The notes beneath the pieces are model-generated. The model was not told where the DNA came from. It searched no databases and worked only from the letters and a program-made list of their open reading frames with translations. From Escherichia phage PBECO4: 64,000 nucleotides of DNA. Within the stretch, counting starts at the first letter, position 1, and the number at the start of each line of letters is the position of its first letter. Below are positions 1 through 64,000 of the stretch, one piece after another. The stretch is from the sequence record KC295538; one strand, written 5' to 3'. A program made the position numbers and the translations under genes.

Positions 1-181
1 TAGGATAATAAACCATATCTTCCTTGAACCTATGGTATTGATCCATCGGTAAGTGACCTTCAACTTCAATTACTTCAGCACTTCGAACAAGTTTGTCAAG
101 CTTGTACTTTATCTCAGCAAGATATTCTTCATCATTCAGACGAGTTAATAAATCTGCTGCACGTGTTGTATCAAGGCTCAT
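1..181 (-). CDS. hypothetical protein, partial (C-terminus beyond window start)
   Basis: ATG at 179-181 on minus strand; frame stays open to window edge (60 codons, N-term MSLDTTRAADLL). Confidence 0.35.
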   Translation of the reverse strand, partial: MSLDTTRAADLLTRLNDEEYLAEIKYKLDKLVRSAEVIEVEGHLPMDQYHRFKEDMVYYP

Positions 182-183
182 TG

Positions 184-429
184 TTATTCTCCATGAATTA
201 CGGAAGTGTTGATTCGTGTTTTACCGCTAGTGTATCCAGTACTTGTATTTGCATTAGGACAGTACACAGTGTATAAAGTCGCACCAGCACCATCTTGTTG
301 CATACGATAAATCTTACACCCTGCTTCTTTTAATTCAGCAGGTAGAACAAAATCACTTGTACGTTCTTTGGTAGAAGCATCACATGCAGTGAGTAGAAAT
401 GCGACGAGTACTGCTACGATATATTTCAT
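184..429 (-). CDS. putative lipoprotein
   Basis: 81-aa ORF; hydrophobic N-terminus followed by lipobox-like LLTAC. Confidence 0.5.
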   Translation of the reverse strand: MKYIVAVLVAFLLTACDASTKERTSDFVLPAELKEAGCKIYRMQQDGAGATLYTVYCPNANTSTGYTSGKTRINTSVIHGE

Positions 430-737
430 TAACGAACCTCCACTTCTTGAGAAAGAGCATGAGTCAGTGCATTTGAATTCGAACTATTCATTTCACGCTG
501 ACATACAAACATAATGGCATCTTGTACTGAACCTGCGATTTCATACTCACGACCTTCTGGATCAGTTACCAGATGTTCAACGATACAACCACCACGCAGT
601 ACAGAAGCACCAGTACTTACACTAATTCTGTAACCTAAGAAATCAAACTGCATACATGCGTCAGTAGGTTTCATCCAATAACCGCTGTTTTTATTCAAAT
701 CGATGATTACAAAACCTTGAGTGTTAGTTTGAAACAT
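429..737 (-). CDS. hypothetical protein
   Basis: 102-aa ORF; sigma70-like promoter upstream at 832-860. Confidence 0.5.
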   Translation of the reverse strand: MFQTNTQGFVIIDLNKNSGYWMKPTDACMQFDFLGYRISVSTGASVLRGGCIVEHLVTDPEGREYEIAGSVQDAIMFVCQREMNSSNSNALTHALSQEVEVR

Positions 738-831
738 AGTTAATTCCTCATTTAATTTAAAAGGGCGGGAACGCAGTGACGAGTACGATTATGCTGTCTT
801 TCCTTTCACTGCATTCCCTTTTATATAAAAC

Positions 832-860
832 ATAATACTGCTATTATTCAGTACTGTCAA
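832..860 (-). promoter_or_regulatory. sigma70-like promoter TTGACA-N17-TATTAT (CAGTACTG overlaps -35)
   Basis: minus-strand reading ttgacagtactgaataatagcagtattat; upstream of ORF 429..737. Confidence 0.45.
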
Positions 861-1150
861 TCGATATAAGTACCTTTTTTAACATCACAGACTTCTTCCA
901 TCCAATGTGGATTTTCGTTTTTATCAGTGAAGATTTGTTCTGCTTCTTCTTTTGTTTCAGCTAGGACAATACGATCCCCTTCATCCAAATCACGGATACG
1001 ATACACTTTCAGTTCTTGTTTCTTCTCAAGAATATTACACAGTTCACGTGCTTTTTCTTCATCGCACTTCCCTTCATTAGCATAAAACCAAATTGCTTTT
1101 TTAATAAGGTCACGTTCTTCTTTAGAAAAAGACATAATATTTCCTATCAT
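857..1150 (-). CDS. hypothetical protein
   Basis: 97-aa ORF; consensus promoter upstream at 1181-1208. Confidence 0.5.
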   Translation of the reverse strand: MIGNIMSFSKEERDLIKKAIWFYANEGKCDEEKARELCNILEKKQELKVYRIRDLDEGDRIVLAETKEEAEQIFTDKNENPHWMEEVCDVKKGTYID

Positions 1151-1180
1151 TTGTTAAAGTGGATTTCGTTTGATATAAAC

Positions 1181-1208
1181 ATTATACAGTACTGATATCT
1201 TATGTCAA
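1181..1208 (-). promoter_or_regulatory. sigma70-consensus promoter TTGACA-N16-TATAAT with CAGTACTG abutting -10
   Basis: minus-strand reading ttgacataagatatcagtactgtataat. Confidence 0.55.
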
Positions 1209-1304
1209 GTATTAATCACCAAAAATCATCAGATACCCAAACCAACCCACACAGACGACTAAGCTAACAATACCAAAGACAATCTCTAAAGTCATGTTGT
1301 ATCC

Positions 1305-1523
1305 TTAATCAATGATTTTATATTCACGATGACCATAGAATCCAGCCTCAAGGATGCGATTGCCATCAGCATCTTCCAAGTCCCAACCACGGGATGTTTC
1401 GGCAATAATAGTCATGATGTGACCTCTTGGGAAAATCCCACTCAGAGTGGATACATCCTCAAGTAATTGAACTTTCTTTCCAACATTGGAATTCGGTTTA
1501 AACATTTTATGGCCCTTATTCAT
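1305..1523 (-). CDS. hypothetical protein
   Basis: 72-aa ORF. Confidence 0.4.
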   Translation of the reverse strand: MNKGHKMFKPNSNVGKKVQLLEDVSTLSGIFPRGHIMTIIAETSRGWDLEDADGNRILEAGFYGHREYKIID

Positions 1524-1698
1524 TGATCACATCAAGTACTTTATCCAGCTTTTTACCAATGCTTTCCTTTGGTTTCTCACCATTCTGGAATACATCAGAA
1601 CTGCAATACTCAGGACGCGTATTAGGAAACTTCTCGTTCATCCAGGAGTGACCGTAAACACCCAGCATGATGCCAACGATAAGAATGATAATTTGCAT
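1516..1698 (-). CDS. small membrane protein
   Basis: 60-aa ORF with N-terminal hydrophobic helix (IIILIVGIMLGVY). Confidence 0.35.
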   Translation of the reverse strand: MQIIILIVGIMLGVYGHSWMNEKFPNTRPEYCSSDVFQNGEKPKESIGKKLDKVLDVINE

Positions 1699-1713
1699 GA
1701 TAATTTCCTCTGA

Positions 1714-2502
1714 TTAAATGTTAGTAGTATAGTACTTGATTTCGTTTTGAATTGCAAGTTCTATTTGTTTATTGAAAAGAATTCCAAACTCTTTGATTGA
1801 TTCACAATCGAATTCAATAGAAAAAGTATACTCTGGTATACGTACATTGTCAATACCCAAATACTCTTTTATGTAAATTTTAATGAGTTCACATAGTGCA
1901 GTACTAAGACATTGAATTTCAAAATGTTTTGCACCTTTGTCAAAATACTTGAATGCATCAATATCACCTACAATAAAACTATTCTTTAATGTAGTGAATA
2001 GGTTCTCAGGAAACACGGTAATAGGTGACATTGATTTAAGAATGTATGTATCTTTGGCATTCTTAATGTACTCAATGAAGCAGTAGTTAACGTCAGGCTC
2101 GATTGAACGATCCGCGTTATGATACCAGTGTTTAAACTCACTGTATTCAGCAAACTTATGCTGGCGTAATGCGTTACAATCTTCACACAGTGCAGTCATG
2201 TTCTCTTTATCATTACCGCCCTGAAGACAGTCAAGTACATTATGGTCTAACGTCATGCGTACAAGGCGTTTCCCTTTAAGTACATAAGGTCTGAATTTAT
2301 AACGTTCTTTAGTACTGTGCTTATGTAAAGTGAATACCACATTGGATTCACCACAACAATCACATTTAAAGCCATCACGTGACATTACATGAATGAGTTT
2401 TCGAGTATTTGGACCAAACTCTGATTTGGTAATGTTACCTACAATTTCTGATGGTTTGTAGTATTTTGAATTCCGGCGAATCAATTCATCTATAGTGCTC
2501 AT
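1714..2502 (-). CDS. HNH-family endonuclease (possible homing endonuclease)
   Basis: 262-aa ORF; Cys cluster CDCCGES then HNH-like motif DHNVLDCLQGGNDKENMTALCEDCN. Confidence 0.6.
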   Translation of the reverse strand: MSTIDELIRRNSKYYKPSEIVGNITKSEFGPNTRKLIHVMSRDGFKCDCCGESNVVFTLHKHSTKERYKFRPYVLKGKRLVRMTLDHNVLDCLQGGNDKENMTALCEDCNALRQHKFAEYSEFKHWYHNADRSIEPDVNYCFIEYIKNAKDTYILKSMSPITVFPENLFTTLKNSFIVGDIDAFKYFDKGAKHFEIQCLSTALCELIKIYIKEYLGIDNVRIPEYTFSIEFDCESIKEFGILFNKQIELAIQNEIKYYTTNI

Positions 2503-2503
2503 T

Positions 2504-2734
2504 TTATATTATTCCTTCTTTGTTACAACCTATAATTATTTTTGTAACTTCGATAACTCGTACCAAATGATATCCGTGAAAAAAGTTAAAACCATACATT
2601 TGTGCTAATGCATCGGCTTCAGATTTTGCACGGATACATGATAGATATAATTCTCGTATATCACCATCTAATGATGCTTGTTTCTCGTCATTGATAACAA
2701 TAGCACGAATCTCAAAACGAACACCATAACTCAT
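2504..2734 (-). CDS. hypothetical protein
   Basis: 76-aa ORF. Confidence 0.4.
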   Translation of the reverse strand: MSYGVRFEIRAIVINDEKQASLDGDIRELYLSCIRAKSEADALAQMYGFNFFHGYHLVRVIEVTKIIIGCNKEGII

Positions 2735-2940
2735 TTAGTTTGACCCACAATAAGTTTCTCTTTAGTATTACTATTGTAACACCACATTTGTTCTTTACTA
2801 ACTGTAATCCAAATATCTTTGTTTACTTGTTCGTATGTACTATCACGTAATGCAATGCATTGATTCATGGAATTCATTGGGGTTATTTGTACACCGGAAT
2901 TAACAGAAAAAGCTATTACTAAAAAGATTACTGAATTCAT
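2731..2940 (-). CDS. hypothetical secreted/membrane protein
   Basis: 69-aa ORF; hydrophobic N-terminus. Confidence 0.4.
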   Translation of the reverse strand: MNSVIFLVIAFSVNSGVQITPMNSMNQCIALRDSTYEQVNKDIWITVSKEQMWCYNSNTKEKLIVGQTK

Positions 2941-3557
2941 TGGATATTCCTTAATGGTTAATCATCCATCTCTTCGAGATGTCTGTTCGCTTCTAATACT
3001 ACGTATTCTACGCGAATGATTAATAACTGTCAAGGACTTTTAATATTGACGGGATTTGAGGAAGGGATTTTTCTTCCCCCCCACAAGGAGGGAAATTTGA
3101 CGCTGATGGTATCAGAGCTATTGCATTGAAGATTACTCATAACGAGTGCGAAAGCGGGTCATCCTGTTTCTCTCTACTTCAGTTTCATATGACGGTCTAC
3201 ACTTTTAAACATAGTGTATCTTCATTAAGTATCTATGCAATCAAATACTTAATGTGAGTACTCAAATTCTGGACGCAACTTTCCTGTACAAAATTTGATA
3301 ACTCTCCCTTAGATAATTCGTAAGGTGTTATCCTTATATGTCTATCAAGGAACCACCAGCTATCCTAACGTGGTTCTTTATACAGCCGCATTGCCGTGAG
3401 GGGTTCAAACTATGCCCACATCTAACGGGTTTCTTTTGCTGTTCGCACTGTCGGACTGCTCAACTGCCCTCTACGTTTTCGAGTGGATCAGGTACATGAA
3501 TATCATGCCAACAGAATTGTACAAGATAATTATATCACAAACTTTTACTTCATCCCA
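2941..3557. other. ORF-poor, locally GC-richer region; candidate structured RNA or regulatory region
   Basis: about 620 nt with no convincing ORF on the coding (minus) strand; composition visibly GC-richer than flanks; several short hairpins (e.g. gaaccac...gtggttc at 3347-3375). Confidence 0.3.
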
Positions 3558-3590
3558 TAAAAAAAGGTTGGCTTATGCCAACCTTTTTTC
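3558..3590. terminator. bidirectional intrinsic terminator hairpin
   Basis: aaggttggc-ttat-gccaacctt flanked by A-run and T-run; immediately 3' of sigma-factor gene. Confidence 0.6.
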
Positions 3591-3591
3591 T

Positions 3592-4557
3592 TTAGAAATC
3601 TTCGTATTCGTACCCTTTTGCAAGTACTAGCTTCTTAAGCTTTTGCATAGCTTCACTGTACTTTCGGTGTATTGATGAACGGGATTTAACATATTTTCCA
3701 TTATCATCAACAAAACCATTATCAGCAATCTCACGAAGCGTTTCAGGTTCATATTCACCTAGACCATGAACACGCTGGATAATCTCACGTTCTTTAGTAC
3801 TCAATTCGTTGGTCAGTTCATTGATAGCATAACGCAAAGGTGCACGGATACTATCAACATTGAGGTTAAAATCAGAAGCAGGTGAATGAATAATGTCACC
3901 TAATGTACCATCTGTAACACCGTCTAATGGTGCATCCAGCGAAGTGTATTCGCTTTGAAATAACAAACAATTATTAACATGCTGAATCTCAATCCCAGTA
4001 CCCTCTGAGATTATTTCAGGAGTTGGGCGAACACCATGTTTACGCATATATTCCTGACAGAATCTTTTTACTTTGATCTTATGAACACTCATATAACGTG
4101 GGAAGTGTACCATATAGTTAGCGTCAGAACTTTCGTTATAGACTGTCATGTAAATACTAGAAGAAGCATAGGTAATGAACTTAACATTCTTATTAAGATC
4201 AAAGGTTTTTAGTGCTCTCATGAACCCCTCAACACCATATGAAATCTTATCTTCAAATGGGATATAACAAGTACATTTACTTGCTACATCAATAATCAGT
4301 CCATAATTGTAACGAACTAACAGTTCAGTGTTTTTCTTTACATTGATACCAGCTTGAATATCACGAATTAGATCTTCATTGGAAACATTTGGTGGTCGCT
4401 TAAGTGTAATATTATATTTGAAACTGCTTTGTACTTTACCTTCATTTTCATCTTTATCTTCAACGAAATCTAAGGCTTCTAGTGTGTTGACTTCTTCATT
4501 AGCAAAACATTCATCCAGAACTTCTTCGGCAATTGTATTTAAATCAAGCTTTTTCAC
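3592..4557 (-). CDS. sigma-70 family RNA polymerase sigma factor
   Basis: 321 aa; region-2-like GVEGFMRALKTFDLNKNVKFITYASSSI and region-4-like HTH EREIIQRVHGLGEYEPETLREIADNGF...SRSSIHRKYSEAMQKL. Confidence 0.8.
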   Translation of the reverse strand: MKKLDLNTIAEEVLDECFANEEVNTLEALDFVEDKDENEGKVQSSFKYNITLKRPPNVSNEDLIRDIQAGINVKKNTELLVRYNYGLIIDVASKCTCYIPFEDKISYGVEGFMRALKTFDLNKNVKFITYASSSIYMTVYNESSDANYMVHFPRYMSVHKIKVKRFCQEYMRKHGVRPTPEIISEGTGIEIQHVNNCLLFQSEYTSLDAPLDGVTDGTLGDIIHSPASDFNLNVDSIRAPLRYAINELTNELSTKEREIIQRVHGLGEYEPETLREIADNGFVDDNGKYVKSRSSIHRKYSEAMQKLKKLVLAKGYEYEDF

Positions 4558-4578
4558 TTACATCTCCTAATGACGAAA

Positions 4579-5076
4579 TCAAAATCGATATACATTAATA
4601 TTATCATCTGTGAAGCAATCATGGTTGTGCACATCCATGAAAGTACTAAACACTTTATCATATAAAGTTGTATGTTCTTCATGAATAGCAGCATCTAGCA
4701 TGTATTCTCCACCACTTCCCATAAAGAAAGTGTAGTCTTCATGTAGATATTCAAGTTTTTTAATAAACTTTCCTTTAGTTAAAATCATATGAATAACATA
4801 ATCTTTAGAAAGAAGCACACAATGGCAACTTAACTTTCTGTCAGGTATAACTGGTACTTTATTAATTAACCAATCCAGTACTTTATCAATTTCACTTACT
4901 ACCCCACTAGCACTGAATAAACGGTCATGTACATATAAAGTTTTTTGATTAACAACTCCATATTGATATTTTGGTCTTAGTGGGAAAAAACCAAATAAGT
5001 TTCGTGGTATAGTTGACGTAACTCTAGAATCGGTAATCAATAAATTTAATCGTTTATCAATATAAACAGTTGTCAT
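4579..5076 (-). CDS. hypothetical protein
   Basis: 165-aa ORF. Confidence 0.5.
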   Translation of the reverse strand: MTTVYIDKRLNLLITDSRVTSTIPRNLFGFFPLRPKYQYGVVNQKTLYVHDRLFSASGVVSEIDKVLDWLINKVPVIPDRKLSCHCVLLSKDYVIHMILTKGKFIKKLEYLHEDYTFFMGSGGEYMLDAAIHEEHTTLYDKVFSTFMDVHNHDCFTDDNINVYRF

Positions 5077-5077
5077 A

Positions 5078-5497
5078 TTAAACCTTATCTAAGAATTTAT
5101 CGTATATATAAAATTCTTTATCGGTGAATACATTAATTCTAGTATCGAATCTTTGCATTGTGTTCATATACAATGAACTTTTTAAATAAAAATACAAAGC
5201 AACAAATTCTGATATATGCATATTCTTTTTATTGTTACATAAATTCTTAAGCATTTTGATGCTATCAAATTCTTTTTCATCAAATCTGTATTGGTAAAAA
5301 TTGTATCTATTGGAACGGCACTCATAGATACGAAGTGCCATTATATCAATACATGCTTTAGATTTACAGTACTTATTCAATACGTCATAATCACCCGTAC
5401 ATAATGCTACAAAGATTTTATGTGCGAGTGTAGCTTTGCCTTCAATCGTATAATAGCCAAAAAATTTAATGATTAAGTACTGAATGAATGTAATCAT
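5078..5497 (-). CDS. hypothetical protein
   Basis: 139-aa ORF. Confidence 0.5.
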   Translation of the reverse strand: MITFIQYLIIKFFGYYTIEGKATLAHKIFVALCTGDYDVLNKYCKSKACIDIMALRIYECRSNRYNFYQYRFDEKEFDSIKMLKNLCNNKKNMHISEFVALYFYLKSSLYMNTMQRFDTRINVFTDKEFYIYDKFLDKV

Positions 5498-5502
5498 TTG
5501 AT

Positions 5503-5763
5503 TTAGAATTTCTCCGAAATTACTAGAGTGTCATCATAATCTTCTGCAATATCATGAAGAACTTTTAAGTTACTTTCACCAGAAACGCTTTTTACTTCGT
5601 TCAAAAGATAGTTTAGATCAACTTTAGTTACTTTTTCTGAATCAAACACACAGAAAGTTAATTCAGCGTTTGGACAGATCTTCTTCAGATTATCAGCAAC
5701 AACTTGTTTGAAGTTGAAAGATGGGGAAGCAACCAGGTTAACTGCAACGAGAATAGATTTCAT
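5503..5763 (-). CDS. hypothetical protein
   Basis: 86-aa ORF. Confidence 0.45.
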   Translation of the reverse strand: MKSILVAVNLVASPSFNFKQVVADNLKKICPNAELTFCVFDSEKVTKVDLNYLLNEVKSVSGESNLKVLHDIAEDYDDTLVISEKF

Positions 5764-5837
5764 AATGTTTTCCTTTTTAGCTGATAATTAAATTAGGAGC
5801 ACATTGTACTCCATATTATTTGTTATGTCAAATACTT

Positions 5838-6089
5838 TTAGATACCAAGTGCAGTAGATAACTCTTTACGTTTGTTATATGAATCAGATTCAATCTTACT
5901 TTTCTTGTTGAAAAGGGATTCGATATCCTTATAGATTGCTTCGATAGATTTAGTTACTACCCATTCTGATTCTTGAAGCATACATTGGAGTCGTGTGTAC
6001 TCAACTTTGATAGTACTGCGAAGTTCTTCACAAACTTCTTCATTCTTAATTAGTGCAGCACTAAGTTCTTTGACCTTATCGATGTTCAT
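5838..6089 (-). CDS. hypothetical protein
   Basis: 83-aa ORF. Confidence 0.45.
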   Translation of the reverse strand: MNIDKVKELSAALIKNEEVCEELRSTIKVEYTRLQCMLQESEWVVTKSIEAIYKDIESLFNKKSKIESDSYNKRKELSTALGI

Positions 6090-6148
6090 AAGTTCCTTAC
6101 TCTAATTTGTTTTTAACAAAATAATTATATATAACATACTAAATTATG

Positions 6149-6574
6149 TCAAGTATTTTTAGTACCTTCTTCTGCCATTTTTGTGATATACCAATTAAGT
6201 ACTGATTTGTGTACCATAAAAAATGTGAATGCAAATATAGCAATAGCTGCTGATGTAACACTATTAGATAATGACCCAAGTTGGATGTTAGTACCTAAAA
6301 TAACAATAAATGGATACAACACAATCAATCTACTGTAAGGTTCGTCTCCAGTATCACGGAGAAATCCAAGCCTTTCATGATCAGTATCCATAGTGACAAT
6401 TGGACAGAACATAAGTGCAGACATAAGAGCAATACCAATTTGTGCTACATTGGAAATTGTAAACCACAAAGGATTTAAACCATATGAAATATTATTTTCT
6501 GTACAGTAGTAACCAAACGAATTGAATGCACAAACTAAAAATACAAAAATACAAATCTTATTATAGCCTCTCAT
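6149..6574 (-). CDS. hypothetical membrane protein
   Basis: 141-aa ORF; multiple hydrophobic segments. Confidence 0.5.
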   Translation of the reverse strand: MRGYNKICIFVFLVCAFNSFGYYCTENNISYGLNPLWFTISNVAQIGIALMSALMFCPIVTMDTDHERLGFLRDTGDEPYSRLIVLYPFIVILGTNIQLGSLSNSVTSAAIAIFAFTFFMVHKSVLNWYITKMAEEGTKNT

Positions 6575-6993
6575 TTGTTTAGCTCCGTTAATTTTCGTTT
6601 AACTTCTAGATCATGAAACTCATCGGCATATGAGTTTTGAACAGTTCTGATGTATTCCAACATAACAAACATAGTTCCACATACCCATAGATATGTATAG
6701 TAATCAAATACAAATGCATATAACATACACGGTACTAAAATGAAAGTGTAAACAAAACTATATCGTGTAGTTCCAAATACTTTCAGATATAACAAACGTC
6801 GATAATCACGGGCAAATGTATTGATGCACACTGAAAATGTAATTAATGTATACCATGAAATACCCTGAATTAAACCTGAAACATTTAAAAGTTTATGTTC
6901 ATCGGAAAACCCCAGTGCATTTAGCACTGGAGCCATAACCCAACCAATAATACTAATAAGAAAAAGATATTTTGCATTACTTAGTGTGAACAT
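6571..6993 (-). CDS. hypothetical membrane protein
   Basis: 140-aa ORF; multiple hydrophobic segments; 4-nt overlap with downstream gene. Confidence 0.5.
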   Translation of the reverse strand: MFTLSNAKYLFLISIIGWVMAPVLNALGFSDEHKLLNVSGLIQGISWYTLITFSVCINTFARDYRRLLYLKVFGTTRYSFVYTFILVPCMLYAFVFDYYTYLWVCGTMFVMLEYIRTVQNSYADEFHDLEVKRKLTELNK

Positions 6994-6994
6994 A

Positions 6995-7453
6995 TTACTT
7001 TAGTCCCCATGCTTTTTTGATTGCATCAACAGAGTTTTGGTCCACTACTTCCTTTTTTTCTGATGTAGTTTGAAGTTTATTAATTACATATTCCTTTGCA
7101 TCTTTTTCTATCATAAATTTACCATCAACCAACACACCAAAAACTTTAGAATTTCGGGCTGGATATGGATTAATTTCATCAAGAGTACGGACTTTCTTAT
7201 CAACTATAATGGCTTTGATGTAACCAGTTTCAAGTACTGTTGTAATCACAGTCATTTCAATTGCAACTGGTGAATCTTCCCAATACGCAATCCATTTAGT
7301 AAAGCTACGATCAGGTGAATCTTTTGTGCATTTTAATTTAATTGCACTATTAAAAATGTATTGTTTAAAATTGTCATCGACAACTTCACTAATACTAAAA
7401 TAACCTTCACGCTCTTCAACATTACGTTTGAAATTTGTAGCTAATACATCCAT
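6995..7453 (-). CDS. hypothetical protein
   Basis: 152-aa ORF. Confidence 0.5.
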   Translation of the reverse strand: MDVLATNFKRNVEEREGYFSISEVVDDNFKQYIFNSAIKLKCTKDSPDRSFTKWIAYWEDSPVAIEMTVITTVLETGYIKAIIVDKKVRTLDEINPYPARNSKVFGVLVDGKFMIEKDAKEYVINKLQTTSEKKEVVDQNSVDAIKKAWGLK

Positions 7454-7494
7454 TTTCCATCCCCCTTGGGTTACTTGGTGTGTTAATTATAATA

Positions 7495-7971
7495 CTAAGA
7501 ATCTTTGTTGTCAAACTTTTCCCTCAAATATTTTTCTATTAATCTAATTTGTGTTGGTGGTAAGATAAAGTAATCGTACATAGATTTACTACCATGTATC
7601 GAACAACCTACACTAATACTATAATCATATGGATATAAGTATATTGGATCTTGTATATCAGGTATGAAAACTATTCTTGATATATTACCATTTCCTATTC
7701 TTACTTGGACGTTATCATTATTATTAAGATAATTTCTTATACAGTACTCAATTATACCATTTACTTTAGAATCATAACCATAATTTTTATATTCAGGAAA
7801 AATGAAATAGCGTTCATGGTATAGATATGAGCATAGTAATGCTGGGAAAAAATTCCAAAAACCTTCATGCTTTGCAATTGTTTGTGCATATTTAAAATGA
7901 TTAGCATTACTAAAAATATTATACAGCACAAAATACACAAATGGACTTACCAATAACACTATTGTTAACAT
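7495..7971 (-). CDS. hypothetical membrane protein
   Basis: 158-aa ORF; N-terminal hydrophobic helix. Confidence 0.5.
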   Translation of the reverse strand: MLTIVLLVSPFVYFVLYNIFSNANHFKYAQTIAKHEGFWNFFPALLCSYLYHERYFIFPEYKNYGYDSKVNGIIEYCIRNYLNNNDNVQVRIGNGNISRIVFIPDIQDPIYLYPYDYSISVGCSIHGSKSMYDYFILPPTQIRLIEKYLREKFDNKDS

Positions 7972-8432
7972 CAGAAGCCTCTGTATTTTTCATACACTTC
8001 AACGCATTCCATGATTTTGTCATCGTCCATCATATCATAGCCTTGTAGAAATTCTTCTTTATCAACCTTCCCTGCCATCATATCTGTGTCAGAAATTCTG
8101 GAGTCATAGAAGAAATACATATCTTTATAGTACTGGTTTTTGTGCTGCTCAATCTTTACTTTAGCATATCCAGCACAAAATGAAGGAGATTTAACAACTT
8201 CCCATTTATGCTTCTTGATGGGTTTATCATTAGCATGTTTTTCCCTGTATGTCTGACGATAACGTTCACGCATTTCAGGCATGTATTCTTCAGCAGTACG
8301 TTTAGGGGGAGTTTTACCAGTCCCAATAGTTTTAATAGTTTGACGTTGTTCTTCTGCGTGTACTGGGGAAATAAAACATGATGTACCAAACAGTACTGCT
8401 ACGATAACCATAAAATTCTTAAACATAATCAA
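7971..8432 (-). CDS. hypothetical secreted protein
   Basis: 153-aa ORF; signal-peptide-like N-terminus ending VHA. Confidence 0.5.
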   Translation of the reverse strand: MIMFKNFMVIVAVLFGTSCFISPVHAEEQRQTIKTIGTGKTPPKRTAEEYMPEMRERYRQTYREKHANDKPIKKHKWEVVKSPSFCAGYAKVKIEQHKNQYYKDMYFFYDSRISDTDMMAGKVDKEEFLQGYDMMDDDKIMECVEVYEKYRGF

Positions 8433-8656
8433 ACCTCTTTTACAATAATATCGATTGATACTGGAATTGCAATTTCACTATTACATGAATATACATCAGC
8501 ACAGTACTCAATATCTAGAACTTTATAATATTTCTCAAACCCACAAATGGTAAGATTCAACGTTGACCCAACTACTGGGAGTACAGGAAATGATAAGAAC
8601 GCAATTTTAGAATGAAATTCTTCATTGATATCTTGATATAGAGTTGCAGTAATCAC
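8429..8656 (-). CDS. hypothetical protein
   Basis: 75-aa ORF. Confidence 0.4.
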   Translation of the reverse strand: MITATLYQDINEEFHSKIAFLSFPVLPVVGSTLNLTICGFEKYYKVLDIEYCADVYSCNSEIAIPVSIDIIVKEV

Positions 8657-9237
8657 AATGGTAACTCCTGTAGTGGTTTCATAATACCGAGTACTGGGTG
8701 ATTTTCAATCATTGGTCGCCCTGGTACACCAGTGAGGATAACTGGGATAGAACTAATATCTTTTACATAGTTGAATCCCTCAAACGTGAACTCTTGTTTT
8801 TTCTCATTATACAATACCCATAGTATTACGTCAGCTTTTTTCTGGATATTTTTTAACTGTCGAGTACTAACACATGGTCCAAAGTCAGTCCATGATTTAT
8901 ACTTGATACCTTTTACTTCAATACGAAGGTTGTTTACCTTAATATCACATTCACCGTCACGTGCTTCATTTTGGAATGCTGGATCGATATTAAGTTTAAT
9001 ACCAGTATTGTTTTCAATTTCATTAAAAAGTACTAAAGATGCGTGCTCACACACCATACCAACAAAATGACTATGTGCATGATTAAAACCATATGGCGAT
9101 TTACTTGCTGGAGCCAAAAGTTTATATCGTTCTGATTTTTCAATCGCTTTTGCCATAAAAGAATCAGCTTCATCTTTATATAACTTAACAGTCATTTTTC
9201 CATTTTTCAGTACTAATCTATTATCAATAACATTCAT
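8653..9237 (-). CDS. hypothetical protein
   Basis: 194-aa ORF. Confidence 0.5.
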   Translation of the reverse strand: MNVIDNRLVLKNGKMTVKLYKDEADSFMAKAIEKSERYKLLAPASKSPYGFNHAHSHFVGMVCEHASLVLFNEIENNTGIKLNIDPAFQNEARDGECDIKVNNLRIEVKGIKYKSWTDFGPCVSTRQLKNIQKKADVILWVLYNEKKQEFTFEGFNYVKDISSIPVILTGVPGRPMIENHPVLGIMKPLQELPL

Positions 9238-9353
9238 AAAAACACCTCATTATTCATTCACTACATGATAACACCAAATCATACACCAGTCAAGCTCATT
9301 TTTTGGATATGCATAATAAATACGTTATAATAATTATACCAATGGAGGGATAA

Positions 9354-10508
9354 ATGTCAAGGTCAATTGCTGCGGCTGGACGCTATAAGTTTGGTGAATG
9401 TGGTTATGTTGTTGATGGTGCAATCCTCAATGATGGAACTAGACTAAAAAATATTAGAATCTATCGCCAAAGAAGCCATAGATTATATGATTTAGTTGAT
9501 CCAAGAACTAATATAATATATCGTAAAGTACAAATAACAACTAAAGATAATAAAGGTTATCTATTAAATTACAATAAAACTAATGACCAACTATTAAGTG
9601 AAATTAATAAAAATTGTTTCTTTGTTCGTGGATATTCTGAAGAGCCACAAGAAACTGATACTGGATTTGTATATAAATTCATGCTACATAAAACAATTTT
9701 AGGTAGTTCACAAACCTTGTATCATATGTATACACCTGAATGTGGTATTATAGATCGTGATATAGATAATATTCTCATTTCACCAGTATTTGTTGGTAAT
9801 GACTCAATTAGTGGTAAATTATTCAATACTGGTTCAGAAATTGATACTAACGGTATGGTAATAACAATCGTATTACCAGACGGAACAGAATACTTTACTA
9901 CCCAATTTGTTAATGATGCATTTACAATTCCAGTTGATGTTATCACACAATCAGGAAAAGGTACTGCTACACTCACTTCTCCATATTATAACACTAAAGT
10001 GGTGGAATTTGATGTTCTTGAAAGTGGTGAGGATATTGATTTTGTTACATCAGTTCTTCTATCCCAATTTGAACCTGTTTCGGAAGGTGTATTTTCTGCG
10101 GTTGTTCCATTTGATGTTCATGATCGTGGACAGTACTTAGCACTTCAAGCATACAGTGGTGACTTATATCAAGTTGGTGTAGATCTTTCTGTAGACGCAG
10201 AAGGTAATATTACTGTGTATCAAACTGATAATTTACCTGTTTCTTTGAGTATAATCGGAAAAACACTGCATACTACTCCTTTCCATAAAGAATATACTTT
10301 AAGTGAGTGGGTTCTCGGTGAAGACTCTATGTACTCTATCTCGGTTCCAGTAACTGAACATGGTAAAGCACTACCACAAGTTCAATTATATTCTTCAGAC
10401 AATCATGTAGTTCATAGTGAAATACAAGTGGATGAAGATGATAATGTAATTCTTAAAGTAGTAGAACCGCTTGACTGCTCAGTCGTAATAGTTGGTTACA
10501 ACGCATAA
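9354..10508 (+). CDS. hypothetical protein (lone plus-strand gene)
   Basis: 384-aa ORF; GGAGGG RBS 6 nt upstream; terminator hairpin immediately downstream. Confidence 0.6.
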   Translation: MSRSIAAAGRYKFGECGYVVDGAILNDGTRLKNIRIYRQRSHRLYDLVDPRTNIIYRKVQITTKDNKGYLLNYNKTNDQLLSEINKNCFFVRGYSEEPQETDTGFVYKFMLHKTILGSSQTLYHMYTPECGIIDRDIDNILISPVFVGNDSISGKLFNTGSEIDTNGMVITIVLPDGTEYFTTQFVNDAFTIPVDVITQSGKGTATLTSPYYNTKVVEFDVLESGEDIDFVTSVLLSQFEPVSEGVFSAVVPFDVHDRGQYLALQAYSGDLYQVGVDLSVDAEGNITVYQTDNLPVSLSIIGKTLHTTPFHKEYTLSEWVLGEDSMYSISVPVTEHGKALPQVQLYSSDNHVVHSEIQVDEDDNVILKVVEPLDCSVVIVGYNA

Positions 10509-10545
10509 TAAAAAAGCCACTACATTGTAGTGGCTTTAATTTTAT
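10509..10545. terminator. bidirectional intrinsic terminator
   Basis: aaagccactaca-ttg-tagtggcttt hairpin with flanking A/T runs between convergent genes. Confidence 0.65.
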
Positions 10546-10549
10546 CTAA

Positions 10550-11362
10550 TTATTTGAAATTGTCACGTAGAACTTCTTCAAGTGTTTTATCTGGATTGCT
10601 AATGGCTACATTATAAATCAATTCTTTAAATGCAGTTAGTGCCTGTTCAGTTGCTTCTGGACCAAAGTTCTCACTAATGCTTTTAAACATACTTTGTGCA
10701 CGTTCTGATTTGATACAACTAGTTACAAACTTGTCAATTTCATTACGAAGCTGCTTAGTTGTCATGTCACCAATGAGCATCTCACTAATTTCTTTTGGTT
10801 CATCTGCACTTGTTCGGACATTCGTAAAACCAAACACATCATCACCTGAGCCAAAGCTACGTTTTTCTTTTTTAGTTTCTTTTACTGGTTCTTCTTCAAC
10901 TTCTTGTTCGTATTCTTTAGTAAAGAGATGAGATAGTACATCATCAAGATTTTTAACCATACCGTCAATACGAGATTCAGCATTCTTGGATACATGTTTG
11001 AATGCTTGCTCTAGTGCTTTTTCTTGAATCTGGTCACGAACATTATTAACTACATTACGAAGTTTTTCATTACAGTTGTCTAAAATTTCTAATACTTCAC
11101 CAGTTTTGATTTTTTCCAAAAGTACATCTAAATCAGATTTTACATGTTGTTTTTGACTTACTTCACCATTAAGAATTGAATTCAATTCTTTAGCACCTTC
11201 AACTGCTTCTTCATGTGTTTTAAATTCAACTGGTACGTCAACACCATCCAGTACAATATTAAGCACTTTACCATCAACGTAGGCGTAGGAGTAAGATGCT
11301 TTTTTGAAAGAAATAGTTTTGAAGAAAATGTTGCTCATATTGATATACTCCTTAATGCCCAC
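10550..11362 (-). CDS. hypothetical protein
   Basis: 270-aa ORF. Confidence 0.55.
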   Translation of the reverse strand: MGIKEYINMSNIFFKTISFKKASYSYAYVDGKVLNIVLDGVDVPVEFKTHEEAVEGAKELNSILNGEVSQKQHVKSDLDVLLEKIKTGEVLEILDNCNEKLRNVVNNVRDQIQEKALEQAFKHVSKNAESRIDGMVKNLDDVLSHLFTKEYEQEVEEEPVKETKKEKRSFGSGDDVFGFTNVRTSADEPKEISEMLIGDMTTKQLRNEIDKFVTSCIKSERAQSMFKSISENFGPEATEQALTAFKELIYNVAISNPDKTLEEVLRDNFK

Positions 11363-11693
11363 TAGCTGGGAAGGTTTTAAACATATAGTGACATTGTACT
11401 AAATCATCGAACTTCAAGCCGAAGTCTTTAGTACCCATCAGTGTGTGGTAAAAATAATGCGAAATTGTATTAGTTTCAGCGTCTTTAATATAGATACCAA
11501 ATTCGGTACAGCAAAACTGGACAACTTCATTATAACTTTCTAACTTGGAAATTACAAGTACTTGATCATAAGAATTTTTATCAAATCCAATGATGTACAT
11601 TTCCTCTGTTTCTGGGTGTACAATCATCCCACCGCGAGAAATAATTTTCTCGAAGTTACTGCTCAAGTACTGAATTGTTGAACTTAAGTTCAT
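11352..11693 (-). CDS. hypothetical protein
   Basis: 113-aa ORF. Confidence 0.5.
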   Translation of the reverse strand: MNLSSTIQYLSSNFEKIISRGGMIVHPETEEMYIIGFDKNSYDQVLVISKLESYNEVVQFCCTEFGIYIKDAETNTISHYFYHTLMGTKDFGLKFDDLVQCHYMFKTFPASGH

Positions 11694-11906
11694 TTACAAC
11701 TCCTTACGTATTACTCGTCCGGTAAGATGTTCATCTGTACAGAACTTCATTATAAATGCTTTTAGATGGAAGTCTTCTAAAATTCTATATGCTTGCTTTT
11801 TCATAACGACTTCCTTCTTCTCCACATCAACAATTATATCATGTTTCTCGTGAAGTTCCTGGATCATTTGATATGAATTCAAACTTAGTACGCTCATAAC
11901 CACCAA
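11694..11906 (-). CDS. hypothetical protein (start probably at an internal Met)
   Basis: 70-aa ORF; overlaps upstream gene in another frame. Confidence 0.35.
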   Translation of the reverse strand: MVVMSVLSLNSYQMIQELHEKHDIIVDVEKKEVVMKKQAYRILEDFHLKAFIMKFCTDEHLTGRVIRKEL

Positions 11907-12213
11907 TGTCCTCCATCTCCCACAAAATTTGAACTGCCACTTCTAATTCGTGGTGAATTTGAAAATAACCATTACTTGCAGTATAGATGTAGCCATTTTT
12001 AGTAATTGCATAACCCCACTTTTTACTTTGAGAATGCATCTCACGTTTCAACCCATAAGGTGATGGTGGCTTCTTGACTGGTTCTGGTTCTCGGTTTTCG
12101 TTGTAAATCTCTTGTTCGATTCGCAACGCTTTATGATATGAGTATACATGAATCAGGCGACAAAGTACAATAGTAATGCAACAAATAATTGTAAATGTTA
12201 TCAAGCTCATCAA
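11839..12213 (-). CDS. hypothetical membrane-anchored protein
   Basis: 124-aa ORF; N-terminal hydrophobic helix. Confidence 0.5.
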   Translation of the reverse strand: MMSLITFTIICCITIVLCRLIHVYSYHKALRIEQEIYNENREPEPVKKPPSPYGLKREMHSQSKKWGYAITKNGYIYTASNGYFQIHHELEVAVQILWEMEDIGGYERTKFEFISNDPGTSRET

Positions 12214-12629
12214 TTTGCCCTCTGCCTAGATACATATTCATTAATTGCATCTTCCAAATCATACCCTGACATTTTTACATTATCAATTGAAACATGATAT
12301 TTTTTCAGCACTTTTTGTCCAGCAGTGTTCTCCCATATAGACCCATCAGGCTCAATATGAACTTTATGGTTCAGGATGAAATCGAACATTTCTTCTTTTG
12401 ATAAGTTTGCTTTACGGGTTTCAATGTGATTGGTATTAAGTAATTCACGAGTATGTTTAATGCCATATTCAGTGTGCACACCAACACTACGATGCAAAAC
12501 TTTTAACTGCTCGGAAGCAGTCTCTTCATCATAAACATGAATAGTTTCAGTACTATATAAAATATCCTGAATATTACCAGTACTTACTTCTGTCCAAGTG
12601 TCTTTGAAATGAATTTTGATTGTTTTCAT
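12210..12629 (-). CDS. hypothetical protein
   Basis: 139-aa ORF. Confidence 0.5.
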   Translation of the reverse strand: MKTIKIHFKDTWTEVSTGNIQDILYSTETIHVYDEETASEQLKVLHRSVGVHTEYGIKHTRELLNTNHIETRKANLSKEEMFDFILNHKVHIEPDGSIWENTAGQKVLKKYHVSIDNVKMSGYDLEDAINEYVSRQRAN

Positions 12630-12640
12630 GGAAGCTCGTA

Positions 12641-13087
12641 TTAGTTATATGCTGTGAATAGGTCAATGTTTTTATCATCTACACTGATTAATTTACCAGT
12701 TGAACTAACAAACACAATATTACCACCAGGGGTGATTTGAACACGCTGGTTTACTGAATATTGATCACTAAGGTTATAATTAGCCCATTCAACTACATAA
12801 CGCTGTTCAACACCGTTAGTATCATATAGATAAACGTGTGTAACGTCACGCATTTTTAAACGGTCTAACAGTGTAGAGTTGTCCATGAAATCCGATGGTG
12901 TATTGCTGCGTAATGCAATACCGAACTCACCGATAACAGTACTAATTGTCAGTCCGTTTGAAAAACGGCTACAAAGAGTTTTCTCATCAGCAATATGCAT
13001 CCATAAAACATTCTTTACATCAATATCAACAAATTCACAGTTTTCAAAAACTAAACCTACTTTGGAAACTTTACCATTAAATTGCAT
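12641..13087 (-). CDS. hypothetical protein
   Basis: 148-aa ORF. Confidence 0.5.
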   Translation of the reverse strand: MQFNGKVSKVGLVFENCEFVDIDVKNVLWMHIADEKTLCSRFSNGLTISTVIGEFGIALRSNTPSDFMDNSTLLDRLKMRDVTHVYLYDTNGVEQRYVVEWANYNLSDQYSVNQRVQITPGGNIVFVSSTGKLISVDDKNIDLFTAYN

Positions 13088-13532
13088 TAGTAACTCCTAT
13101 TTTTTTATATTTTAAAATTAAATCACTCACGGCTTTCATTAGCTTATATGGAATAGCTAACTCTTGAACAGTACTTTCCATAAAATGTTCTTCTTCTGTA
13201 TCATAAAATGTTGAACTATAGTGTTCACAATCATCTATACTATCATAAAAAGAAGACGTAAGTTTATCAACAATGACAGTGATTTGTTTGTCAGTTTTGG
13301 CACATCCTACCTGAACGGTTAATCCAATATCATCAGCCTCTACACGAATTATAAACGAATTATTAGTATAGTTCAGCCAACAATCTTCACCAAAGTATAC
13401 AACACTGTGTTTCTTCTGAAATGAAGTTGCGGTGTTAAGAACACCAATAACAACATCAACTGTTTTTTCATTTAAAATATTAGACATTTTTATTCCTGCT
13501 TCGTATGTTTCGTGAAATCTCAAATATTCCAT
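13077..13532 (-). CDS. EExxFxQxST-motif family paralog
   Basis: C-terminal TEEEHFMESTVQE. Confidence 0.55.
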   Translation of the reverse strand: MEYLRFHETYEAGIKMSNILNEKTVDVVIGVLNTATSFQKKHSVVYFGEDCWLNYTNNSFIIRVEADDIGLTVQVGCAKTDKQITVIVDKLTSSFYDSIDDCEHYSSTFYDTEEEHFMESTVQELAIPYKLMKAVSDLILKYKKIGVTNAI

Positions 13533-13908
13533 TCAACTGCTCAACAGTTAAACCCTGTAAATCGTAAACTGTTGATAGTTGAAAGAACATCTCTGAATCT
13601 ATAGTATCATGTTCAATTGGAAGACTCAAGAGGTCTTTATTAATAAAATAATCATATGTTCGAATTGTCAAAGAATCACCAAAGATATCAATGTAAAATT
13701 TCGGAACATTATGTAACGAAACATCTATTAATATGTTTTCAGCATATCTACACGAAATTTTAGAATTATTTTTATAAGATTGGTATGAAAAATTATAAGG
13801 TTCATCGACCAATGTGTATGATGAGGTATCACCTTCGGAAAATATTACACCACATTCAATAAGATGTGTTAACGACTTAGGTGGAATTTTTAACATTTCA
13901 CTTCCCAT
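13480..13908 (-). CDS. EExxFxQxST-motif family paralog
   Basis: C-terminal DSEMFFQLSTVYDLQGLTVEQL. Confidence 0.55.
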   Translation of the reverse strand: MGSEMLKIPPKSLTHLIECGVIFSEGDTSSYTLVDEPYNFSYQSYKNNSKISCRYAENILIDVSLHNVPKFYIDIFGDSLTIRTYDYFINKDLLSLPIEHDTIDSEMFFQLSTVYDLQGLTVEQLNGIFEISRNIRSRNKNV

Positions 13909-14326
13909 CCTTACTCATATTACTACGGATCACCCCACTAAGAAAACATATTTTCCTTAATGTATCATAACTGATATTTGTAAGATCATGTACAAAATTC
14001 AACTGCAAGTACATTTCTTCAGTTAATTGATTAAATGTATCATCAACATGAATGTTAGTATGTTCCGTTATATCTATTTCTATATTATTTTCCCAAATAT
14101 CAATGCTAACAGCATAGTCTGATGTATGTCTGGATTGAACTGAAATAAAAATATTATTACTGTTGTATAATGTCTCTGTGTATCCATTCAAAAATGATCC
14201 AACGACAACATCAAAAATGCCATCTCTAATTGGGTTTTTTGTTTCAAACGTATCACTACAAACTTGACGGTATACAATGTCAACATACTTATCAATTAAA
14301 GTAAACAAATAACTCATTGCATTCAC
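13898..14326 (-). CDS. EExxFxQxST-motif family paralog (diverged)
   Basis: C-terminal LTEEMYLQLNFVHDLTNISYDTL. Confidence 0.5.
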   Translation of the reverse strand: MNAMSYLFTLIDKYVDIVYRQVCSDTFETKNPIRDGIFDVVVGSFLNGYTETLYNSNNIFISVQSRHTSDYAVSIDIWENNIEIDITEHTNIHVDDTFNQLTEEMYLQLNFVHDLTNISYDTLRKICFLSGVIRSNMSKDGK

Positions 14327-14334
14327 CTATATAA

Positions 14335-14366
14335 GAAAAAAGGCCGATTCATCGAATCAGCCTTAA
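14335..14366 (-). terminator. intrinsic terminator-like hairpin
   Basis: ggccgattc-atc-gaatcagcc (one mismatch) followed by T-run on minus strand; lies 9 nt upstream of next gene start. Confidence 0.45.
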
Positions 14367-14551
14367 GTATAACACAGTAGAAGTTAAAAAGTCAACTTCT
14401 AAATTACAGCATCCAAGAGGAATAAAAAGATACTGTTAGAGGGTAACGAATATAATGAATTTGAGGGTAATATCATTATACGTAAAAAAGTGATAGCTTC
14501 TATACATAAGGAGGAATCAGTACTGACTAGAAGCTATCGGGTTAAACGATT

Positions 14552-14836
14552 TCAGTACTGAGTGTTTAGTTTAGGATGAGTATTTCCATCTTCGATTTGT
14601 TTTATAATCGAGTCACGAATTTCTACTGCCCCTTGATAACTATATTTATCTTTTGGGAACACCCATGTATATTCGCCATCAGTGGTTTTAAAATCAATAC
14701 ATGGATTATCCCTGTATTCAGATGCAATGATTGCAATAACATGTAATGAATTCAATGAATGATTTGTATAAGGATAATTATTATTATCTCTGAACGTGAA
14801 TGTTTTAAGTTCATCAGGTGCAACAATGAATTCCAT
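14552..14836 (-). CDS. hypothetical protein
   Basis: 94-aa ORF. Confidence 0.5.
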   Translation of the reverse strand: MEFIVAPDELKTFTFRDNNNYPYTNHSLNSLHVIAIIASEYRDNPCIDFKTTDGEYTWVFPKDKYSYQGAVEIRDSIIKQIEDGNTHPKLNTQY

Positions 14837-15027
14837 TATTCATCCTCGTACTTCTTGAATGGTGGAACATCTACCTTGAAGTCTTTGCACATCTTAGTTG
14901 TACGAACTTCAGTATTGTTGTGATAATTTTTCTTAAATTCATAAGAAACATAATTACGAATACCAGGTGTATGAATAATAGCAAGAACCAATGTACGACC
15001 AAACAAGCATAATAAATTCCAGAACAT
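14836..15027 (-). CDS. hypothetical small membrane protein
   Basis: 63-aa ORF; hydrophobic N-terminus. Confidence 0.4.
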   Translation of the reverse strand: MFWNLLCLFGRTLVLAIIHTPGIRNYVSYEFKKNYHNNTEVRTTKMCKDFKVDVPPFKKYEDE

Positions 15028-15036
15028 ATGAATCTC

Positions 15037-15402
15037 CTAATTGTGGGTTTTAACCAAACGTGAGACAGCTAGTATAGCATTAACCTCATCCAATGTCAAC
15101 CCACCAATGTCATTAATCATTGAGTACTGAAATAGTGATTCTTCAGTGTAATGGTAATCATGAGAAGCAATAAAGATTGCTGGTTTAGAGGCATCCAAAA
15201 TTATCTTTGTCATTGTACTATATATATCAAATTGATATAATAGATTTTCACCTGTATATGCTACGTAGATATTATTTGAATAGGCTGGATGTACCATTGT
15301 AAAACCATCATAACATAATATTTTTATGTTCGGATCGTCAAAATTGCCTGTATAAAGGTTATTACAAACATCTTGCATTATACGTACTATTAGACTAGTC
15401 AT
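15037..15402 (-). CDS. EExxFxQxST-motif family paralog
   Basis: C-terminal YTEESLFQYSMINDIGGLTLDEV. Confidence 0.55.
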   Translation of the reverse strand: MTSLIVRIMQDVCNNLYTGNFDDPNIKILCYDGFTMVHPAYSNNIYVAYTGENLLYQFDIYSTMTKIILDASKPAIFIASHDYHYTEESLFQYSMINDIGGLTLDEVNAILAVSRLVKTHN

Positions 15403-15820
15403 TTAATGGATTTAGTACCTCTTCTGGAATCAACTTTTGAACTTTAAGTATAGCTTTAATGTCCTCAAATGTTAATCCTAATGTGTCGTTAAGGAGGCAG
15501 TACTGGAAGAATTTTTCTTCAGTATCAATATCGTTAACATTCAATTCAATTGATTCATCATCATAATCATAATCTTCATTATCACATTCATAACTTCTGA
15601 ATATAACTTTTTCAAAATACACATCAAATGAATAAAAATGATTATTGAATTCATAACCAAGAAAAATATTAAAACATTTACTCAAATCTGTGGTTTGATT
15701 CAAATCTGGATCATAGCAAAATACTCTAACTTCACCAATATCTTCTAATTGTACATCATGCAGTGACCATGCGTTGTTTTTTAATACATAGTTCACCATT
15801 TTAACAATGTTGTATGTCAT
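15395..15820 (-). CDS. EExxFxQxST-motif family paralog
   Basis: C-terminal DTEEKFFQYCLLNDTLGLTFEDI. Confidence 0.55.
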   Translation of the reverse strand: MTYNIVKMVNYVLKNNAWSLHDVQLEDIGEVRVFCYDPDLNQTTDLSKCFNIFLGYEFNNHFYSFDVYFEKVIFRSYECDNEDYDYDDESIELNVNDIDTEEKFFQYCLLNDTLGLTFEDIKAILKVQKLIPEEVLNPLND

Positions 15821-15826
15821 AGTGTA

Positions 15827-15916
<90 letters not shown>

Positions 15917-15928
15917 AGAAGTAAGATA

Positions 15929-16029
<101 letters not shown>

Positions 16030-16165
16030 GCCAAGAGTCGGCATAGGTGCAGCACTACAAAGTTCTTCAAGCTGCTTGGCAGTTTCTTCACTTACTTTCA
16101 TATTGACCTCGTTAGATTAAAACCCCCAGTTTTCTTCTTGAACCATAATACACCCCATTCAATGA

Positions 16166-16204
<39 letters not shown>

Positions 16205-16261
16205 GTATTCTACAGCGACCATTTTAGCTAAAGGTGAACTGAGCATACTCGAAGTACCTCT

Positions 16262-16929
<668 letters not shown>

Positions 16930-16944
16930 TTATACCTCGCATTG

Positions 16945-17104
<160 letters not shown>

Positions 17105-17107
17105 GTA

Positions 17108-17233
<126 letters not shown>

Positions 17234-17242
17234 GTAGTATTT

Positions 17243-17602
17243 TCAGAAAAAAACCTTATTCAACACTTTAATTATCACAGAATTTAATTCATGTGGGAAC
17301 ACATTTTCATATACTGTGCGTTTCTGAAATTCATCTTCTTCATCAGCACTTAGCTGGAAGGTAATGTATTGAGCATTTATACTATTTATTATATCACGTA
17401 AAGTGTTATTTGTCCTTTTTATTTCTTCAAATGATTCAAAAACAATTACATCGTCATTTATAATAAATGATTCACCATATTCATTGAAAATGCGAATTCC
17501 AGGATTATCTTTACACCAGTTATTGGTATGGTCTGTTGTTAATTTTGAATTCAAAAATGATTTAAGAAACTCTTCATACTTTGAAATGTCTTTAACACTC
17601 AT
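17243..17602 (-). CDS. EExxFxQxST-motif family paralog
   Basis: C-terminal SADEEDEFQKRTVYENVF. Confidence 0.5.
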   Translation of the reverse strand: MSVKDISKYEEFLKSFLNSKLTTDHTNNWCKDNPGIRIFNEYGESFIINDDVIVFESFEEIKRTNNTLRDIINSINAQYITFQLSADEEDEFQKRTVYENVFPHELNSVIIKVLNKVFF

Positions 17603-17964
17603 ATCACCAACTTTAATTAAAAAAATGGATGGTGACGCTTTTAAACGCCGCTGTTAATTCAGCTTTATAACCACCCGTTTTAACTTACCTTTCGGCTACC
17701 TTGACGTGGGGCGTACAGGCTACTAAAAGCAACTTCTGTAAACATATTTCCACGCCTTACCCTTTTAAATAAAAGTCCATCCGGTTTTCCAGTTTGGTGA
17801 AGGACTTTCACCTCTAGTTTCAACCTGCTAGTCAAGTAATAATTGCCTATCGTCCAATTATCAAACCCGTCTAGGTTAACATTCACCACTTCCTAGAGTA
17901 CCAGAGATCTTGTTCTGGTTAGCATCGACGTAACTTACACCATATACGTCTGATTGTGGAATTC
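17603..17964 (-). ncRNA. candidate structured RNA or long 5' leader (alternative: 69-aa GTG-initiated ORF 17680..17889)
   Basis: GC-richer than flanks, directly downstream of consensus promoter 17965-17993; hairpin ggtgaa-agtcc-ttcacc; only ORF needs a GTG start with an RBS-like AGGAA abutting it. Confidence 0.3.
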
Positions 17965-18002
<38 letters not shown>

Positions 18003-18035
18003 ACAAATCTGGACGTTCATCTTTAAACATATTAA

Positions 18036-18059
18036 TATCCTCAGTACTGAATTATTTAG

Positions 18060-18063
<4 letters not shown>
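18036..18063 (-). repeat. 23-nt promoter-repeat copy 2 (poor -10)
   Basis: plus-strand cagtactgaattatttagtcaag; TTGACT present but no good -10 at 16-18 nt spacing. Confidence 0.45.
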
Positions 18064-18473
<410 letters not shown>

Positions 18474-18481
18474 CTTTTTTT

Positions 18482-18645
<164 letters not shown>

Positions 18646-18649
<4 letters not shown>

Positions 18650-18810
18650 GTTCGTACCATTATTTCAATAAAGAACCACGGATACGCTTCATGGTTTATA
18701 AGTTTATCGTATTCTGCTGGGTCTGACATGATTTCCCAATGATACTTTCTCCAGTTACCGAAACCTGCATATCTAAAATTAATGTCATTCATCCATTCTT
18801 CATGCGTCAT
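18646..18810 (-). CDS. MTHEEW-family small protein (copy a)
   Basis: 54-aa ORF by manual translation; MTHEEWMNDINFRYAGFGNW...WFFIEI; AAAGG RBS upstream. Confidence 0.45.
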
Positions 18811-18814
18811 GGTT

Positions 18815-18916
<102 letters not shown>

Positions 18917-18920
18917 ATTT

Positions 18921-19036
<116 letters not shown>

Positions 19037-19053
19037 ATGTGATGTCCCATTAT

Positions 19054-19326
19054 TTATGATTCAGTTTGAGGATTAAATTTGATAAATTCATCTTTATGTT
19101 CATCTTCAAACGCAATATCTTCTACGTATTCAGGCCAAATCGTAGTGTCTCCTTGATAAAAGCGATAATTATCAAATACTGCACTACGCGTTCTTCCCTG
19201 TTCCCAGCCAATCGTACAGTCATGATATACATCCCCACTACTTGTACGAATACTAATGGTGTCTTGAGTTTCATAAAGAACTTCAATGCGTGTGTTACGA
19301 TTTACGTTGAATTTTTCAAAATGCAT
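19054..19326 (-). CDS. hypothetical protein
   Basis: 90-aa ORF. Confidence 0.45.
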   Translation of the reverse strand: MHFEKFNVNRNTRIEVLYETQDTISIRTSSGDVYHDCTIGWEQGRTRSAVFDNYRFYQGDTTIWPEYVEDIAFEDEHKDEFIKFNPQTES

Positions 19327-19379
19327 AATATTATCCTCATCTAGAACCAGTGATAATCATTATATAATGAATTAATGAT

Positions 19380-19706
19380 TTATGCAAGTGTTTTAGATAC
19401 ACCGACACCAATAATTCCAGTGATATCGATATGGATATTGGCAAGTTGATTACTATCATATGGGTTTGTTTCTGTAATAACCAATGTTGTATCATTGACT
19501 AAAACCACAGTACCTTTTACACGATAACCATGTAGTAGTACTTGAACCTCATCTTCAGGTTTTAATGATTGAATAACTTCAAATAAAGTTGTTTCCATTT
19601 TTTGTATTCCTTGTTTAGTTTTGATTATTTGACTTTCTAAATGCCAGTTCGCATATAAACCAGGGTTTTCTGGTATCCAAAACATATGACCTGAAAAGAT
19701 TTTCAT
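19380..19706 (-). CDS. hypothetical protein (true start may be internal Met near 19598)
   Basis: 108-aa ORF; 5' part overlaps MTHEEW copy c in another frame. Confidence 0.4.
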   Translation of the reverse strand: MKIFSGHMFWIPENPGLYANWHLESQIIKTKQGIQKMETTLFEVIQSLKPEDEVQVLLHGYRVKGTVVLVNDTTLVITETNPYDSNQLANIHIDITGIIGVGVSKTLA

Positions 19707-19815
19707 CTCTTAATATATCATAATGTACCTGACGAATGCCATTCCCAAAGCAGTCATGTTCTTTATGCTGTTTGGACATCCATTCTTCGTGTGTCATTTT
19801 ATGTATCCAGTACAA
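19615..19815 (-). CDS. MTHEEW-family small protein (copy c)
   Basis: MYWIHKMTHEEWMSKQHKEHDCFGNGIRQVHYDILRDENLFRSYVLD...WFICELAFR. Confidence 0.55.
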   Translation of the reverse strand: MYWIHKMTHEEWMSKQHKEHDCFGNGIRQVHYDILRDENLFRSYVLDTRKPWFICELAFRKSNNQN

Positions 19816-20014
19816 TTAAGTGCTGCATCTCTTCTTTTGTAAAGAAAGCACTGTCATGAACAATAGAACCAGTCTTATCAACTACATAGTACAGGTTTCC
19901 ATATTGTTGAACATCAATTCCGTCAATTTCAATTCGTGGAAAATTTTGGACAATACAGTCTGCACCGAAAACCTCACCAAAAAAGTTTCCTGCTGGATTG
20001 ATAATGACTTTCAT
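19799..20014 (-). CDS. hypothetical protein
   Basis: 71-aa ORF. Confidence 0.45.
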   Translation of the reverse strand: MKVIINPAGNFFGEVFGADCIVQNFPRIEIDGIDVQQYGNLYYVVDKTGSIVHDSAFFTKEEMQHLIVLDT

Positions 20015-20032
20015 ATTAAATCACCTTTATTG

Positions 20033-20114
<82 letters not shown>

Positions 20115-20138
20115 GTAATAACTATTATATTTATCTTA

Positions 20139-20333
20139 CTATTTTTTGTCTCTAATAGCAAGCTCGTAGATGAACCAGTGGTTGGAATCTTCGTCCAAAA
20201 CCAATGATTCGAACGTTTTTTTATCGTTCAAAACATCATAATGGCCTTGGCGTATACCAAATCCAAAATGATCATGTTTATATTTTAGTGACTCTATCCA
20301 TTCTTCATGTGTCATTTTATGTATCCAGTTCAA
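20139..20333 (-). CDS. MTHEEW-family small protein (copy d)
   Basis: MNWIHKMTHEEWIESLKYKHDHFGFGIRQGHYDVLNDKKTFESLVLDEDSNHWFIYELAIRDKK. Confidence 0.55.
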   Translation of the reverse strand: MNWIHKMTHEEWIESLKYKHDHFGFGIRQGHYDVLNDKKTFESLVLDEDSNHWFIYELAIRDKK

Positions 20334-20393
20334 TTAAGTGTTTCATTTATTCTTCTGTAAAGAAAGCATTGCAATGGACAATGGAAAAGGTTA

Positions 20394-20573
20394 TTATATT
20401 TTTTTGTCTCTAACCGCAAGCTCATAGATGAACCAACGATTTCCATTCTCATCTAGTACATATGATTCGAACTTATATTTGTCTCGTAAAATATCGAAAT
20501 GACCATCAATAAATCCATTTCCAAACTGGTCATAACGTTTTTTCATCATTGCCATCCATTCTTCATGTGTCAT
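20394..20573 (-). CDS. MTHEEW-family small protein (copy e)
   Basis: 59-aa ORF by manual translation: MTHEEWMAMMKKRYDQFGNGFIDGHFDILRDKYKFESYVLDENGNRWFIYELAVRDKKI; ATGA overlap with upstream ORF. Confidence 0.5.
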   Translation of the reverse strand: MTHEEWMAMMKKRYDQFGNGFIDGHFDILRDKYKFESYVLDENGNRWFIYELAVRDKKI

Positions 20574-20755
20574 CTCTTAATATCCATAACGGCTATACTA
20601 AAATATGTACCAAAATCATCACAATTGATAATGTTGTTATAGTACTCAATTGGGTTACGCAATGATATATACAATTCAAGCTTAAAATAGTATATATCTG
20701 CTGCATTTATATTATAGTGTAGATTAAACCACTCATCAAATGTCTTAGGCTGCAT
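20570..20755 (-). CDS. hypothetical protein
   Basis: 61-aa ORF. Confidence 0.4.
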   Translation of the reverse strand: MQPKTFDEWFNLHYNINAADIYYFKLELYISLRNPIEYYNNIINCDDFGTYFSIAVMDIKR

Positions 20756-21149
20756 TATATTTATCTTTATAAAAATCCATGATTTTAGTCAACAGTACTG
20801 CAATCGTATAATCTAAATCAGGATAAAGTAAATTGTACTGAAATTCTTCCTCAACACTATAGTTAGTGGTACAGTACTGGTAATCTTTATAACCTATTGA
20901 AAAATAATTCGGATACAATGTACAACGGAAGCGATAAGCTTCATCTGTCATATAATCATTGTATTCAACACAGAAGTATAGTGATTTTGAATTTAATTCG
21001 ATAAGCTCCACGAAACCATCTGGTAATGAATGGTTATAAATTACTGAATCTTCATTAAACCATTCATAGTATTTTTCCAAAAAATCACTAATGGATACAT
21101 CCAGACTTTGTATAGGTGGAGTTATGATAATTTGAACTTCTTTATTCAT
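20745..21149 (-). CDS. EExxFxQxST-motif family paralog (diverged)
   Basis: C-terminal YSVEEEFQYNLLYPDLDYT. Confidence 0.5.
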   Translation of the reverse strand: MNKEVQIIITPPIQSLDVSISDFLEKYYEWFNEDSVIYNHSLPDGFVELIELNSKSLYFCVEYNDYMTDEAYRFRCTLYPNYFSIGYKDYQYCTTNYSVEEEFQYNLLYPDLDYTIAVLLTKIMDFYKDKYNAA

Positions 21150-21649
21150 TTCGACCCCTTACTATATTTCACGTATGGGCTATCATACAGATCATAACTT
21201 TTTTGTGCACGTTCTTTTCGGCGTTCATACATGATTCTATCATACTCTTTAGCTTTCTGATTTGCTTCATTATACAATTTTAAAATTAGCAAAAATGCAT
21301 CAAGATCGGGATAGTTTGCTGGATTGATAGTACTCAGCATAAATCGTTCTTCTTCAGTTCTAGCTAAGTCAAATTCATACTTAATAGTTTTATACCCACT
21401 CCATTTATATATATGCGTTACTTTATTAGTAAGTACATTATATTCAACGAAGTCAGTACTACCATCAAGTACACGAGTAATCTTAATAGATGTACCAATG
21501 ACAATCTGCACAGAACTCATTTCTGAAGTTTTAAAGTAATAAATGTTATTACGGCGAAGATTAACTTCTCGATCTCCAATGCGAACATGCTTAATAACTT
21601 CCATTAATGGTTCTGGGACACCACGAATCGGCATGTTAGTATTCCTCAA
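21146..21649 (-). CDS. EExxFxQxST-motif family paralog
   Basis: ARTEEERFMLSTINPANYPDLDAF followed by a longer C-terminal tail. Confidence 0.5.
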   Translation of the reverse strand: MRNTNMPIRGVPEPLMEVIKHVRIGDREVNLRRNNIYYFKTSEMSSVQIVIGTSIKITRVLDGSTDFVEYNVLTNKVTHIYKWSGYKTIKYEFDLARTEEERFMLSTINPANYPDLDAFLLILKLYNEANQKAKEYDRIMYERRKERAQKSYDLYDSPYVKYSKGSK

Positions 21650-22205
21650 TAACGGTTAGGAATCTATCCCAACCAGTATAAGTGAAATGATCAAAGTATT
21701 GTTTTTCGCCACCTACCATATATACTTCAATTAAACCGTGGTCGAAATAATTTTTTGGTTTTTTAACTTCAGTTACGATTGCTTTATGTCTGAAACCATT
21801 ATAATCAGTATATGTTACAATATCGTGAATTTTGATATTATCAGGTGTATAAGTGTTGGCGTTATTATTGAGAACATGAAGATGATGGTCTACGATTTCT
21901 TTACTGGAAATTACTCCAAATATGTTACCAGAAAATACTTTATTACCATTACAGGTCAATGCCCAGCCATCACCAACTTCAATAGATTCAAATACATAAT
22001 GTGTGCAAATTTTAGATACATCTGACGTATCCCAGTAATCACCATCAAGATTGGTGAATTTATAAACAGTTTTGAGTTTTTCGCCATCAAATGAAAGCAA
22101 TGATACTCCGATAACAACCGTTCCGTCTTTAAGAATAATATTAAATTTATTATTTGTATTAAAGTATGCTTCTGACTCATATGTGTTGAATTTAATAAAG
22201 TTCAT
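21636..22205 (-). CDS. hypothetical protein
   Basis: 189-aa ORF. Confidence 0.5.
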   Translation of the reverse strand: MNFIKFNTYESEAYFNTNNKFNIILKDGTVVIGVSLLSFDGEKLKTVYKFTNLDGDYWDTSDVSKICTHYVFESIEVGDGWALTCNGNKVFSGNIFGVISSKEIVDHHLHVLNNNANTYTPDNIKIHDIVTYTDYNGFRHKAIVTEVKKPKNYFDHGLIEVYMVGGEKQYFDHFTYTGWDRFLTVIEEY

Positions 22206-22252
22206 ATGTTCTCCTTAGTAAGTCATAGTATTATATCAGAGTTTCATTGCAC

Positions 22253-22645
22253 TTACCAGCATGTTTTCATAACTTCTGTGATGTAAATCATTTTATCTTT
22301 TAGTGTGTAAGGGATGCAAATTTCACCTGGGCTTAACGTTGTGTTCTTTTGAAACTCATCTTCTTCGGAATCAGCCAGGTAAAATGGGTGTGTCACAAAG
22401 GTATCATCAACTGGACGATTATGTGGTTTCATTAATGCATCATGATTGACAAAATAATAAGCATCAATATCAGGACGGAAATACAAACAATCAACCTTAA
22501 TGCACGGGTGTAACCATAAGGACAAAGAATATGTTATTTGGTTACCAATTTGTCTTGGGCCTGATGCAATTGTATTGATGTTATTTTTATCTTGTACCAT
22601 TTCATAAATGAAATCTATCATTTCGTGTAGTTCTGATTCAGTCAT
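22253..22645 (-). CDS. EExxFxQxST-motif family paralog (diverged)
   Basis: C-terminal ADSEEDEFQKNTTLSPGEI. Confidence 0.5.
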   Translation of the reverse strand: MTESELHEMIDFIYEMVQDKNNINTIASGPRQIGNQITYSLSLWLHPCIKVDCLYFRPDIDAYYFVNHDALMKPHNRPVDDTFVTHPFYLADSEEDEFQKNTTLSPGEICIPYTLKDKMIYITEVMKTCW

Positions 22646-22655
22646 TTTATTTCCT

Positions 22656-22684
22656 TAAAAAAATACCCAGTACTTGACTGGGTA
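22656..22684 (-). terminator. terminator-like hairpin
   Basis: atacccagt-acttg-actgggtat followed by T-run on minus strand; about 10 nt upstream of gene 22253..22645. Confidence 0.45.
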
Positions 22685-22871
22685 TTTACAAAGTAACGTT
22701 TAATCAGATTTCTTTTCGTAATCTGTAAAAACTGTCAGGATTGTTGCACATAGTGAATCAACTACTGATGCACGTGTGTTATCAAGGTCTTTAGCTAGTG
22801 CTTGAATCTCTTGAAGTTTTACTACTAAGTCGATTTTTTGATTACTCATTACTTCTCCTATTGGATGTTTT

Positions 22872-23162
22872 TTAGATATTAATTTTTATACCACTAAGGT
22901 CTAGAACTTTTTTATTAGATACTGTTTCTGATTCTAATTTAGTTTCTTTTACCTCAGTGTTAATATTTACGTCATCTTTGAGAATATCAGGGATAATACC
23001 ATGTTGAATATCATCGTACATAGAAACAACGGTTTCGGCACAAGATAACATTTCACGAACTTTGTACTGATAACCCTGTGGTAACTCATTGATGATTTCC
23101 ATAATATCTAGTAATTTAGTTTGGACATCAATAAGAATTTTTCTTGATTTTTCTGGTTCCAT
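22872..23162 (-). CDS. hypothetical protein
   Basis: 96-aa ORF. Confidence 0.5.
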   Translation of the reverse strand: MEPEKSRKILIDVQTKLLDIMEIINELPQGYQYKVREMLSCAETVVSMYDDIQHGIIPDILKDDVNINTEVKETKLESETVSNKKVLDLSGIKINI

Positions 23163-23668
23163 TACTCCAACTCCACAACATTACTTTTTTTGGATTTAAT
23201 CACTGATGGTGGCTCATTAACGCTTGTTTGACCACGAAGTGATTTTTCCAACGCAATGATGCGTTTTAAAGTTTTTATTGATGGTCGCTTCTTCGTCAAC
23301 TCAGCTTTTGCTTCTGAATAATATTTTCTTACATATCCATAGGCATAATATTTTGAACCAATGAAAATTTCAGCAACTACTGGATTTGAGTATTGTGTAT
23401 CAATTCCATCTAGATCCGTGTCTACCGAGTAGAATGAAATATTTGTATCACATGCTGAAATTTTAGCCACCAAAAGATTTGCATCGAACTTATCTAAAAT
23501 TAGAGAAATTGTTTTTTCGGCATCAGCACTATATGGCATAGCAGACATTAAAAGTTGGAATGTCTTAAAGTACTTACTTCCACTAATCATGGTATTGAAA
23601 ATCAATCCAATGGTGATTAATGCAAGTGTACCAATACACACAAACAAAAACCAATATTCAACACTCAT
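23162..23668 (-). CDS. hypothetical membrane-anchored protein
   Basis: 168-aa ORF; N-terminal TM helix. Confidence 0.5.
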   Translation of the reverse strand: MSVEYWFLFVCIGTLALITIGLIFNTMISGSKYFKTFQLLMSAMPYSADAEKTISLILDKFDANLLVAKISACDTNISFYSVDTDLDGIDTQYSNPVVAEIFIGSKYYAYGYVRKYYSEAKAELTKKRPSIKTLKRIIALEKSLRGQTSVNEPPSVIKSKKSNVVELE

Positions 23669-23733
23669 TTATAAATCCTCTTACTTTATATGATTAAAAT
23701 GCCCCATCAAAAATGATGAGGCGGTAAGATAAA

Positions 23734-23943
23734 TTACTTACGATTTGCTTTACGCAGTTCAGATAGTTCTTCTTGAAGACTTTTCTTCCATGCAATCAAG
23801 TGAGCAAAACGGATTGGCCTTGCACCAGTACCGTGGAATACTGCTAGAGCTTCTTCTGCTTGATGAATCTGGAATTGAATGTAGTTCACAGTGCGGTCGA
23901 AGTCGGTGATATCTAGTACTTGTGCGTTAGTTTCTTTAGCCAT
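23734..23943 (-). CDS. hypothetical protein
   Basis: 69-aa ORF. Confidence 0.45.
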   Translation of the reverse strand: MAKETNAQVLDITDFDRTVNYIQFQIHQAEEALAVFHGTGARPIRFAHLIAWKKSLQEELSELRKANRK

Positions 23944-24058
23944 TTTAATACCCTTTTATTTCTTTTTTATGAAAAACCCTCATCATTGAGGAATGGTTTG
24001 CATTTTAATATCTGCCGATAACAAACATTATATCACAATATCTGTTCTTGTCCAATTT

Positions 24059-24418
24059 TTAATTATTAGAAAGAACAATTTTTGAAACTGGTAAATCTGT
24101 ATCATTTACACGTTGTTCATTATATCCATTCTGTACAAGAATGTCAATAACTTTAGACTTATCAATTGTAAATGATTCTAACATATCATATCGGTAATAA
24201 CCAATAGTCTGACTGAACTCATATTTTCCTGGCTGTTGACGACAACACGTATTTGTTTCAGCCATAATCTTATTGATTAGGTAATATGTTTCAGTACTAT
24301 CAATATTTGGAATATAGATCTTATCATCAAAATGAATTACTTCATGTTTATTCATAGAGTGATTCAATCTCCGCTTTAAGAATGGAAATGATCTCTTTCT
24401 GAAGGCCAGTAATTTCAC
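24059..24418 (-). CDS. hypothetical protein
   Basis: 119-aa ORF (start may be internal Met). Confidence 0.45.
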   Translation of the reverse strand: MKLLAFRKRSFPFLKRRLNHSMNKHEVIHFDDKIYIPNIDSTETYYLINKIMAETNTCCRQQPGKYEFSQTIGYYRYDMLESFTIDKSKVIDILVQNGYNEQRVNDTDLPVSKIVLSNN

Positions 24419-24617
24419 TGTTCAAAGATGATAGTCGCTTCGATAATGCCATGAATTGCTTTGCATCTTCTTTAGAACGGTCATTTCGTACTTTATCAGA
24501 ACTCCAGTTAGCATATGATTGCTCATCTTTCCTGTTAAGGATATCCCAGTCTAAACGTACTAGTTTACGTTCTTTCTTCAGTTCGCTTAAGCGAGATTTC
24601 ATTTCGTCTTTAGTCAT
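24348..24617 (-). CDS. hypothetical protein
   Basis: 89-aa ORF; charged/coiled-coil-like. Confidence 0.45.
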   Translation of the reverse strand: MTKDEMKSRLSELKKERKLVRLDWDILNRKDEQSYANWSSDKVRNDRSKEDAKQFMALSKRLSSLNSEITGLQKEIISILKAEIESLYE

Positions 24618-24907
24618 TAGATTGTTCCTTTCATGAAGTCTGGAATAACGATTACGATAGGAGGATTATACTCTACATAACCATTTTTTGTCAATAGACT
24701 TTTAATATCTGAAATCACATTATCATGCTGTTCAATATCTTTATCACAAAAGATTTCTAATTCTTTCTGAAACGGTTTTTTAACCGAGATGTTTTGAGTC
24801 AGTGTTTGGATTCTCTGTAACATATCAATTGGATCTGGACTGAACTCATTACCAACATAAAGAGTACCAGATGCATCTTTTTCTAGCAAGACTTCTAAAA
24901 TTTTCAT
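24617..24907 (-). CDS. hypothetical protein
   Basis: 96-aa ORF. Confidence 0.45.
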   Translation of the reverse strand: MKILEVLLEKDASGTLYVGNEFSPDPIDMLQRIQTLTQNISVKKPFQKELEIFCDKDIEQHDNVISDIKSLLTKNGYVEYNPPIVIVIPDFMKGTI

Positions 24908-25740
24908 TTCGTATCCTTCAATTTACTAAAGTTTTCTCGTGTAAATCCAGGAACTGGAAAATATACATCACAGTCAACATCAGGATTCATAATTACCATG
25001 TCATTACATATTATATCACGAATTTTACTGCCGTCCACGATTTTTTGCATTAAATCATTCCATTTTTTACGAGAAATAACGAATGTACTAATTATACATA
25101 AATCATGTCCACGTTTTGAAATATATCCTAGTACTTCATTATCGTAAACAACACGTATGGTAACTTTTCCAATTGTAACCCCTCTTACTGGATTAATACT
25201 AGTATCTTCAAAAATTAATTCTAATTTAAGTTTACCATTCGAAATAAGTGATGAAGTATATTTAGAAACCATTTTATCAATTTCTTGAGTCAAATCATCT
25301 CTACCTAGATATTCAAATACAGAATAAGTTAATTCGTCTGCACCTAGCTGTTGGATAGTTGGAAGCTGTGCAACCATATCTAAAGATACAGGTTCGATAT
25401 ATATTCTTTCAATATCAGAAGATTGTACAAATAGACAACCATCAGGTGTCGTATCTCTAACAATTTCGGCATAATATGTATAAAGATAAAAAACATTAGA
25501 CTCGGATGAGTCAGTTTCTACCCAAATCTCAGATTGTTTCATTTCATCTTTATGAAGAATTCGTTGAGTAAATCCTATGTAAAAACCAAGATATAAATCA
25601 TCATCAGTTTCAAACGGATTAAACATCAAATACGGATATTTGTCAAGGTACTCATTGAACTTACGCTGTACATCTCTATCACAATCCATGATATACTTTC
25701 GGAATTCAGAAATGATTATTTTTTCTAATGACATAATCAA
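24904..25740 (-). CDS. hypothetical protein
   Basis: 278-aa ORF. Confidence 0.55.
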   Translation of the reverse strand: MIMSLEKIIISEFRKYIMDCDRDVQRKFNEYLDKYPYLMFNPFETDDDLYLGFYIGFTQRILHKDEMKQSEIWVETDSSESNVFYLYTYYAEIVRDTTPDGCLFVQSSDIERIYIEPVSLDMVAQLPTIQQLGADELTYSVFEYLGRDDLTQEIDKMVSKYTSSLISNGKLKLELIFEDTSINPVRGVTIGKVTIRVVYDNEVLGYISKRGHDLCIISTFVISRKKWNDLMQKIVDGSKIRDIICNDMVIMNPDVDCDVYFPVPGFTRENFSKLKDTK

Positions 25741-25934
25741 TCCTCAAGATGCATGTAGTACATAAACATCGCCAACCATATAAAAAACCCGAAACAACGA
25801 AGTAAAATATCAATTGTTGGATCTGTCCCACCATTAACTTGGTAAACGATTACTGGGATTGAAGAAATAGCAATAGACACTGTACATAAGATGAATGCAA
25901 CAAACACCTCAAACATAAACTTAATCGTTTCCAT
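25737..25934 (-). CDS. small membrane protein (two predicted TM helices)
   Basis: 65-aa ORF. Confidence 0.45.
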   Translation of the reverse strand: METIKFMFEVFVAFILCTVSIAISSIPVIVYQVNGGTDPTIDILLRCFGFFIWLAMFMYYMHLED

Positions 25935-26493
25935 TATTATCCTTCAATGTGTAGTGTAGTACATCTAAAAAGTTATACATTGATTCATTACGCACAACCT
26001 TGATTGTTAAATTACGACAACCCAACATACGTTTGAGGCGACGCTTCACCGCAGTTAAATCATGTGTACTATTCGTATACAGACCATTAACCTGACCTGG
26101 AACAGTTGGCACATGAAGAATGTAATCATAATTCATTAGTAAGCGTTGATTATATTTCTTTAATGCTTGCTTGTATTCTGAAATATTTTCAAAGAATGTA
26201 CAATAACGGTCGTAACGATTCATTTTATTCAAAATTGAAATACGAAAAGCGTTACCACTATTCCAATCATCTTCAGTTGGGTTTGGGTTGATATGTGCCA
26301 TGTTAGCTGTACTGTACCCACCACTTGTGAAAACTTCAGAATATCCATTCTCAAAAACATACAATGTTGCTTTGTGGCCTCTGAATTTTTTACGGTACTT
26401 TGACAGTACTTGAATGTGATTACGCTTGGACTTGTACATCTCGTAACCTTCATAATCTGAACTGAATTCACAAATTTTATCAACACCAGCCAT
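25921..26493 (-). CDS. hypothetical protein
   Basis: 190-aa ORF. Confidence 0.5.
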   Translation of the reverse strand: MAGVDKICEFSSDYEGYEMYKSKRNHIQVLSKYRKKFRGHKATLYVFENGYSEVFTSGGYSTANMAHINPNPTEDDWNSGNAFRISILNKMNRYDRYCTFFENISEYKQALKKYNQRLLMNYDYILHVPTVPGQVNGLYTNSTHDLTAVKRRLKRMLGCRNLTIKVVRNESMYNFLDVLHYTLKDNNGND

Positions 26494-26693
26494 TTCGTAT
26501 ATCCTCGTTTAATTAATATAGGAGTATTATACATACTCCATTTTCATGTGTCAAGCTTTATAATACGGAAGACTTTTTACTAAAGATTCAGACGTATTAT
26601 TTTTTACCCATGTACTACCGTTGTCATTAGATACGTATCCAGTACCATTAATAAATTTACGCATAATACCAGTAAAAATATTAGTATACACCA

Positions 26694-26891
26694 TTACTCA
26701 GTATCCTTTGGTTTAGAATGTAAACCATACTTTTCATCATAACGATCATAGGTAGTACCATTAGTACTAGCTTTGATGCTTTCAGTACGATTGATTGGTT
26801 CAATCTTAACACCACGATAACCAATCTCTTCTTTAAATTGTTCCCATGATTCACGTAGACTCATTTTAGCCCCTTTTGTTATTTCATACAC
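26694..26891 (-). CDS. hypothetical protein
   Basis: 65-aa ORF. Confidence 0.4.
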   Translation of the reverse strand: MYEITKGAKMSLRESWEQFKEEIGYRGVKIEPINRTESIKASTNGTTYDRYDEKYGLHSKPKDTE

Positions 26892-27024
26892 TCACGTAGG
26901 TCAATCTTTTCTACTGACCCACCGAGCACTAGATAGTGAAAATTAGAATCTTTGTTTGCCATATTCAAAAGATCTGCTTTCTGTTGAAGCGTAAAGCGTG
27001 AAGTACTGTTACGTACTGGCATAG

Positions 27025-27468
27025 TTACTCCTTAAAGTAGATATCACGAATTTGTTTAATCATCTCTAACTCTTGAAGTCCTATCATACCAAAGTCTTCT
27101 TGTATTGTCAACTGCTGAAAGTACATTTCTTCTAAATTATTGTACGGAATCTCAACAAGATTCAAAGGCTCACTTTCCACACGATAAATTGTATCTTGTA
27201 CATCATGTTTTTCGATATGAATACTAAATGTATCTTTTTGAATTCTAAATTTATAAAATGTTTGATTTGTTGTAAACAAACCAACTTTAGGATGGAATCC
27301 CATTTGAATACACAAACAATCTTCATCCTTATATTTCAAGTATATAGCTTTTGACGTTGCTAGTACTTTAGATTTTGGGAAATAAAAATCACCCATCAGC
27401 TTCTGACGTTTCCAGTCCTCATATACAACTGGATGCTTAACCTTCTTCAATTGGTGCAGTACTGTCAT
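27025..27468 (-). CDS. EExxFxQxST-motif family paralog
   Basis: C-terminal NNLEEMYFQQLTIQEDFGMIGLQEL. Confidence 0.55.
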   Translation of the reverse strand: MTVLHQLKKVKHPVVYEDWKRQKLMGDFYFPKSKVLATSKAIYLKYKDEDCLCIQMGFHPKVGLFTTNQTFYKFRIQKDTFSIHIEKHDVQDTIYRVESEPLNLVEIPYNNLEEMYFQQLTIQEDFGMIGLQELEMIKQIRDIYFKE

Positions 27469-27848
27469 AGTTTTTTCCAGTCCAATGAATCGAAATCGAT
27501 TTGTTCAGGATTATCAACAGCGACAACTCGTGCATTATGAAGAGTTTCAAAGTAGCCGTTCCACGGTGTACGTACTGGAATTTTTTCATCTCCAATTTTT
27601 ACAAAGAAAGAGAATTCACATGACATTGGATCAAACCATTCTTTATGTTTGGCTTCATCGATTATTGTCGCACGTTCGTTACTATATGCATCATCGAGTT
27701 TCTTAAAGAATACCCAATGCTCTTTCAAAGACTGTAATGCTACAACTGCCTCATCCTTTGATTCCCATTGAACATCCAATGTATTGGTAACTGAATCTTC
27801 AGTTTCAGTGTCCCCTGTAGTGTAATGTACTTCAATGCTGTATTTCAT
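27465..27848 (-). CDS. hypothetical protein
   Basis: 127-aa ORF. Confidence 0.5.
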   Translation of the reverse strand: MKYSIEVHYTTGDTETEDSVTNTLDVQWESKDEAVVALQSLKEHWVFFKKLDDAYSNERATIIDEAKHKEWFDPMSCEFSFFVKIGDEKIPVRTPWNGYFETLHNARVVAVDNPEQIDFDSLDWKKL

Positions 27849-28303
27849 TAATCATCGCCTTTTAGTAATTTACAAATTTCAATCATATGATAATAACATG
27901 TATTCCAAAATTGTCCATTAGTACTTCCAACATCATGCACAGTACTTTGTTGGAAAACATATTCATCGTTGAACATCATTTTAATATCATCAATGTAAAA
28001 TTCTGGTTTTGAATCATTATTGTATTCAATACTCGTTTCACCATCTGGATCAAGTGAAATTGATGATATGTCGTGAATTCCTCTCGGATTTGTTGGATAA
28101 ATTCTCAACGTAAGAGGATAGAAGTCTGGATCGGTTTCATAAGTATATTCGATTATGTAATAACCATCACCAGTAATTGATTGATATTTAAATGTAGTTT
28201 CAATTGAATTTGAGATGTTAAATCCCAGTTTCTTTATCTCATCTACATGAGATAATATTTTATGTAAAGTTCCTAAAACATGAATCAAATTATCAATTTT
28301 CAT
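27848..28303 (-). CDS. EExxFxQxST-motif family paralog
   Basis: C-terminal FNDEYVFQQSTVHDVGSTNGQF. Confidence 0.55.
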   Translation of the reverse strand: MKIDNLIHVLGTLHKILSHVDEIKKLGFNISNSIETTFKYQSITGDGYYIIEYTYETDPDFYPLTLRIYPTNPRGIHDISSISLDPDGETSIEYNNDSKPEFYIDDIKMMFNDEYVFQQSTVHDVGSTNGQFWNTCYYHMIEICKLLKGDD

Positions 28304-28842
28304 TTACGAACCTTTGAAAAGTTTAGTTTAAAAGATTTACCAAATTCCATTGTAGCTTTACCCAGATTGTTAATATTTTCCTTTAACATTTCTTGCATCT
28401 TATTCATACTTTCAATCCAAGCTTCTTCTTCGATACGAAGAATTGGTCGCAATCGTTCCTGAATATCGATAAAACGTGTATTGAGTTCTACTAATGATTC
28501 ATATGTGAAATCTTTCATGTCGATAATAGTACTTCGTTGAAAGAATTCTTCTTCGGATAAATTACTTAAAATGATTTTATCACGACCAATAGATAATGTC
28601 AATTCATCATCTTTATTTTTTTTAATTACAATACTAACAGGTGTTTTTAATGTAATGCAAATATCATGATTATTAAATGTTTCAGTTTGGTTTGACATTC
28701 TGAATTGAAGTTTCCCAGATAAAGCATGTACTGGTGATGGTTTCTTTTTACCAGTAATAACATCTTCCCATGAATCGAGAATATTATTAATAATTTTAAC
28801 ATAAGGAATTGGCATATATGCACCTATGAAAAATCCACGCAA
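28300..28842 (-). CDS. EExxFxQxST-motif family paralog with C-terminal extension
   Basis: LSEEEFFQRSTIIDMKDFTYESL then about 60-aa tail. Confidence 0.55.
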   Translation of the reverse strand: MRGFFIGAYMPIPYVKIINNILDSWEDVITGKKKPSPVHALSGKLQFRMSNQTETFNNHDICITLKTPVSIVIKKNKDDELTLSIGRDKIILSNLSEEEFFQRSTIIDMKDFTYESLVELNTRFIDIQERLRPILRIEEEAWIESMNKMQEMLKENINNLGKATMEFGKSFKLNFSKVRK

Positions 28843-28857
28843 TGCGTGGATTTGTAA

Positions 28858-29388
28858 TTATTCAAGTATAGTAATTTCAATTAAACGAATTTCGATAAAC
28901 TCGTTTTCAGTTTCCCATGACGTGCCAAATTTCTTTTCAAGTTCAGATTTCACATCACTTTTAAATTTTCCCATAGTATTAGGAATAATTTGTTTGGTTA
29001 ATTTGTCGTAACCACAATAAAACATAGGTTTCTCCCTTCGAGATATTAGCTGAACAAAATCTTTTGGATATGCAGGTATGTTATGCATCACTTCATGAAT
29101 ACACTCAGTACTTGAATCTTGTACTTTGTACATTACATTAAGTTTACCTCTGAAATTTGCGGTCATATCAACAATAGTTCCTTTACCCGATTTAAGTAAA
29201 GTTCCATTCTTTGAATGAGAGCAATAAAATACCTCATCACCAATATTAGGATAATACAAATTAAATTCTAATTCAGATTTTACAGCCAGCCGTTTGAAAC
29301 TTTCTGTACGTTTTATATAAGTTTGGTATTTGTTTATGTTCAAAAGAATATCTCTCTTAGTAAATGTGATATAACTGGCATAGTCCAT
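28858..29388 (-). CDS. hypothetical protein
   Basis: 176-aa ORF. Confidence 0.5.
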   Translation of the reverse strand: MDYASYITFTKRDILLNINKYQTYIKRTESFKRLAVKSELEFNLYYPNIGDEVFYCSHSKNGTLLKSGKGTIVDMTANFRGKLNVMYKVQDSSTECIHEVMHNIPAYPKDFVQLISRREKPMFYCGYDKLTKQIIPNTMGKFKSDVKSELEKKFGTSWETENEFIEIRLIEITILE

Positions 29389-30200
29389 CCATTCCCAAGC
29401 ATTTTGTATGCTTGTGTCTTACTAGACACTTTAAAGAAATCTTCAGGAACACCCTGTAATTTACAACATTCTACTACACTTAAGTGTCTATAGTCAATAT
29501 TTCTTTTGCCATTCTCTAATAGATATTGACGACTGATCACTGGGTCACGAAACACCAATTGTCGTCTGGATTTATTAAAGTACTGGTTACAATCACCACC
29601 TTTAAAATAGTTAGCATCTATACAGTACGAAGCGGTTCTGTCAGTGTACCAACCATCTTCAATAATATCTTGAAGTTTAGGTGCATTGGATAATGCAGGT
29701 GGTATAAAAAGCTTATCAGTACTGTACCAGTAATATCTCTGCCTGAAGTGAGGCGTATAATGCTGGGAGTTTATCAGTACTGGCGTGATTCCTAAAATAC
29801 TATTAATGTATTCTTTGAAATCTTCTTTCATTTTAACATTTTCAAACAGAAATTTCAAGTTAGGATTAAGACTTTTGATATGATCAAAAATTTCAACCAT
29901 TACTAAAAATAACTGCCCACGTATATCATTTAAACCACCCTGTTTACCTGCTACTGACCAGGCTTGGCATGGGAAACCACCCATTAATAAATCTATTTTG
30001 TCCCACTCAATATCCCATTCTCTCCACTTAGTTACATCACCCAATTGGATAATATCAGGAAAGTTAGATTGAGATTCAGCTATTGCGTACTTATCAATTT
30101 CGGATGAATAATATTTTTCAACTGGGATACCAGCATCTTGCAATGCCATATATCCCACACTCATTCCATTAAAAAGAGAAAGTACTCGGATAGGTTTCAT
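29340..30200 (-). CDS. DNA (cytosine-5)-methyltransferase
   Basis: 286 aa; motif I LSLFNGMSVG, motif IV GGFPCQAWS, ENV motif LFENVK, QxRxR-like FRQRYYW. Confidence 0.85.
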   Translation of the reverse strand: MKPIRVLSLFNGMSVGYMALQDAGIPVEKYYSSEIDKYAIAESQSNFPDIIQLGDVTKWREWDIEWDKIDLLMGGFPCQAWSVAGKQGGLNDIRGQLFLVMVEIFDHIKSLNPNLKFLFENVKMKEDFKEYINSILGITPVLINSQHYTPHFRQRYYWYSTDKLFIPPALSNAPKLQDIIEDGWYTDRTASYCIDANYFKGGDCNQYFNKSRRQLVFRDPVISRQYLLENGKRNIDYRHLSVVECCKLQGVPEDFFKVSSKTQAYKMLGNGWTMPVISHLLREIFF

Positions 30201-30252
30201 ATAAAATCCTTTTTATATTGTTAAGGTACTATAATATATTATAGCATCTTAT

Positions 30253-30543
30253 TTAGAAATCTTCCAAACTTTTTTCATCACACCATCGTGATGTACAGAT
30301 GATTGCAGATGCCAGAATTGAAGCACTTGCACGTCCTCCACCGAGTAAGTACTGGCTAATTACGCCAATCATATTGAACACTTTATCATACTCGGTTAGT
30401 TGTTCAAAACCTTTCTTCCAATGCTGATATTCTTCTTCTGTGACATTAAACTCACCATCAAGTTCCTTTAAAATCTTTTTAAGCACAGCACTATGTTCAC
30501 TCATCATCATCTCCATATCGTTCGTCATAAAAATCATCATCAC
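30253..30543 (-). CDS. hypothetical protein
   Basis: 96-aa ORF. Confidence 0.45.
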   Translation of the reverse strand: MMMIFMTNDMEMMMSEHSAVLKKILKELDGEFNVTEEEYQHWKKGFEQLTEYDKVFNMIGVISQYLLGGGRASASILASAIICTSRWCDEKSLEDF

Positions 30544-30582
30544 GATCTAATGGTTCTTTTGGCTTTTCAGACATATATTTCC

Positions 30583-30843
30583 TCACATGGTAAAGGTATT
30601 ATCACCATCCATATCTTCATCAGTTGCTTCAGCTAATGTCTTGATTGTAAGTAATCCACGCTTCACGTACAACATGAAGACCTTTTCATAATTACCAAAC
30701 ATAATCTCAGGTGACATGTAATTCTCTGTTACAATGACGATTGGACGGCCCTGTGAAAGCATACGAAACATAGTACGATATTTGTCAAATGTGCGAAATT
30801 CATCCATGTTCATCATGTGGCGTTTACGAACTACTTTAGTCAT
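30583..30843 (-). CDS. hypothetical protein
   Basis: 86-aa ORF. Confidence 0.45.
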   Translation of the reverse strand: MTKVVRKRHMMNMDEFRTFDKYRTMFRMLSQGRPIVIVTENYMSPEIMFGNYEKVFMLYVKRGLLTIKTLAEATDEDMDGDNTFTM

Positions 30844-30857
30844 CTTAATACCTTTAG

Positions 30858-31298
30858 TTAATTGAACTCTACTTCTGGATAATGATTATAGAACATCTCA
30901 CGAACTGCGTCAAGATGTTCTTGAAATTGTTTTATATCTTCTAATGATGGTGCATCAATAACAGTGCTAAGTTGAAACAACGATTCTTCTGTGTTATATA
31001 GTGACATATCAAATGAGTTATTGTTGTCATCAGTTATGATATTATCACAAATTTCGTATGTGTCAATACAAACATCATCAAGTGTTGTATTATCATATAC
31101 AGTGTATACGAATACAAAAATAAAAGAAGAATGTTCTTTACCATAACGCGGTGGGTCATATGTCACATAGCATTTGTGGTCAAATGTATCGAGTTCCATA
31201 GACACCACCCCAGCTTCACGATATTCATTAGTTTCACTGGTAAGATCCGGTATTGATGTTATCGAAAGTAAGTGGAGAAATTTACTTGGATTTAGCAT
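30858..31298 (-). CDS. EExxFxQxST-motif family paralog
   Basis: C-terminal YNTEESLFQLSTVIDAPSLEDI. Confidence 0.55.
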   Translation of the reverse strand: MLNPSKFLHLLSITSIPDLTSETNEYREAGVVSMELDTFDHKCYVTYDPPRYGKEHSSFIFVFVYTVYDNTTLDDVCIDTYEICDNIITDDNNNSFDMSLYNTEESLFQLSTVIDAPSLEDIKQFQEHLDAVREMFYNHYPEVEFN

Positions 31299-31753
31299 TT
31301 CACCACCATTGGATTTTGCGACTGTATATTAAAAAGGGATAATACAAAAGTACTCAATTTTTCGAAACAATCTATTAATACATTTAACTCATCATAACTA
31401 ACACCAATTTCACGAATAAGCGATTGTTGAAAGAATCCTTCTTCGGTTAACGTTAAACTACTAACCTCAGTTATGTTATAATAACTTTGGGATGTTGTGG
31501 TTGATATTATTTGTATTGCAATCGTATCTGATGTTGTGTTGTACAGATATAAATATTTTGTTTTTCTTTCCAATGGATCTATACATGAAAGATCGATCAT
31601 GTCATAGGTTTTTCCAATAAAAATATTACAATCATCTGACAATTCACAACAAATGCGTATATGTTCTTTCGGGTCATGAACACGTTGTGTGTCAAATTCA
31701 CATGACATTGCAATTTCAAAATGATTTTTTATTTCGTCAACATTCATCTGCAC
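31292..31753 (-). CDS. EExxFxQxST-motif family paralog
   Basis: C-terminal LTEEGFFQQSLIREIGVSYDEL. Confidence 0.55.
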   Translation of the reverse strand: MQMNVDEIKNHFEIAMSCEFDTQRVHDPKEHIRICCELSDDCNIFIGKTYDMIDLSCIDPLERKTKYLYLYNTTSDTIAIQIISTTTSQSYYNITEVSSLTLTEEGFFQQSLIREIGVSYDELNVLIDCFEKLSTFVLSLFNIQSQNPMVVKC

Positions 31754-32121
31754 CCACCATTAATTCTTATATTTGTATAGTTTAATGCTTTTTTAATAAT
31801 ACCAATTTCTGTAATTCCTATTACATTTTTCTCAATCAATGACAATTGGAATAGTTCCTCTTCGGAAATATCAATACTGTGAATTCTTGTACAATAATCG
31901 TTGAAGTCATATACATATCGTATTGTATAGTCGTTTATAGAAACTGATACAATTGCAATCCCATCATGGATGTAAGTTAGTTCATTTGAGTATCTATTAA
32001 AAATTAACCTATCTGGTGAACCTAATGGTAGTTGAAATGTATTTCTAGTATCTTGAACAATAACAAAATCATCATCTATATTTTTACTCAGAACACCCAA
32101 AATATCATATATAGTAGTCAT
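31744..32121 (-). CDS. EExxFxQxST-motif family paralog
   Basis: C-terminal ISEEELFQLSLIEKNVIGITEI. Confidence 0.55.
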   Translation of the reverse strand: MTTIYDILGVLSKNIDDDFVIVQDTRNTFQLPLGSPDRLIFNRYSNELTYIHDGIAIVSVSINDYTIRYVYDFNDYCTRIHSIDISEEELFQLSLIEKNVIGITEIGIIKKALNYTNIRINGGCR

Positions 32122-32122
32122 G

Positions 32123-32527
32123 TTATTCTTTACCTTCAGCAGTTCTGATAATTTTCATAACTTCTCTGGATAGTGCGTATATTTTTTTATAGTACTCAAA
32201 TGTAACTGAACCAAAATCATTAATAGTACTAGCCATGAAGAACGATTCTTCTGTATATAGTTCATTTGACAAAGCAACCAGTTCTTGGTGAAATTTTGCG
32301 TCCTTCCAATAACGAAATTCAAAAACAAATTGTCCGTCATGACCGACTCTACAACATTCAGAACGATCACTGTCTACACAGCTAAACACAATATCCCTTT
32401 CAGAGTCGTACCAGATATTTCCAATATTTGTTTCAATAACAGCATAATCAATTTTTTTAGAATTTGGAATTAAACCTTTTTTCACCAGCACTAAACTGGT
32501 ATTGTCAATATCTAGTAAACTTACCAT
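32123..32527 (-). CDS. EExxFxQxST-motif family paralog
   Basis: C-terminal YTEESFFMASTINDFGSVTFEY. Confidence 0.55.
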   Translation of the reverse strand: MVSLLDIDNTSLVLVKKGLIPNSKKIDYAVIETNIGNIWYDSERDIVFSCVDSDRSECCRVGHDGQFVFEFRYWKDAKFHQELVALSNELYTEESFFMASTINDFGSVTFEYYKKIYALSREVMKIIRTAEGKE

Positions 32528-32528
32528 A

Positions 32529-32939
32529 TCAATTCCTCATTACTAAAGTGTTTTTAATCTCTAACAATTCACTATACATCTTCTTGAATTGTAATATATC
32601 TTCAAAAGTAATACCACCAAGATCATCAACTAATGAACGTTGGAATAAAGATTCACTTGTTTGTAATGTATCTAAATCGGTGATTTTTAATAAAGAACTT
32701 GGATTAAGTGTTTCGACTAGTAGTATGTTTTTGTATGGTACATATGTGATCTTGATGTTCTTTTTATAATTAATCTTATAAAATCGCATAATTGACGATT
32801 CATCACTTAGTTGGATAATTGGGTCGTCTTGATCATTAGACCACCATACAGTACTAGTCATATGATTGACGTGGTGGTTCAATTCTGATATGTCCAAATC
32901 TAAAAAATATTTTAGTTCATTGTGTAAATCTAAACTCAT
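32529..32939 (-). CDS. EExxFxQxST-motif family paralog
   Basis: C-terminal QTSESLFQRSLVDDLGGITFEDI. Confidence 0.55.
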   Translation of the reverse strand: MSLDLHNELKYFLDLDISELNHHVNHMTSTVWWSNDQDDPIIQLSDESSIMRFYKINYKKNIKITYVPYKNILLVETLNPSSLLKITDLDTLQTSESLFQRSLVDDLGGITFEDILQFKKMYSELLEIKNTLVMRN

Positions 32940-32993
32940 AATTTATCCTCAATGCAGCATCATCATGTATTGTAGGATAAACCCACAATAATG

Positions 32994-33389
32994 TCAAGAT
33001 GTGAAATAATTATACCAGTAATATAGTTCTTTTAATTCTTCAGTACTGAACAATACTTCTTCTATTGTAGATTGTTGAAAGTGATATTCATCATTTAGAT
33101 ACATAGAAATATTACTATATACTTTCCTATTGTATTGACATAAAAAAGAAGTTTTTTGATTAATGTATTCAGTAAATGTTAATTTATCTAACTCAATATC
33201 GAATGATAATTTAATAATATGAGTATTATCATTTACATACATTAGTTTCTTTGAAAAATGATCAATTGTAATATATTCTTTATGAGAGAACTGAAATATA
33301 TTATTAAATTTATTACCATTTGTGCTTCTAAATTTTTCAAGGTAATAAGAAAGTGGTTTAATTATTGAAGTTCCAATATTGTTCTTCAT
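32994..33389 (-). CDS. EExxFxQxST-motif family paralog
   Basis: C-terminal NDEYHFQQSTIEEVLFSTEEL. Confidence 0.55.
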   Translation of the reverse strand: MKNNIGTSIIKPLSYYLEKFRSTNGNKFNNIFQFSHKEYITIDHFSKKLMYVNDNTHIIKLSFDIELDKLTFTEYINQKTSFLCQYNRKVYSNISMYLNDEYHFQQSTIEEVLFSTEELKELYYWYNYFTS

Positions 33390-33408
33390 ATATCCTCAAT
33401 TTTAGATA

Positions 33409-33433
33409 AGAAAAATGCCCCGAAGATCGGGGC
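33409..33433 (-). terminator. intrinsic terminator-like hairpin
   Basis: gccccg-aagat-cggggc preceded on plus strand by A-run (T-run on minus). Confidence 0.45.
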
Positions 33434-33549
33434 AGTACTAAAATGATTTTGTACCAAAAGGGGAATAAGAACAAAATGAAAATATAATAACGCATCATTA
33501 TTATGTAAGGGAGGAAAGTAACATGATATGTTAACCATTTCTGGTATAT

Positions 33550-34101
33550 TTATTTATCATTTAATTCTTTAAGTTGGGTTTGTATATCTTTAGTTATATT
33601 TCGAATTTTCTTAAAGCAATAAACACTATCGTCCAATTCGATTTTAAGTTCATGTGTAAATGCATACAGAAGTTCAGCAAATACTAAATCTTGACGCATC
33701 CAGTTTCCATCTTTATATAAAGTCATTACACAATATGGGCATTCACTATTAGAAGTTTGCTTTCCAATAAAAACACTTTGAATTGATTCATGCTTAAAGC
33801 CAATAAAACTTTCATTTATTTTTTTAATTTCAGTACTGATATCGAATTTAGCACTGGTGTTGATTGCAAAAATTTTATTCCCACTTTCATCAGTATTGAT
33901 ATTGAGTTCAATATCACTACCTAGTTTACGTACTGCTAGAGTATAAAGAAGTAATTCATACATGTCGTAACTTGTTACATTACCATTTGGTGCAATTACA
34001 TCAACACTAACACCGTGCATTTTTACTTCTGTATTAAATCCATCTTTATCAGAAAGAAAATCAGTGATTTGCTTTGTAAGGATTTTAATTTGGTCTATCA
34101 T
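33550..34101 (-). CDS. hypothetical protein
   Basis: 183-aa ORF. Confidence 0.5.
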   Translation of the reverse strand: MIDQIKILTKQITDFLSDKDGFNTEVKMHGVSVDVIAPNGNVTSYDMYELLLYTLAVRKLGSDIELNINTDESGNKIFAINTSAKFDISTEIKKINESFIGFKHESIQSVFIGKQTSNSECPYCVMTLYKDGNWMRQDLVFAELLYAFTHELKIELDDSVYCFKKIRNITKDIQTQLKELNDK

Positions 34102-34121
34102 ATTTCATTTCCTTATGTGAT

Positions 34122-34147
34122 AAAAGCCTCCATTATGGAGGCTTTTG
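34122..34147. terminator. intrinsic terminator hairpin (possibly bidirectional)
   Basis: aaagcctcc-attat-ggaggcttt with flanking A/T runs. Confidence 0.55.
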
Positions 34148-34154
34148 TATTTAC

Positions 34155-34583
34155 TTAGAGAGATTCTTCGTATTCAGCAACAATCCCAACCATTTCATTA
34201 ATGAACTTGATGTGAGAATGTGTCACTGTACGGAAGTCGTAAACAAGTGACTGTTGGAAAAATACATCTTCATCAAGAGAACCATCAAAGTTCAAATCAA
34301 TGTTTTCATCGTCATTGCTTGGTGCAACTTTAATATTCAGAAGATTTTCATCAACTGCAAGTTTTACAACACAACCCAGTGCAATGGCAAGAACATATGC
34401 TGGTTTCTTAGCTTTTTCATTACGGAATGGTGCACGTAGAGCACAAAAAGTACTGCTAATCTCATCATTTGGTTCTTTGTATTTAACATTGACCATTAGT
34501 TCTTCGATTTTGACGCTCTCAATAACACGACCAGTTTCTGGAGCGAAGAAAGAATGTTCACGGATAGTTTGTTCGATATTCAT
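34155..34583 (-). CDS. EExxFxQxST-motif family paralog
   Basis: C-terminal SLDEDVFFQQSLVYDFRTVTHSHI. Confidence 0.55.
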   Translation of the reverse strand: MNIEQTIREHSFFAPETGRVIESVKIEELMVNVKYKEPNDEISSTFCALRAPFRNEKAKKPAYVLAIALGCVVKLAVDENLLNIKVAPSNDDENIDLNFDGSLDEDVFFQQSLVYDFRTVTHSHIKFINEMVGIVAEYEESL

Positions 34584-34586
34584 ATA

Positions 34587-34781
34587 TTATTCCTTATTTA
34601 GATTGCTAAAAATACGAAGATTGCGGTTTGCTTTAAACTGTTTCAAATCACCAAATCTATCATCAACGATGAAAGTTGCTGATTTCTTTGACTGACATAT
34701 TGTACAAATCAACATACCTTGTATTGTATACTCAGTTGAGCAATTTGTACAGTACTTTTTTTCATAAAGTTCAGTACTCAT
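34587..34781 (-). CDS. small zinc-ribbon protein
   Basis: 64 aa; CTNC...CTIC two CxxC pairs. Confidence 0.45.
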   Translation of the reverse strand: MSTELYEKKYCTNCSTEYTIQGMLICTICQSKKSATFIVDDRFGDLKQFKANRNLRIFSNLNKE

Positions 34782-35113
34782 AAAACCTTCACATCAGTAC
34801 GTTTTTCTCTTTGTTCTTTTTTAACCTCATCAGTTCTAGTATCTTCTAATTGTAACACAACTTCTTTTAGAATGTCAACATCAATTGTTGCTTCTACATA
34901 TTGATAGTCGTTTACACCAAAAACATACTTTACTGCAACCCATACACGGTTATACCATTTTAAAAAAGGATTTAAACGCATACTTATCAGACATTGACCA
35001 AGTTTATCATCTCCATATTCCTCTGTCAAGTCAAATTGTGCAATGTGAACGCAATGCTCCATTTTATCGCCACAAGAACAACGTAAAATATACTCTTTAC
35101 TATCTTCACTCAT
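34778..35113 (-). CDS. hypothetical Cys-rich protein
   Basis: 111-aa ORF; CSCGD...HC motif. Confidence 0.45.
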   Translation of the reverse strand: MSEDSKEYILRCSCGDKMEHCVHIAQFDLTEEYGDDKLGQCLISMRLNPFLKWYNRVWVAVKYVFGVNDYQYVEATIDVDILKEVVLQLEDTRTDEVKKEQREKRTDVKVL

Positions 35114-35532
35114 ACTGGATAAGCCTTTAAAAATTGTTTAAGAACTCCAAACTTAGATGAATCGTAATCGTATTGATAGTTAAGCTCTCGCTTATCATTC
35201 ATACGATACACCATATGAAAATTTGGATAACCAATTCTAACAGGTTTTTTAGGATTAGCAAGTAAAATTGCCCATTCTTTTACTGGAAATACGTTTTCAG
35301 TCAGCATTTTGATATTTGTTTCAAAATACTTCATGGCTTGCTTTCCGTGTTTGTAATCTTCTTCACTAATCTCTTGACAATCAATTCTATGTGTTTCGGT
35401 ATCTAACACCCATTGTTGATCTTCGGTATATAAATCAATTACATCATCAATAGTATAACTATCAGGTAAATCATAAAATACCCAATGAGATAAACCAGAA
35501 CTTACACCAATTCGAATTTTAAAGAACTTCAT
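35110..35532 (-). CDS. hypothetical protein
   Basis: 140-aa ORF. Confidence 0.5.
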   Translation of the reverse strand: MKFFKIRIGVSSGLSHWVFYDLPDSYTIDDVIDLYTEDQQWVLDTETHRIDCQEISEEDYKHGKQAMKYFETNIKMLTENVFPVKEWAILLANPKKPVRIGYPNFHMVYRMNDKRELNYQYDYDSSKFGVLKQFLKAYPV

Positions 35533-35691
35533 TCTTTATCACCTTTTACATAATTATAACACACGACACAGTGAATTACAAGAAGAATTATTTCCACAAT
35601 GTTAAGAGACAATACATGACTCTGCGGTGTGAAAAGTGCCAATAACAACATTATAGCAGGTATTGTGAATATTTTCCAAGTTTTTTTCATT

Positions 35692-35922
35692 TTATTCCTT
35701 TGTATATGCATATGGTAAAAATAAAACCTCTGCATTAGGAATGCATTGTGCCAATCCTTCAACAATAGATTTGTTTTTATTACATTGCCAAACTTTAGTA
35801 ATTTTATGTCTAAATACTTTTTTATCAACGACAATCCAGTACATGTCCATTTTAACAGTACTGTTATCAGATGGTGTTAGTAAAGTATCGATGTCATATG
35901 TATCAAAGATTTTGTCGTTCAT
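35692..35922 (-). CDS. hypothetical protein
   Basis: 76-aa ORF; competes with overlapping 35529..35834 frame whose C-terminal half looks like a small membrane protein. Confidence 0.4.
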   Translation of the reverse strand: MNDKIFDTYDIDTLLTPSDNSTVKMDMYWIVVDKKVFRHKITKVWQCNKNKSIVEGLAQCIPNAEVLFLPYAYTKE

Positions 35923-36181
35923 ATAATCTCCTAATAAAATATTCTCGATTCTCTCTTATATACCCAGATACACAGTTAGTTGTGGCTTGGTTAGTGAATG
36001 AAATCTCACTATTGGACACGCCATTTGCATCACACAAAGGACATATTCCCATGTACTTGGGGGTCGGGTAGGTGTCCAATTTGTATTTTTCATTACACAC
36101 CATGTACTGCTGTGGCAATACATCTAATATTATTTCATATTCTTCATCAAACACCTTGAAGCATACCCAACATTTACCCAT
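35903..36181 (-). CDS. small zinc-finger protein
   Basis: 92 aa; CWVC...CPLC. Confidence 0.45.
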   Translation of the reverse strand: MGKCWVCFKVFDEEYEIILDVLPQQYMVCNEKYKLDTYPTPKYMGICPLCDANGVSNSEISFTNQATTNCVSGYIRENREYFIRRLYERQNL

Positions 36182-36665
36182 TATAGTTTTCCTTTAACAC
36201 CGTTCTTATATATTCGAATGTTTTAACAAACCAATCATGTTCGTCGGATACATCTACAACTTTACCACCATATACATAGTAATGGTAAAAAGGTAACTTG
36301 CTTTTTCTTAATCTTTCGGCTAACTCTGGATTTTGAATTATCTTAGCACAAATAGCATCTTGAATAATAGAAATACAATCATCCGTCATTTCAATTCGAT
36401 CATGCATATATTTGTTAGCGGCTGCTTTTGCTGCTGCACCAGATACTTTTCTAAGGTCATCATGTTTTTGCCCAGTTAAAAACCAAAAGTAAAATGTTTC
36501 AACTGAAGGGAACCAACCATATGGTTCAAGTGTGAAGCTATGCGAAGAAAAGTTAGATAGATCTCTACCTAACTTAGTTCTAGCTTTACTATAAATGTTA
36601 ATGTGTCGGTATCCATCATCAGTAGGGTCAATAAAGTCAAATGACTCTTCTGGGAACTCAAACAT
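36174..36665 (-). CDS. NADAR/YbiA-like (DUF1768-type) protein
   Basis: 163 aa; alignable by eye to E. coli YbiA: INIYS...LSNFS...PSVETFYFW, later GAAAKAAANK and YVYGG. Confidence 0.7.
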   Translation of the reverse strand: MFEFPEESFDFIDPTDDGYRHINIYSKARTKLGRDLSNFSSHSFTLEPYGWFPSVETFYFWFLTGQKHDDLRKVSGAAAKAAANKYMHDRIEMTDDCISIIQDAICAKIIQNPELAERLRKSKLPFYHYYVYGGKVVDVSDEHDWFVKTFEYIRTVLKENYNG

Positions 36666-36667
36666 AA

Positions 36668-37021
36668 TTATTCTTCTTCTCCTGAAGGAGTTCCACGTAG
36701 TTTGTCAAAATCAACCCAAATACCATGCTGATTTTTAAATCTACATTTCTCATAGTACCAGCTATAGTCAGTTTCAACACCTTGTGATATAGATCTAACA
36801 CTACAATCATACATATTATATAAATGATCCCTGACAATATACGTATTAATCAGAATAACAAACAATACAATAATACCACAGACTTTAGGATGATCCATAA
36901 TCAAATCTAGAACGGAACTCGTTTCAGTACTGTCAATTTTACTACGACCGATGGCAACAGCTTTCAGTACTGCTAATGATACCAGTAATGAAATAACAAG
37001 AACACTCAAATAAATTAGCAT
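36668..37021 (-). CDS. hypothetical membrane protein
   Basis: 117-aa ORF; two hydrophobic helices. Confidence 0.5.
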   Translation of the reverse strand: MLIYLSVLVISLLVSLAVLKAVAIGRSKIDSTETSSVLDLIMDHPKVCGIIVLFVILINTYIVRDHLYNMYDCSVRSISQGVETDYSWYYEKCRFKNQHGIWVDFDKLRGTPSGEEE

Positions 37022-37023
37022 AA

Positions 37024-37605
37024 TTAGACTCCTACACCAAAACGTAAAAGGATGTTATTAACAAACACAAAATCAAATGGAGACTTTGGTTCAGATACCG
37101 AGTACTGAAAAGTTTCAGCGGAGAAACTTTCCCTATTGTGCCATGTTGATGAATCGATTAGTAATTGTTTATCACCAATTGACGTTGAATGTAATGGAAC
37201 GTGTGCTGATGAATTTATGGAATACGCATTTAGTTTTCCTTGTTCATCTAATGTGATACTAAGATAATATTTTTTCTCAATATCAGGAATAAGTTCTTTT
37301 GTATACGAATAGATTGAATCAACCCATTCATCATGTACATTTTCTGCACCAATCAGGTGTCCGAATGATAAATTACGTTTAACTGGCTTTGATCCTGGTC
37401 GAGTTAGAATGAATTGTTTTGTTAAGTAAAAATTATTATGTTTTACTTCAATATTAACATTTTTAAAATTCACAACTTTATCATATACATTTCGAAAAAC
37501 TGTTATATCCCAAGTACTAATTTCATCCATAATACTTATCACCAGTTCTTCTAGTTCTTGGATAAATGGCAAATCATCCTGATGAAATCTAGTCATGGTT
37601 TTCAT
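37024..37605 (-). CDS. hypothetical protein
   Basis: 193-aa ORF. Confidence 0.5.
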   Translation of the reverse strand: MKTMTRFHQDDLPFIQELEELVISIMDEISTWDITVFRNVYDKVVNFKNVNIEVKHNNFYLTKQFILTRPGSKPVKRNLSFGHLIGAENVHDEWVDSIYSYTKELIPDIEKKYYLSITLDEQGKLNAYSINSSAHVPLHSTSIGDKQLLIDSSTWHNRESFSAETFQYSVSEPKSPFDFVFVNNILLRFGVGV

Positions 37606-38203
37606 ATACCTTTTTCAAATTCATAATTTCTAGAATGCTGTATTCTTTATCACCAATCAAATCTTCAGTGAATGCAGTGGGGTCGGCATCGCTATACAAC
37701 TTACCATTGATGATAACACAACCATTACTAAGATACAATGCACTCATGATCTGTTGTCCTTCTTTCACATTTTGTGCTAGACCTGTATTTGTTACTACAA
37801 ATCCATTTGTTGCTAATGATGATGTTAGTTCTGACCATTCAACTGATATTAAGTCGCGATAGTCCTTAGATACTTTTATATTCACAATACAAGCAACTCG
37901 TTTAATAGGTGGAGTGCTAATCGTGTACATTTGTGGTTGTTGGTAATTAGAGTTGTATGTTTGTGGTGTTTTAACAGCAGTTCCTGAATTTTGAGTTGAT
38001 TTGGTAATTACTGGTTCTACACTGGGGACTGTTGTTCTTAGTGATATAATACGTCCAGTTTCATCCAATTTAAGGACTAAACGATGAGTTTCATCCTCAG
38101 AGTAATAGGGAAACAAGCCACCGGAATTCATATTTTGAAGCATTTTAATTAATTCATAAGTATTTTTTAAAAACATAGTACACCCCATAGAAAAGGGGAG
38201 CAC
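37589..38203 (-). CDS. hypothetical protein
   Basis: 204-aa ORF. Confidence 0.5.
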   Translation of the reverse strand: MLPFSMGCTMFLKNTYELIKMLQNMNSGGLFPYYSEDETHRLVLKLDETGRIISLRTTVPSVEPVITKSTQNSGTAVKTPQTYNSNYQQPQMYTISTPPIKRVACIVNIKVSKDYRDLISVEWSELTSSLATNGFVVTNTGLAQNVKEGQQIMSALYLSNGCVIINGKLYSDADPTAFTEDLIGDKEYSILEIMNLKKVYENHD

Positions 38204-38223
38204 AAAGTACTCCCAACATTTAA

Positions 38224-38778
38224 TTATAGTTTAATTGATTCTTGAATACCAGTATCCATTGCTTTCTTGGTACGTGTATCAGATACTACTGTACAAAGGT
38301 GTTCAATATTTTCACTTGGAAACGTATTCGAATCAAGAATTTTGGAATTCCAGAAGCCTTTGCGGAACTTAGCATAATCAGTACACTGGTCAATTTTCAT
38401 TTTCTGAAGATTGTTGAACTTTGTACGTCCTGCTTCAATTGTCACCATCAATTCCTGATAAATTTTAGGATCAAGATTTGGAACCTGTTGTTGAATCTGT
38501 GACATTACAAACTTCTGGTCAACACCTTCACGCCCTTTAAAGTATGACTCAATCGTTTCTTTCAACGCATTTTTGTACTTATCTGCTACTTGAACCTTAT
38601 CTTGAATAGTAAGAGTATAATTGCTAAGTTGACTTTCAGATGCATCATAGTACTTTTTAATGTTTCCTTCAAACTCAACTGCACGATCATGTGCACCAAC
38701 ATACATACTAATAGAACCAAACACCATTAGTACAATAACTACCAAAATACCAATTAACGCAAGGAGTTTACCATTCAT
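38224..38778 (-). CDS. membrane-anchored protein (tentatively LemA-like)
   Basis: 184 aa; single N-terminal TM helix then soluble helical domain; family assignment not verified. Confidence 0.45.
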   Translation of the reverse strand: MNGKLLALIGILVVIVLMVFGSISMYVGAHDRAVEFEGNIKKYYDASESQLSNYTLTIQDKVQVADKYKNALKETIESYFKGREGVDQKFVMSQIQQQVPNLDPKIYQELMVTIEAGRTKFNNLQKMKIDQCTDYAKFRKGFWNSKILDSNTFPSENIEHLCTVVSDTRTKKAMDTGIQESIKL

Positions 38779-39869
38779 AAATCGTTATCCCTCATATAAA
38801 GGCCAATGAAAATAGACAGAATCAACAAAACAATGGAAGCACCGATAAGAACATCTTTTCTAGGTTCCATTTTTACTGACAAGTACTCAAACTCTTTATT
38901 AGAGAGTCTCTCAAACTGTGTGTCAATATTATGTACTTCTTTAACTAGTAAGTCAAGAGTTAATTTTTCATTTAATGCATCAATACGCATCTTTGCATGT
39001 AACTCTTCATTCTTCATTCCTTGTGCAAATGATGTACTGTAAAATTTGACAACGTTACCATCATTGTCAATACCAAAGAACATAATAACATCATTCTTCT
39101 TACCACCACGCCACGATGCAAGGGTAGCATCAACAAAATCCACATCTTTGTAATCATAAACTAGTACTTGGATGTTTACCTGCTTTCGTGCACCCATCGT
39201 TTTTAGCTCATTACGAAGGTATTCATCGTAACCATCAACGTTGTAATTTGTAGTGTTAATTACGTGATGTGTTTTGTAATAATCAACTACACTTGGGTAT
39301 TCTGGAATAGTACTAAGATACTTTTCATCATACATGTTGTGTAGTTCTTCAGGACTAAACAATGAGTTCTTATCAGCAAATAGATAGTTGATATATGAAC
39401 TCTCTGCGGCGGCATAGTCACCAATCATAACTTGCTGCCAACGTGGTGGTGTCATTGTACCTTGACGGTTCACACGTTCAATCTCAAACTCACCTACTGT
39501 ACTTTTCACATACCAATCAACTTCATATGAGTAATCAAAAACCTTATATGATTCACACTCACGATGTGATTTACCTTTACTATCATATCGCGTATGGCAC
39601 TTCTCATGCCATGTATAGTGCTTACATGAACTAGATTGTGTGCAATATTCTTTGTGGCTGTATTTTGAAGTTACTTGACCATTCAGAATCTCAACATCAT
39701 AAAGCTGGCTATAGTTGATTGCGTATGAAATACCAAGAACAAGAGCCGCACCAACCAGACAACAACCAATATGAATCAATAGTTCTTTAGTACTGATATG
39801 CTTATCGTACATGTATTTCATAACGAATACAACGATAAGAGCAGGTATTAACAGAATAATGAAATTCAT
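38775..39869 (-). CDS. membrane protein with N- and C-terminal TM helices and Cys/His-rich core
   Basis: 364 aa; TM at both ends; CTQSSSCKHYTWHEKCH...HRECESY. Confidence 0.5.
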   Translation of the reverse strand: MNFIILLIPALIVVFVMKYMYDKHISTKELLIHIGCCLVGAALVLGISYAINYSQLYDVEILNGQVTSKYSHKEYCTQSSSCKHYTWHEKCHTRYDSKGKSHRECESYKVFDYSYEVDWYVKSTVGEFEIERVNRQGTMTPPRWQQVMIGDYAAAESSYINYLFADKNSLFSPEELHNMYDEKYLSTIPEYPSVVDYYKTHHVINTTNYNVDGYDEYLRNELKTMGARKQVNIQVLVYDYKDVDFVDATLASWRGGKKNDVIMFFGIDNDGNVVKFYSTSFAQGMKNEELHAKMRIDALNEKLTLDLLVKEVHNIDTQFERLSNKEFEYLSVKMEPRKDVLIGASIVLLILSIFIGLYMRDNDL

Positions 39870-39872
39870 GTA

Positions 39873-40562
39873 TTAATCCATTTTAAGCTTGTTTAGACAG
39901 AATGAAATCTGGATTGCTTCACGTGCTGCATCAAACAGTGGGTGATGTAACTCCAACCCATTAATCCCACACGTATTTACATATGTGATAAATTTATCCA
40001 ACTGTACCGAAACGATTTCATCCATTTCAATACGAGCTTCTTCATTCAATAAACGTTTCAATGTGCGTGCATTTTCAGGTGCATCATACTTCCACAACTC
40101 ACCAGCGTTCATTAGTTTTAAATGGTTTGCTTGTAAAATGCTACAATCGAAGTTACATCCGTTACCCCAGACTGAATGAGGAACTTCTTCACCATAATCA
40201 TTGTAACGTAATTCTTTCCAGAAATCAACAATACTACTGTATGCAAAAAATCGTCGTGATTGACCATTCGGTCCATACAGTTCAGGTGCTTTGAGTTTCA
40301 TAGTACTGGCAACTTCAGCATATGCATTAGGGTATTCTTTCTGACATGTATTCATCCAAAAATCCATTGCACCTGCGTCTGATTTTAAACCAGTAGCAAC
40401 TTGATCCTGGTATGGTAATTTAATATATAAGAACTGACGAATGTCATTTTCAGGTTTACTTGGAACTACTACTGCTGCGTAATTTGGGATAATAATATCA
40501 TAACCGGAAAGTTCAGGTGTTCCAAGAGCTTCAATATCAACACTAATATGACGACGTTTCAT
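39873..40562 (-). CDS. DEDDh 3'-5' exonuclease (DexA-like)
   Basis: 229 aa; Exo I SVDIEALG, Exo II VWGNGCNFDCSIL, Exo III HHPLFDA. Confidence 0.7.
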   Translation of the reverse strand: MKRRHISVDIEALGTPELSGYDIIIPNYAAVVVPSKPENDIRQFLYIKLPYQDQVATGLKSDAGAMDFWMNTCQKEYPNAYAEVASTMKLKAPELYGPNGQSRRFFAYSSIVDFWKELRYNDYGEEVPHSVWGNGCNFDCSILQANHLKLMNAGELWKYDAPENARTLKRLLNEEARIEMDEIVSVQLDKFITYVNTCGINGLELHHPLFDAAREAIQISFCLNKLKMD

Positions 40563-40641
40563 AAGTTAGTTCCTTATCTGTACATTAAAAAGAGTGCGTT
40601 TTCAATAAGATTATATTAAAAACGCACTCATATGTCAACTA

Positions 40642-41778
40642 TTACTTGTTAGCTTTTTCGGCAATTTCACGAAGAGTGTCTTCCAGTTCATAGGAAAGTT
40701 GTGCAATTTCCTGTTTAGCACGTTCACGTTCCAATTTACCTTTTTTCTCTTCTTCAATAACTGCTTCAATACTGTCAATCATCGTTTTATGTACATTACG
40801 CAAGGTTTTAATATCCACAATACCACGGTTGTTTGCCTTTGCTGCGTCCAACATATTTGCTGCAACCATTTTAGAGTTAGTTTCCAAAAGACGGTTTGTC
40901 TCATTATCAATTAGATTGCCTAGTTCATTATCCTTACGTTGACGCTCGGAAATTAACTGTTCAGCCAATTGAGACTTCCATGCTGGAATAACAACAGATT
41001 TTAAATCTTCAAACTTAGAAACAGTGTTCAAGTTTACTTTTTTCATACTCATCAAACGTGGACCACTTAGCTCGCACATCATGATAAGACGACGAATCTT
41101 ATCTTCTTGTTTAGAAAGTGCTTCACAAATCATCTTTTGCTCTTGAATAGCAAAAGAGTCTACATTTTTGTCTGCTTGCATTTCTAATAATAATGCATCT
41201 TGTGTTTTAGTTACTTCTTCTAAACCAACTAATGTATCACGTAATTCAAACAAATATTCTTTGTTTTCATTATATGCTTTATCAAGCCATTCACATTCTC
41301 CGTGCTGGCGATTAATACCAGTTTGAAGAGTTTTCATAATTTCGTCAATTTGCTCTTTACTGTTTTTGTACTGATCACCTACTTTCTGTTGAGCATTAAC
41401 AAAGAATTTCTTAATACGACCAACAATTGATTTATCTTCTTGAAGACTGTCAATATCAACTGCACGAGTCAACGTAAGAATTGTGGTGATTGATTTACCA
41501 AACTCGGTATTGTCATCCGTTACATTAACTTTAGACATAATTTCATCAGCCAAACGCCCAACAGCAGCACCAGCAGTTGTACCAACAGTATTGATGTTTT
41601 GAACTGTTAGAGACATAGTATTTCCCTTAACATCTTTCAGTACTGGTAGTGATTTTGTAGTTTGGTTAAAAATATCACTTGCATCAATTGTATGACCTTT
41701 AGACGCAGTTTTAGTAGTGCGTTTTGCTGATTTAGCTGCGGTGGATGCTTTTTTAGGATTGATTTCTTTCTCGGACAT
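40642..41778 (-). CDS. hypothetical protein (helical, charged)
   Basis: 378-aa ORF. Confidence 0.55.
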   Translation of the reverse strand: MSEKEINPKKASTAAKSAKRTTKTASKGHTIDASDIFNQTTKSLPVLKDVKGNTMSLTVQNINTVGTTAGAAVGRLADEIMSKVNVTDDNTEFGKSITTILTLTRAVDIDSLQEDKSIVGRIKKFFVNAQQKVGDQYKNSKEQIDEIMKTLQTGINRQHGECEWLDKAYNENKEYLFELRDTLVGLEEVTKTQDALLLEMQADKNVDSFAIQEQKMICEALSKQEDKIRRLIMMCELSGPRLMSMKKVNLNTVSKFEDLKSVVIPAWKSQLAEQLISERQRKDNELGNLIDNETNRLLETNSKMVAANMLDAAKANNRGIVDIKTLRNVHKTMIDSIEAVIEEEKKGKLERERAKQEIAQLSYELEDTLREIAEKANK

Positions 41779-41863
41779 TTAGTATTCCTCGTTTAATTTA
41801 ATATGATGTGCTGCTCTGTGATAAACATTATACGGGCAGCACGTATGATAGTCAAGTATTTTT

Positions 41864-42991
41864 TTACTCTTTGTTACCATATGCCAGATTACGAATAATT
41901 TCTACAGTACTCTCATCCACAGCTTTACCTGTCTGTGATTGTAAACGATTGATAATCAAAGGAATAGTAATAGTTTGAATATCTACCATACGATTCATAT
42001 CAACTTGATATTGCTTACTTGTTGCAATAATGCTCGTTTCAGTCATGGAGGTGGTGATTCCCATTTTCATAATACGTTCTAATGTTAATTCATATTCAAA
42101 CGCATCATCCACACAACGTAGTGCGTATTCACAACCCAACTTACCATATTCAAGTTCATTTTTGATTTCATTAACTTCGTTTCTAAGTTCTGAAAACATC
42201 GTACTAAGACCACTAAACTTATTAGTGTCATACTTAACTGCTTCATTTAGTGCTTTCATCACTTTTGGCAAATCTGATGGTTGCACTTTGATATCAGTTT
42301 TACCAAACAATTTCTGTGTAAAGGTCGGCTTCAATGGGAACAACGTCTCCAACGCAACAGTAAGGTTATTCATAAGCATTCTAATATAATCACTATGCTG
42401 TTGTAATGCTGAGTTAAGATCCAATTGACGTTCTGAAATTTGTTGAATCTTAGTTCCAATTTCTTGTGCACAAACTGGTAAGTTTACAAACCAGTCTAGT
42501 ACTTTTACTGAATTCTTTTCAATAGTACTAGGGAATTCAACCCATCTTTCAATGTCATCAATTCTGCTATCGTCTGGGTTGATAGGTTTTTTCTTAAGAA
42601 CAATAGGTGCAGGTACATCTGGTGATGTTTGTACCAAGTCTAAACGTGGTTTGGCACGACCTTCTTTCCATTCACGATATTCACGCTCTAATGGCGGTAC
42701 TGGCATGTTAGGATCAATTCTAATATTACTAAAATGAATTTTATCCTTCATTAAATCAAGAACTTTCAGACGTTTATTATCAAAATAGATTTCATCTAAT
42801 GACAGAGTTTTTACATCAAATAACGGATTACCCAGCGAGTCATAGGTGCGACGTACAATTACATTGTAAATGTATTTTTTGTTTGATGAACGGTCATATT
42901 GTTTCAATAAAGAGTTCAGTACATAATTATAGTTAAATTCTTGAATCTCAACTTCTTTGCCATTTTCAATGAAAAAATATTTACCTTTCAT
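41864..42991 (-). CDS. hypothetical protein
   Basis: 375-aa ORF. Confidence 0.55.
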   Translation of the reverse strand: MKGKYFFIENGKEVEIQEFNYNYVLNSLLKQYDRSSNKKYIYNVIVRRTYDSLGNPLFDVKTLSLDEIYFDNKRLKVLDLMKDKIHFSNIRIDPNMPVPPLEREYREWKEGRAKPRLDLVQTSPDVPAPIVLKKKPINPDDSRIDDIERWVEFPSTIEKNSVKVLDWFVNLPVCAQEIGTKIQQISERQLDLNSALQQHSDYIRMLMNNLTVALETLFPLKPTFTQKLFGKTDIKVQPSDLPKVMKALNEAVKYDTNKFSGLSTMFSELRNEVNEIKNELEYGKLGCEYALRCVDDAFEYELTLERIMKMGITTSMTETSIIATSKQYQVDMNRMVDIQTITIPLIINRLQSQTGKAVDESTVEIIRNLAYGNKE

Positions 42992-43087
42992 TATAAAACC
43001 TCATAATCAATTAAAATTTACGCTATGGTGATATTGTACATACTTCGACTACACATGTCAACACCTGAAAAGAAAAAAGGACGCACC

Positions 43088-43906
43088 TTAGTGCATCCTT
43101 TTGTTACTTTTATCCTTGTACCATACAAATGTCTTGACAGGTGGATATTTTTCATTCTTTGGTGGTTCAGGCATGTCGTATACAGTTGCATTTCTAAACT
43201 TAAGAATGTATGTGTCCATTAAACGGATTATACAATAGTTTAAACATTTTTGTGCTCTTTCTTTCCAAAAATGTTTATATGGTTCTGGACAACCAAGATA
43301 ATCAAGTTTATACATACTCATAGCAACTTGCATAAATCTTTGGGCCGAGAATTTTCGCTTATCAATCTTACTTGCTCTGTGTTGGTCACATGTCCAACTT
43401 GATACACCAGGCAAGTGACAAAACAAATCAAAACTAACCATACTATCAAAGTATTTGTTATGACCATGTAACTCACCATAAAATACAGCTTCTGACACAG
43501 TATCATATAATGAGAAATTTGAATGTATATGTTCATTATCAAAAATACTTTTTAAATCTTTATAAGTTTCTGGAACAGGTGGCTCAGGTAATACTTCACC
43601 GAATACTTCAACACACCATATCTTCCATAAACCTTTTGTAAATTTATTTTCTAATTCTCTATCACTATCAATATAAAAAGTTTTTTCATTTATGAAAACT
43701 TTTCTAGCCATGTATGCTTTAAAAATTGCATCTGGATCAATGTCTTCACGATTTACATCATCCCAGCCTTTACCAATTCTTGAAATTTCAAATCTACGCA
43801 TATACATACGACATGCTAAATCTTTAGTAAGGCTGCGACGATACTTTTCATCCTGATGTAATTTGGTTGTTTCGTGAAGAGATTTAAGCATATTTAAAAT
43901 TCTCAT
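43088..43906 (-). CDS. hypothetical protein
   Basis: 272-aa ORF. Confidence 0.55.
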   Translation of the reverse strand: MRILNMLKSLHETTKLHQDEKYRRSLTKDLACRMYMRRFEISRIGKGWDDVNREDIDPDAIFKAYMARKVFINEKTFYIDSDRELENKFTKGLWKIWCVEVFGEVLPEPPVPETYKDLKSIFDNEHIHSNFSLYDTVSEAVFYGELHGHNKYFDSMVSFDLFCHLPGVSSWTCDQHRASKIDKRKFSAQRFMQVAMSMYKLDYLGCPEPYKHFWKERAQKCLNYCIIRLMDTYILKFRNATVYDMPEPPKNEKYPPVKTFVWYKDKSNKRMH

Positions 43907-44583
43907 CGCAACACCAAATATTTCCCGTTTCTTCCAATTACATATTGATCACCACTTCGTAGTACTGTATAGCTTTCCCCTAGTATGGAACTAAGACGCG
44001 AAGTGTCTAATTGTGTATCATTCTTTAATAACTTTTTCACATATGTTTCTGAAACAAAACCGCTTCCAGTACTGTAATGTAATTTACCATATGCTGTTTT
44101 TAATGTCAACATGTTTCCTTCTTTGATTACTGAAACACCAGCATAATCAAGGAACTCACTAATTGAACTAGGAATACCCAAATCAATTCTCTGCTGTATT
44201 TCTTCAAAATCAACATCGATTGGGTCATTAACACCATATAGTTGTATTTTCCAACCTGGGTCTGGACAAATATTTTCAATAGTTTTAATTAAACGTAAAA
44301 GTTTTTCAGGGAATTCAGCATTTCGTTCCATTTCAACATAAACTTGATATCGACCATCTAAATTTGGTGTTTCTGCTGCTTCTGTATCAGCTACATCAAT
44401 AGGTGATTTTTCAATAAAAGAAGATAAATCATATGCTGCATCAAAATTGTTAAGTACCTGAAACATAATAACAATATTACTATCTTCAATTTTAGGAGTA
44501 TATTCATCAACACTAATGATAGGATGAATCAAATCTTTGAGAACTTGCGGACGTAAGCCTTGTTCATTTAATTTCTTTTTCAT
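43903..44583 (-). CDS. hypothetical protein
   Basis: 226-aa ORF; 4-nt overlap with upstream gene. Confidence 0.55.
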   Translation of the reverse strand: MKKKLNEQGLRPQVLKDLIHPIISVDEYTPKIEDSNIVIMFQVLNNFDAAYDLSSFIEKSPIDVADTEAAETPNLDGRYQVYVEMERNAEFPEKLLRLIKTIENICPDPGWKIQLYGVNDPIDVDFEEIQQRIDLGIPSSISEFLDYAGVSVIKEGNMLTLKTAYGKLHYSTGSGFVSETYVKKLLKNDTQLDTSRLSSILGESYTVLRSGDQYVIGRNGKYLVLR

Positions 44584-45146
44584 TACATTCCACCTTCTTG
44601 TGTCTCATCCGTTACTTCTACATCTAAATCCACATCATCACCAGTTACAGGTTCTTCAATATTCTCAGGAGAATTCATTGGATTACTATTGAATTCTGCT
44701 GCCATTAGTTTATATTCATCAAAACTTTCTGGATTAATCAAGTTTCGTGGAATCTGCACTCTAACCAATAGTACTGGGATTCTTTCATTTTTTGGTATAC
44801 GTACAGAGCCAGATTGTGTCGCTACACTTTTCATGTCAGCTTGACGATTTGGTTCTTTAATAGGAGTTATTTCATAATCAGCTTTAACATATACTTTAGT
44901 TCCATGTTTCTCTAAAATAGAGAATGCGGTAGGATCGGGAAAATTTTCACGATAGTATTTAAATGTAACAGTACACCAATACTTACTTACAATTGGCCCC
45001 TCTACCAACTCACCCTCAATAATTCCTTTATACGCATATAAATCATTATCATCGAAATATTTCTCTACAGCAAGAAGTATATCTAACATACCACTGTTAT
45101 CATACAACTGCTGAATAGCATTATCTGTATAATCTAAATCGTCCAT
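44583..45146 (-). CDS. hypothetical acidic protein
   Basis: 187-aa ORF; acidic C-terminal tail. Confidence 0.5.
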   Translation of the reverse strand: MDDLDYTDNAIQQLYDNSGMLDILLAVEKYFDDNDLYAYKGIIEGELVEGPIVSKYWCTVTFKYYRENFPDPTAFSILEKHGTKVYVKADYEITPIKEPNRQADMKSVATQSGSVRIPKNERIPVLLVRVQIPRNLINPESFDEYKLMAAEFNSNPMNSPENIEEPVTGDDVDLDVEVTDETQEGGM

Positions 45147-45204
45147 ATTTTATATTATCCTTAAAAACTAGCACATATAATACTATTTACTACTTTTAAA
45201 ATAC

Positions 45205-45230
45205 AACAAAAGGGGTTTGAATCAAACCCC
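45205..45230 (-). terminator. intrinsic terminator-like hairpin
   Basis: ggggtttga-atc-aaacccc with A-run on plus side (T-run on minus). Confidence 0.5.
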
Positions 45231-45242
45231 AATTTAAAAGTT

Positions 45243-45887
45243 TTATTTGTAATATTTACCTAGTACTGAATAAATTTTCAGTCTAAGTTCTGTCCAGTTT
45301 TCGATATATTCAAAACCACTATGATTCTTATACATAGTATTATGAGAACATCCCATCATAACTGATGGAATACCAAGACCCATAGCAGTTTCAATATTAT
45401 TGATATAATCATCAATCATTAGTTTTACATCATATCGTGTTTGTAAATCCTCTAATGCTTCTTTCTTTGATTCATTCATTTCTATGATAATAATCTCATC
45501 AAAGCAGTTTTCACCAAATTCACGCATTAGATTTACATTTCGTAAAACTTCACCATAGCCTTTTTTACCACATTTTGTGAGTACTACGAATTTTTCTTTA
45601 TGAAAACGATCACGTAGCTCTTGTACAATATCAACTGTATTTGGTTCGACTGGCTTTAACAACCCAAACAAATATGATTGTTGGTTGAACTGTTCAAGAA
45701 TCTTTTTAACTTCAGGTTGAGGAACACCCAACCAGTCTGATAAATCATATTCTAATGGGTATGGTGTTGATGGTGTGATATTATAAGTTTGTTTTACAAA
45801 CTCAGAAAGCATACCCATATGGTCCAATAGAACTTCATCACAATCAAAAACTATACAACGTGGTTTCATTACATGTTCCCCGAACAA
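45243..45887 (-). CDS. HAD-superfamily hydrolase (possible nucleotidase/phosphatase)
   Basis: 214 aa; motif I VFDCDEVLLD near N-terminus, motif IV-like MIDDY. Confidence 0.5.
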   Translation of the reverse strand: MFGEHVMKPRCIVFDCDEVLLDHMGMLSEFVKQTYNITPSTPYPLEYDLSDWLGVPQPEVKKILEQFNQQSYLFGLLKPVEPNTVDIVQELRDRFHKEKFVVLTKCGKKGYGEVLRNVNLMREFGENCFDEIIIIEMNESKKEALEDLQTRYDVKLMIDDYINNIETAMGLGIPSVMMGCSHNTMYKNHSGFEYIENWTELRLKIYSVLGKYYK

Positions 45888-46858
45888 ATTAGGTCAATCT
45901 CACACAGTAAAGCACTAAGATTCATTTCACGGTCTGATACTGTTGCTTGCTTAACAACTGCATCACGAATTTTAACTTTAATCTTCATCAGTGTGATTTC
46001 ATCAGTACTGAACATTTCAGCATTTCTGTACAAGTAAGAGAAAAATGCATCCATCTCATCATCAGGGATATTTTGTACAATTTGTTCACGCATTTGGCGA
46101 ATGTTGCCTGCCTTTAATGCTTCAACAATTGCAGTACGATACCCTGCTGAATTTTCAATACTATCTTCAAGTTTTACTAGCTTACCATCAACAACTGAAC
46201 TTTGCAATACGTTTAGTGTTTTACGGAAATCAGGATAGGAAGCATTGATGTACTTTTGAACTTGTTCAACACTATCATCACTACTCAAATCAACACCTTC
46301 TGCTAGAAGAATATTATAAATTCGAGTCATGAATTGTTCCATATCATGCTTTTCGATTGTAATAACTTGAACACGAGAAATGATAGGTTTTTGAATTTTA
46401 TGTGGTTCGTTACTTGTTAAAATAAAGCGAGCATTTTCATGATAGTCTTCCATTACACGTTTCAAACTACCTTGTGCTTTGTGGTTCATCTGCTCCATTT
46501 CTTCAAGAACAAAAATACGATATCTACCAAAACATGATAGCTTTGCTGCGGCATCGATTTTGTCACGAACAGCATCAATGCCTTCATCGGACATGTTAAG
46601 CGTGGTCACATCACTTGGATCAAGGTGTCCATTTTGAACTAGTCCATTAATTAGTACTTTGATCGCAGATGTTTTACCAGTTCCTGCTGGGCCAAAAAAC
46701 CCAATATGTGGAATGTCACCAGTCTTAATCCATTCTTCCATTTTCTGGCGTAGTGCATCGTTTTTTGATACATAATCTTCCATTGATTGTGGGCGATATT
46801 TTTCAGTCCATAGTGTGGTCATTTGTATTTCCTTATGTGTACGTGTTATAGAATCCAA
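45869..46858 (-). CDS. clamp-loader AAA+ ATPase (T4 gp44-like)
   Basis: 329 aa; EKYRPQ, Walker A GPAGTGKTS, Walker B-like FVLEEM, SRV sensor; alignable to T4 gp44 from memory. Confidence 0.8.
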   Translation of the reverse strand: MDSITRTHKEIQMTTLWTEKYRPQSMEDYVSKNDALRQKMEEWIKTGDIPHIGFFGPAGTGKTSAIKVLINGLVQNGHLDPSDVTTLNMSDEGIDAVRDKIDAAAKLSCFGRYRIFVLEEMEQMNHKAQGSLKRVMEDYHENARFILTSNEPHKIQKPIISRVQVITIEKHDMEQFMTRIYNILLAEGVDLSSDDSVEQVQKYINASYPDFRKTLNVLQSSVVDGKLVKLEDSIENSAGYRTAIVEALKAGNIRQMREQIVQNIPDDEMDAFFSYLYRNAEMFSTDEITLMKIKVKIRDAVVKQATVSDREMNLSALLCEIDLICSGNM

Positions 46859-47118
46859 TCGGCTGAATTATATAATAAAGCCGTGAAAAGTTCTTCTGTC
46901 ATTTCCAATTGATTTAATAAAAAATTAAAAGAATTTGCCTTATTTTTAATCCCAGTACTTTCAGCTTGGGCTGATGCAACTAATAAAACTTTAAACATAT
47001 CATGTGAAACTTCATATACATATTTGGTATTTTTTCTATCTTCAAACATGAATCTTCCGTTTTTAGATACTAATGTTACATCCTTGAAACTAAATTTTCC
47101 ATCATCAGTTATCATCAA
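46846..47118 (-). CDS. hypothetical protein
   Basis: 90-aa ORF. Confidence 0.45.
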   Translation of the reverse strand: MMITDDGKFSFKDVTLVSKNGRFMFEDRKNTKYVYEVSHDMFKVLLVASAQAESTGIKNKANSFNFLLNQLEMTEELFTALLYNSADWIL

Positions 47119-47171
47119 AATCTGTCCAAATAAAAAGCCCAGATATTCATCCGAGCTTTAATTATATTTTA

Positions 47172-47498
47172 TTAACGACCAAAGGTTAGCATTTTAGTTC
47201 GTGGATCTTCATCTGAAACTAAACTAACTGCGGCTGGATAATCAACCAAGTTTAATTCAATACCATCAACTTCAATAGTTCTTGACCATCGACCATGATC
47301 AATTAAAATCCATTGACCTTCTTTAATATCAGTAATGTCTTCGCCTACAGAATAAACTTTTGCCCAGCGAGAACGAATACCTCTAATTTTACCGTCATCG
47401 TTTGTTAAAACGATACCACCTGCTGTTTTGCGTTCACCATGTTCCAGTTCAGTTACCAGTACTTTACCTTTACATGCAGTCATTACTTTATTAGTCAT
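47172..47498 (-). CDS. GroES-like co-chaperonin (T4 gp31 analogue)
   Basis: 108 aa; ERKTAGGIVLT matches the GroES ETKSAGGIVLT segment; overall GroES-like layout. Confidence 0.7.
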   Translation of the reverse strand: MTNKVMTACKGKVLVTELEHGERKTAGGIVLTNDDGKIRGIRSRWAKVYSVGEDITDIKEGQWILIDHGRWSRTIEVDGIELNLVDYPAAVSLVSDEDPRTKMLTFGR

Positions 47499-47506
47499 TT
47501 AATATA

Positions 47507-47851
47507 TTACTCCTGATCTTTGGTTCTAGCTCGACGTGGTGCTTTCTTCTCTTCAGAAACCTCAGCTTCTTGTTCTTCGGGCTTAACTTCAAAACTCTCA
47601 TCATCCCATACTTCATCCGTACCATGTTCAGTACTATGAAGTTGATGTTCAGGGATATAATCAGGAATTTGCATTTCTCGTTCTTTTTCTTGAATCAACT
47701 CTTCACGAGTTTTAATAATTGTTCCACCTGAACCGATTTTATCACCACGTGCGTTTAAATTAGCATTACCTAATGCTACCTGATGTTGATTTTGGTACTT
47801 GAGCATATCCATGTCAATTGTTGTACCACGATAAGTTGTATGTTTAGACAT
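47507..47851 (-). CDS. hypothetical protein
   Basis: 114-aa ORF; acidic C-terminus. Confidence 0.5.
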   Translation of the reverse strand: MSKHTTYRGTTIDMDMLKYQNQHQVALGNANLNARGDKIGSGGTIIKTREELIQEKEREMQIPDYIPEHQLHSTEHGTDEVWDDESFEVKPEEQEAEVSEEKKAPRRARTKDQE

Positions 47852-47914
47852 ATCAAAATCCTTTTATTGTATGTGTGATATAAGCCTACAATAAACATTA
47901 TATCACATGTTTTT

Positions 47915-48433
47915 CTACCATTTCAAAAATTCGTTAACATCAAGTTCGTACTTCAATGAATCTACCATATGTAGTCCAATCAAAAACAAACAGTATGATG
48001 CAACAGAGCTTCCACGACCTAGACCCCAAAAGATCTCATTTTCTTCCATATAATCAACAAGCCATATCATACATCTTAGTAGCTTTGTCATATTATAATA
48101 TTCATATAAATCAAGTTCATACTCAACACGTTTTCGTGCTTCATCGGATGTGCATTTTTGTAAGAAAAAGTCACGCAGATTTATATTGTCGTATACTGGA
48201 TCATATCGCCACAGTTCATGATTTTTATCATGCTCAATTGTATAATCCAGCATACGTTGTTCTAAGCCAAATTTTTTACAGTTATCATTGAATTTCAACC
48301 TTTCAGGTTCATCAATTTCCTGCAATTGTAAGTACTGGATATCTGCACCGCAATTGATTGCATAAACAACTGCGTTAAGATTACATTTCACATCACCATT
48401 GGGACTTATAAATCTGTTTCCTTGTACTTTCAT
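47915..48433 (-). CDS. hypothetical protein with DnaE (Pol III alpha)-like segment
   Basis: 172 aa; C-terminal IWLVDYMEENEIFWGLGRGSSVASYCLFLIGLHMVDSLKYELDVNEFL resembles the DnaE segment ...GPGRGSGAGSLVAYAL.ITD.DPLEFDLLFERFL. Confidence 0.45.
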   Translation of the reverse strand: MKVQGNRFISPNGDVKCNLNAVVYAINCGADIQYLQLQEIDEPERLKFNDNCKKFGLEQRMLDYTIEHDKNHELWRYDPVYDNINLRDFFLQKCTSDEARKRVEYELDLYEYYNMTKLLRCMIWLVDYMEENEIFWGLGRGSSVASYCLFLIGLHMVDSLKYELDVNEFLKW

Positions 48434-48704
48434 TTTTCTTCTTCTGGGCCTCTTCGTTGTCAGTTAGATATGAATCCATATCGAAGATACATGGGTCTTC
48501 TTCGTCATAAACAGTTTTTTCTTTTTGTCCTTGGCGAAGTTCTAGTTCAGCATAACATTGATTTAAGACAGTTTGCATATTACCAATAATCATGTCGCTT
48601 AGGCCAGCAGCACGAGCAGAAGTTAAACGCATTGACTGTTCATTAATTTTTAACTGTAGTTCTTTTTCCGTCATTCCAGACGGGTCAAAAAACGGATTAA
48701 ACAT
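48393..48704 (-). CDS. hypothetical protein
   Basis: 103-aa ORF. Confidence 0.45.
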   Translation of the reverse strand: MFNPFFDPSGMTEKELQLKINEQSMRLTSARAAGLSDMIIGNMQTVLNQCYAELELRQGQKEKTVYDEEDPCIFDMDSYLTDNEEAQKKKNESTRKQIYKSQW

Positions 48705-48705
48705 A

Positions 48706-51126
48706 TTAACCTCCTATGTTATTGTTTTGCAATGTAATCAAAAATGTATCTGAAACATAATTCACTGATTCATGCGAAAAGTATCCGAATTCAACCGATG
48801 TGATTTCGAACTCTACACCTACCATTGTACCATGTTCATTGTTCTGAAGTAAAGTGTTGAAAAATGCTTCACCTTTGCCTGGTTGACAATATGCAACTGG
48901 AATGATAGGCATGAATTTTTTCTGTATACCATCTTCAATGTATGGGTGATTCATAAATCTTGGGACCGTATCAAGCATTTCATCACTGATACTTGGTATC
49001 GCATCAACGTATAGACCACGATTTTGTAAATCGGTTGGGTCTTTTACTAAGTTGGTTGTGTCTTCACCAATAGCCTGAAAAATATTTTGTCGTAAACCAA
49101 ATAATTCACCAAGCTGACCGTTGTCGATTTGAGTATATTGACGTGGATTTTTGGATACAGATACTAAAGAACCTTCAGGTAAAACCTCTCTATATAATAG
49201 ATCATATTGTAAGTTACCTTGATTGTCAAGTGCTGATATTATTTTATAATTACCCATTACCATTTTAAATTTTCCATTTGGAATAGTAGTTCCATTTGGG
49301 TTAATTATACTATTTCTCAATACTTTCTTGATATCAGAAAGGTTAGTATATGGATACGTTTGACTTAGGAAGTTTTCTTTCAATAACATCTTCGGTATTT
49401 TCTGAAGACCATATCTATTGTCAGATTGTCGGAAAAATAGTTGATTAGTGAATGATGAAGTACTTATACATTTAAACCATTCTCTCTCAAATGCAACCGA
49501 AGGTAATACATGTGCACTCAAATAATTCTGTCCGAATCCTCTTACAATCTTAAGGTTAAATATTTTTCTTGCTTCACCACCTTCAGTACTAAATGCTTTA
49601 ACATAAAACGATAATTTAATATCATCATTTTCACTAAAATCAATACTTTTGGCATATGCAGTTCCTACAAGATATCCATCTGGTGTCAAATCTATCCCAT
49701 ACTTTCTAATGTCATCACCACCATCTAAAACATACGAAACTTGATTAGAGCTATCAGTTTCAATTTTAGGATATATACTGTCTCCAAAATATTCACCAAC
49801 ATGTATGGTTCCTAAATCACTATCAGTAATAAAGTTTATATTATTACCTTCTTCTGCGTTTATCAAAACCCTGAACATTTTTTGCATACCAATGATATTA
49901 TCACCAAGAGTAGAGTCATAATATCCTAAATCAATCCAATCACTACTATCATAAACGGGCTTAATTGTTCCATTATCGTATTCACCACTAATTACGTATG
50001 GATACACAACATTATCTTTTAATTGATATAAATGATTGGGTAGTGGTTTTTCTGAAATAGAATATATAGTATCTATGTCTTCAGGACAAACCCACATTTG
50101 ATATGCTTTATATCGTTGATTGATAGCAAACCTTTCACTTTCTTCGGTGTATGTACTTAATATATCAACAATCTCAACTTTAAAATATGCATCACAAGCA
50201 TCTGAGTCATATAAAAATGTTTGCAATAATTGCCCATTTGGGTTGAACACCATTCCAGTGTCAATTAAATTACCATTTCTATTTTGAATATTAACTTTTA
50301 CTTCTTTGTTTATACCAGAAATAGGCCATGTTGATTGTGCTGGCTTGAATACTGCGAAATCATTCGTAATATGTTTATCTGGAACTTCAGAAATATCCAT
50401 GTCAATCAAACGATATGCTGGAAAAAAGACACGAGGTGTAATATCAGTAGTCATGTCAGTACCCAAAATGAAAGGTCGTCTTCTTCCAAATCCTTGAACG
50501 AACAATGTACTGTTGGAGCCATACTCAACATCACCAATACAATAAAGCTTTTTGTCATCACCAATCTCAACTCCGGGTGTAACCCAAACTTCTTGACTAT
50601 CATATGTTATTGATGTATCAGTTAATCCTAGAACACCACTTGGTGAAATATTTCCAAAATACATAACATTTACTGCTTGTAAATAAAAATTTATAATTTC
50701 TGTATTATTATAGGTTCCATCATTTTTACAATGAATTTTTATAAAATAAACATCTTCACTATTAGTACTTGCAGATAAGTTAAATTCATTTTTGCTGATT
50801 TTACACTTATGCTTACCATTTACTAATTTATTACCAGTTGTACCATCTGAAATAGGAACAAAAGTATTTTCGTCATTACCAACATAAAAAGTATAATGTG
50901 GTTCTGGATCAAATACAGCACCTGAACTATCCAAGCATTGTATGTTAAGAATCATTTCTAAGTATTCATCTTCATTTAATACATAGCTATCATCCGTTGT
51001 GCTTTCTTTATTGATACTCAAACGCACAAGAATGTCTTGTCCTTCTTGTATATATCGAGCATCGGCTTTTATATCCCATCGTGGGGTAAAAGTTGTCATT
51101 ATAATTCTCCATAGCCAAGCTGCCAT
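48706..51126 (-). CDS. large hypothetical protein
   Basis: 806-aa ORF (start may be the internal Met at MTTFTPRW); no recognisable motifs. Confidence 0.6.
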   Translation of the reverse strand: MAAWLWRIIMTTFTPRWDIKADARYIQEGQDILVRLSINKESTTDDSYVLNEDEYLEMILNIQCLDSSGAVFDPEPHYTFYVGNDENTFVPISDGTTGNKLVNGKHKCKISKNEFNLSASTNSEDVYFIKIHCKNDGTYNNTEIINFYLQAVNVMYFGNISPSGVLGLTDTSITYDSQEVWVTPGVEIGDDKKLYCIGDVEYGSNSTLFVQGFGRRRPFILGTDMTTDITPRVFFPAYRLIDMDISEVPDKHITNDFAVFKPAQSTWPISGINKEVKVNIQNRNGNLIDTGMVFNPNGQLLQTFLYDSDACDAYFKVEIVDILSTYTEESERFAINQRYKAYQMWVCPEDIDTIYSISEKPLPNHLYQLKDNVVYPYVISGEYDNGTIKPVYDSSDWIDLGYYDSTLGDNIIGMQKMFRVLINAEEGNNINFITDSDLGTIHVGEYFGDSIYPKIETDSSNQVSYVLDGGDDIRKYGIDLTPDGYLVGTAYAKSIDFSENDDIKLSFYVKAFSTEGGEARKIFNLKIVRGFGQNYLSAHVLPSVAFEREWFKCISTSSFTNQLFFRQSDNRYGLQKIPKMLLKENFLSQTYPYTNLSDIKKVLRNSIINPNGTTIPNGKFKMVMGNYKIISALDNQGNLQYDLLYREVLPEGSLVSVSKNPRQYTQIDNGQLGELFGLRQNIFQAIGEDTTNLVKDPTDLQNRGLYVDAIPSISDEMLDTVPRFMNHPYIEDGIQKKFMPIIPVAYCQPGKGEAFFNTLLQNNEHGTMVGVEFEITSVEFGYFSHESVNYVSDTFLITLQNNNIGG

Positions 51127-51186
51127 TATCTATAGATTATTTATATAAAGGACAAGGAAGACCCATAAGGTCTTCCATTAAATATA

Positions 51187-52599
51187 TCAATTGTCTGATT
51201 TAGGAGTAAAGTCAATCTTTCTTAGTTCTTTTAGTTCAGATTTATAAATGTCCCAAATTAAGTCATGATTAGATAACAGTTCATTGTACTTATCCATCAA
51301 ATCAAGATTATCTTGAATATCTTGTAGTACTGATTGATAATTATCTTGCGTCCAGCGATATGAAGGGAAGTTTACAATGCTTTGAATATTCTCTTCCGTT
51401 GCTTCAATTTCGGTATTTAACGATTTAACGAATTCAACCATTTCAGCACGGTTTGCAAATCCTTTTACCTTAGCAATCATATCATTATCGAAACATTCTT
51501 TAATTAGAATTTTATAACGAACTTCAGCAGCACAATCATCAAGTTTCTTTTCATAACGCTTGATGTAATATTTGAAACGGAAATCAACGAAGTCTTTAAT
51601 CAAATCCATCGTAGTATCGTAAACTTTCACTTTGCCATTTTCACCTAGAACAGTTAAATGTTGAGTCATTTTTTTGTTAATGCCAAAATACTCAATAACA
51701 TCCATCTCTGTCCATTTAGCTGACGTTCCACGTGGAAGTTTAATGGTAATATCAATTACATCAGTACTATCATTGTCATAATCACGAATCTCACCATCAT
51801 CACTCATTTTGATTAGTTTTTCGATGAATTTCTCAATACTGTAATTAGGTGGTAAGCCTGTTACTTTAACAGTGCTTGCATCAATAACCTCAGCTTTACC
51901 ATAGAATTCATACTTATTTTCATCAAGCTTAGTCACAACATCACTTGCACCACATGAAACATAATATGGGGTCATTTCTTTTAGTGGTTTTTTATCAATA
52001 GCACGAATGCAATTATCAATAATATCTTCAATTTTATGTGGTAGAATTGTACTCTTATAACCAACTGACATACTATCATTACCAAACAATGATAATGGAA
52101 TAATAGGCAAGAAATGAACAGGTTCATATGTTGTCCCGTCATAGTTCTCTTTCATTGGTATAATATCAGCATCACGCAAAACAAGCATCTCAGTACTCTT
52201 ATTCTTTTTAACATAAGTGTAACGAGCAGATGCTGGTGTACTGTTTACTTGTGTACCAAAACCACCACGTTTTCCAATAAGAGGATAGTTGTTAGCTACT
52301 GGAGATGCTAGATTTTGAAGTGTTCCTGATGCTGACGTGTCCCCATGAAGATAGATACCATCACTAATCATTTTTCCAGCACATGATACTGTTTTAATTT
52401 CCCCACTAATTTTAGATAATGTGAAGATTGCTTTACGTTGTGAACTCTTTAGACCATCAATTCCAGGAATAGCACGGTCTAGTGTATACATCGAATATTC
52501 TAGTGATGTTGTATTCACATAATCAGAACTGTTATAATCTAGTAGAGTTAGTGTTTGGTTATCGATATTATGATTTTCTGTTTTTTTACTTTTAGCCAT
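51187..52599 (-). CDS. DNA topoisomerase II medium subunit (T4 gp52-like, GyrA-type)
   Basis: 470 aa; N-terminal YSMYTLDRAIPGIDGLKSSQRKAIF typical of GyrA/ParC/gp52. Confidence 0.8.
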   Translation of the reverse strand: MAKSKKTENHNIDNQTLTLLDYNSSDYVNTTSLEYSMYTLDRAIPGIDGLKSSQRKAIFTLSKISGEIKTVSCAGKMISDGIYLHGDTSASGTLQNLASPVANNYPLIGKRGGFGTQVNSTPASARYTYVKKNKSTEMLVLRDADIIPMKENYDGTTYEPVHFLPIIPLSLFGNDSMSVGYKSTILPHKIEDIIDNCIRAIDKKPLKEMTPYYVSCGASDVVTKLDENKYEFYGKAEVIDASTVKVTGLPPNYSIEKFIEKLIKMSDDGEIRDYDNDSTDVIDITIKLPRGTSAKWTEMDVIEYFGINKKMTQHLTVLGENGKVKVYDTTMDLIKDFVDFRFKYYIKRYEKKLDDCAAEVRYKILIKECFDNDMIAKVKGFANRAEMVEFVKSLNTEIEATEENIQSIVNFPSYRWTQDNYQSVLQDIQDNLDLMDKYNELLSNHDLIWDIYKSELKELRKIDFTPKSDN

Positions 52600-52649
52600 T
52601 CCATTGTCTCTTGGTAAAAGGGGAACACCATGTTCCCCATTAGTCTATA

Positions 52650-54614
52650 TTATTCCATCCAGTTCTTACGATCATCTGCACGTTTCTTGTTGAAAATCAA
52701 ATCAAGAGTTTCTCCAAGACGTCCATCATCGGTGATCGCTACTGCAACACTATTAGTGAATGCATCACGGAAGTTTGCTTTTTCTAAAGTTCCTAAACCT
52801 TTTGCACGCGTTGCTTTCCAGCCTTTCCAATCATCTGGGTTATATTCATGCACATTATGACCATAGTAGTATTTTGATTCTTTACCTTTCTCAAGAATGA
52901 TAAATGGTGTTTTGAATACATACACAAATGGATTTTCTGGGTCTTGAAACAATTCAGGCCAGAATTTAAATAAGAAGTTACACACTAGAGCACCAATGTT
53001 CTTCCCATCTTCATCTTCATCAGCACAGATGTAAAGCTTACCATAGTTTAGTTCAGAACGTTCTGCTTTAACACCTGGAACTAAGTTGATACTAGCCATT
53101 ATATCATGTAAAGCCATTGAATCCATTAATTCTTTGGTTTTCTCAGTACCACTGACGTTCATAATTTTCCCACGCAATGGTAGAATACCATGAATACTTG
53201 GTATACGAGCACTAGCCATGTTGGAAATTGCAGAGTCACCTTCTGCAATCAATAGAATACACTGTGAACGGTCTGTTCCAGTACTATCCAATAGTTTTGC
53301 AACTTTACCTTTTAGAAGTTTCTTTGCTAGGCGACGATCTTCTTCTGCATCTTTCTTATTTGTACGGGCAGCACAACGTTCGAAGATTTCATCAACCCAT
53401 TCTTTGTTCTTCTTAACTAATTCATCAAACCATTCGGTACTCATAGCTTGTTGAATTGGACGGATTACGTTTTCATTAGTTAGTTTAGATTTAATCTGTG
53501 AGTTGAATGAAGGTGCTTTCATAGTTGTGACATTATAAATCAACAAACCTTCTTCAATATCAGAACGATTAGGTTTCATCCTACGTTTCTTAGATTCTTT
53601 CTCTAGTGCAGTTCCTACACCGAGTGAGAAGAATTTCTTGAATGTATCAAGATGTGTACCACCATCAAATGCAGGAGCATTGTTAACCAACCCATGCATA
53701 TGGAAATTCGTGTTCATGCCAGCTACTGCATTAGGAACAATATAAAAAGTACTGTTAAAATTGAATGAATCATCTTTAACATTCAACTGCATTAATTTAG
53801 ATGCATTGAAGAGTGCTTTTTCAGTGTTTCCTTTAATAGCAATACGTTTCCCGTTCAGAAAGATTTTATAAGTTGGGTTAGCTGCTGCCATTTCTTTAAG
53901 AATACTATAAAGTAATTCGGTTGGTAGTTTTCTGTTTGGAAAAACTTCTTTACTCAAAGTAAAACGAATTGTTGTTCCAGTTTTATCGGTTTGTACCTTT
54001 CTAATAGTAGGTTCGTGTACATGAAGCTCAGGGAACATAATAGTTCCTTCCTCAAACTTCTGATTGAACTTATAAAACCCATCATAACCATCATTACTAC
54101 TTTGTGTTTTATACGGACGACCTTGGCGATGAATTTCTAACTCTGCCTTAGAACTGACAATCATTGCAACAGAACCACCTAAACCATTCTGACCAATCGT
54201 TTCATCACGTTTTGAATCGTCAAAGTTACGGCCTGTTTTTGTTTCAGTCATTACCATAGTACACAAGTTTTTCTGATACTCTGGAACATAATCAATTGGA
54301 ATACCACGTCCATTGTCACTAATTTCAAATGATAGTTCTTCTTCATTGAAATCAACTTTCAAAACAGGTTCTTTGGTTCCAGCTTTTTTAAATTCATCTA
54401 AGCTGTTATCAATAATTTCACGTGTAGCAGTAAGAATTGCAGGAACCCATTCTACGTTCTTAACCTCATAACCTGATTCACCAAAAATCAGTACTTGACT
54501 TTCATGCACTGAACGAGAACCAAGATACATCTCGGTACGCAAACGAGCATGTTGATAATCATTTAGTCGTTGAACATCATGTTCCTGTAGAACAGCACTT
54601 TCTTTCTTAGCCAT
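52650..54614 (-). CDS. DNA topoisomerase II large subunit (T4 gp39-like, GyrB-type ATPase + Toprim)
   Basis: 654 aa; GHKL motifs EIIDNSLDE and ISDNGRGIP; GLGG; Toprim-like LLIAEGDSA and CADEDEDG. Confidence 0.85.
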   Translation of the reverse strand: MAKKESAVLQEHDVQRLNDYQHARLRTEMYLGSRSVHESQVLIFGESGYEVKNVEWVPAILTATREIIDNSLDEFKKAGTKEPVLKVDFNEEELSFEISDNGRGIPIDYVPEYQKNLCTMVMTETKTGRNFDDSKRDETIGQNGLGGSVAMIVSSKAELEIHRQGRPYKTQSSNDGYDGFYKFNQKFEEGTIMFPELHVHEPTIRKVQTDKTGTTIRFTLSKEVFPNRKLPTELLYSILKEMAAANPTYKIFLNGKRIAIKGNTEKALFNASKLMQLNVKDDSFNFNSTFYIVPNAVAGMNTNFHMHGLVNNAPAFDGGTHLDTFKKFFSLGVGTALEKESKKRRMKPNRSDIEEGLLIYNVTTMKAPSFNSQIKSKLTNENVIRPIQQAMSTEWFDELVKKNKEWVDEIFERCAARTNKKDAEEDRRLAKKLLKGKVAKLLDSTGTDRSQCILLIAEGDSAISNMASARIPSIHGILPLRGKIMNVSGTEKTKELMDSMALHDIMASINLVPGVKAERSELNYGKLYICADEDEDGKNIGALVCNFLFKFWPELFQDPENPFVYVFKTPFIILEKGKESKYYYGHNVHEYNPDDWKGWKATRAKGLGTLEKANFRDAFTNSVAVAITDDGRLGETLDLIFNKKRADDRKNWME

Positions 54615-54667
54615 TTGAATTCCTTATCATGTCTCTTTGTCATAAAACATTGTATCACCAATGTTTT

Positions 54668-54706
54668 GTTTGTCTCAAAAAAAAAATATCGGAACAATTT
54701 GTCCCG
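54668..54706 (-). terminator. terminator-like hairpin
   Basis: 10-nt A-run (plus) then tatcggaac-aatttg-gtcccgata (one mismatch). Confidence 0.45.
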
Positions 54707-54714
54707 ATATATTA

Positions 54715-55505
54715 TTATTTTACTAACATAAGTTGAAGTTCGGCACTTGGACTTGATTCATCATCACTCCAGTACTTATGAACCTTATCTGGACTCGCCT
54801 TTGCAAGTACTTCACCACCACCAACAATATAAACTTGATGGGAACCAATTAAACGGGTCCAGAATTTAATTGCATCATCAGTATGCAGACTATCACTCAG
54901 AACTTTAATACCATGTGATATCATATCCATAAAAATATTATAAATTATACCTTTAGTTCCAGTTTTAGATGCAGTTGCGGCAATTTCAAAAACGTTTTGA
55001 ACACCAAGTACTGCATCATTGGATAAATGCCCACTAACTATAGCAAGCTGTTTACCAGACTTATCGTAAGCGATAAATCCAGTACCGTTTTTGTTCATAT
55101 ATACATCATAGTCTTTATGTTCTGCGAACTTAACCATGTTGTGCTTACCTGTCATTTCGGCAGTTTTATCGACAAACTCGTCTCGGTCTTGACCTTGAAA
55201 ACTATCGAAACGTTGTGGCATTTCATCCAACTTATCTTTGTCGTCTTCACATGAATCCATTATATCACAAGTTCTGTCGTCTGTATCAGCTAATTCTGCA
55301 TCTTGTACAATATCGACTAAACTACGCATACTTGCTTCTTTTACTTTATTAGGAAGTTTAGAACTTTTTTTAAGATTTCCTTCCTTTTCATCAGCGGCAT
55401 TCCATTCTTTAGCAGCACTTTGTGAAATTCCAGCTTTCTTTGCAAATTCTGGATTGTGTGCGGCGGCTGCGAAGAATTTAGCCTGACTTTTACTCTTACT
55501 TGGCA

Positions 55506-55506
<1 letters not shown>
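54715..55506 (-). CDS. hypothetical protein
   Basis: 263-aa ORF. Confidence 0.55.
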
Positions 55507-57649
<2,143 letters not shown>

Positions 57650-57683
57650 ATATATCTAATCTTGGAGTTTTTAAGTCTATATT

Positions 57684-58746
<1,063 letters not shown>

Positions 58747-58815
58747 GTAATAAAAGCTCCAATATGATTTTAATGTTTTGTTCGATAGTAATTATAGGAT
58801 AGAACATTAGTTCTG

Positions 58816-59010
58816 TCAAGCACTATCATTGTGTTTTTTAATTGCTTCACAGATTGCTTGAACTTGAACAAGATAAGTTTTTGCAAATTCTGCTTGGGTT
58901 CGCACACGGGGGTTCGGTGCGTCTTTGATCATAAGTTCTAGGTCATAAACTACCTTATCAAAAACTCCCTTGTCTTCAATAATACGATCATAAAATGTTT
59001 TGTCAGTCAT
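58816..59010 (-). CDS. hypothetical protein
   Basis: 64-aa ORF. Confidence 0.4.
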   Translation of the reverse strand: MTDKTFYDRIIEDKGVFDKVVYDLELMIKDAPNPRVRTQAEFAKTYLVQVQAICEAIKKHNDSA

Positions 59011-59033
59011 GTCAAGAACTCCATGTTATAAAA

Positions 59034-59624
59034 TTATAATTTAACGTAAGATACTACAGATGCATCAGAAACAGAAGGAACATTAAGATACACGTTCTCA
59101 TACTCAATAAAATCAACAGTACTCGTAGTAAGAGCATTCTTGATACGTTGTATGGTTTTTTGTACAGTAATTTCTTCATTTTCTAGTGCATTAGTGCCAT
59201 TACCTTTCAATGAATCATTGATTAGTGTTTGGATAATCTCAGCAGCTTTTGCTGTTTTCATATCTTCAGTAGTTAGTGCTGCTTGTTCTGCAACACTCAA
59301 AGTACTAAGAAAAGGTTGATAACTAATATATCCAACGGTGATTGTTGCACCAGTTGGAATCGTTTTTGCAGTTCCTGGTGTAGCAAATTCAACATTGCTA
59401 TAAACTGGTACTGAATAAGTTGAAAGCAAACGAGAAAGTTGTAGGTAACGCAAAAGTGCAATTGACTTATCAATAGTTTGCTGGTCAGTCGGTGCGGTTG
59501 TTGGGGAAGATGAATCATAATCACCATACATATAATATGGGATATTATCTAGGTTCGTCCCTGCAACTTCAATTTTAAATACTTGTAGTAAATTGTTCAT
59601 TGTATATTCTTCTCCATAATACAA
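59034..59624 (-). CDS. hypothetical protein
   Basis: 196-aa ORF. Confidence 0.5.
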   Translation of the reverse strand: MYYGEEYTMNNLLQVFKIEVAGTNLDNIPYYMYGDYDSSSPTTAPTDQQTIDKSIALLRYLQLSRLLSTYSVPVYSNVEFATPGTAKTIPTGATITVGYISYQPFLSTLSVAEQAALTTEDMKTAKAAEIIQTLINDSLKGNGTNALENEEITVQKTIQRIKNALTTSTVDFIEYENVYLNVPSVSDASVVSYVKL

Positions 59625-59683
59625 AACACTTTTGATTATTTATTATTAAAAATCAAAAATATTTACGTATAACATTTAGTCTT

Positions 59684-61048
59684 TTAGAATCGTGCATTTT
59701 GCCTCAACATAACACTATAGCGTGGGCGTGTCATGGCAGTGTATAAAATTCTACACTTAGTATCATTTGTACCAATACGTTCAATAAAATCAGTATCAAA
59801 CCAAATGTTATCAAAAGTACTTCCTTGTGATTTATGAACAGTGGTTGCATAAGGATAATTGATGATATGTAATTTGTTCTTAATTACATAGTAATCCTGC
59901 CACATATATGGTTTCTTTGTCAATGGATTTATTTCTTTTTTCTCAATATCCTTAACAAGTTTATCAAGTTTTTCGTCCATTGCAATTCTTGTTTCTGGTC
60001 CTACACCTAAAATATAACTACCATTAGGTAAACGGAATTGCCAACAATCTATTCCCATGAAACTTTCACGTTTTACTTCAGGACATTGTATAATTTGTTG
60101 TACTACATATGGACTATTCTCAGTTATGCTTTCAAAAACAATTGGCTCACCTTTAGTAAATTCATCTGGTACTTCAAATAGTTGACTTCTAATGTAGATA
60201 TTAGCCAAATTAACTCTATAGTTAGTATATGCTAAGATTTTATTTTCATTTACGAAATCAAATATTTTTTTAGATGACCCCTTGTTTTCCATAATGAATT
60301 CACGATAAACATTCAAAAACAAATCTTCATCATCAATAGGTGTAATAGTGCTTAAACCATATGTTTGGTGCATAATATCAAATGGATTTTTACTAGTTCC
60401 AATACACTCACGAATAGCAGTTGCAACTGCCAGAATCGGATTATCTAATGCTTGTCGTAAAACCTCAGTTAACTCATATTGAACAGGTACATCAAACGTA
60501 GGAGACAATTTAGTCTCGCCCATTGTTCCTTCTGACTCAACTGGAGGCAATTGACAACGATCACCAATGAATAAAACTGCTCGACGGACACGCCACAATT
60601 GGTCTTGTATGTGCTGGAATAGTTCATCTGAAATCATACTACACTCATCAACAATAAGAATGTCAACGTTAGTATTACTAACTTTACTTTGTGGATCATG
60701 CTTCAGTACTTGACGATTCTTTTCATATACTAATTTTAATCCTAAAAAAGAGTGTATAGTACTAACTTGTGCATCTTCCTTAGTAAGACCAGCATTATTA
60801 ATTAGCATATTACGAATAACAGCATTGGCTTTATGTGTAGGTGAAGTTACTGCAATATTATAATTTTTACATAGTGCTTTTACAATCTCAGCAGTAGTGA
60901 ATGTTTTTCCAGTTCCTGCTGGTGCAGATAAAACTGAAATTGTTTTACCTGCATAGTTGTAAACACGATCTATAAAATCATCAAAGATTTCTTGTTGCTT
61001 ATCCGTAAGCTTAATTTTACTCATCATTCCCTCGACTGATTTATACAT
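59684..61048 (-). CDS. dda: Dda-like SF1B DNA helicase
   Basis: 454 aa; Walker A APAGTGKTF, SPTHKA, STIHSFLG, Walker B IVDECSM, motif V TVHKSQGSTFD. Confidence 0.85.
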   Translation of the reverse strand: MYKSVEGMMSKIKLTDKQQEIFDDFIDRVYNYAGKTISVLSAPAGTGKTFTTAEIVKALCKNYNIAVTSPTHKANAVIRNMLINNAGLTKEDAQVSTIHSFLGLKLVYEKNRQVLKHDPQSKVSNTNVDILIVDECSMISDELFQHIQDQLWRVRRAVLFIGDRCQLPPVESEGTMGETKLSPTFDVPVQYELTEVLRQALDNPILAVATAIRECIGTSKNPFDIMHQTYGLSTITPIDDEDLFLNVYREFIMENKGSSKKIFDFVNENKILAYTNYRVNLANIYIRSQLFEVPDEFTKGEPIVFESITENSPYVVQQIIQCPEVKRESFMGIDCWQFRLPNGSYILGVGPETRIAMDEKLDKLVKDIEKKEINPLTKKPYMWQDYYVIKNKLHIINYPYATTVHKSQGSTFDNIWFDTDFIERIGTNDTKCRILYTAMTRPRYSVMLRQNARF

Positions 61049-61054
61049 TTCAAG

Positions 61055-62357
<1,303 letters not shown>

Positions 62358-62442
62358 ATTACTTCTTTCTCCATATAAACTATGTAAAACGTAAAATTGG
62401 GTAAATACTTTATAAAAATAACAATAAGATTGGAGATTAACA

Positions 62443-63845
<1,403 letters not shown>

Positions 63846-63847
63846 AA

Positions 63848-63880
63848 TAAAAGGAGCAACATTTTGTTGCTCCTTTTTTA
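63848..63880. terminator. bidirectional intrinsic terminator
   Basis: ggagcaaca-tttt-gttgctcc flanked by A-run and T-run between convergent genes. Confidence 0.6.

Positions 63881-64000
<120 letters not shown>

Follow-up and report, generated by a model that had tools for sequence, protein, structure and literature searches.

The locus and its coding content

What is encoded at positions 2941-3557 of the 64,000-nucleotide stretch of Escherichia phage PBECO4 (KC295538) that was analysed here as a whole, hereafter the window? The open reading frames found there, in a list covering 2941-3591, are all short (36-72 amino acids), four of them plus-strand and one minus-strand (3030-3140). None of them is conserved across the homologues described below, consistent with the original prediction that the region has no credible minus-strand ORF, and the related phages have no conserved protein-coding gene in its place. 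Taking all frames of 42 homologues, the median length of the longest stretch uninterrupted by a stop codon is 75 amino acids, and the insertions and deletions seen in the alignments have lengths that are not multiples of three. A protein-coding gene was therefore rejected, the grounds being the short and non-conserved ORFs, the non-triplet indels and the compensatory changes found in helices.

The segments 2941-3557 and 3036-3493 have GC contents of 0.395 and 0.415, compared with a mean of 0.331 for the window (standard deviation about 0.03). Because these values correspond to z = 2.5-2.9 and to the 99.4-99.7th percentile among segments of the same size, the stretch is truly richer in GC, and the sliding-window calculation thus agrees with the deviation that had been proposed. 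The word "markedly", which had been used to describe it, was too strong, given that the peaks in 200-nt segments reach 0.42-0.46.

Homologues in jumbo phages and bacterial islands

In blastn searches, 60-69 jumbo-phage records gave matches of about 430-460 nt to the element, at three to five places per genome, and 69 records of Rak2-like jumbo phage genomes carry it. It is almost never annotated: across dozens of genome records the locus is either unannotated or mis-annotated as "hypothetical proteins", and in a single record part of it is labelled "repeat_region". The copy in the window was matched by nhmmer from 3562 to 3027 with E = 9e-116. Phage 121Q has four copies, each inside a gene-free gap of 600-840 nt, and the mapped genomes have up to four diverged copies, on one strand throughout and 55-145 kb apart. 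The same four positions are occupied in CBB, Serratia phage BF, Yersinia phage fHe-Yen9-04 and others, and the identity between copies is 55-70%. The four copies are ancient diverged paralogues at fixed, dispersed positions in the Rak2-like jumbo phages. The element is also present in integrase-bearing islands of a few Enterobacteriaceae; one island that carries it lies beside ffs in E. coli LR-29-1. Bacterial and metagenomic copies were counted with loose patterns in genome, metagenome and IMG/VR scans, and their numbers are lower bounds.

A multi-copy, dispersed element that is found in integrative islands of bacteria and has been labelled a repeat in one record might be a MITE-like mobile repeat, the remnant of an HNH homing cassette or a decayed coding gene, with no function as RNA. 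The original prediction had proposed a mobile remnant connected with the nearby HNH endonuclease (1714-2502), and HNH genes are indeed found near copies c1 and c4 (in 121Q, gp513 is about 0.9 kb from c4). However, no HNH gene is present among the annotated neighbours of c2, located between gp415 and gp416 in 121Q, or of c3, which adjoins endonuclease VII, nor in the examined ORFs neighbouring the bacterial-island copies. No flanking repeats, terminal inverted repeats or target-site duplications were found, and copies as old as these, placed orthologously across genera, are not recent insertions. The lack of a conserved ORF also speaks against a decayed gene. The proposed connection with the HNH gene or a mobile element was rejected.

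Evidence for a conserved RNA structure

A structure model of about 17 helices, including four pseudoknots, was derived from helices read by hand, a column-pair scan and counts of pairs over alignments, and is supported by compensatory changes in 54 distinct homologues (Table 1). For alignment A1, with 42 sequences, 85.1% of the cells were paired versus 71.2% after shuffling, and the covariation score was 0.410 versus 0.156, with slid controls at or below 0.119. For alignment A2, with 27 sequences, the corresponding values were 91.7% versus 75.0% and 0.475 versus 0.166, and changes on both sides were seen in 64 of 89 pairs. The covariation score was not reached by any of 500 shuffles for either alignment; nor did any of 500 shuffles match the observed paired fraction or number of double-changed pairs, and the slid controls were 3-4 times lower. 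A de novo search of column statistics also yielded helices and pseudoknots, among them the 3' pseudoknot core, where PK1, P11, P13 and PK2 present many double-sided changes. The model was then applied to 12 divergent copies that had no part in building it, and 939 of 1055 cells (89%) were paired, with 99% for PK2 and 100% for PK3, PK4, P4 and P13.

The seven cleanest helices contain 45 G·U and no A·C wobbles, and the sense strand of the RNA is therefore the minus strand. Over all pairs of A1 the counts are 207 G·U versus 141 A·C, the A·C cells being concentrated in misaligned helices. The U·G wobbles of P15 are possible on the minus strand only. The minus strand was also slightly favoured by RNAalifold on whole-length MAFFT alignments (-144.9 versus -136.2), with spurious long-range pairs, and the folding energy of the single sequence is unexceptional on both strands (z = -1.5). 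The locus has the general properties of a structured RNA, namely compensatory pairs above the level of the controls and a defined sense strand. Compensatory and strand-specific substitutions, with G·U and no A·C, are unlike those of neutral DNA or coding sequence, and this covariation and strand asymmetry largely refute the mobile repeat and the decayed gene, which we consider very improbable.

Table 1. Predicted features of the locus, in window coordinates; features on the minus strand are read from the higher to the lower number
Feature	Position	Strand	Remarks
Bidirectional intrinsic terminator	3559-3589	both	ends the sigma-factor gene; upstream boundary of the RNA unit
RNA promoter	3529-3557	-	-35-like TGGGAT (3557-3552), extended -10 TGATATAAT (3537-3529)
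Structured non-coding RNA	3046-3522	-	predicted, about 470 nt; 5' end placed from the promoter; conservation to 3046
5' domain	3382-3514	-	P1, P2, P3, PK3, P4, P4b, 5' strand of PK4
P1	3514-3508 with 3454-3448	-	84.5% paired, compensatory changes
P2	3507-3503 with 3499-3495	-	variable hairpin, read by eye
P3	3491-3481 with 3471-3464	-	96% paired; loop GAAAACGUA (3480-3472)
PK3	3459-3457 with 3447-3445	-	100% paired
P4	3442-3438 with 3386-3382	-	100% paired
P4b	3428-3425 with 3397-3394	-	100% paired
PK4	3391-3389 (5' strand) with 3340-3338 (3' strand)	-	100% paired
Central domain	3198-3376	-	P5-P9; inverted repeats I2, I6, I10
P5	3376-3370 with 3356-3350	-	87.7-97% paired; compensatory changes at every pair
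Junction GAUAGA	3346-3341	-	invariant single-stranded block
P6	3335-3332 with 3325-3322	-	just 75% paired on the MAFFT alignment
Invariant UAAGGGAG	3311-3304	-	single-stranded block
P7 and optional hairpin module	3304-3286 with 3274-3256	-	base of P7 recovered de novo
P8	3254-3242 with 3235-3223	-	inner stem 93% paired
P8 loop AUUGCAU	3241-3235	-	5' strand of PK2
P9	3218-3214 with 3202-3198	-	90% paired
3' pseudoknot core	3120-3193	-	PK1, P11, P13, P12, 3' strand of PK2
PK1	GUCAU 3193-3189 with AUGAC 3162-3158	-	95.5-100% paired
P11	3181-3177 with 3131-3127	-	99-100% paired
P13	GAGAG 3174-3170 with CUUUC 3154-3150	-	100% paired
P12	3147-3144 with 3138-3135	-	in the 3' pseudoknot core
PK2, 3' strand AUGCAAU	3126-3120 with P8 loop	-	99-99.7% paired; inverted repeat I8
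P14 hairpin and box 1	3097-3115	-	P14: 3115-3111 with 3107-3103
Box 1 AUCAGCGUCAA	3107-3097	-	little or no variation in any copy
P15, C/G-rich hairpin	3074-3094	-	UUCCCUCC 3094-3087 with GGGGGGAA 3081-3074; 85-87% paired
Box 2 CAAAUCCCGUCAA	3046-3058	-	near-repeat of box 1; last conserved block
Separate sigma-70 promoter	3005-3033	-	TTGACA-17-TAGAAT, 11/12 consensus matches

The helices are separated by invariant single-stranded blocks (GAAAAYGUA, UAUAAAG, GAUAGA, UAAGGGAG, CGACCGU and GAAAC..ACCCGC), and the box 2 motif CAAA.C..GUCA is invariant in all 54 of 54 copies, the bacterial ones included. Inspection by eye of the possible pairing of the box 2 tail with UAAGGGAG, GAUAGA or the GAUGAG junction gave no covariation. 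The register of P14 varies between copies, with 29% of its cells paired and no statistical support, and neither P14 nor the outer part of P8 has a single register on the MAFFT alignments. An optional hairpin module is found at the tip of P7 in some copies and at the tip of P12 in others, a behaviour that resembles the exchange of sites by peripheral elements of large structural RNAs.

Terminator, promoters and relation to neighbouring genes

The sigma-factor gene is on the minus strand at 3592-4557. The hairpin between it and the RNA has arms at 3560-3572 and 3577-3589, each of 13 nt and 100% complementary to the other, with a 4-nt loop and flanking runs of A6 and T6 (inverted repeat I3), and an equivalent terminator is annotated in phages G17 (ARNOLD, -13.6) and UE-S1. 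These perfect arms, A/T runs and annotations confirm the strong bidirectional terminator that had been placed at 3558-3590. The 3560-3589 hairpin was absent from the output of a simple consensus terminator scan.

Directly past this terminator, the promoter predicted for the RNA has the form TGGGAT-N14-TGATATAAT with a 17-nt spacer, and its TG-n-TATAAT motif is kept in all copies of the element. The pattern TGRRAY-N14-TGNTATAAT occurs three times in the window, each time on the minus strand, versus 0.01 expected, and one of the three is 11 nt upstream of tRNA-Ser. Promoters described as "TGAAACG -35 + classic -10" in CBB and GAP32 belong to the same class, which in CBB was reported mostly upstream of DNA-synthesis genes (PMC5259590). 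From the position of the promoter we infer a transcription start near 3522. In some paralogues the -10 box and P1 are separated by a hairpin with a U-run after it, an unusual arrangement if the promoter drives this RNA. The second promoter, of sigma-70 type, lies outside the conserved block and does not belong to the RNA family; it probably serves the downstream genes, the first of which has its ORF start at 2940.

Most other copies present a terminator-like hairpin and U-run between box 1 and P15 in the alignments, which is absent from the window copy and from several paralogue groups. The transcript of the window copy may therefore run into the downstream genes. Since conservation extends past the terminator-like hairpin to P15 and box 2, part of the element may act as DNA or within a longer RNA.

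A folded domain followed by a hairpin and U-run is also the arrangement of a very large 5' leader (riboswitch-, T-box- or antiterminator-like) that would gate the expression of downstream genes. In copies L128 and L114 the 5' arm of the hairpin overlaps box 1, as in expression platforms, and in the window no terminator stands between the element and the same-strand genes downstream. We nevertheless consider such a leader improbable given the surroundings of the element: c3 of 121Q is flanked by two opposite-strand genes, the island copies L168 and L200 have a convergent repressor gene after them on the opposite strand, with no U-run after the hairpin of the island copies, the downstream genes are different at each of the four positions, and a separate strong promoter stands after the element, ahead of the next gene. 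The positions of c3 and of the island copies suggest that the element is autonomous. It does not appear to be a leader of neighbouring genes, and an arrangement of the riboswitch or attenuation kind was not found.

Comparison with described RNAs

A non-coding RNA was one of the options put forward originally, and it is strongly supported by covariation, several pseudoknots, a defined minus strand and a promoter of its own. The proposed Rfam check was run with cmscan and Rfam 15 on 2400-4000 at E up to 10, and the only matches were weak ones to terminator-type sRNAs at about 3477-3676, far below the gathering thresholds; in five other copies, at E up to 1, there was no match inside the element. 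The families thus covered include 6S RNA, group I and II introns and self-cleaving ribozymes as well as those compared below. ARAGORN predicted no tRNA or tmRNA in 2941-3591; in the window it reports six tRNAs at 15837-20112. Because no described RNA family was matched, the element seems to be a large phage RNA of a new class. No description of it was found in the literature searched, the coverage of which was incomplete, so that an earlier description elsewhere is possible.

Large complex-fold RNAs are rare, and RNase P RNA, tmRNA, OLE, GOLLD, ROOL and HEARO have each opened new biology. The closest resemblance in general character is to ROOL, GOLLD and OLE (and also raiA and HEARO), large "ornate" RNAs of unknown function that, like the element, have hundreds of nucleotides, many covarying helices, pseudoknots and conserved loops. 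ROOL, GOLLD and OLE are likewise independent genes, often carried by phages, prophages or mobile islands near tRNA genes, and they are reported to form RNA-only multimers (PMC12286853). However, neither these three nor raiA or HEARO matched the element in sequence or structure in the cmscan search at E up to 10. The hosts are also different, with the element in jumbo myoviruses of Enterobacteriaceae and the ROOL/GOLLD/OLE group in Lactobacillales, rumen and extremophile lineages, and the element differs further from that group in being kept at fixed positions as four diverged copies per genome.

With tmRNA and RNase P RNA the element shares a length of 350-450 nt, several pseudoknots, a promoter of its own and, as a proposal in the case of the element, a trans-acting role as the RNA core of a ribonucleoprotein; its promoter class also precedes a tRNA gene. 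In contrast to them it has no tRNA-like end, no tag ORF and no ARAGORN or Rfam match. A short resemblance to what we take to be a segment of E. coli M1 RNA (ACGACC..GCAACAGAGAGCAAACCGCC) had no model support.

Four lncRNAs of the Pseudomonas jumbo phage PA5oct, which is related to the Rak2/121Q group, were defined by RNA-seq as ORF-free transcripts of 236-619 nt (ncRNA001-004), two of them highly transcribed (PMC7318152). They were rejected as homologues, with none of the four found homologous by nhmmer, and they have been assigned neither a structure nor a family. A literature search for transcriptomes of Rak2-like phages turned up none.

Possible functions of the element

Our preferred reading, to which we give a probability of about 0.6, is that this locus is a gene in its own right, whose minus-strand product, a large non-coding RNA of about 470 nt with a compact fold, acts in trans. 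E. coli RNA polymerase would initiate at about 3522 from the TGRRAY/extended -10 promoter class, and the transcript would fold to a globular core and work in trans as RNA. It might be the core of a ribonucleoprotein, or else a ribozyme-like or ligand-binding RNA, in which the invariant loops would touch the partner. Four copies would provide dosage, and their divergence would keep them from recombining with one another in a T4-like genome that is prone to recombination. A position-dependent role in cis fits the four diverged copies at fixed positions equally well as dosage.

One such role would be in replication, a cis element for replication or packaging having been among the original options. 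As the main rival reading, the element would be an origin module, in which a structured primer RNA of the ColE1 RNA II or T4 R-loop type primes synthesis at four origins in the 350-kb genome; it would stay hybridised to the DNA close to the G/C-rich hairpin and the CGUCAR boxes and prime the leading strand, and the islands would have acquired it as a means of being replicated by an infecting jumbo phage. In T4, transcripts from middle promoters serve as primers at oriF and oriG, and ColE1 RNA II requires a defined fold. The element resembles these in its transcript of about 0.5 kb, in its dedicated promoter and in the G/C-rich element near its 3' part, and it resembles the T4 origins in occupying multiple dispersed loci of a T4-like genome, with a promoter class linked to DNA-synthesis genes.

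Several observations agree with an origin: the up to four same-strand copies with their positions conserved across genera, the genes of these phages for a T4-like replisome and for RNase H, UvsW, UvsX and UvsY, the conserved promoter of the TGAAACG/-10 class, which would be the dedicated promoter of such a module and in CBB is mostly upstream of DNA-synthesis genes, and a conserved G6/C4-6 hairpin with two direct CGUCAR boxes 3' of the folded part, retained in the islands, where no replication gene is present within the 8-12 kb inspected. Nevertheless we regard an origin as rather unlikely. RNA pairing is selected across the whole 450 nt, and four pseudoknots with invariant loops exceed the needs of known primer RNAs, which have simple hairpins and no conserved multi-pseudoknot core. 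The cumulative GC skew of 121Q has no shift or inflection at the four copies and tracks gene direction instead. Furthermore, no conserved AT-rich unwinding element was seen beside the element, and in many copies the terminator-like hairpin precedes the G/C-rich hairpin.

A further-reaching proposal can be made tentatively. The element may be the first member of a new class of large, multi-pseudoknot phage RNAs that have their own biochemical role, as a catalytic RNA or an RNA-only or ribonucleoprotein machine of T4-like jumbo phages in early or middle infection, or possibly as a folded primer RNA that sets their multiple origins; integrative defence or satellite islands of Enterobacteriaceae might have captured it to exploit or sabotage those phages. 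The four fixed same-strand copies bear on the organisation of replication start or early expression in 350-kb T4-like genomes. The phages 121Q, PBECO4, phAPEC6 and G17, which carry the element, can be cultivated in E. coli, and the element is therefore directly testable.

Its capture by integrase-bearing islands points to an interplay at the RNA level between jumbo phages and bacterial mobile elements. A partner protein shared by islands and phages was not found among the island proteins, save for a generic DUF4326 domain, and the RNA is the only sequence common to the two. One of the integrase-bearing islands also has a candidate defence system aboard.

Locus and composition

The window comes from an Asteriusvirus jumbo phage (121Q/PBECO4-like, 'Rak2-like'), and its nucleotides 2700-3800 match Salmonella phage SD-2_S15 at 100% identity and Escherichia phage 121Q at 98%. 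The original prediction of an ORF-free region was borne out, as a search of both strands found no credible ORF between 2940 and the sigma-factor gene. The segment around 3050-3420 had been called markedly GC-richer than its flanks; the GC content is indeed raised (0.395-0.415, where the window averages 0.331 with an sd of about 0.03; z = 2.5-2.9, 99th percentile), but 'markedly' was too generous. A strong terminator had been placed at 3558-3590, and we confirmed there a hairpin with perfect 13-nt arms and A and T runs, annotated as a terminator in phages G17 and UE-S1.

Features of the element, its promoters and its copies
Feature	Position	Strand	Remarks
Sigma-factor gene	3592-4557	minus	
Bidirectional terminator hairpin	3560-3589		
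Promoter TGGGAT-N14-TGATATAAT	3557-3529	minus	directly after sigma-gene terminator
5' domain	3514-3382	minus	P1, P2, P3, PK3, P4, P4b
Central domain	3376-3198	minus	P5, GAUAGA junction, PK4, P6, invariant UAAGGGAG, P7, P8, P9
PK4	AUG 3391-3389 with CAU 3340-3338	minus	
Modular hairpin	3264-3296	minus	
3' core	3193-3120	minus	PK1, P11, P12, P13, PK2
P15	3094-3074	minus	C/G-rich hairpin
Box 2, CAAAUCCCGUCAA	3058-3046	minus	
Canonical promoter TTGACA-17-TAGAAT	3033-3005		separate; serves downstream ORFs
First ORF downstream	start at 2940		
TGRRAY-N14-TGNTATAAT	19021-19049	minus	exact match; end 11 nt upstream of tRNA-Ser(tga) 18921-19010
TGRRAY-N14-TGNTATAAT	47897-47925	minus	exact match
c1 (window copy)	121Q 90264-90789		
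c2	121Q 192844-193316		
c4	121Q 247522-247923		
c3	121Q 326612-327060		
Copies in 121Q	90, 193, 247, 327 kb		
Copies in CBB	32, 174, 258, 336 kb		
Copies in Serratia BF	30, 174, 259, 335 kb		
Copies in Yersinia fHe-Yen9-04	24, 174, 260, 335 kb		
E. coli LR-29-1 island	NZ_AP027515.1 3473307-3485513		RNA at L137:5885-6548; adjoins ffs
Buttiauxella MAG copy	L168:2744-3404		integrase, RNA, then convergent CI-like S24/HTH repressor and Cro-like partner
Enterobacteriaceae MAG copy	L200:6378-7043		thiMD (island edge), RNA, then convergent CI-like S24/HTH repressor with Cro-like partner

A structured RNA on the minus strand

Alignments of homologues, examined by eye, contained many hairpins whose arms changed in a compensatory manner. 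The hairpins were written as a structure and their pairs counted in alignment A1 (42 sequences, 87 pairs in 15 helices) and in A2 (27 sequences, 89 pairs in 17 helices), which has corrected registers and two additional short pseudoknot helices. Paired cells amounted to 85.1% in A1 and 91.7% in A2, versus 71.2% and 75.0% after shuffling, and the covariation scores were 0.410 versus 0.156 and 0.475 versus 0.166 respectively. None of 500 shuffles was as high as observed in either alignment, slid-partner controls gave at most 0.119 (A1) and 0.113 (A2), and 62 and 64 pairs respectively had changed on both sides. A blind column-pair scan of A1, independent of the drawn structure, recovered helices P1, P4, P5, the base of P7, P8, P9, P11, P12 and P13 and all four pseudoknots, PK1-PK4. 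Twelve divergent copies, taken from bacterial genomes and metagenomes and unused in deriving the structure, paired in 939 of 1055 cells (89%); the figure was 99% for PK2 and 100% for PK3, PK4, P4, P4b and P13. P6, P14 and outer P8 were poorly supported on MAFFT alignments, and single-sequence thermodynamic folding gave no discrimination.

The seven cleanest helices held 45 G·U and no A·C pairs, and therefore the RNA sense strand is the window minus strand, which is also that of the neighbouring genes. The alignments show a strand-specific, highly constrained fold at the RNA level, with invariant loops, and the region is almost certainly a minus-strand gene for a structured RNA. Of the options first offered, that of an ncRNA is thus upheld by the compensatory pairing and the G·U bias. 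The proposed Rfam scan returned no Rfam 15 family at E up to 10, and ARAGORN found no tmRNA in the region. In kind the element stands nearest to tmRNA and RNase P RNA, both stable RNAs with several pseudoknots, and to ROOL, GOLLD and OLE among the large 'ornate' RNAs; it belongs to none of these. No relation to the RNA-seq-defined lncRNAs of PA5oct was found, nor any description of the element in jumbo-phage reviews, the CBB, Sharanji and fEgEco12 genome papers and full-text searches, a coverage of the literature that is incomplete.

In the 5' domain, P1 encloses the variable hairpin P2 and P3, whose conserved loop is GAAAACGUA; PK3 is a 3-bp helix either side of the P1 3' strand, and a variable insert lies inside P4 and P4b. 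P7 bears an optional hairpin module that elsewhere is found on P12 instead or additionally. In the 3' core, PK1 pairs GUCAU with AUGAC inside the P13 loop, P11 encloses P12 and P13, and PK2, which is also inverted repeat I8, pairs AUUGCAU of the P8 loop with AUGCAAU directly after P11. The tail then runs through the weak hairpin P14, box 1 (AUCAGCGUCAA), P15 and box 2. Most other copies have a terminator-like hairpin with U6 between box 1 and P15, absent in the window copy, in c2 and in three other paralogue groups; bacterial copies keep the hairpin after box 1 without the U-run. The hairpin module reads UUUGGAC-A(N2)AAAG(N)U(N)C-GUCCAAA, with a conserved 11-nt loop. Depending on the copy (e.g. 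L024, L028, L137, L128) it lies at the tip of P7, of P12 or of both, in the manner of an exchangeable peripheral element.

Copies in phages

When window 3034-3560 was searched with blastn, 60 phage records matched at about 70% identity over some 430-460 nt (about 3036-3493 of the window), in 3-5 places per genome; they come from phages of Escherichia, Salmonella, Erwinia, Yersinia, Serratia, Pectobacterium, Cronobacter, Xanthomonas and Klebsiella. A second query brought this to 69 records in all, including partial matches in RaK2 and K64-1. The sites nearly always carry no annotation or short 'hypothetical proteins'; part of one copy is labelled 'repeat_region' in the UE-S1 record. The 64-kb window has a single copy and the whole 121Q genome four, in one orientation, each inside a 600-840-nt gap without genes. 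Another 121Q gap of about 2 kb, outside the window (135194-137161; L005:35194-37161), has neither an annotated gene nor a copy.

IMG/VR was scanned for patterns and the matches were filtered with nhmmer, which left at least 43 distinct full-length copies; these form 14 groups at 75% identity, with 55-68% identity between groups. Copies in a mapped genome always lie on the same strand, with four in six genomes and two or three in the others, a lower bound given the pattern scans. The genome positions of orthologous copies are conserved, and the copies are therefore ancient paralogues under purifying selection and not recent insertions. A mobile remnant linked to the nearby HNH endonuclease, as once proposed, was rejected: positions are conserved, no terminal repeats were found around the element and there is no consistent HNH neighbour.

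Copies in bacterial islands

Among 5426 complete E. coli genomes, two contain a full-length copy, complete with promoter, P15 and both boxes, in an island that adjoins ffs. The island encodes a tyrosine integrase (disrupted by IS3 in LR-29-1), a resolvase and the candidate defence system PDC-M45 (DuOB, DUF488 and DUF4326 proteins). Among the paralogues of Serratia and Yersinia phages, the E. coli copy groups with the '174-kb' one, which suggests capture from a phage. In the two MAG copies the -10 box is TGnTATACT, and the repressor arrangement beside them amounts to an immunity switch of satellite or prophage type. The RNA is the only thing common to the islands, and to the islands and 121Q. 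The bacterial and metagenomic range, obtained by pattern scans of large collections, is a lower bound.

Promoter and role of the RNA

The element has its own predicted promoter, with the extended -10 kept in all copies, from which we infer a transcription start at about 3522; the 3' end of the RNA is likewise inferred. The pattern TGRRAY-N14-TGNTATAAT has three matches in the window versus 0.01 expected, each on the gene-sense strand. One of them directly precedes a tRNA-Ser gene, and therefore this promoter class drives stable-RNA genes. The window has a six-tRNA cluster (Thr, Asn, Met, Ser, Ser, Gly; 15837-20112, minus) on the gene-sense strand. The promoter section of the model also has weaker nhmmer matches at about 24015, 24971, 35639, 54646, 55253, 61362 and 61860, all minus.

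The element promoter is of the 'second promoter' class of CBB and GAP32, which has a -35 TGAAACG with a classic -10; of its 18 sites in CBB, 11 precede genes for DNA synthesis (PMC5259590). A folded primer RNA that marks four origins of replication would fit this class, as well as the dispersed, fixed, same-strand positions, the T4-like replisome, the direct boxes and conserved G/C hairpin further downstream, and the element's capture by islands in which no replication genes are seen. However, the structure is more complex than a primer needs and there is no skew signal of any kind, and we consider this main rival improbable. Convergent genes lie downstream of c3 and of the island copies, which speaks against a leader or riboswitch, and each position has different neighbours. 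The element appears to work in unrelated genomic contexts. We favour, with a probability of roughly 0.6, a folded RNA acting in trans, as an RNP core or as a ribozyme- or ligand-binding RNA, which the phage would produce in early or middle infection, the four copies supplying dosage.

Several paralogue groups (L026, L108, L072, L128 and relatives; A1 columns 8-60) have a covarying hairpin and U-run between the -10 and P1, at most about 40 nt from the presumed start, which may be a 5' stabiliser, an attenuator or the terminator of the upstream gene. On the plus strand, every copy has TTGACG or CTGACG, a 16-17-nt spacer and TATCAT or TTTCAT, directed into P15 (window 3043-3075); this could be the promoter of a short antisense RNA or the mere reverse complement of box 2.

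Follow-up and report, generated by a model that had tools for sequence, protein, structure and literature searches.

The gene at positions 3592..4557 (minus strand) of the 64,000-nucleotide stretch of Escherichia phage PBECO4 analysed here (sequence record KC295538; the whole stretch is called the window below) encodes a real, full-length sigma-70-family sigma factor with regions 2, 3 and 4. On the basis of sequence comparisons we favour, with modest confidence, a model in which this factor is made early and would direct the host RNA polymerase (RNAP) to a group of promoters that we named class M, as the middle tier of a transcriptional cascade. The window is 98.5-99.9% identical to Asteriusvirus jumbo phages of the 121Q/phAPEC6/SD-2_S15 type, and it belongs to a sigma-bearing jumbo coliphage of the 121Q/PBECO4 type (Asteriusvirus), 350 kb in size and without an RNA polymerase of its own. 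A preliminary description of this DNA had taken T4 as its point of departure, which the window does not match.

The sigma factor gene and its operon

The open reading frame comprises 321 aa and runs on the minus strand, which the preliminary description had left unstated, from 4557 to 3592, with a GTG start codon at 4557-4555 and a Shine-Dalgarno sequence AGGAG located 6 nt upstream of it (4564..4568, minus strand). The position of the start codon is supported by the N-terminal sequence MKKLDLN, which is shared with the homologues. Immediately downstream of the gene, an intrinsic terminator hairpin (3559..3590, minus strand; 14 bp, dG -19.5 kcal/mol, z = -6.08) closes the operon; it is flanked by an A-tract and a U-tract and is potentially bidirectional, and in G17 and UE-S1 this same element carries a terminator annotation. 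Upstream lies a gene for a protein of 165 aa (4579..5076, minus strand), probably co-transcribed with the sigma gene, which AF2 and Foldseek alone identify as an HslV/proteasome-beta-like Ntn-hydrolase, while its sequence profile gave no match in the PDB or in Pfam. Thr2 and G120-S121-G122 of this protein are invariant, and the synteny of its gene with the sigma gene is preserved in RaK2 (46% identity) and Munch (29%). Two further genes with no assigned function (5078-5497 and 5503-5763, minus strand; span 5078..5763) are situated between the HslV-like gene and the nearest early promoter, and the sigma gene would be the final gene of a four-gene operon. It is conceivable, albeit rather improbable, that the HslV-like hydrolase acts on the N-terminal peptide of the sigma factor or on host sigma70 and in this way times the switch. 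A sigma-family profile search of the genome of the relative phAPEC6 found no second sigma70-type open reading frame.

The host-type promoters (class E) preceding the operon were analyzed in the window. The nearest one, TTGACA-17-TACAAT, is located at 5803..5831, and three promoters matching the consensus at 12 of 12 positions were found further upstream: at 6124..6152 (TTGACA-17-TATAAT, 1.6 kb upstream of the sigma start and co-oriented with it), at 7486..7514 (3.0 kb upstream, also co-oriented) and at 9333..9360, where an extended -10 TG is present in addition and the promoter heads the minus-strand array that includes the sigma gene (all on the minus strand). Thus, four near-consensus host-type promoters are found within 4.8 kb upstream of the gene, and no class-M promoter or promoter of the late class L (see below) was detected upstream of it. 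Promoters with at least 11 of the 12 consensus positions were observed 29 times on the coding strand and once on the other strand of the window, compared with 4.9 for both strands in shuffled sequences. The total number of hits in a simple promoter scan showed no enrichment (97 found versus 105 expected), and the informative subset consists of the top-scoring, strand-resolved sites only. The same arrangement, with the sigma gene behind host-type promoters and no M or L promoter, is also present in UE-S1, fEgEco12, RaK2, Munch and CBB, so that it is conserved at the sequence level in six lineages. These upstream consensus promoters suggest that the sigma gene is expressed early.

Domain composition and family membership

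In the HMM search that the preliminary description had recommended, Pfam Sigma70_r3 scored 37.8 bits, above its cut-off of 25.3, whereas Sigma70_r2 (23.0 bits, cut-off 24.0) was 1 bit short and Sigma70_r4 (23.8 bits, cut-off 24.1) was marginally short, with a match restricted to residues 251-279; an insertion in the helix-turn-helix (HTH), which begins at residue 284, starts five residues past the end of this match. The NCBIfam model TIGR02937, which describes the sigma-70 superfamily over the whole protein, scored 44.7 bits (cut-off 42.9), and matches were also obtained to NCBIfam RpoD_Cterm (E = 6e-25) and to PHROG_351, 'RNA polymerase sigma factor' (E = 2.6e-60). A phmmer comparison with the PDB matched 58 sigma chains, the best of which was RpoD (5.4e-17). 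The sigma2, sigma3 and sigma4 domains are confident in the AF2 model (pLDDT about 85), and the best 50 Foldseek matches were exclusively sigma70-family sigma chains, nearly all of them from RNAP complexes, with sigmaS (5ipl_F, E = 1.8e-11) at the top. Region 2 is therefore established by the TIGR02937 score, by the alignment of the AF2 sigma2 domain to sigma chains and by the retention of key residues; region 3 and the 3.2 'sigma finger' by the Pfam r3 score and the alignment of the finger to sigma70; and the region 4 HTH by the AF2 sigma4 domain, together with the Pfam r4 match that is 0.3 bits short. Taken together, the HMM matches, the AF2 domains and the sigma chains found by Foldseek are far beyond chance and confirm the earlier proposal of a full-length sigma-70-family factor.

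The protein could not be placed in any of the established groups that were considered. Group 1 (primary sigma, RpoD) was rejected on the basis of the scores of RpoD_Cterm (88 bits, cut-off 354) and PRK05658 (64 bits, cut-off 555), and the invariant group 1 residues W433/W434, Q437 and T440 are replaced by SS, M and Y, respectively; Pfam r1_1 and r1_2 gave no match in the protein at E <= 1. Group 2 (RpoS) was rejected as well, with rpoS_proteo at 70.5 bits against a cut-off of 378.7, the likeness being limited to the fold and the domain set. GenBank labels of the sigma gene such as 'RpoD' or 'RpoS' are over-specific. Membership in group 4 (ECF factors, considered together with phage factors of the phiEco32 gp36 type; sigma2 and sigma4 only) is ruled out by the clear sigma3 domain, and membership in the T4 gp55 late sigma family by the PHROGs search, which returned phrog_351 alone and not PHROG_234.

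Protein layout and promoter-reading residues

The protein begins with a conserved N-terminal peptide (aa 1-18) and an acidic linker, followed by a region-1.2-like segment (aa ~54-78), sigma2 (aa 79-148; nt 4114-4323, minus strand), sigma3 (aa 154-205; nt 3943-4098, minus strand), the sigma finger of region 3.2 (aa 206-236) and sigma4 (aa 237-315; nt 3613-3849, minus strand). The 8-aa insertion DDNGKYVK (aa 284-291) is located in the turn of the sigma4 HTH: in the AF2 model a helix at 274-280 is followed by a hairpin at 282-290 and by the recognition helix at 293-313, so that the region 4.2 HTH is interrupted by an 8-residue beta-hairpin. The family-specific conservation comprises the N-terminal peptide, the region 2.2 sequence ISYGVEG, the sigma finger and the HTH insertion of fixed length.

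The overall identity to E. coli sigma70 is 24%. The finger motif SLDxPxxxDxxxTLxDxI is conserved relative to sigma70, the phage stretch SLDAPLDGVTDGTLGDII aligning with SMETPIGDDEDSHLGDFI. The residues that flip the -11 A are kept (F119, D120, K123, K126 and Y130, corresponding to sigma70 F419, E420, R423, K426 and Y430), and the equivalents of sigma70 F419, F427, T429, Y430 and N383 are conserved. The phage protein no longer has the residues with which sigma70 recognizes the -12 base, the TG of the extended -10 and the upstream half of the -35 element; the substitutions observed are E458 to V, H455 to Y, Q437 to M, T440 to Y and W433/W434 to S/S.

Class-M promoters, the late factor and the proposed cascade

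Motif discovery yielded three promoter classes only, E, M and L. The consensus sequence of class M is TGrGACAA-N11-rTGmTATAAT, and the class includes a textbook host-type extended -10 element (TGnTATAAT). Its position weight matrix (PWM) was built after two identical promoters had been spotted by eye; a PWM scan of phAPEC6 then gave 22 sites with exact spacing, every one of them on the coding strand, compared with 0.3 in shuffled sequences. K-mer enrichment in 102 upstream regions, after removal of classes E and L, recovered ribosome-binding sites and terminators only, and splitting the -10 matches by the quality of the -35 element was uninformative. Downstream of the class-M sites are genes for replication and nucleotide metabolism, tRNAs, four non-coding RNA (ncRNA) genes and the gene of the late sigma factor. 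In phAPEC6, two sites are found before the SSB gene and others before the DNA polymerase, DnaB/primase and gyrB genes, and site 156043 lies directly upstream of the gp55-like gene.

The sites of this kind in the window include the following, all on the minus strand. A class-M promoter (TGGGATGA-N11-GTGATATAAT, 3529..3557) directly follows the terminator that ends the sigma operon and is among the candidate targets of the factor. The highest-scoring site of the window (TGAGACAA-N11-GTGATACAAT, 54649..54677) is found upstream of a gyrB/topoisomerase-II-like gene, another (TGGGACAT-N11-GTGATATAAT, 19021..19049) upstream of the tRNA cluster, and a class-M-like promoter (TTGGACAA-N11-GTGATATAAT) is present at 24027..24055. 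The structured core of a conserved, unannotated ncRNA was identified at 3299..3497 (minus strand); the ncRNA has four paralogous copies per genome, each of them behind a class-M promoter. When the gene-free region that follows the sigma gene was compared with Rfam, only sub-threshold terminator look-alikes were returned.

A sigma factor of the gp55 family is encoded by a separate gene (gp237c in phAPEC6; PHROG_234, 8.4e-18), which adjoins gp46/47-like genes, as in T4. The T4-late-like class-L promoters, (A/C/T)TAAATA, precede structural genes, and 29 of the 54 genomic copies of ATAAATA are located in upstream regions. Promoters of the TATAAATA type are the known target of gp55. The CBB paper likewise describes TATAAATA-type promoters as the gp55 target.

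The proposed mechanism would operate as follows. Host sigma70-RNAP would make the phage sigma factor early; this factor would bind the host core RNAP and steer it to the class-M promoters, which would drive the replication and nucleotide-metabolism genes, the tRNA cluster, the four ncRNA copies and the gp55-like gene; and the gp55-like factor would act late at (A/C/T)TAAATA. The order would thus be host sigma70 (early), phage sigma factor (middle) and gp55-like factor (late), and it is the presumed early synthesis of the phage sigma factor, combined with the presence of the gp55-like gene among the class-M targets, that points to the middle tier.

Co-variation of the promoter box with the region 4.2 helix

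The upstream box of these promoters differs between phage lineages: it is TGrGACA in the Asteriusvirus M type, TGGGACA in the Munch type, CTGAACA in the RaK2 type and TGrAACG in the BF/CBB type, with sites on the coding strand only in each case. The recognition helices SRSSIHRKY (Asteriusvirus) and SRTSLHRCY (Munch) pair with the same box, even though the overall identity between these proteins is only 38%, whereas VRGTLHYKF (RaK2) and SKATLSRRY (BF/CBB) pair with differing boxes; this co-variation is based on four related lineages. Moreover, a lineage-matched box is found on the same conserved ncRNA unit in Asteriusvirus, fEgEco12, CBB, XbC2 and Kaldavass. The hosts are all Enterobacterales, whose sigma70 region 4.2 we take to be conserved, and the lineage specificity of the box therefore argues for a phage-encoded reader. 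No pattern was found when the CBB-type box TGAAAC(G) was sought in the window, because the Asteriusvirus box differs. In phages of the PA5oct type, tblastn found no sigma gene even at E <= 0.01, and no M-type box class was present in the single comparable 42-kb sample of PA5oct.

The distribution of class M, its co-variation with region 4.2 and its absence from the sigma-less relative are consistent with a cognate promoter class of a middle sigma factor, and we infer that the phage sigma factor directs RNAP to class M. Residues R293, H297 and R298 of the recognition helix are predicted to determine specificity for positions of TGrGACAA. The more detailed proposal, according to which a lineage-specific -35-type box (TGrGACAA) is read via the hairpin-interrupted region 4.2 HTH, timing in jumbo phages lacking their own RNAP depends on three sigma factors, and the regulon includes an undescribed four-copy ncRNA family, is put forward tentatively, with confidence somewhat short of even.

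A relationship between the -13 base of the M promoters and region 2.4 (IYM versus IRQ) was also considered and rejected, since it predicted G in the Munch type, where A was observed. As a separate and weaker lead, the equivalent of V454 is Glu in the BF/CBB lineage only, which uses TGGTATAAT.

Relation to known sigma factors

The sigma gene is already known and is annotated in near-identical genomes. It is the same gene as the annotated sigma factor of the Asteriusvirus/RaK2-like 'group 2' phages (121Q gp167, phAPEC6 gp066c, Sharanji RpoD, RaK2 ORF244, CBB_513 and GAP32). At the protein level, identity amounts to 99.4-99.7% with 121Q, phAPEC6, G17 and UB and to 36-45% with RaK2, Munch, BF and CBB; across the lineages the sigma factor evolves much faster than the DNA polymerase, which is 74-81% identical. 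The preliminary description had presented a full sigma factor as unusual, whereas reviews count the possession of a complete sigma factor among the hallmarks of jumbo phages without their own RNA polymerase. In the searchable papers we found no published promoter-class assignment, residue-level analysis or experiment concerning this sigma factor, and no transcriptomic, genetic or biochemical study of the sigma factor in any relative was found in the literature.

The sigma factors of phiEco32 (gp36) and of Salmonella phage 7-11 are small, ECF-like, two-domain proteins from podoviruses of roughly 77 kb. They bind the host core RNAP and switch transcription from host-type early to phage-specific middle/late promoters (see PMC8948821). 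Unlike these, the PBECO4 factor has sigma3, the finger and the HTH insertion, matches RpoD/RpoS models best and coexists with a gp55-type late factor. In SPO1, the host sigma factor is followed by the early-made middle sigma factor gp28 and then by the late gp33/34, whose gene lies behind a middle promoter. The position of the gp55-like gene behind a class-M promoter resembles the relation between gp28 and gp33/34, with a cascade that is deduced here from sequence only; the hosts and the protein lineages are unrelated, and the late factor in our case belongs to the T4 gp55 family.

The phage resembles T4 in its core genes, in the location of a gp55-family factor next to genes of the gp46/47 type and in its TATAAATA-like late promoters, and class M resembles T4 middle promoters in combining a sigma70-type -10 element with a box near -30 to -35. 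The differences are the presence of a full sigma factor and an M box that differs from the MotA box; to our knowledge, T4 has no full sigma70 homologue. Among bacterial factors, group 2 (RpoS-type) sigmas provide the best structural and profile matches and share the domain set (1.2-like, 2, 3 and 4), a length of ~320-330 aa and the lack of a long region 1.1 or non-conserved insert; unlike them, the phage protein misses all equivalog cut-offs widely, has W433/W434, Q437, T440, H455 and E458 replaced and carries the 8-aa insertion in region 4.2.

Class M provides the sigma factor with a named candidate promoter set (about 22 sites) with listed targets, and natural variants of box and helix exist in phages of the RaK2, Munch and BF/CBB types. 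If correct, the model would explain early, middle and late scheduling in 350-kb phages such as 121Q, RaK2 and CBB, and the structural repertoire would gain a sigma factor whose HTH is, unusually, interrupted by a hairpin.

Alternative explanations

We consider it rather unlikely that class M is instead served by an appropriation of the T4 type, in which host sigma70 reads the extended -10 element and a MotA-like phage activator binds the box at about -33, while the phage sigma factor serves another promoter set or acts alongside or in place of host sigma70 at promoters of the host type. T4 middle promoters consist of a sigma70 -10 element plus a box near -30, a layout that the M promoters share. 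The -10 half is explained more simply by sigma70 and an activator, because the extended -10 of the M promoters is a perfect sigma70 element and the residues that read the TG and the -12 base are missing from the phage sigma factor; furthermore, a GACA core is preserved in the M box, the spacer is 16 nt long, and the box could therefore serve as a weak sigma70 -35 element. An activator could be encoded by any of the hundreds of genes annotated without a function (in CBB, an Xre-type HTH gene is located two genes upstream of the sigma gene), and the pattern of boxes and helices would be the same if a separate activator had co-evolved. However, the box co-varies with the 4.2 helix of the sigma factor itself and is absent from the sigma-less relative, and a phmmer search with a T4 AsiA query, a weak test, found no AsiA-like open reading frame below E = 0.04. 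In addition, since only three promoter classes were found and class L is explained by the gp55-like factor, the phage sigma factor would be left without a class of its own.

The preliminary description had suggested a middle or late role, of which the middle role is best supported. It is improbable that the protein drives the (A/C/T)TAAATA promoters, alone or with the gp55-like protein, despite the strong concentration of the ATAAATA-type motif upstream of genes, because the genome has a dedicated gp55-family factor with the corresponding promoters before structural genes; the sigma gene, moreover, is part of a probably early operon, and a class-M promoter precedes the gp55-like gene. Still less probable is a competitor or decoy that sequesters host core RNAP or a regulator of the host and confers no promoter specificity, or a decaying gene: the loss of several canonical DNA-reading residues, including the W433/W434 dyad, and the marginal Pfam r2 and r4 scores would fit, but the family-specific conservation is strong, the protein still has the -11 A pocket and the finger, and the gene is intact in every relative examined, Ecwhy_1 included. 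The gene had been reported absent from Ecwhy_1 (PMC13070987), but it is present there with 98.6% identity, so that the reported absence is an annotation artefact and Ecwhy_1 cannot serve as a natural sigma knock-out. Finally, we give hardly any credence to the idea, also from the preliminary description, that the factor recognizes a CAGTACTG-containing promoter family. The motif occurs 26 times in the window (0.58 expected), some copies fall in promoters, and enrichment of AGTACT is common to the sigma-bearing lineages and absent from PA5oct; in phAPEC6, however, 175 of the 198 copies of CAGTACTG (88%) are within coding sequence, with zero flanking information content, and around the 23 intergenic copies only the usual host-type TTGACA and TATAAT elements are seen, with the motif in the spacer between them. 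Of 108 strong promoters, only 22 have AGTACT in the spacer. As a perfect palindrome, CAGTACTG carries no direction, and the 7-mers that it contains fully account for its 8-mer count, which makes the hexamer AGTACT, an over-represented palindrome that is evenly spread genome-wide, the real signal.

Identification of the phage sigma factor

The 321-aa ORF at 3592-4557 (minus strand) begins with a GTG codon (4557-4555), with AGGAG six bases upstream (4568-4564), and its N-terminus, MKKLDLN, is common to all its homologues. Downstream of the stop codon (3594-3592) lies a 14-bp hairpin (3590-3559; dG -19.5 kcal/mol, z = -6.1) with A and U tracts on either side, and the same hairpin is annotated as a terminator in the related phages G17 and UE-S1. 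In profile searches the protein scored above the Pfam cut-off for Sigma70_r3 (37.8 versus 25.3 bits), at most 1 bit short for Sigma70_r2 (23.0 versus 24.0) and less than 1 bit short for Sigma70_r4 (23.8 versus 24.1). It passed the NCBIfam sigma-70 superfamily model TIGR02937 (44.7 versus 42.9) and matched PHROG_351, "RNA polymerase sigma factor", at 2.6e-60. The best partial NCBIfam matches were RpoD_Cterm (6e-25) and RpoS (1.6e-19), every NCBIfam equivalog cut-off lay far above its scores, and phmmer against the PDB matched 58 sigma chains.

An AF2 model computed with 27 homologues as input contains confident sigma2 (aa ~50-148), sigma3 (154-205) and sigma4 (237-315) domains, with a pLDDT of about 85; residues 1-49 and the linker 222-236 are disordered, and the pTM is low (0.37), as would be expected of a multi-domain sigma factor in its free state. 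The best 50 Foldseek matches in the PDB were sigma70-family sigma chains only, nearly all within RNAP complexes, with sigmaS at the top (E = 1.8e-11). Regions 2 and 4, whose non-detection the preliminary description had named as grounds for rejecting its assignment, were therefore both detected. Family and anatomy are directly visible in these results, and the protein is almost certainly a genuine sigma-70-family factor.

A 3-kb query around the sigma gene matched 19 jumbo-phage records, each roughly 310-375 kb long, at 98.5-99.9% identity. They include Escherichia phages 121Q, phAPEC6, G17, UB and Sharanji as well as Salmonella phage SD-2_S15, and the matching records whose entries were opened are classified in the genus Asteriusvirus. 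The T4 setting assumed earlier is therefore wrong, the window being of Asteriusvirus type. The novelty claimed for the gene falls as well, as many of these records already name the ORF "RNA polymerase sigma factor" (121Q gp167, phAPEC6 gp066c). Since the gene was already known, the finding as described is an ordinary one. GenBank records give the gene product various names (RpoD, RpoS, FliA, hypothetical protein).

Homologues with 36-45% identity were found in RaK2, Munch, BF, CBB, GAP32, fHe-Yen9-04 and Xanthomonas phages. Across genera this compares with 74-81% for the DNA polymerase, and the sigma factor evolves much faster than the replication core. The CBB paper places the sigma factor among the early genes (PMC5259590), and a literature search for a functional study of this factor found none. 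A 2026 paper (PMC13070987) reported the fEgEco12 sigma factor to be "completely absent" from Escherichia phage Ecwhy_1. The sigma region is present there at 98.6% identity (MH791411.1, 859-3659) under the annotation "similar to RNA polymerase sigma factor", and the reported absence is therefore a comparison artefact.

Residue-level anatomy

The phage sigma family was aligned to E. coli sigma70 residues 373-613, using a sigma70 sequence confirmed to be identical to PDB chains. Residues N383, F419, K426, F427, T429, Y430 and P453 and the sigma finger are kept, with D at E420 and K at R423. In sigma70 structures, the flipped -11 A is housed in a pocket made up of the Y430 group. The window protein has S/S at W433/W434, where all phage members carry small residues, and Y/M at R436/Q437, where Munch, BF and CBB retain RQ. 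Further replacements in the window protein are T440 to Y, R441 to N, V454 to R, H455 to Y and E458 to V, and the region 2.2 motif Q406-E407-x-N409 reads S-Y-x-V.

In region 4.2, the HTH turn of every phage member carries an insertion of 8 residues (10 in Munch). In the window protein this insertion (aa 284-291, DDNGKYVK) forms, in the AF2 model, a short beta-hairpin that connects helix 274-280 to the recognition helix (293-313). Within that helix R584 is retained (R293), and E585, R586, R588 and Q589 are replaced by S, S, H (H297) and R (R298). Two further features are family-specific. At the N-terminus the highly conserved peptide MKKLDLNxIxxEVLDECF leads into an acidic linker, and the protein ends in an acidic tail, KGYEYEDF.

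Host-type and late-like promoters

The window is almost wholly one minus-strand gene array. A scan for TTGACA-N16-18-TATAAT with at least 11 of the 12 positions matched found 29 coding-strand promoters and a single one on the opposite strand, compared with 4.9 in shuffled sequences for both strands combined. Upstream of the sigma gene, and co-oriented with it on the minus strand, are four of these host-type (class E) promoters (5831-5803, 6152-6124, 7514-7486 and 9360-9333), and no promoter of the candidate middle (M) or late (L) class was found upstream of the gene in the window. The same host-type-only arrangement occurs in UE-S1, fEgEco12, RaK2, Munch and CBB; in Munch, TTGACA-17-TATTAT lies 77 nt upstream of the sigma start. 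The gene would thus be transcribed early by the host sigma70 holoenzyme, a placement read from promoter sequence alone.

Oriented k-mer enrichment across 236 upstream regions of phAPEC6, a close relative, yielded two classes, E and L. Class E is host-type and includes an early cassette outside the window (phAPEC6 325-343 kb), composed of A-tract-GTACTTGCA(A/T)-N16-TATAATGTTTTACATC followed by a 5'-UTR hairpin GGGGA...TCCCC and a ribosome-binding site. This highly repeated cassette precedes about 20 tiny ORFs; related window promoters lie at about 17233, 17993, 18063 and 18472, with variants reading CTTGACTAAATAGTTCAGTACTG(T)ATAAT. Class L, (A/C/T)TAAATA, precedes the genes for the major capsid, portal, baseplate and sheath proteins at a distance of 33-60 nt and agrees with the T4 late consensus.

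A separate gp55-family protein, phAPEC6 gp237c (155118-155957; PHROG_234, 8.4e-18), is encoded beside the genes for gp46/47-like recombination nucleases, the arrangement seen in T4. A local profile search of phAPEC6 for a second sigma70-type ORF found none.

Class M promoters

The starting observation was that two replication-gene promoters have in common TGAGACAA-N11-GTGATACAAT. A PWM built on eight such sites gave 22 matches in phAPEC6, all on the coding strand and with the exact spacing (0.3 in shuffles), and the consensus TGrGACAA-N11-rTGmTATAAT. PWM matches in the window, all on the minus strand, precede a gyrB-like gene (54677-54649) and the tRNA cluster (19049-19021), and one directly follows the sigma terminator (3557-3529). 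The match at phAPEC6 156043, TGGGACAA-N11-GTGCTATAAT, lies upstream of the gp55-like late-sigma gene. Class M sites also precede the DnaB/primase-helicase, DNA-polymerase operon and Clp ATPase genes, and the SSB gene has two in tandem. That these promoter classes exist, and how they are distributed, is observed directly.

The CBB (PMC5259590) and GAP32 papers described a "divergent RpoD-like" motif, TGAAACG...TATA, upstream of DNA-synthesis genes and of the gp55-like gene. Class M is the Asteriusvirus counterpart of this motif.

The M-box and the recognition helix

Samples of about 43 kb around the DNA-polymerase gene were scanned in three other lineages, and in each the upstream box of class M (M-box) was matched on the coding strand only. 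We compared box, extended -10 and the residues aligned with sigma70 583-591 (TRERIRQIE) in region 4.2. Asteriusvirus has TGrGACA, TG(A/C)TATAAT and SRSSIHRKY (20 sites, whole genome); Munch-type phages have TGGGACA, TGATATAAT and SRTSLHRCY (9 sites); RaK2-type phages have CTGAACA, TGATATAAT and VRGTLHYKF (5 sites); and BF/CBB-type phages have TGrAACG, TGGTATAAT and SKATLSRRY (9 sites). The Asteriusvirus and Munch sigma factors are only 38% identical overall, yet they share one box and the residues equivalent to R584, H588 and R589; in the RaK2 and BF/CBB types both helix and box differ. In these four lineages the M-box tracks the recognition helix of sigma region 4.2. A second co-variation, of the -13 base with region 2.4, was attempted and failed.

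A natural control is offered by a non-coding RNA (ncRNA) unit whose core is 78-93% identical across genera and whose preceding box changes by lineage: the Asteriusvirus and fEgEco12 lineages have TGGGAyrA, and CBB, XbC2 and Kaldavass have TGAAACr. Searched by tblastn at a threshold as loose as E <= 0.01, PA5oct-type phages, which have the replication core in common with the sigma-bearing phages, gave no match to the sigma factor, and no recurrent box was seen in a comparable 42-kb PA5oct sample; their published promoters are host-type (PMC7318152).

The hosts of all four lineages are Enterobacterales, in which sigma70 region 4.2 is presumably conserved; therefore a box that varies by lineage needs a phage-encoded reader. 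That reader could be a putative box-binding activator working with host sigma70 at M promoters, a T4-like scheme which is a serious rival, if a rather unlikely one. It is favoured by the perfect host-type extended -10 of the M promoters and by the loss, in the phage sigma factor, of the sigma70 residues for reading TG and -12; the co-variation of box and helix points to the sigma factor itself. With some reserve we incline to a full cascade as the most economical reading. Host sigma70 at E promoters would lead to synthesis of the phage sigma factor; this factor would bind core and read the M-box in front of genes for replication, tRNAs, ncRNAs and the gp55-like factor, which in turn would act at L promoters of virion genes. 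Of the middle or late role first proposed, the middle part is plausible, with class M before replication, tRNA and late-sigma genes; class L is paired with the gp55-like factor instead. The value of the finding is that the promoter assignment can now be tested.

T4-late-like motifs, (A/T)ATAAATA, also occur near 51144, 57648 and 59643 (minus strand of the window), 18-36 nt upstream of replication-region gene starts, one of them that of a topoisomerase-II-like gene; therefore some middle genes may have late promoters too.

The AGTACT excess

The factor had also been proposed to read a family of promoters containing CAGTACTG, which has 26 copies in the window (0.58 expected). In the whole genome of phAPEC6, a collinear relative used for motif counts, there are 198 evenly distributed copies (4.5 expected), 175 of them within coding sequence and with flanks without information content. 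The 23 intergenic copies carry ordinary sigma70 -35 and -10 elements only, with the motif inside the spacer (TTGACT-N9-CAGTACTG-TATAAT). The underlying signal is the hexamer AGTACT (918 observed, 101.5 expected, 9.0x; 138 copies in the window), enriched in all three reading frames, evenly distributed and mostly intragenic. We therefore rejected CAGTACTG as a promoter family; it is a genome-wide DNA feature, and its proposed link to the sigma factor is unsupported.

AGTACT, the ScaI site, is the sole outlier among the 64 six-base palindromes of phAPEC6 (runner-up 1.5x). It is enriched 6-9x in the RaK2-, Munch- and BF-type samples and depleted in sigma-less PA5oct (3 versus 14.4 expected); its extension to CAGTACTG is strong only in the Asteriusvirus and RaK2 types. 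In contrast to this excess, CCATGG (47.9 expected), AGGCCT (23.7), AGCGCT (16), CCCGGG and CCGCGG have no copies in phAPEC6, which is classic restriction-site avoidance.

Neighbouring genes and an unannotated ncRNA family

The gene directly upstream of the sigma gene (4579-5076, minus strand) is predicted to be co-transcribed with it and has homologues only in this phage clade. The N-terminal Thr2 and the residues G120-S121-G122 of its product are invariant. The fold escapes sequence-based searches of Pfam and the PDB; AF2 (pLDDT 86.9, pTM 0.78) and Foldseek (HslV 6kui_A, E = 7.5e-6) confidently predict it to be of the HslV/20S-beta/connectase Ntn-hydrolase type. The two genes adjoin in three genera, Asteriusvirus, RaK2 (46% identity) and Munch (29%); in CBB the HslV-like gene is not beside the sigma gene, and an Xre-type HTH gene is nearby instead. 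It is speculation that the HslV-like protein processes the sigma N-terminal peptide or removes host sigma70.

Six tRNA genes are clustered at 15838-19010 (minus strand), amid strong host-type promoters and one class M promoter. The gene-free stretch 2941-3591 contains a structured ncRNA (3299-3497, minus strand) of an unannotated family. Each genome has four copies, every one of them immediately preceded by a class M promoter; the phAPEC6 paralogues lie at about 151330-150882, 229946-229684 and 285674-285202. The ncRNA core has 78-93% nucleotide identity across CBB, Erwinia phage Kaldavass and Xanthomonas phage XbC2, whose sigma factors are just ~31-36% identical to that of the window. An Rfam search gave no match; the RNAalifold structure from eight copies has 37 pairs, of which 12 show compensatory double changes. 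RNA-seq of PA5oct has revealed ncRNAs to which the family may correspond (PMC7318152). An HNH endonuclease gene (1714-2502, minus strand; PHROG_35175, 2.9e-188) is located some 450 nt downstream of the gene-free stretch.

Follow-up and report, generated by a model that had tools for sequence, protein, structure and literature searches.

Phage tRNA clusters are now viewed as counter-defence and translation-tuning modules. To our knowledge, no function has been assigned in about fifty years to the non-tRNA RNAs encoded in such clusters, of which RNA C and RNA D of phage T4 are the classic example. The two T4 RNAs are stable, have lengths of 139 and 119 nt, and come from genes at the end of the tRNA cluster that share the strand of the tRNAs; the 3' end of RNA C consists of a tRNA-like T-arm and acceptor. 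A biological role of RNA C and RNA D is still unassigned (PMC3014915). The GOLLD and ROOL RNAs are encoded by phages and prophages, often near tRNA islands. They contain multiple pseudoknots, have no known protein partner, and their function is likewise unassigned (PMC12286853).

Here we analyze positions 17603-17964 of a 64,000-nt stretch of DNA from the 121Q-like jumbo phage PBECO4 of Escherichia (KC295538; "the window" below is this whole stretch). The original prediction described the segment as one candidate structured RNA of about 360 nt. The comparative data support a structured, non-coding segment 3' of a promoter, but not a single RNA. Instead, the minus strand of 17603-17964 is predicted to contain two independent non-coding RNA genes, modules A and B.

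Setting and composition of the locus

The prediction had started from a GC-richer segment behind a consensus promoter in a tRNA cluster, and all three observations were borne out. The GC content of 17603-17964 was 0.403, compared to a mean of 0.331 (sd 0.031) in the window, corresponding to the 98.7th percentile among 362-nt windows. The flanking genes were at 0.302 and 0.278 (40% versus 28-30%). The promoter (Table 1) was confirmed, and its spacer contains TTCAGTACTG. The window has 17 copies of this motif, compared to 0.2 expected, indicating that the promoter belongs to the phage's own promoter family. The same promoter was also found directly 5' of module A in EJP2 and 121Q, and directly 5' of module B in JNE01. 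ARAGORN identified minus-strand tRNA genes on both sides of the segment, namely at 15837-15910, 16949-17198 (three genes), 18921-19010 and 20040-20112. The folding energy by itself was modestly unusual (z = -2.6 for the whole segment, -2.4 for module A, -3.05 for module B); the comparative evidence is the strong part.

Two separable modules

When the segment was used as a blastn query, matches split at about nt 190-200, showing that modules A and B are separable. Module A was found without module B in PM2, Pm5461, Mm5, SdyM006, Proteus phage 1 and EJP2, and module B without module A in JNE01. In Kuravirus, the module B hairpin was present alone. G17 has neither module, and a 37-nt scar of module A remains. 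All four states (A and B, A only, B only, neither) occur within a single genus. In Klebsiella RaK2/K64-1 phages, positions 139-492 of a 901-nt query were matched, which is exactly A plus B, and the flanking genes were unmatched. Comparison of A with B gave chance words only.

In the PBECO4 DNA, both modules are predicted to be co-transcribed from the promoter at 17993-17965, with transcription ended by the branched terminator at 17676-17619. The AU-rich linker between them is a putative, likely endonuclease site. In K64-1, RaK2 and L030, the linker contains an insertion of ~40 nt that carries its own promoter (TTGAAC-17-TATAAT).

Table 1. Predicted features of the locus, in the direction of transcription.
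Feature	Position	Strand	Description	Basis
Promoter	17965..17993	minus	sigma-70 type, TTGACT-17-TAAAAT, TG upstream	promoter scan, 10/12 matches
Module A	17775..17963	minus	189-nt predicted structured RNA, seven hairpins (P0-P6) and three pseudoknots	covariance model R1
PK1 5' strand	17956..17959	minus	CCAC, extreme 5' end of A	pairs with GUGG in P2 loop (17886-17889)
P0 hairpin	17924..17954	minus	AUC-GACGUA ... UACGUC-GAU, conserved GGYG-containing loop	
P1 hairpin	17901..17918	minus	CCAGA ... UCUGG	both-side changes in 4/5 pairs
P2 hairpin	17870..17897	minus	UCUAGG ... CCUAGA, loop provides PK1 3' strand	
P3 hairpin	17839..17861	minus	AUAAUUG ... CAAUUAU	both-side changes in 7/7 pairs
H-type pseudoknot	17814..17837	minus	interleaved stems P4' and P4	both stems with both-side changes
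P5 hairpin	17796..17812	minus	GGUGA-AAGUCCU-UCACC, 5-bp stem, 7-nt loop	100% paired
P6 hairpin	17781..17792	minus	CUGG-AAAA-CCGG	weak support, both-side change in 1/4 pairs
PK2 3' strand	17775..17778	minus	GGAC, extreme 3' end of A	pairs with GUCC in P5 loop (17805-17802)
Linker	17761..17774	minus	UUUUAUUUAAAAGG, AU-rich, 14 nt	
Module B	17619..17760	minus	~142-nt predicted RNA, H1, H2 and H3	MFE fold, z = -3.05
H1	17756-17703	minus	long interrupted hairpin	
H2	17696-17687	minus	GCC-GAAA-GGU	
H3	17676-17670 / 17633-17627	minus	three-way-junction intrinsic terminator, GGGUGGU / ACCAUCC	
69-aa ORF	17680..17889	minus	GTG start, runs from the 3' half of A into the 5' half of B	not a gene

Module B as a small RNA or a leader

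In module B, the H3 stem is followed by seven U residues (17625-17619). Because the stem is branched, H3 is not listed by a simple terminator scanner. Among seven sequences, module B was 99.1% paired, with changes on both sides in only 2 of 35 pairs; the covarying pairs include the terminator arms. Two more pairs changed on both sides were found by eye in the Kuravirus H1. The module B structure is plausible and not proven, with thin covariation support, because the comparison comprises only two clades and the partial Kuravirus match.

The intrinsic terminator of module B lies ~17 nt ahead of the start codon at 17602. This position would suit a cis-acting leader or attenuator (riboswitch-like) for gene 17243..17602, formed by the whole region or by B alone, as would the presence of the same gene after B in JNE01 and of a small ORF 4 nt past the B match in RaK2. 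Several observations nevertheless make a leader rather unlikely. G17 has the same downstream gene without A or B, the genes 3' of B differ between 121Q-like and RaK2-like phages and could not be aligned by blastn, and the Kuravirus B hairpin does not adjoin a gene start. Module A mostly precedes tRNAs, of differing identities, rather than genes. Inspection, although not exhaustive, revealed no alternative anti-terminator pairing. We favor a separate small RNA instead. Module B is located directly 3' of its own promoter in JNE01, K64-1, RaK2 and L030, shows the G+C-rich stem and U run of an intrinsic terminator, and occurs independently of its neighbours, as expected for an independent sRNA gene.

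Fold and covariation of module A

The covariance model R1 scored 230 bits at module A and identified 15 homologues with E < 1e-20 (62-235 bits). The length of module A varied between 180 and 202 nt among members. In the 15 homologues, 97.0% of 768 pair cells were standard pairs, compared to 78.6% in shuffled and 24-41% in slid controls. Changes on both sides were found in 35 of the 53 pairs, as opposed to 5-12 in slid controls, although these counts are inflated by shared ancestry. In a structure-blind MAFFT alignment, 12 pairs had changed on both sides (0-3 in controls). In the comparison of covariation with codon conservation, the related genomes show compensatory base-pair changes in module A and no conservation of the codon type. 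U-G pairs were conserved in 14 of 15 sequences at columns 159/169 and in 13 of 15 at columns 203/212. On the opposite strand, these would be A-C mismatches, indicating that the RNA strand of module A is the minus strand.

According to the predicted fold, module A contains an internal H-type pseudoknot, its first nucleotides are tied to the P2 loop, and its last nucleotides to the P5 loop. The PK1 strands CCAC/GUGG are replaced by CCUCA/UGAGG in KP13-16, by CUACA/UGUAG in L009, and by AGCAC/GUGCU in Aeromonas 65. For PK2, the combinations GUCC/GGAC, ACCC/GGGU, GCCC/GGGC, AUCC/GGAU, UUCC/GGAA and UCCC/GGGA were found. We also considered a helix that would close module A by pairing its 5' end with its 3' end, and rejected it, as it was unsupported across clades and both ends pair with internal loops.

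The hairpins between these ends also varied in a compensatory manner. In P0 (A5 alignment columns 10-20/34-44), 8 of 9 pairs had changed on both sides and 93.6% were paired, and in P2 the values were 6 of 6 and 98.9%. P1 variants included CCG/CGG, CCCACA/UGUGGG and CCAAUA/UGUUGG. In the H-type pseudoknot, stem P4' is formed by ACUUG (17837-17833) and CAGGU (17827-17823), with variants AGUUG/CAGCU, CACUG/CAGUG and CCUUG/CAGGG, and stem P4 by CUAG (17831-17828) and CUAG (17817-17814), with variants CUGG/CCAG, CAAG/CUUG and CAGG/CUUG. The ggtgaa-agtcc-ttcacc hairpin that had been singled out originally is real and corresponds to P5; its compensatory variants in other phages are GGUAA/UUACC, GGUUA/UAACC and GGUCU/AGACC. 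The P6 pairing breaks down in the Aeromonas-phage members.

Many unpaired nucleotides were invariant, namely GACGAUA, CGGG, UUGAC, CAG....AAA, GAGGU, CAAAC and AUGG. GACGAUA is located in the P3 loop and was identical in 15 of 15 sequences. In UGAAA, the third loop of the H-type pseudoknot, the 3' AAA is invariant. The idea of a CsrA sponge (GGA in loops) was discarded, because the GGA motifs of the P2 and P3 loops are missing from the Aeromonas-phage and L009 members.

Distribution of module A

Module A was 82-90% identical in T4-like and T5-like phages of Proteus, Morganella and Shigella, and recognisable in Klebsiella RaK2-like and phi92-like phages, in relatives of Aeromonas phage 65, and in metagenome contigs. 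By sequence comparison, it belongs to a family of predicted phage RNAs of ~180-200 nt that had not been catalogued before and that is found inside tRNA gene clusters in at least five phage groups unrelated to one another. The family is small and comprises some 10 separate lineages, whose carriers all infect Enterobacterales or Aeromonas. A blastn search that started from the divergent L009 copy did not reveal further phage groups. Pattern scans of IMG/VR, metagenomes and species genomes added only L009, L019, L029, L030, L033 and L035, and the remaining matches were dismissed as chance hits within coding DNA. Among 185,579 species genomes, the sole hit was an Armatimonadota MAG contig (L036), in which the covariance model had no match at E <= 1. 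There was no match for module A in E. coli genomes, indicating that it is not a copy of a host RNA.

In most carrier phages, module A is flanked by tRNA genes on one or both sides and has the same orientation as these. The order is Gly-A-Asp in PM2 and SdyM006, Leu-A-Ser in Proteus phage 1 and KP13-16, and A-Thr in Aeromonas 65 and L009. In L033 and L035, a tRNA precedes A with a 2-nt gap, and in EJP2 a tRNA-Ser follows 16 nt downstream. The presence/absence pattern indicates that module A comes and goes as a cassette. No neighbouring genes are common to the carrier phages, and therefore no partner protein is co-inherited with module A. We also note several further ORF-less structured cassettes nearby, indicating that the RNA-gene content of these tRNA islands is under-annotated.

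The multi-pseudoknot fold and the many invariant unpaired nucleotides could suggest that module A is a self-processing ribozyme that excises itself from tRNA-array transcripts, for example by cleavage at its 5' boundary, immediately 3' of the CCA of the preceding tRNA. The PK1 5' strand begins just past this CCA, which recalls ribozymes that pair their first nucleotides. The distance varies from 2 to 5 nt, however, and no known ribozyme family was matched. In three lineages, a promoter and not a tRNA is located upstream of A, so that cleavage would be unneeded there, and the ends of A are sufficiently explained by host tRNA-processing enzymes. We therefore consider a ribozyme quite improbable.

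Conservation of a DNA-level element (a homing-endonuclease target, recombination hotspot or protein-binding array) might be suspected from the sporadic, cassette-like occurrence of such similar copies in unrelated phages, and from the segD-like homing endonuclease gene just upstream of A in SdyM006. Homing could account for the spread of A, but not for its identity. The compensatory changes maintain Watson-Crick and G-U pairing in only one of the two strands, and A is always co-oriented with the tRNAs, 3' of a promoter or tRNA. An explanation at the DNA level is thus very unlikely.

Searches for known RNA classes

Neither module matched any Rfam 15 family: there was no hit at E <= 10 over 17603-17964, and eight homologous loci gave none at E <= 5. 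The Rfam models without a match over A, B or these loci include those of known self-cleaving ribozymes, riboswitches, tmRNA, Y-RNA (YrlA) and GOLLD/ROOL. ARAGORN found neither tRNA nor tmRNA in 17603-17964. The proposed analogy to the stable RNAs of T4-type phages was correct with respect to location in a tRNA cluster and orientation, but did not extend to homology with RNA C or RNA D. The model R1 had no hit at E <= 1 in the T4 tRNA region (L008), and blastn (word sizes 6-7) of rnaC and rnaD against A, B and the window gave chance words only.

The sequence GAGGUGAAAGUCC in the window looks like the CR-I motif of RNase P. The resemblance was discarded, since GAGGUGACAACCC or GAGGUCUCAAUCC is present at this place in other members and the likeness is thus not conserved. 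A diverged version of a known class (pseudo-tRNA, tmRNA, Y-RNA/YrlA, 6S, RNase P RNA, a GOLLD/ROOL fragment, or T4 RNA C/D) would share with module A the tRNA-island location, as in T4 RNA C/D, GOLLD and ROOL (PMC12286853). In view of the negative searches, we see very little chance that this is the case. In the literature on 121Q, RaK2 and tRNA-cluster RNAs, no such RNA was found; subscription journals lay largely outside this search.

Coding potential

The sole ORF in the segment is, as described originally, a 69-aa frame (17680..17889) with a GTG start preceded by AGGAA, and a "hypothetical protein" is annotated under the match in the GenBank records of 121Q, SD-2_S15, WPEC3 and others. Codon-type conservation of the frame, which would have been expected for a gene, was not seen: in-frame stops or frameshifts were present in 12 of 14 homologues, and substitutions were spread evenly over the three codon positions (103/83/103). 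A 69-aa protein is refuted by these comparative data and hardly credible, all the more as the ORF bridges modules that are found apart elsewhere (in K64-1 it is split by the 40-nt promoter insert), as its GTG (17889) is part of the covarying PK1 3' strand in the P2 loop, as a PHROG search with the ORF gave no significant match, and as an inner ATG frame of module B ends after 3-6 codons in K64-1, RaK2 and JNE01.

Discussion

We consider it probable that the locus contains two ncRNA genes, module A for a stable, putatively trans-acting RNA released by tRNA processing, and module B for a separate small RNA. The ends of module A could be generated by two routes. In 121Q-like and RaK2-like phages and in L029, the RNA would start from a promoter ~7 nt upstream. 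Elsewhere, the gene layout suggests that the nucleases maturing the neighbouring tRNAs would cut it free. The upstream tRNA lies 0-3 nt away, and its 3' processing would release the 5' end of A; on the other side, the downstream tRNA lies 10-16 nt away and would be cut by RNase P. From gene layout and fold, RNase E would be a further candidate for processing. Judging from the fold, both termini would be buried in pseudoknots, which should make the RNA exonuclease-resistant and long-lived. The invariant unpaired nucleotides may constitute a tertiary core or a putative binding surface, through which module A, as a trans-acting RNA, might affect the translation apparatus or a protein of the host or the phage. 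The most plausible role would be that of a putative decoy in the conflict of phage and host over tRNAs. Module B would be a separate small RNA with a Rho-independent terminator, transcribed from its own promoter in other phages.

More speculatively, module A may be the founder of a new class, a compact, exonuclease-proof, triple-pseudoknot tRNA-array RNA that binds and neutralises or redirects a putative host factor acting on tRNA or the ribosome, with P5/PK2 as a mimic of an anticodon loop plus codon. Candidate targets would be tRNA-directed defence proteins (anticodon nucleases among others), enzymes that process or modify tRNAs, or the ribosomal decoding site. This possibility is tentative, and we regard it as unlikely. 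If it were true, the phage tRNA island would be an arsenal of replacement tRNAs and RNA decoys.

Irrespective of function, module A provides a well-defined, covariation-supported family that is exchanged among T4-like, T5-like, phi92-like and jumbo phages. It is a tractable test case, with isogenic-like natural pairs (121Q versus G17, EJP2 and JNE01), with E. coli, Klebsiella and Proteus as hosts, and with a fold that is precise enough for break-and-restore mutants. The "hypothetical protein" annotations in many jumbo-phage records are also corrected.

In T4-like Bragavirus phages, module A occupies the same kind of position as RNA C and RNA D in T4. In contrast to these, it is longer and has three pseudoknots, and neither Rfam nor ARAGORN detects a tRNA-like element in it. 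Type III antitoxin RNAs (ToxI) are also pseudoknotted and bind proteins, but are tandem repeats of ~34-45 nt that are processed by the toxin, whereas module A is a single 190-nt unit with no internal repeats and no linked toxin gene. Phage "pseudo-ToxI" mimics can reportedly neutralise an abortive-infection nuclease, providing a precedent for RNA-based anti-defence.

Pseudoknot I of the dicistrovirus intergenic IRES RNAs mimics an anticodon stem-loop with its codon. P5/PK2 resembles it by geometry only, with a 5-bp stem and a 7-nt loop, of which nucleotides 3-6 pair with a downstream single strand as an anticodon loop does with a codon. The likeness includes the whole RNA, with ~190 nt and three pseudoknots. 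Unlike an anticodon loop, the P5 loop has no U33/purine-37 signature, and H-type pseudoknots of this size are common.

The ncRNA arrays of UG27 reverse transcriptases differ from module A in that they belong to Bacteroidota prophages, are linked to the RT and consist of arrayed units (bioRxiv 10.64898/2026.09.22.753630). In PA5oct, a relative in the 121Q/RaK2 clade, ORF-less transcripts accounted for 2-5% of phage reads by RNA-seq (PMC7318152), suggesting that abundant ncRNAs are normal in this jumbo group. The PA5oct ncRNAs were reported to lack similarity to other sequences, and the comparison with A and B concerns the phage group. GOLLD and ROOL share with module A the phage origin, the tRNA-island setting and the multiple pseudoknots. 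They measure from ~580 to >800 nt, form multimeric cages, and are mostly found in Bacillota, Actinomycetota and marine phages, whereas module A is an RNA of ~190 nt from lytic phages of Enterobacterales and Aeromonas.

Locus and promoter

Escherichia phage PBECO4 is a 121Q-like jumbo coliphage (Asteriusvirus), and a 901-nt blastn query around the stretch under study shared 91-98% identity with 121Q, SP27, the SD-*_S* Salmonella phages and others. The stretch lies on the minus strand, within a tRNA island whose genes occupy the same strand. The GC enrichment and the promoter of the original prediction were both recovered: the GC fraction is 0.403, compared with a window mean of 0.331 (sd 0.031; 98.7th percentile) and with 0.302 and 0.278 in the flanking genes. 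The promoter spacer contains TTCAGTACTG, which is built around the palindromic core CAGTACTG and has 17 copies in the window, where 0.2 are expected; the promoter thus belongs to a recurrent type of the phage's own. The motif, also present in promoters of the comparison loci L029 and L030, is a phage-specific promoter element or operator.

Features of the stretch under study and its surroundings (positions in the 64,000-nt window from record KC295538)
Feature	Position or pairing	Strand	Description
Stretch under study	17603-17964	(-)	362-nt query
Promoter	17993-17965	(-)	TTGACT-17-TAAAAT, TG upstream
Module A	17775-17963	(-)	189 nt
Module B	17619-17760	(-)	~142 nt, from GUAAGG at 17760 to U run 17625-17619
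H1 (module B)	17756-17703	(-)	long interrupted hairpin, MFE fold
H2 (module B)	17696-17687	(-)	GNRA-capped hairpin, MFE fold
H3 (module B)	GGGUGGU/ACCAUCC	(-)	three-way junction closed by this helix, then seven U, MFE fold
PK1 (module A)	CCAC of 5' leader/GUGG of P2 loop		variants CCUCA/UGAGG, CUACA/UGUAG, AGCAC/GUGCU
P4' (module A)	ACUUG/CAGGU		variants AGUUG/CAGCU, CACUG/CAGUG, CCUUG/CAGGG
PK2 (module A)	GUCC of P5 loop/3'-terminal GGAC		variants ACCC/GGGU, GCCC/GGGC, AUCC/GGAU, UUCC/GGAA, UCCC/GGGA
tRNA genes	15837-15910, 16949-17021, 17026-17104, 17109-17198, 18921-19010, 20040-20112	(-)	ARAGORN
TTCAGTACTG sites	e.g. 17972-17981, 18042-18051, 18451-18460, 17212-17221		17 in window, in promoter spacers

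A hairpin quoted in the original prediction was found at 17812-17796. Folding of the stretch alone gave a mild excess over shuffles only (minus strand z = -2.6, plus strand z = -1.9), and the thermodynamics of a single sequence are insufficient to decide for a structured RNA.

Elsewhere in the window, 15911-16447 (-) has a GC fraction of 0.38 and no convincing ORF, carries two palindromic TTCAGTACTG sites and a promoter-like site (16173-16145), and is kept in 121Q-like phages only (89-98%); it is possibly another non-coding transcript. The segment 18838-18916 (-), which adjoins tRNA-Ser (18921-19010), scored 29.3 bits with the Rfam tRNA model (threshold 29) without an ARAGORN call and may be a degenerate or unusual tRNA.

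Two separable modules

A blastn search of the 362-nt query against 50,697 phage records split it in two, with nucleotides 1-189 (module A) and about 198-362 (module B) matching separately. Module A was found in T4-like Bragavirus phages of Morganella, Proteus and Shigella hosts (Mm5 90.0%, PM2 90.4%, Pm5461 89.9%, SdyM_006 82.3% identity), in T5-like Novosibvirus Proteus phages (84%) and, more weakly, in the phi92-like Klebsiella phage KP13-16 and relatives of Aeromonas phage 65. A part of module B (query 204-257) was also found in Kuravirus podophages. In the Klebsiella jumbo phages RaK2 and K64-1, query 3-356 matched at 80% while the flanking genes were unalignable; here, an insert of about 40 nt carrying a promoter (TTGAAC-17-TATAAT) separates A and B.

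Within Asteriusvirus, PBECO4 and 121Q carry both modules, EJP2 carries only A (with tRNA-Ser 16 nt downstream), JNE01 only B (immediately behind the promoter), and G17 neither, retaining a 37-nt remnant of A behind the promoter. These four states show that A and B are separate, dispensable cassettes. The original prediction of a single structured RNA of about 360 nt stands with respect to structure, but the blastn split and the phages with A or B only show two units instead of one.

Structure and covariation of module A

Nine sequences aligned with MAFFT, together with a structure drawn by hand, yielded a covariance model that recovered 15 module A homologues (62-235 bits); beyond these, the search at E <= 1 returned only short fragments of about 8-10 bits at other loci. 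In the model-based alignment, hairpins P0-P6 were 96.4% paired, with both-side changes in 30 of 42 pairs, compared with 5-9 in controls with 3' partners slid by 1-3 columns. Scanning the alignment for additional complementary columns identified three pseudoknots (PK1, P4'/P4 and PK2). P4' is interleaved with P4 (CUAG/CUAG), and the resulting H-type pseudoknot has an invariant AAA at the end of its third loop. With hairpins and pseudoknots combined, 97.0% of 768 cells were paired and the base pairs were kept by compensatory changes (both-side changes in 35 of 53 pairs, 5-12 in slid controls); none of 500 shuffles matched the real alignment on any of five measures. Because a model-fitted alignment is biased towards its own structure, the count was redone on the nine closest sequences, aligned with MAFFT without structural information; here 99.6% of cells were paired and 12 pairs changed on both sides, compared with 0-3 when slid. 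Support for P6 is weak. Conserved U-G pairs show which strand is transcribed.

Unpaired and invariant are GACGAUA in the P3 loop, CGG after P2, UGAC before P4, CAG....AAA in the P4 loop, GAGGU, and AUGG at the 3' end. The longer forms CGGG and UUGAC occur in 14 and 13 of the 15 homologues, and a CAAAC stretch 3' of P5 is kept in only 9. So many invariant unpaired nucleotides indicate a tertiary core or binding surface rather than a simple antisense RNA. We consider it very likely that module A is a structured non-coding RNA.

Coding potential

As originally predicted, the sole ORF in the stretch is a 69-aa frame with GTG start (17680..17889). Codon-type conservation was absent: the frame is interrupted by stops or shifted in 12 of 14 homologues, and substitutions at codon positions 1, 2 and 3 number 103, 83 and 103. 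The ORF moreover spans two modules that exist separately elsewhere, and has no significant match in PHROG. In K64-1, RaK2 and JNE01, the inner ATG frame of module B is only 3-6 codons long before its stop. The hypothetical protein that several GenBank records annotate over this stretch is therefore most likely spurious.

Structure of module B

The minimum free energy fold of module B (z = -3.05) ends in H3, a predicted branched intrinsic terminator. Among seven sequences, 99.1% of cells were paired, with only two pairs changed on both sides (GCUG/CAGC to UCUG/CAGA; GGCG/CGUC to GACU/AGUC). The Kuravirus copy of H1 shows, by eye, two further both-side changes and one mismatch. Conservation is striking, with a run of about 40 nucleotides unchanged between 121Q-like and RaK2-like phages, and B has its own promoter wherever A is missing or apart from it. 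We regard module B as a genuine small RNA gene with a plausible modelled structure.

Module A in tRNA arrays

Module A always lies on the tRNA strand. It fills the gap between tRNA-Gly and tRNA-Asp in PM2 and SdyM_006, sits between tRNA-Leu and tRNA-Ser in Proteus phage 1 and KP13-16, and precedes tRNA-Thr in Aeromonas phage 65 and IMG/VR contig L009. In the metagenome contigs L033 and L035, a 2-nt gap separates it from a preceding tRNA. L033 (-) carries two diverged copies (2105-2284 and 2422-2608; 207 and 159 bits) on either side of tRNA-Arg, both retaining the fold via compensatory changes. The 5' end of A lies either 0-3 nt past the CCA encoded in the upstream tRNA gene or, behind a promoter, about 7 nt past the -10 box (121Q-like and RaK2-like phages, L029). 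That the same end is reached in two ways favours a discrete RNA with that end.

In Shigella phage vB_SdyM_006, a segD-like homing endonuclease gene (835-1440 of locus L004) lies directly upstream of the tRNA-Gly/A/tRNA-Asp block. Such cassettes may plausibly spread between phages through gene conversion driven by the endonuclease.

Further candidate RNAs at related loci

In K64-1, a stretch of about 165 nt without ORF (2334-2498 of locus L002), between tRNA-Gly and module A, ends in a B-type three-way-junction terminator (GGAUGAU ... UCUGAAUUGACAGA ... AACAGCUAAAACUGUU ... AUUAUCC and a U run) and is possibly a third RNA cassette. Two ORF-less, strongly self-complementary stretches adjoin module A of the metagenome contig L029 (-), one (~1075-1130) between tRNA-Leu and a promoter, the other (~610-775) between two promoters; in one of the two, UCAACGGUGAGUAACAUUG and CAAUGUUACUCACCAUUGA pair as a closing helix of 18-19 bp. 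Several RNA genes in these jumbo-phage tRNA islands seem to have escaped annotation.

Kuravirus vB-EcoP-XT32 contains a 650-nt GC-rich mosaic without ORF or Rfam match (1154-1802 of locus L007) that carries the B hairpin. Its segment 1564-1639 matches N4-like phages at 88-95% identity and bears the annotation tRNA-OTHER or tRNA-Undet in some of them; it includes the words GACGAUA and CAGAUGGA, which resemble those of module A. The 3' end resembles a tRNA T-arm and acceptor (GUAGGUCCGAACCCUAC ... ACCUGUAACCA). In the N4-like Klebsiella phage KP8, ~806-1120 of locus L037 is tmRNA-like: a possible tag frame, GCAAACGAUGAUGUUGUUCUGAUGGCUGCUUAA (ANDDVVLMAA*), precedes a tRNA-like 3' end (GGUUCGAAUCC ... 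ACCA); Rfam matches were sub-threshold only (tmRNA_permuted 33 bits, cut-off 47) and ARAGORN made no call.

Proposed role

The gene layout, fold, cassette behaviour and lack of coding capacity of the modules are demonstrated and invite a model. In PBECO4, A and B would be co-transcribed from the promoter to the B terminator and probably split in the AU-rich linker. Copies of A embedded among tRNAs would be released by the enzymes maturing the neighbouring tRNAs. With both ends held in pseudoknots, A may be protected from exonucleases and persist as a long-lived compact particle, its invariant loops and junctions offering a surface to a partner. Carriers of A have no neighbouring protein genes in common, so a co-encoded protein is a less likely partner than a factor of the host or one that all these phages conserve. 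From the association of A with phage tRNAs and its accessory nature within a genus, our tentative and still doubtful proposal is a trans-acting binding or decoy role in a conflict between phage and host over tRNAs or translation.

Comparison with known RNAs

Searches with Rfam 15 found nothing on either module, whether in the window (E <= 10), across eight homologue loci (E <= 5) or in the Kuravirus region, consistent with an uncatalogued RNA, and ARAGORN made no call over either module. Nothing resembling A was found in E. coli genomes. Scanning one genome per species turned up a single match, on an Armatimonadota MAG contig (L036), and a model search including this contig gave none at E <= 1; the metagenome scan added phage-like contigs only. 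No description of A was found in the mainly open-access literature that our search covered. The observation and interpretation of the original prediction hold, the feature being a new RNA family, A, and a second small RNA, B. Stable non-tRNA RNAs have long been known in this setting and never explained. The feature should be of moderate to high interest to RNA and phage biologists.

T4 RNA C and RNA D, whose roles are still unknown (PMC3014915), occupy the same genomic niche as A, the phage tRNA cluster, but show no similarity to A or B. GOLLD and ROOL are associated with phage tRNA islands, contain multiple pseudoknots and have no known function (PMC12286853). Although three to four times larger than A and unrelated to it, they share with it the tRNA-island setting and the presence of several pseudoknots.

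Follow-up and report, generated by a model that had tools for sequence, protein, structure and literature searches.

A compact, DNMT3-like orphan cytosine-C5 methyltransferase gene in the Rak2-like jumbo phage PBECO4

The methyltransferase gene and its conserved motifs

The 64,000-nucleotide stretch of Escherichia phage PBECO4 analyzed here (record KC295538; hereafter the window) carries on its minus strand a complete coding sequence at positions 29340 to 30200, which runs from an ATG to a stop codon and encodes a protein of 286 amino acids. This protein matches PF00145 with an E value of 7.5e-38 (131.2 bits against a cut-off of 22), passes the TIGR00675 dcm model (119.2 bits; cut-off, 100.65), and hits the PHROGs family phrog_116, labeled "DNA methyltransferase" (E value of 5e-60); these model scores, together with motifs IV, I, VI, VIII, IX, and X, place it in the cytosine-C5 methyltransferase superfamily. 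An AlphaFold2 model of the enzyme has a pLDDT of 93.2 and a pTM of 0.90. The first-pass annotation, made from the nucleotide sequence, had called a C5-cytosine DNA methyltransferase at this locus, and the Pfam match falls on exactly the open reading frame (ORF) that it named.

The characteristic motifs are all present, and we scored their invariance over 40 homologs. Motif I, which binds SAM (LSLFNGMSVG, residues 7 to 16; positions 30153 to 30182, minus strand), aligns with SLFDGIATG of DNMT3 and has invariant F10, G12, and S14; it reads F10-N-G12-M-S14, with serine in place of the last glycine of FxGxG, a variant of the DNMT3 type (compare FDGIATG). Of the three motifs listed in the first-pass annotation, PCQ and ENV are thus found as written and a literal FxGxG is not. 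Motif II corresponds to E34 and motif III to G54-D55. Motif IV (GGFPCQAWS, residues 74 to 82; 29955 to 29981, minus strand) holds the catalytic nucleophile Cys78, which is invariant together with P77, and motif VI (FENV, residues 119 to 122; 29835 to 29846, minus strand) contains the invariant E120-N121-V122, whose glutamate has a counterpart in characterized enzymes such as M.HhaI that protonates N3 of the target cytosine. Motif VIII (FRQRYYW, residues 152 to 158; 29727 to 29747, minus strand) has invariant R153 and R155. Motifs IX (YRHLSVVECCKLQGVP, residues 237 to 252) and X (LGNGWTMPV, residues 268 to 276) span positions 29373 to 29492 on the minus strand and align to LGRSWSVPVIRHL of DNMT3; R238 of motif IX and G269-N270-G271 of motif X (LGNGW, residues 268 to 272) are invariant. 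Disruption of the catalytic motifs, which would have spoken against the original call, was looked for on reinspection, and all of them are intact and invariant in the 40 homologs.

Between motifs VIII and IX lies the target-recognition region (about residues 160 to 236; 29493 to 29723, minus strand), which at about 75 to 77 amino acids is as short as first described; the protein as a whole is as large as a DNMT3 catalytic domain. It contains a family-conserved core, SYCIDANYFKGGDCNQYFNKSRRQ (residues 191 to 214; 29559 to 29630, minus strand), that is kept in the RaK2, CBB, and phi92 orthologs and in which C193, A196, Y198, K200, K210, R212, and R213 are invariant across the 40 homologs. The ORF at 29340 to 30200 is an intact, stand-alone DNA cytosine-C5 methyltransferase gene. 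The region just upstream (30201 to 30267, minus strand), examined by sequence reading and a consensus scan, contains a sigma-70-like extended -10 promoter candidate (TTGGAA-18-TGcTATAAT, 30267 to 30238) and an AGGA ribosome-binding site 8 nucleotides ahead of the ATG; promoter-like sites are no more numerous here than in shuffled sequences, so this promoter is a candidate only.

Relationship to DNMT3 and other C5 enzymes

To what was already known of this gene, our analysis adds that its closest solved relatives, by sequence as well as by fold, are the catalytic domains of DNMT3A, DNMT3B, and DNMT3C, which have a similarly short target-recognition region. The best 50 Foldseek matches in the PDB were all DNMT3A/B/C methyltransferase domains (TM scores of 0.75 to 0.80), and DNMT3 ranked first both in sequence comparison (E value of 3e-23 over the full length) and in profile comparison (E value of 4e-36). 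The likeness extends to the size of the catalytic domain (about 285 amino acids), the F-D/N-G-x-S/A form of motif I, the tryptophan after G-x-x in motif X, and the short target-recognition domain, but identity is only about 27%, and the N-terminal PWWP and ADD domains of the DNMT3 family are absent from the phage protein, which consists of the methyltransferase domain alone. Moreover, the lead of DNMT3 over M.HhaI is modest at the profile level (128 versus 113 bits), and no conserved equivalents of the CpG-reading residues of DNMT3A (R836 and N838 in the loop of the target-recognition domain) were aligned, in a part of the alignment that is of low confidence.

The classical type II C5-methyltransferases M.HhaI (GCGC) and M.HaeIII (GGCC) and the E. 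coli enzyme Dcm share with the phage protein the ten-motif catalytic core and the presumed mechanism, but the type II enzymes differ in having a partner endonuclease and a longer, unrelated target-recognition domain. Single-sequence matches to M.HhaI reach only the N-terminal 124 amino acids of the phage enzyme, and the model of the Dcm subfamily (CCWGG; NF007772) gives 21.4 bits against a cut-off of 710. A GGCC target, as implied by the label "haeIIIM" in the Sharanji and slurp01 records, was considered and set aside, since that label is an automatic best-hit name and M.HaeIII (E value of 7e-18) falls below DNMT3; readers of existing records should take neither the "HaeIII" nor the "Dcm" label carried by some of them as supported. 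A role as a tRNA cytosine-38 methyltransferase was likewise rejected, DNMT2 and tRNA methyltransferase chains matching with E values of 4e-10 to 1e-6 versus 3e-23 for DNMT3, as was an inactive, DNMT3L-like role, given that the catalytic motifs are intact. M.MpeI, a CpG methylase of solved structure, is a much weaker match (E value of 2e-12 in profile comparison). M.SssI (CpG), M.CviPI (GpC), and the TET-associated GpC[C/T] enzymes of phages are likewise orphan enzymes borne by viruses or elements, whose recognition regions are small and whose targets are presumably short, but the TET-associated enzymes differ in that no TET or glycosyltransferase partner lies near the PBECO4 gene.

Phage identity, orthologs, and genomic neighborhood

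Compared with Escherichia phage UB, the window shows 99.8% identity, and the phage is an Asteriusvirus of the 121Q/PBECO4/UB type, that is, a Rak2-like jumbo myovirus and not a T-even phage; the contrast with hydroxymethylcytosine and glucosylation that had been drawn for this locus is therefore moot. The enzyme is the same as AXC36673.1 of phage UB, encoded by a gene in which about one of 861 bases is changed, and as gp91 of 121Q. An identical public protein (P0001) carries the name DNA cytosine methyltransferase, and the annotation as a (putative) DNA-cytosine methyltransferase is present in UB, 121Q, phAPEC6, and many others, amounting to dozens of Asteriusvirus genomes. Protective DNA methylation has already been proposed in the papers describing phAPEC6, RaK2, and CBB, so that both the gene and its presumed protective role are known and in print.

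Orthologs in the Rak2-like phages UB, 121Q, phAPEC6, fEgEco12, CBB, and RaK2 share the length, motifs, and syntenic position of the PBECO4 gene, which in Asteriusvirus, RaK2, and CBB lies downstream of clamp-loader and metallopeptidase genes. Protein identity is 95% to fEgEco12 g455, 76% to CBB gp399, and 64 to 66% to RaK2 gp194. The Asteriusvirus copies show no difference of substance from the PBECO4 gene, whereas RaK2 gp194 has PCT in place of PCQ and an 8-amino-acid insertion after the catalytic loop. At the DNA level the fEgEco12 ortholog is 91.9% identical, with only 13 amino acid changes against about 70 nucleotide changes, and by this comparison the gene is under strong purifying selection. 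The wider family is carried by phages and mobile elements and numbers more than 8000 homologs. The relatives in A4 and TH47 differ from the PBECO4 gene, which has no intein, in carrying one at Cys78: in the A4 ortholog it sits exactly between P77 and C78 and includes a LAGLIDADG domain, and the TH47 match is split at the same residue. The UE-S1 and ph0011 matches are also split.

No partner nuclease was found among the 10 flanking ORFs (five on each side), in agreement with the absence of an adjacent restriction endonuclease reported at first reading; these ORFs had no Pfam match above threshold and matched only PHROGs of unknown function, and PADLOC returned no match for five of them (two downstream and three upstream). 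The gene therefore lacks the adjoining cognate endonuclease that defines a type II restriction-modification system. An EExFFQQS(T/L)I-type motif recurs at the C termini of the neighboring small ORFs, in keeping with the earlier description of a paralog array. When every ORF in 346 kb (the UB loci and the 64-kb window) was searched by profile, no second C5-methyltransferase emerged, making this the sole such ORF in the sequence examined, also a new observation; the other methylase in the genome belongs to the Dam family (PF05869). A scan of bacterial genomes recovered 80 loci encoding homologs with 32 to 59% identity, and those whose contexts were inspected lie in arrays resembling prophages or in conjugative elements (topoisomerase, TraJ, VirB8, primase, PolB, and SNF2 helicases). 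None of the 10 neighbors tested beside these bacterial homologs was a restriction enzyme, and inference of the target from restriction-modification linkage was thus fruitless.

We also looked for other pathways of cytosine modification. No dCMP hydroxymethylase or glucosyltransferase is annotated in the examined parts of UB (346 kb of 353 kb), the same absence is stated in the RaK2 and CBB papers, and the only thymidylate-synthase-family protein of UB passes the thyA equivalog cut-offs; a dCMP deaminase is also encoded. The phage thus does not have the hydroxymethylcytosine and glucosylation genes of T-even type cytosine replacement, and this gene content suggests that no competing cytosine modification pathway operates. 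In described phage clusters of C5-methyltransferase and TET genes, the TET gene lies within five genes and the methyltransferases are specific for GpC-type di- or trinucleotides (PMC8256090); the PBECO4 locus does not resemble such a cluster, since no TET/JBP, glycosyltransferase, or other tailoring domain was detected in the ten flanking ORFs (five on each side).

Target site and biological role

Cleavage by ClaI and NruI is blocked by m5CpG (supplier and REBASE tables), SexAI is sensitive to Dcm methylation, and HindIII is sensitive to m5C. Virion DNA of fEgEco12, whose ortholog is intact and 95% identical, was reported to give ClaI, NruI, SexAI, and HindIII patterns "identical to those predicted," which implies that the tested contexts are unmethylated, that not every CpG is methylated, and that virion methylation may be sparse or absent. 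The RaK2 paper, in contrast, describes resistance to methylation-sensitive enzymes and 5mCpG detected by bisulfite treatment ("data not shown"), and gp194, the ortholog of the PBECO4 methyltransferase, is the only candidate C5 enzyme of RaK2; as a guide to PBECO4 this report is weakened by the different catalytic loop of gp194. The published hints on the target are thus in conflict: the recognition sequence may include CG, in line with the RaK2 paper, yet methylation at every CpG is excluded, and the short target-recognition region suggests a short site. In a genome of the UB type, ClaI has about 85 sites and NruI has 7. GCGC is wholly absent from the window, the UB loci, and the RaK2 (41 kb) and CBB samples, and it was rejected as a self-protective target because the genome does not contain it. 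Given that 5mC is reported in RaK2 virions, at least the RaK2 ortholog would methylate phage DNA at sites other than GCGC. Literature searches for methylome or activity data on Asteriusvirus, phi92-like, and jumbo phages returned only annotation-level statements, and in the BASEL study resistance to restriction showed no simple correlation with the methyltransferase genes of phages.

The reading we favor, and regard as rather probable, is that the gene encodes an active orphan SAM-dependent C5 methyltransferase, compact and DNMT3-like, that protects phage DNA from host restriction. The enzyme would consist of a Rossmann catalytic domain and a target-recognition region of about 75 amino acids, and its gene, like the small genes of the surrounding block, would be transcribed leftward and may have an extended -10 promoter of its own. 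In the mechanism typical of these enzymes, the target cytosine would be flipped out, Cys78 would attack C6, and C5 would receive a methyl group from SAM. A short motif with a cytosine would thereby be marked on phage DNA during replication and, inevitably, on the DNA of the host; the marked sites would then resist restriction enzymes of the Enterobacterales hosts. The analysis establishes that the gene is intact, conserved, and under purifying selection, and it establishes the family, the fold, and the orphan status of the enzyme, whereas catalytic activity, phage DNA as substrate, and protection are inferred. The lack of a cognate nuclease points to an anti-restriction orphan methylase, which may work alongside the Dam-family adenine methylase and the strong genomic avoidance of certain sites. 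The anti-restriction strategy put forward in the first-pass annotation therefore stands as the most plausible function but is not a new idea, protective methylation having been published before. The nucleases McrBC, McrA, and Mrr, which attack 5mC-containing DNA, are present in E. coli K-12 MG1655, the strain used to isolate several Asteriusviruses, and heavy R-mC methylation would be costly in this strain unless the phage counters it.

A dinucleotide CpG methylase, a counterpart of DNMT3 and M.SssI that blankets all CpGs of the phage and blocks many restriction enzymes at once, would agree with the DNMT3 enzymes being the closest solved relatives with an equally short target-recognition domain, and with the 5mCpG and the resistance to CpG-methylation-sensitive enzymes reported for RaK2. 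CpG is depleted in the genome (observed/expected ratio of 0.74) with an excess of TpG/CpA (1.23), and the palindromes ACGT, TCGA, and CGCG are barely avoided (0.89 to 0.92), unlike GATC (0.50) and CATG (0.67). However, the CpG deficit and TpG excess, which we considered as evidence on the target and set aside, are nonspecific and weak in CBB, where the CpG ratio is 0.93 with a 76% identical ortholog; R836 and N838 do not align with conserved equivalents (in the low-confidence part of the alignment); in K-12 hosts some 4100 RCG sites would be turned into half-sites for McrBC; and ClaI and NruI cut fEgEco12 DNA as predicted. On balance we consider blanket CpG methylation unlikely. Methylation as the first step of a hypermodification, in which 5mC is converted to 5hmC by a TET/JBP dioxygenase and then glycosylated, has a general precedent in the phage C5-methyltransferase/TET clusters of GpC specificity, but the ten flanking ORFs encode no such partner, whereas in the clusters described TET lies no more than five genes away (PMC8256090), the genomes were sequenced and digested normally, and the cutting of fEgEco12 DNA by HindIII, whose AAGCTT site contains GCT, argues against GpC[C/T] methylation; this scheme is hardly credible.

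Host DNA or a few regulatory sites could instead be the main substrate, with the enzyme serving host takeover or the epigenetic timing of phage genes and not genome protection. fEgEco12 virion DNA behaves as unmethylated at all sites tested, the gene sits among small genes, presumably early ones, downstream of a candidate promoter of the host type, and GCGC, a frequent C5 target of the HhaI type, is missing from the phage, so that an enzyme of this type would touch host DNA only. Against this, virion DNA of RaK2, GCGC-free in the sample, is reported to contain 5mC, and orphan methylases of phages and conjugative elements are generally read as anti-restriction devices; we judge such a role quite improbable. 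Still less probable is that the gene is a nonfunctional or dispensable passenger, either a relic or a landing pad for selfish elements. The fEgEco12 digests without sign of methylation and the interrupted A4 gene, together with the split matches in TH47, UE-S1, and ph0011, could be taken in its favor, but the catalytic residues are all intact and invariant, amino acid changes relative to fEgEco12 are few beside nucleotide changes, and orthologs have been kept across three phage genera. Inteins splice out and typically occupy functionally constrained sites, so the intein itself speaks for function.

It is conceivable, if doubtful, that the enzyme belongs to a family of more than 8000 homologs that is the counterpart of the DNMT3 catalytic domain in prokaryotic viruses and recognizes a CpG-centered site of only 2 to 3 bases, in which case the ClaI and NruI result in fEgEco12 would reflect flank preferences or incomplete methylation. 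If so, PBECO4 would encode a natural, single-domain CpG-type methylase of 286 amino acids, a possible compact tool for epigenome editing and a clue to the origin of DNMT3. Knowledge of the target site would help to predict the restriction systems that limit Rak2-like jumbo phages, themselves candidates for therapeutic use, and would indicate whether this huge DNMT3-like family of enzymes from phages and mobile elements uses very short sites.

DNMT3-like architecture of the methyltransferase

The minus-strand ORF at window positions 29340 to 30200 encodes, from ATG to stop, a 286-amino-acid protein, and its limits coincide exactly with those proposed in the first-pass annotation. The protein matches the Pfam C-5 cytosine DNA methylase family (E value of 7.5e-38; 131 bits against a cutoff of 22), scores over the cutoff of the NCBIfam dcm superfamily model, and matches PHROG 116, "DNA methyltransferase" (E value of 5e-60). 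It contains a full set of canonical C5-methyltransferase motifs, comprising motifs I (LSLFNGMSVG), II (E34), III (G54-D55), IV (GGFPCQAWS, with the nucleophile Cys78), VI (FENV), VIII (R153/R155), IX (R238), and X (LGNGW). Re-inspection for disruption found all catalytic motifs intact and their residues invariant across an alignment of 40 homologs reaching down to ∼50% identity; the predicted enzyme keeps every catalytic residue. The Dcm-type motifs first described therefore stand for PCQ and ENV, but motif I is F-N-G-M-S and not literally FxGxG, a variant also seen in DNMT3 enzymes (FDGIATG in DNMT3).

Among solved structures, sequence comparison places the DNMT3C, DNMT3A, and DNMT3B catalytic domains nearest; they align over the full length (E value of ∼3e-23), while M.HhaI and M.HaeIII match at ∼1e-17, M.HhaI over the N-terminal half only. 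A family profile keeps this DNMT3-first order, albeit with a modest margin (128 bits for DNMT3B versus 113 bits for M.HhaI). With a confident AlphaFold2 model of the methyltransferase (pLDDT of 93.2, pTM of 0.90) as the query, the 50 best PDB matches from Foldseek were all DNMT3 methyltransferase domains (TM scores of 0.75 to 0.80, ∼27% identity). The target-recognition region had been described as short, and this is borne out: the interval between motifs VIII and IX spans ∼77 amino acids, as short as that of DNMT3 and shorter than those of M.HhaI and M.HaeIII, with a strongly conserved core (SYCIDANYxKGG..QYxxKSRRQ). The protein is thus best placed in the C5-methyltransferase superfamily, its architecture being DNMT3-like. 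We rejected its classification as a true DNMT3, as the DNMT3 regulatory domains are absent and CpG specificity is only a possibility; nor is the resemblance new, since "DNMT3A" is a routine label for phage genes of this kind in KEGG-based pipelines.

The family is very large, with >8,000 homologs at E values below 1e-10, and its members occur in phi92-like phages, ICP1, phages of Vibrio, Bacteroides, and Cellulophaga, and many others. Bacterial homologs (32 to 59% identity) were found in Glaciecola, Proteus, Gilliamella, Zophobihabitans, Bacteroides, and other genomes in prophage-like or conjugative-element contexts, adjoining genes for topoisomerase, TraJ/VirB8, primase, PolB, and SNF2-helicase, and no restriction enzyme was present among the ten neighbors tested. 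These surroundings indicate a family of orphan methylases spread by prophages and conjugative elements.

Source phage and gene neighborhood

Window positions 27000 to 33000 share 99.8% identity with Escherichia phage UB and 96 to 99% with phAPEC6, SP27, 121Q, G17, Sharanji, and others, and the annotation of UB (record positions 257061 to 321060) matches the ORF coordinates of the window, including the CDS at 29340 to 30200. UB is an Asteriusvirus, a Rak2-like jumbo myovirus of ∼350 kb, and because it is not a T-even phage, the contrast initially drawn with T-even hydroxymethylcytosine and glucosylation does not apply. Its thymidylate synthase passes the thyA equivalog thresholds, a dCMP deaminase is also encoded, and no hydroxymethylase or glucosyltransferase is annotated in the 346 of 353 kb of its genome examined; the RaK2 and CBB authors likewise found no hydroxymethylcytosine/glucosylation route. 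The first interpretation was therefore right in part but rested on a wrong phage premise. The feature itself is already known and annotated: the UB counterpart (AXC36673.1) is a "putative DNA methyltransferase," an identical protein in a public collection is named DNA cytosine methyltransferase, and the phAPEC6, CBB, UE-S1, and RaK2 papers already mention an enzyme of this C5-cytosine type, with protection by methylation as its suggested role. Only the methylation target and the GCGC-free genomes described below might repay experiments.

The gene lies within an array of small minus-strand paralogs (∼27025 to 34586; ORFs of 125 to 180 amino acids), which is real, as a C-terminal motif of the EExFFQQS(T/L)I..D.G type recurs in several neighboring ORFs. 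At the BLAST level, a second paralog cluster links ORFs at 13483 to 15829 with 32126 to 32942; all PHROG matches of both groups lack functional annotation. The reported lack of an adjacent restriction endonuclease was confirmed for the five flanking ORFs on each side (products of 86 to 180 amino acids): none of the ten gave a Pfam match over threshold, their PHROG matches were to families of unknown function only, and the five run through PADLOC had no match. A family-profile search covering 346 kb (the UB loci together with the window) found no other C5-methyltransferase ORF, and the other methylase of the genome is a Dam-family adenine enzyme (PF05869).

Just 5' of the methyltransferase ATG are an AGGA ribosome-binding site and, as a candidate promoter only, a TTGGAA-18-TGcTATAAT element; shuffled sequence yields promoter-like matches at least as often as this region does. 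The last 49 nt of the CDS (29340 to 29388) overlap the next ORF downstream (28858 to 29388) at its annotated start; that ORF may start further downstream or be translationally coupled to the methyltransferase. A perfect 10-bp inverted repeat, AAATCCACGC-AAT-GCGTGGATTT, at 28831 to 28853 falls in the gap between ORFs 28300 to 28842 and 28858 to 29388 and could form a hairpin, terminator-like or operator-like, beyond the methyltransferase gene pair on its downstream side.

Methylation target, site avoidance, and proposed role

Evidence from relatives on the methylation target conflicts. The RaK2 authors reported, as data not shown, that no enzymes cut the DNA except those unaffected by Dam, Dcm, CpG, and EcoKI methylation and that bisulfite analysis detected 5mCpG, and the positional ortholog gp194 is the sole candidate C5 enzyme of that phage. 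UB-type genomes carry ∼85 ClaI sites and 7 NruI sites. Both enzymes are blocked by m5CpG (supplier and REBASE tables), SexAI is blocked by Dcm methylation, and HindIII is blocked at AAGm5CTT. Virion DNA of fEgEco12, which encodes an intact ortholog with 95% identity, nevertheless gave ClaI, NruI, SexAI, and HindIII patterns as predicted from sequence, and given the number of ClaI and NruI sites a block would have shown plainly. Blanket CpG methylation by the Asteriusvirus enzyme is therefore very unlikely, as are CCWGG, AGCT, and GpC[C/T] specificities. The genome composition (CpG O/E of 0.74, TpG/CpA O/E of 1.23) is compatible with CpG methylation but non-specific, and CpG O/E in CBB is 0.93. 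The RaK2 enzyme differs in its catalytic loop (PCT plus an 8-amino-acid insertion) and may have a different specificity.

The genomes also show strong site biases. GCGC is absent from the 64-kb window (26.9 ± 4.7 expected from dinucleotide-preserving shuffles), from the 346 kb examined (∼150 expected; z = -17), and from 41-kb samples of RaK2 and CBB, an absence not mentioned in the RaK2 or CBB papers. By contrast, site numbers are as expected in phi92 (37 in 35 kb) and in PA5oct, a more distant Pseudomonas relative (19 in 25 kb). That phages infecting three host genera have lost it completely suggests strong clade-wide selection, which could come from an enzyme family widespread in hosts or from a GCGC-directed nuclease encoded by the phage and sparing the phage's own DNA. 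GTAC is over-represented 1.4- to 1.6-fold in UB-type, RaK2, and CBB samples (380 versus 277 expected in the window; z = +23 over 346 kb), an excess not seen in phi92 or PA5oct. GATC is depleted to ∼0.5 despite the Dam-family methylase, and CCGG (0.64), CATG (0.67), and CCSGG (0.41) are also depleted.

A protective orphan-methylase role is most likely, in which the SAM-dependent enzyme would methylate phage DNA at a short cytosine-containing motif as it replicates and so blunt some host restriction systems, working alongside the Dam-family methylase and genomic site avoidance. Blanket CpG methylation, a host-directed or regulatory role, and TET-coupled hypermodification are less likely rival readings, and a further unlikely one holds the gene to be a dispensable relic. 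Syntenic orthologs occur in three genera (Asteriusvirus, Alcyoneusvirus RaK2 at 64 to 66% identity, and Mimasvirus CBB at 76%), and the fEgEco12 ortholog differs at ∼8% of nucleotides yet at only 13 of 286 residues, a disparity that indicates purifying selection. Several Asteriusviruses were isolated on K-12 MG1655, which carries McrBC, McrA, and Mrr, a caveat to heavy methylation of their DNA.

An intein at the catalytic cysteine of some orthologs

In phage A4 (ON286972.1), the ortholog is a single 632-amino-acid ORF (positions 1732 to 3630 of the A4 locus, plus strand) interrupted by a 346-amino-acid Hint/LAGLIDADG intein, which separates motif IV precisely at the step from Pro77 to the catalytic Cys78 (junctions GGFP/CFPAG...VVHN/CQAWS). 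It contains Hint_2, LAGLIDADG_3, and Intein_splicing domains, begins with Cys, and ends with His-Asn followed by Cys at +1. The match in TH47 (MT446416.1) breaks at this residue too, and those in UE-S1 and ph0011 are likewise split. The methyltransferase gene of the window is intein-free, which makes this allele a potential homing site for the intein.
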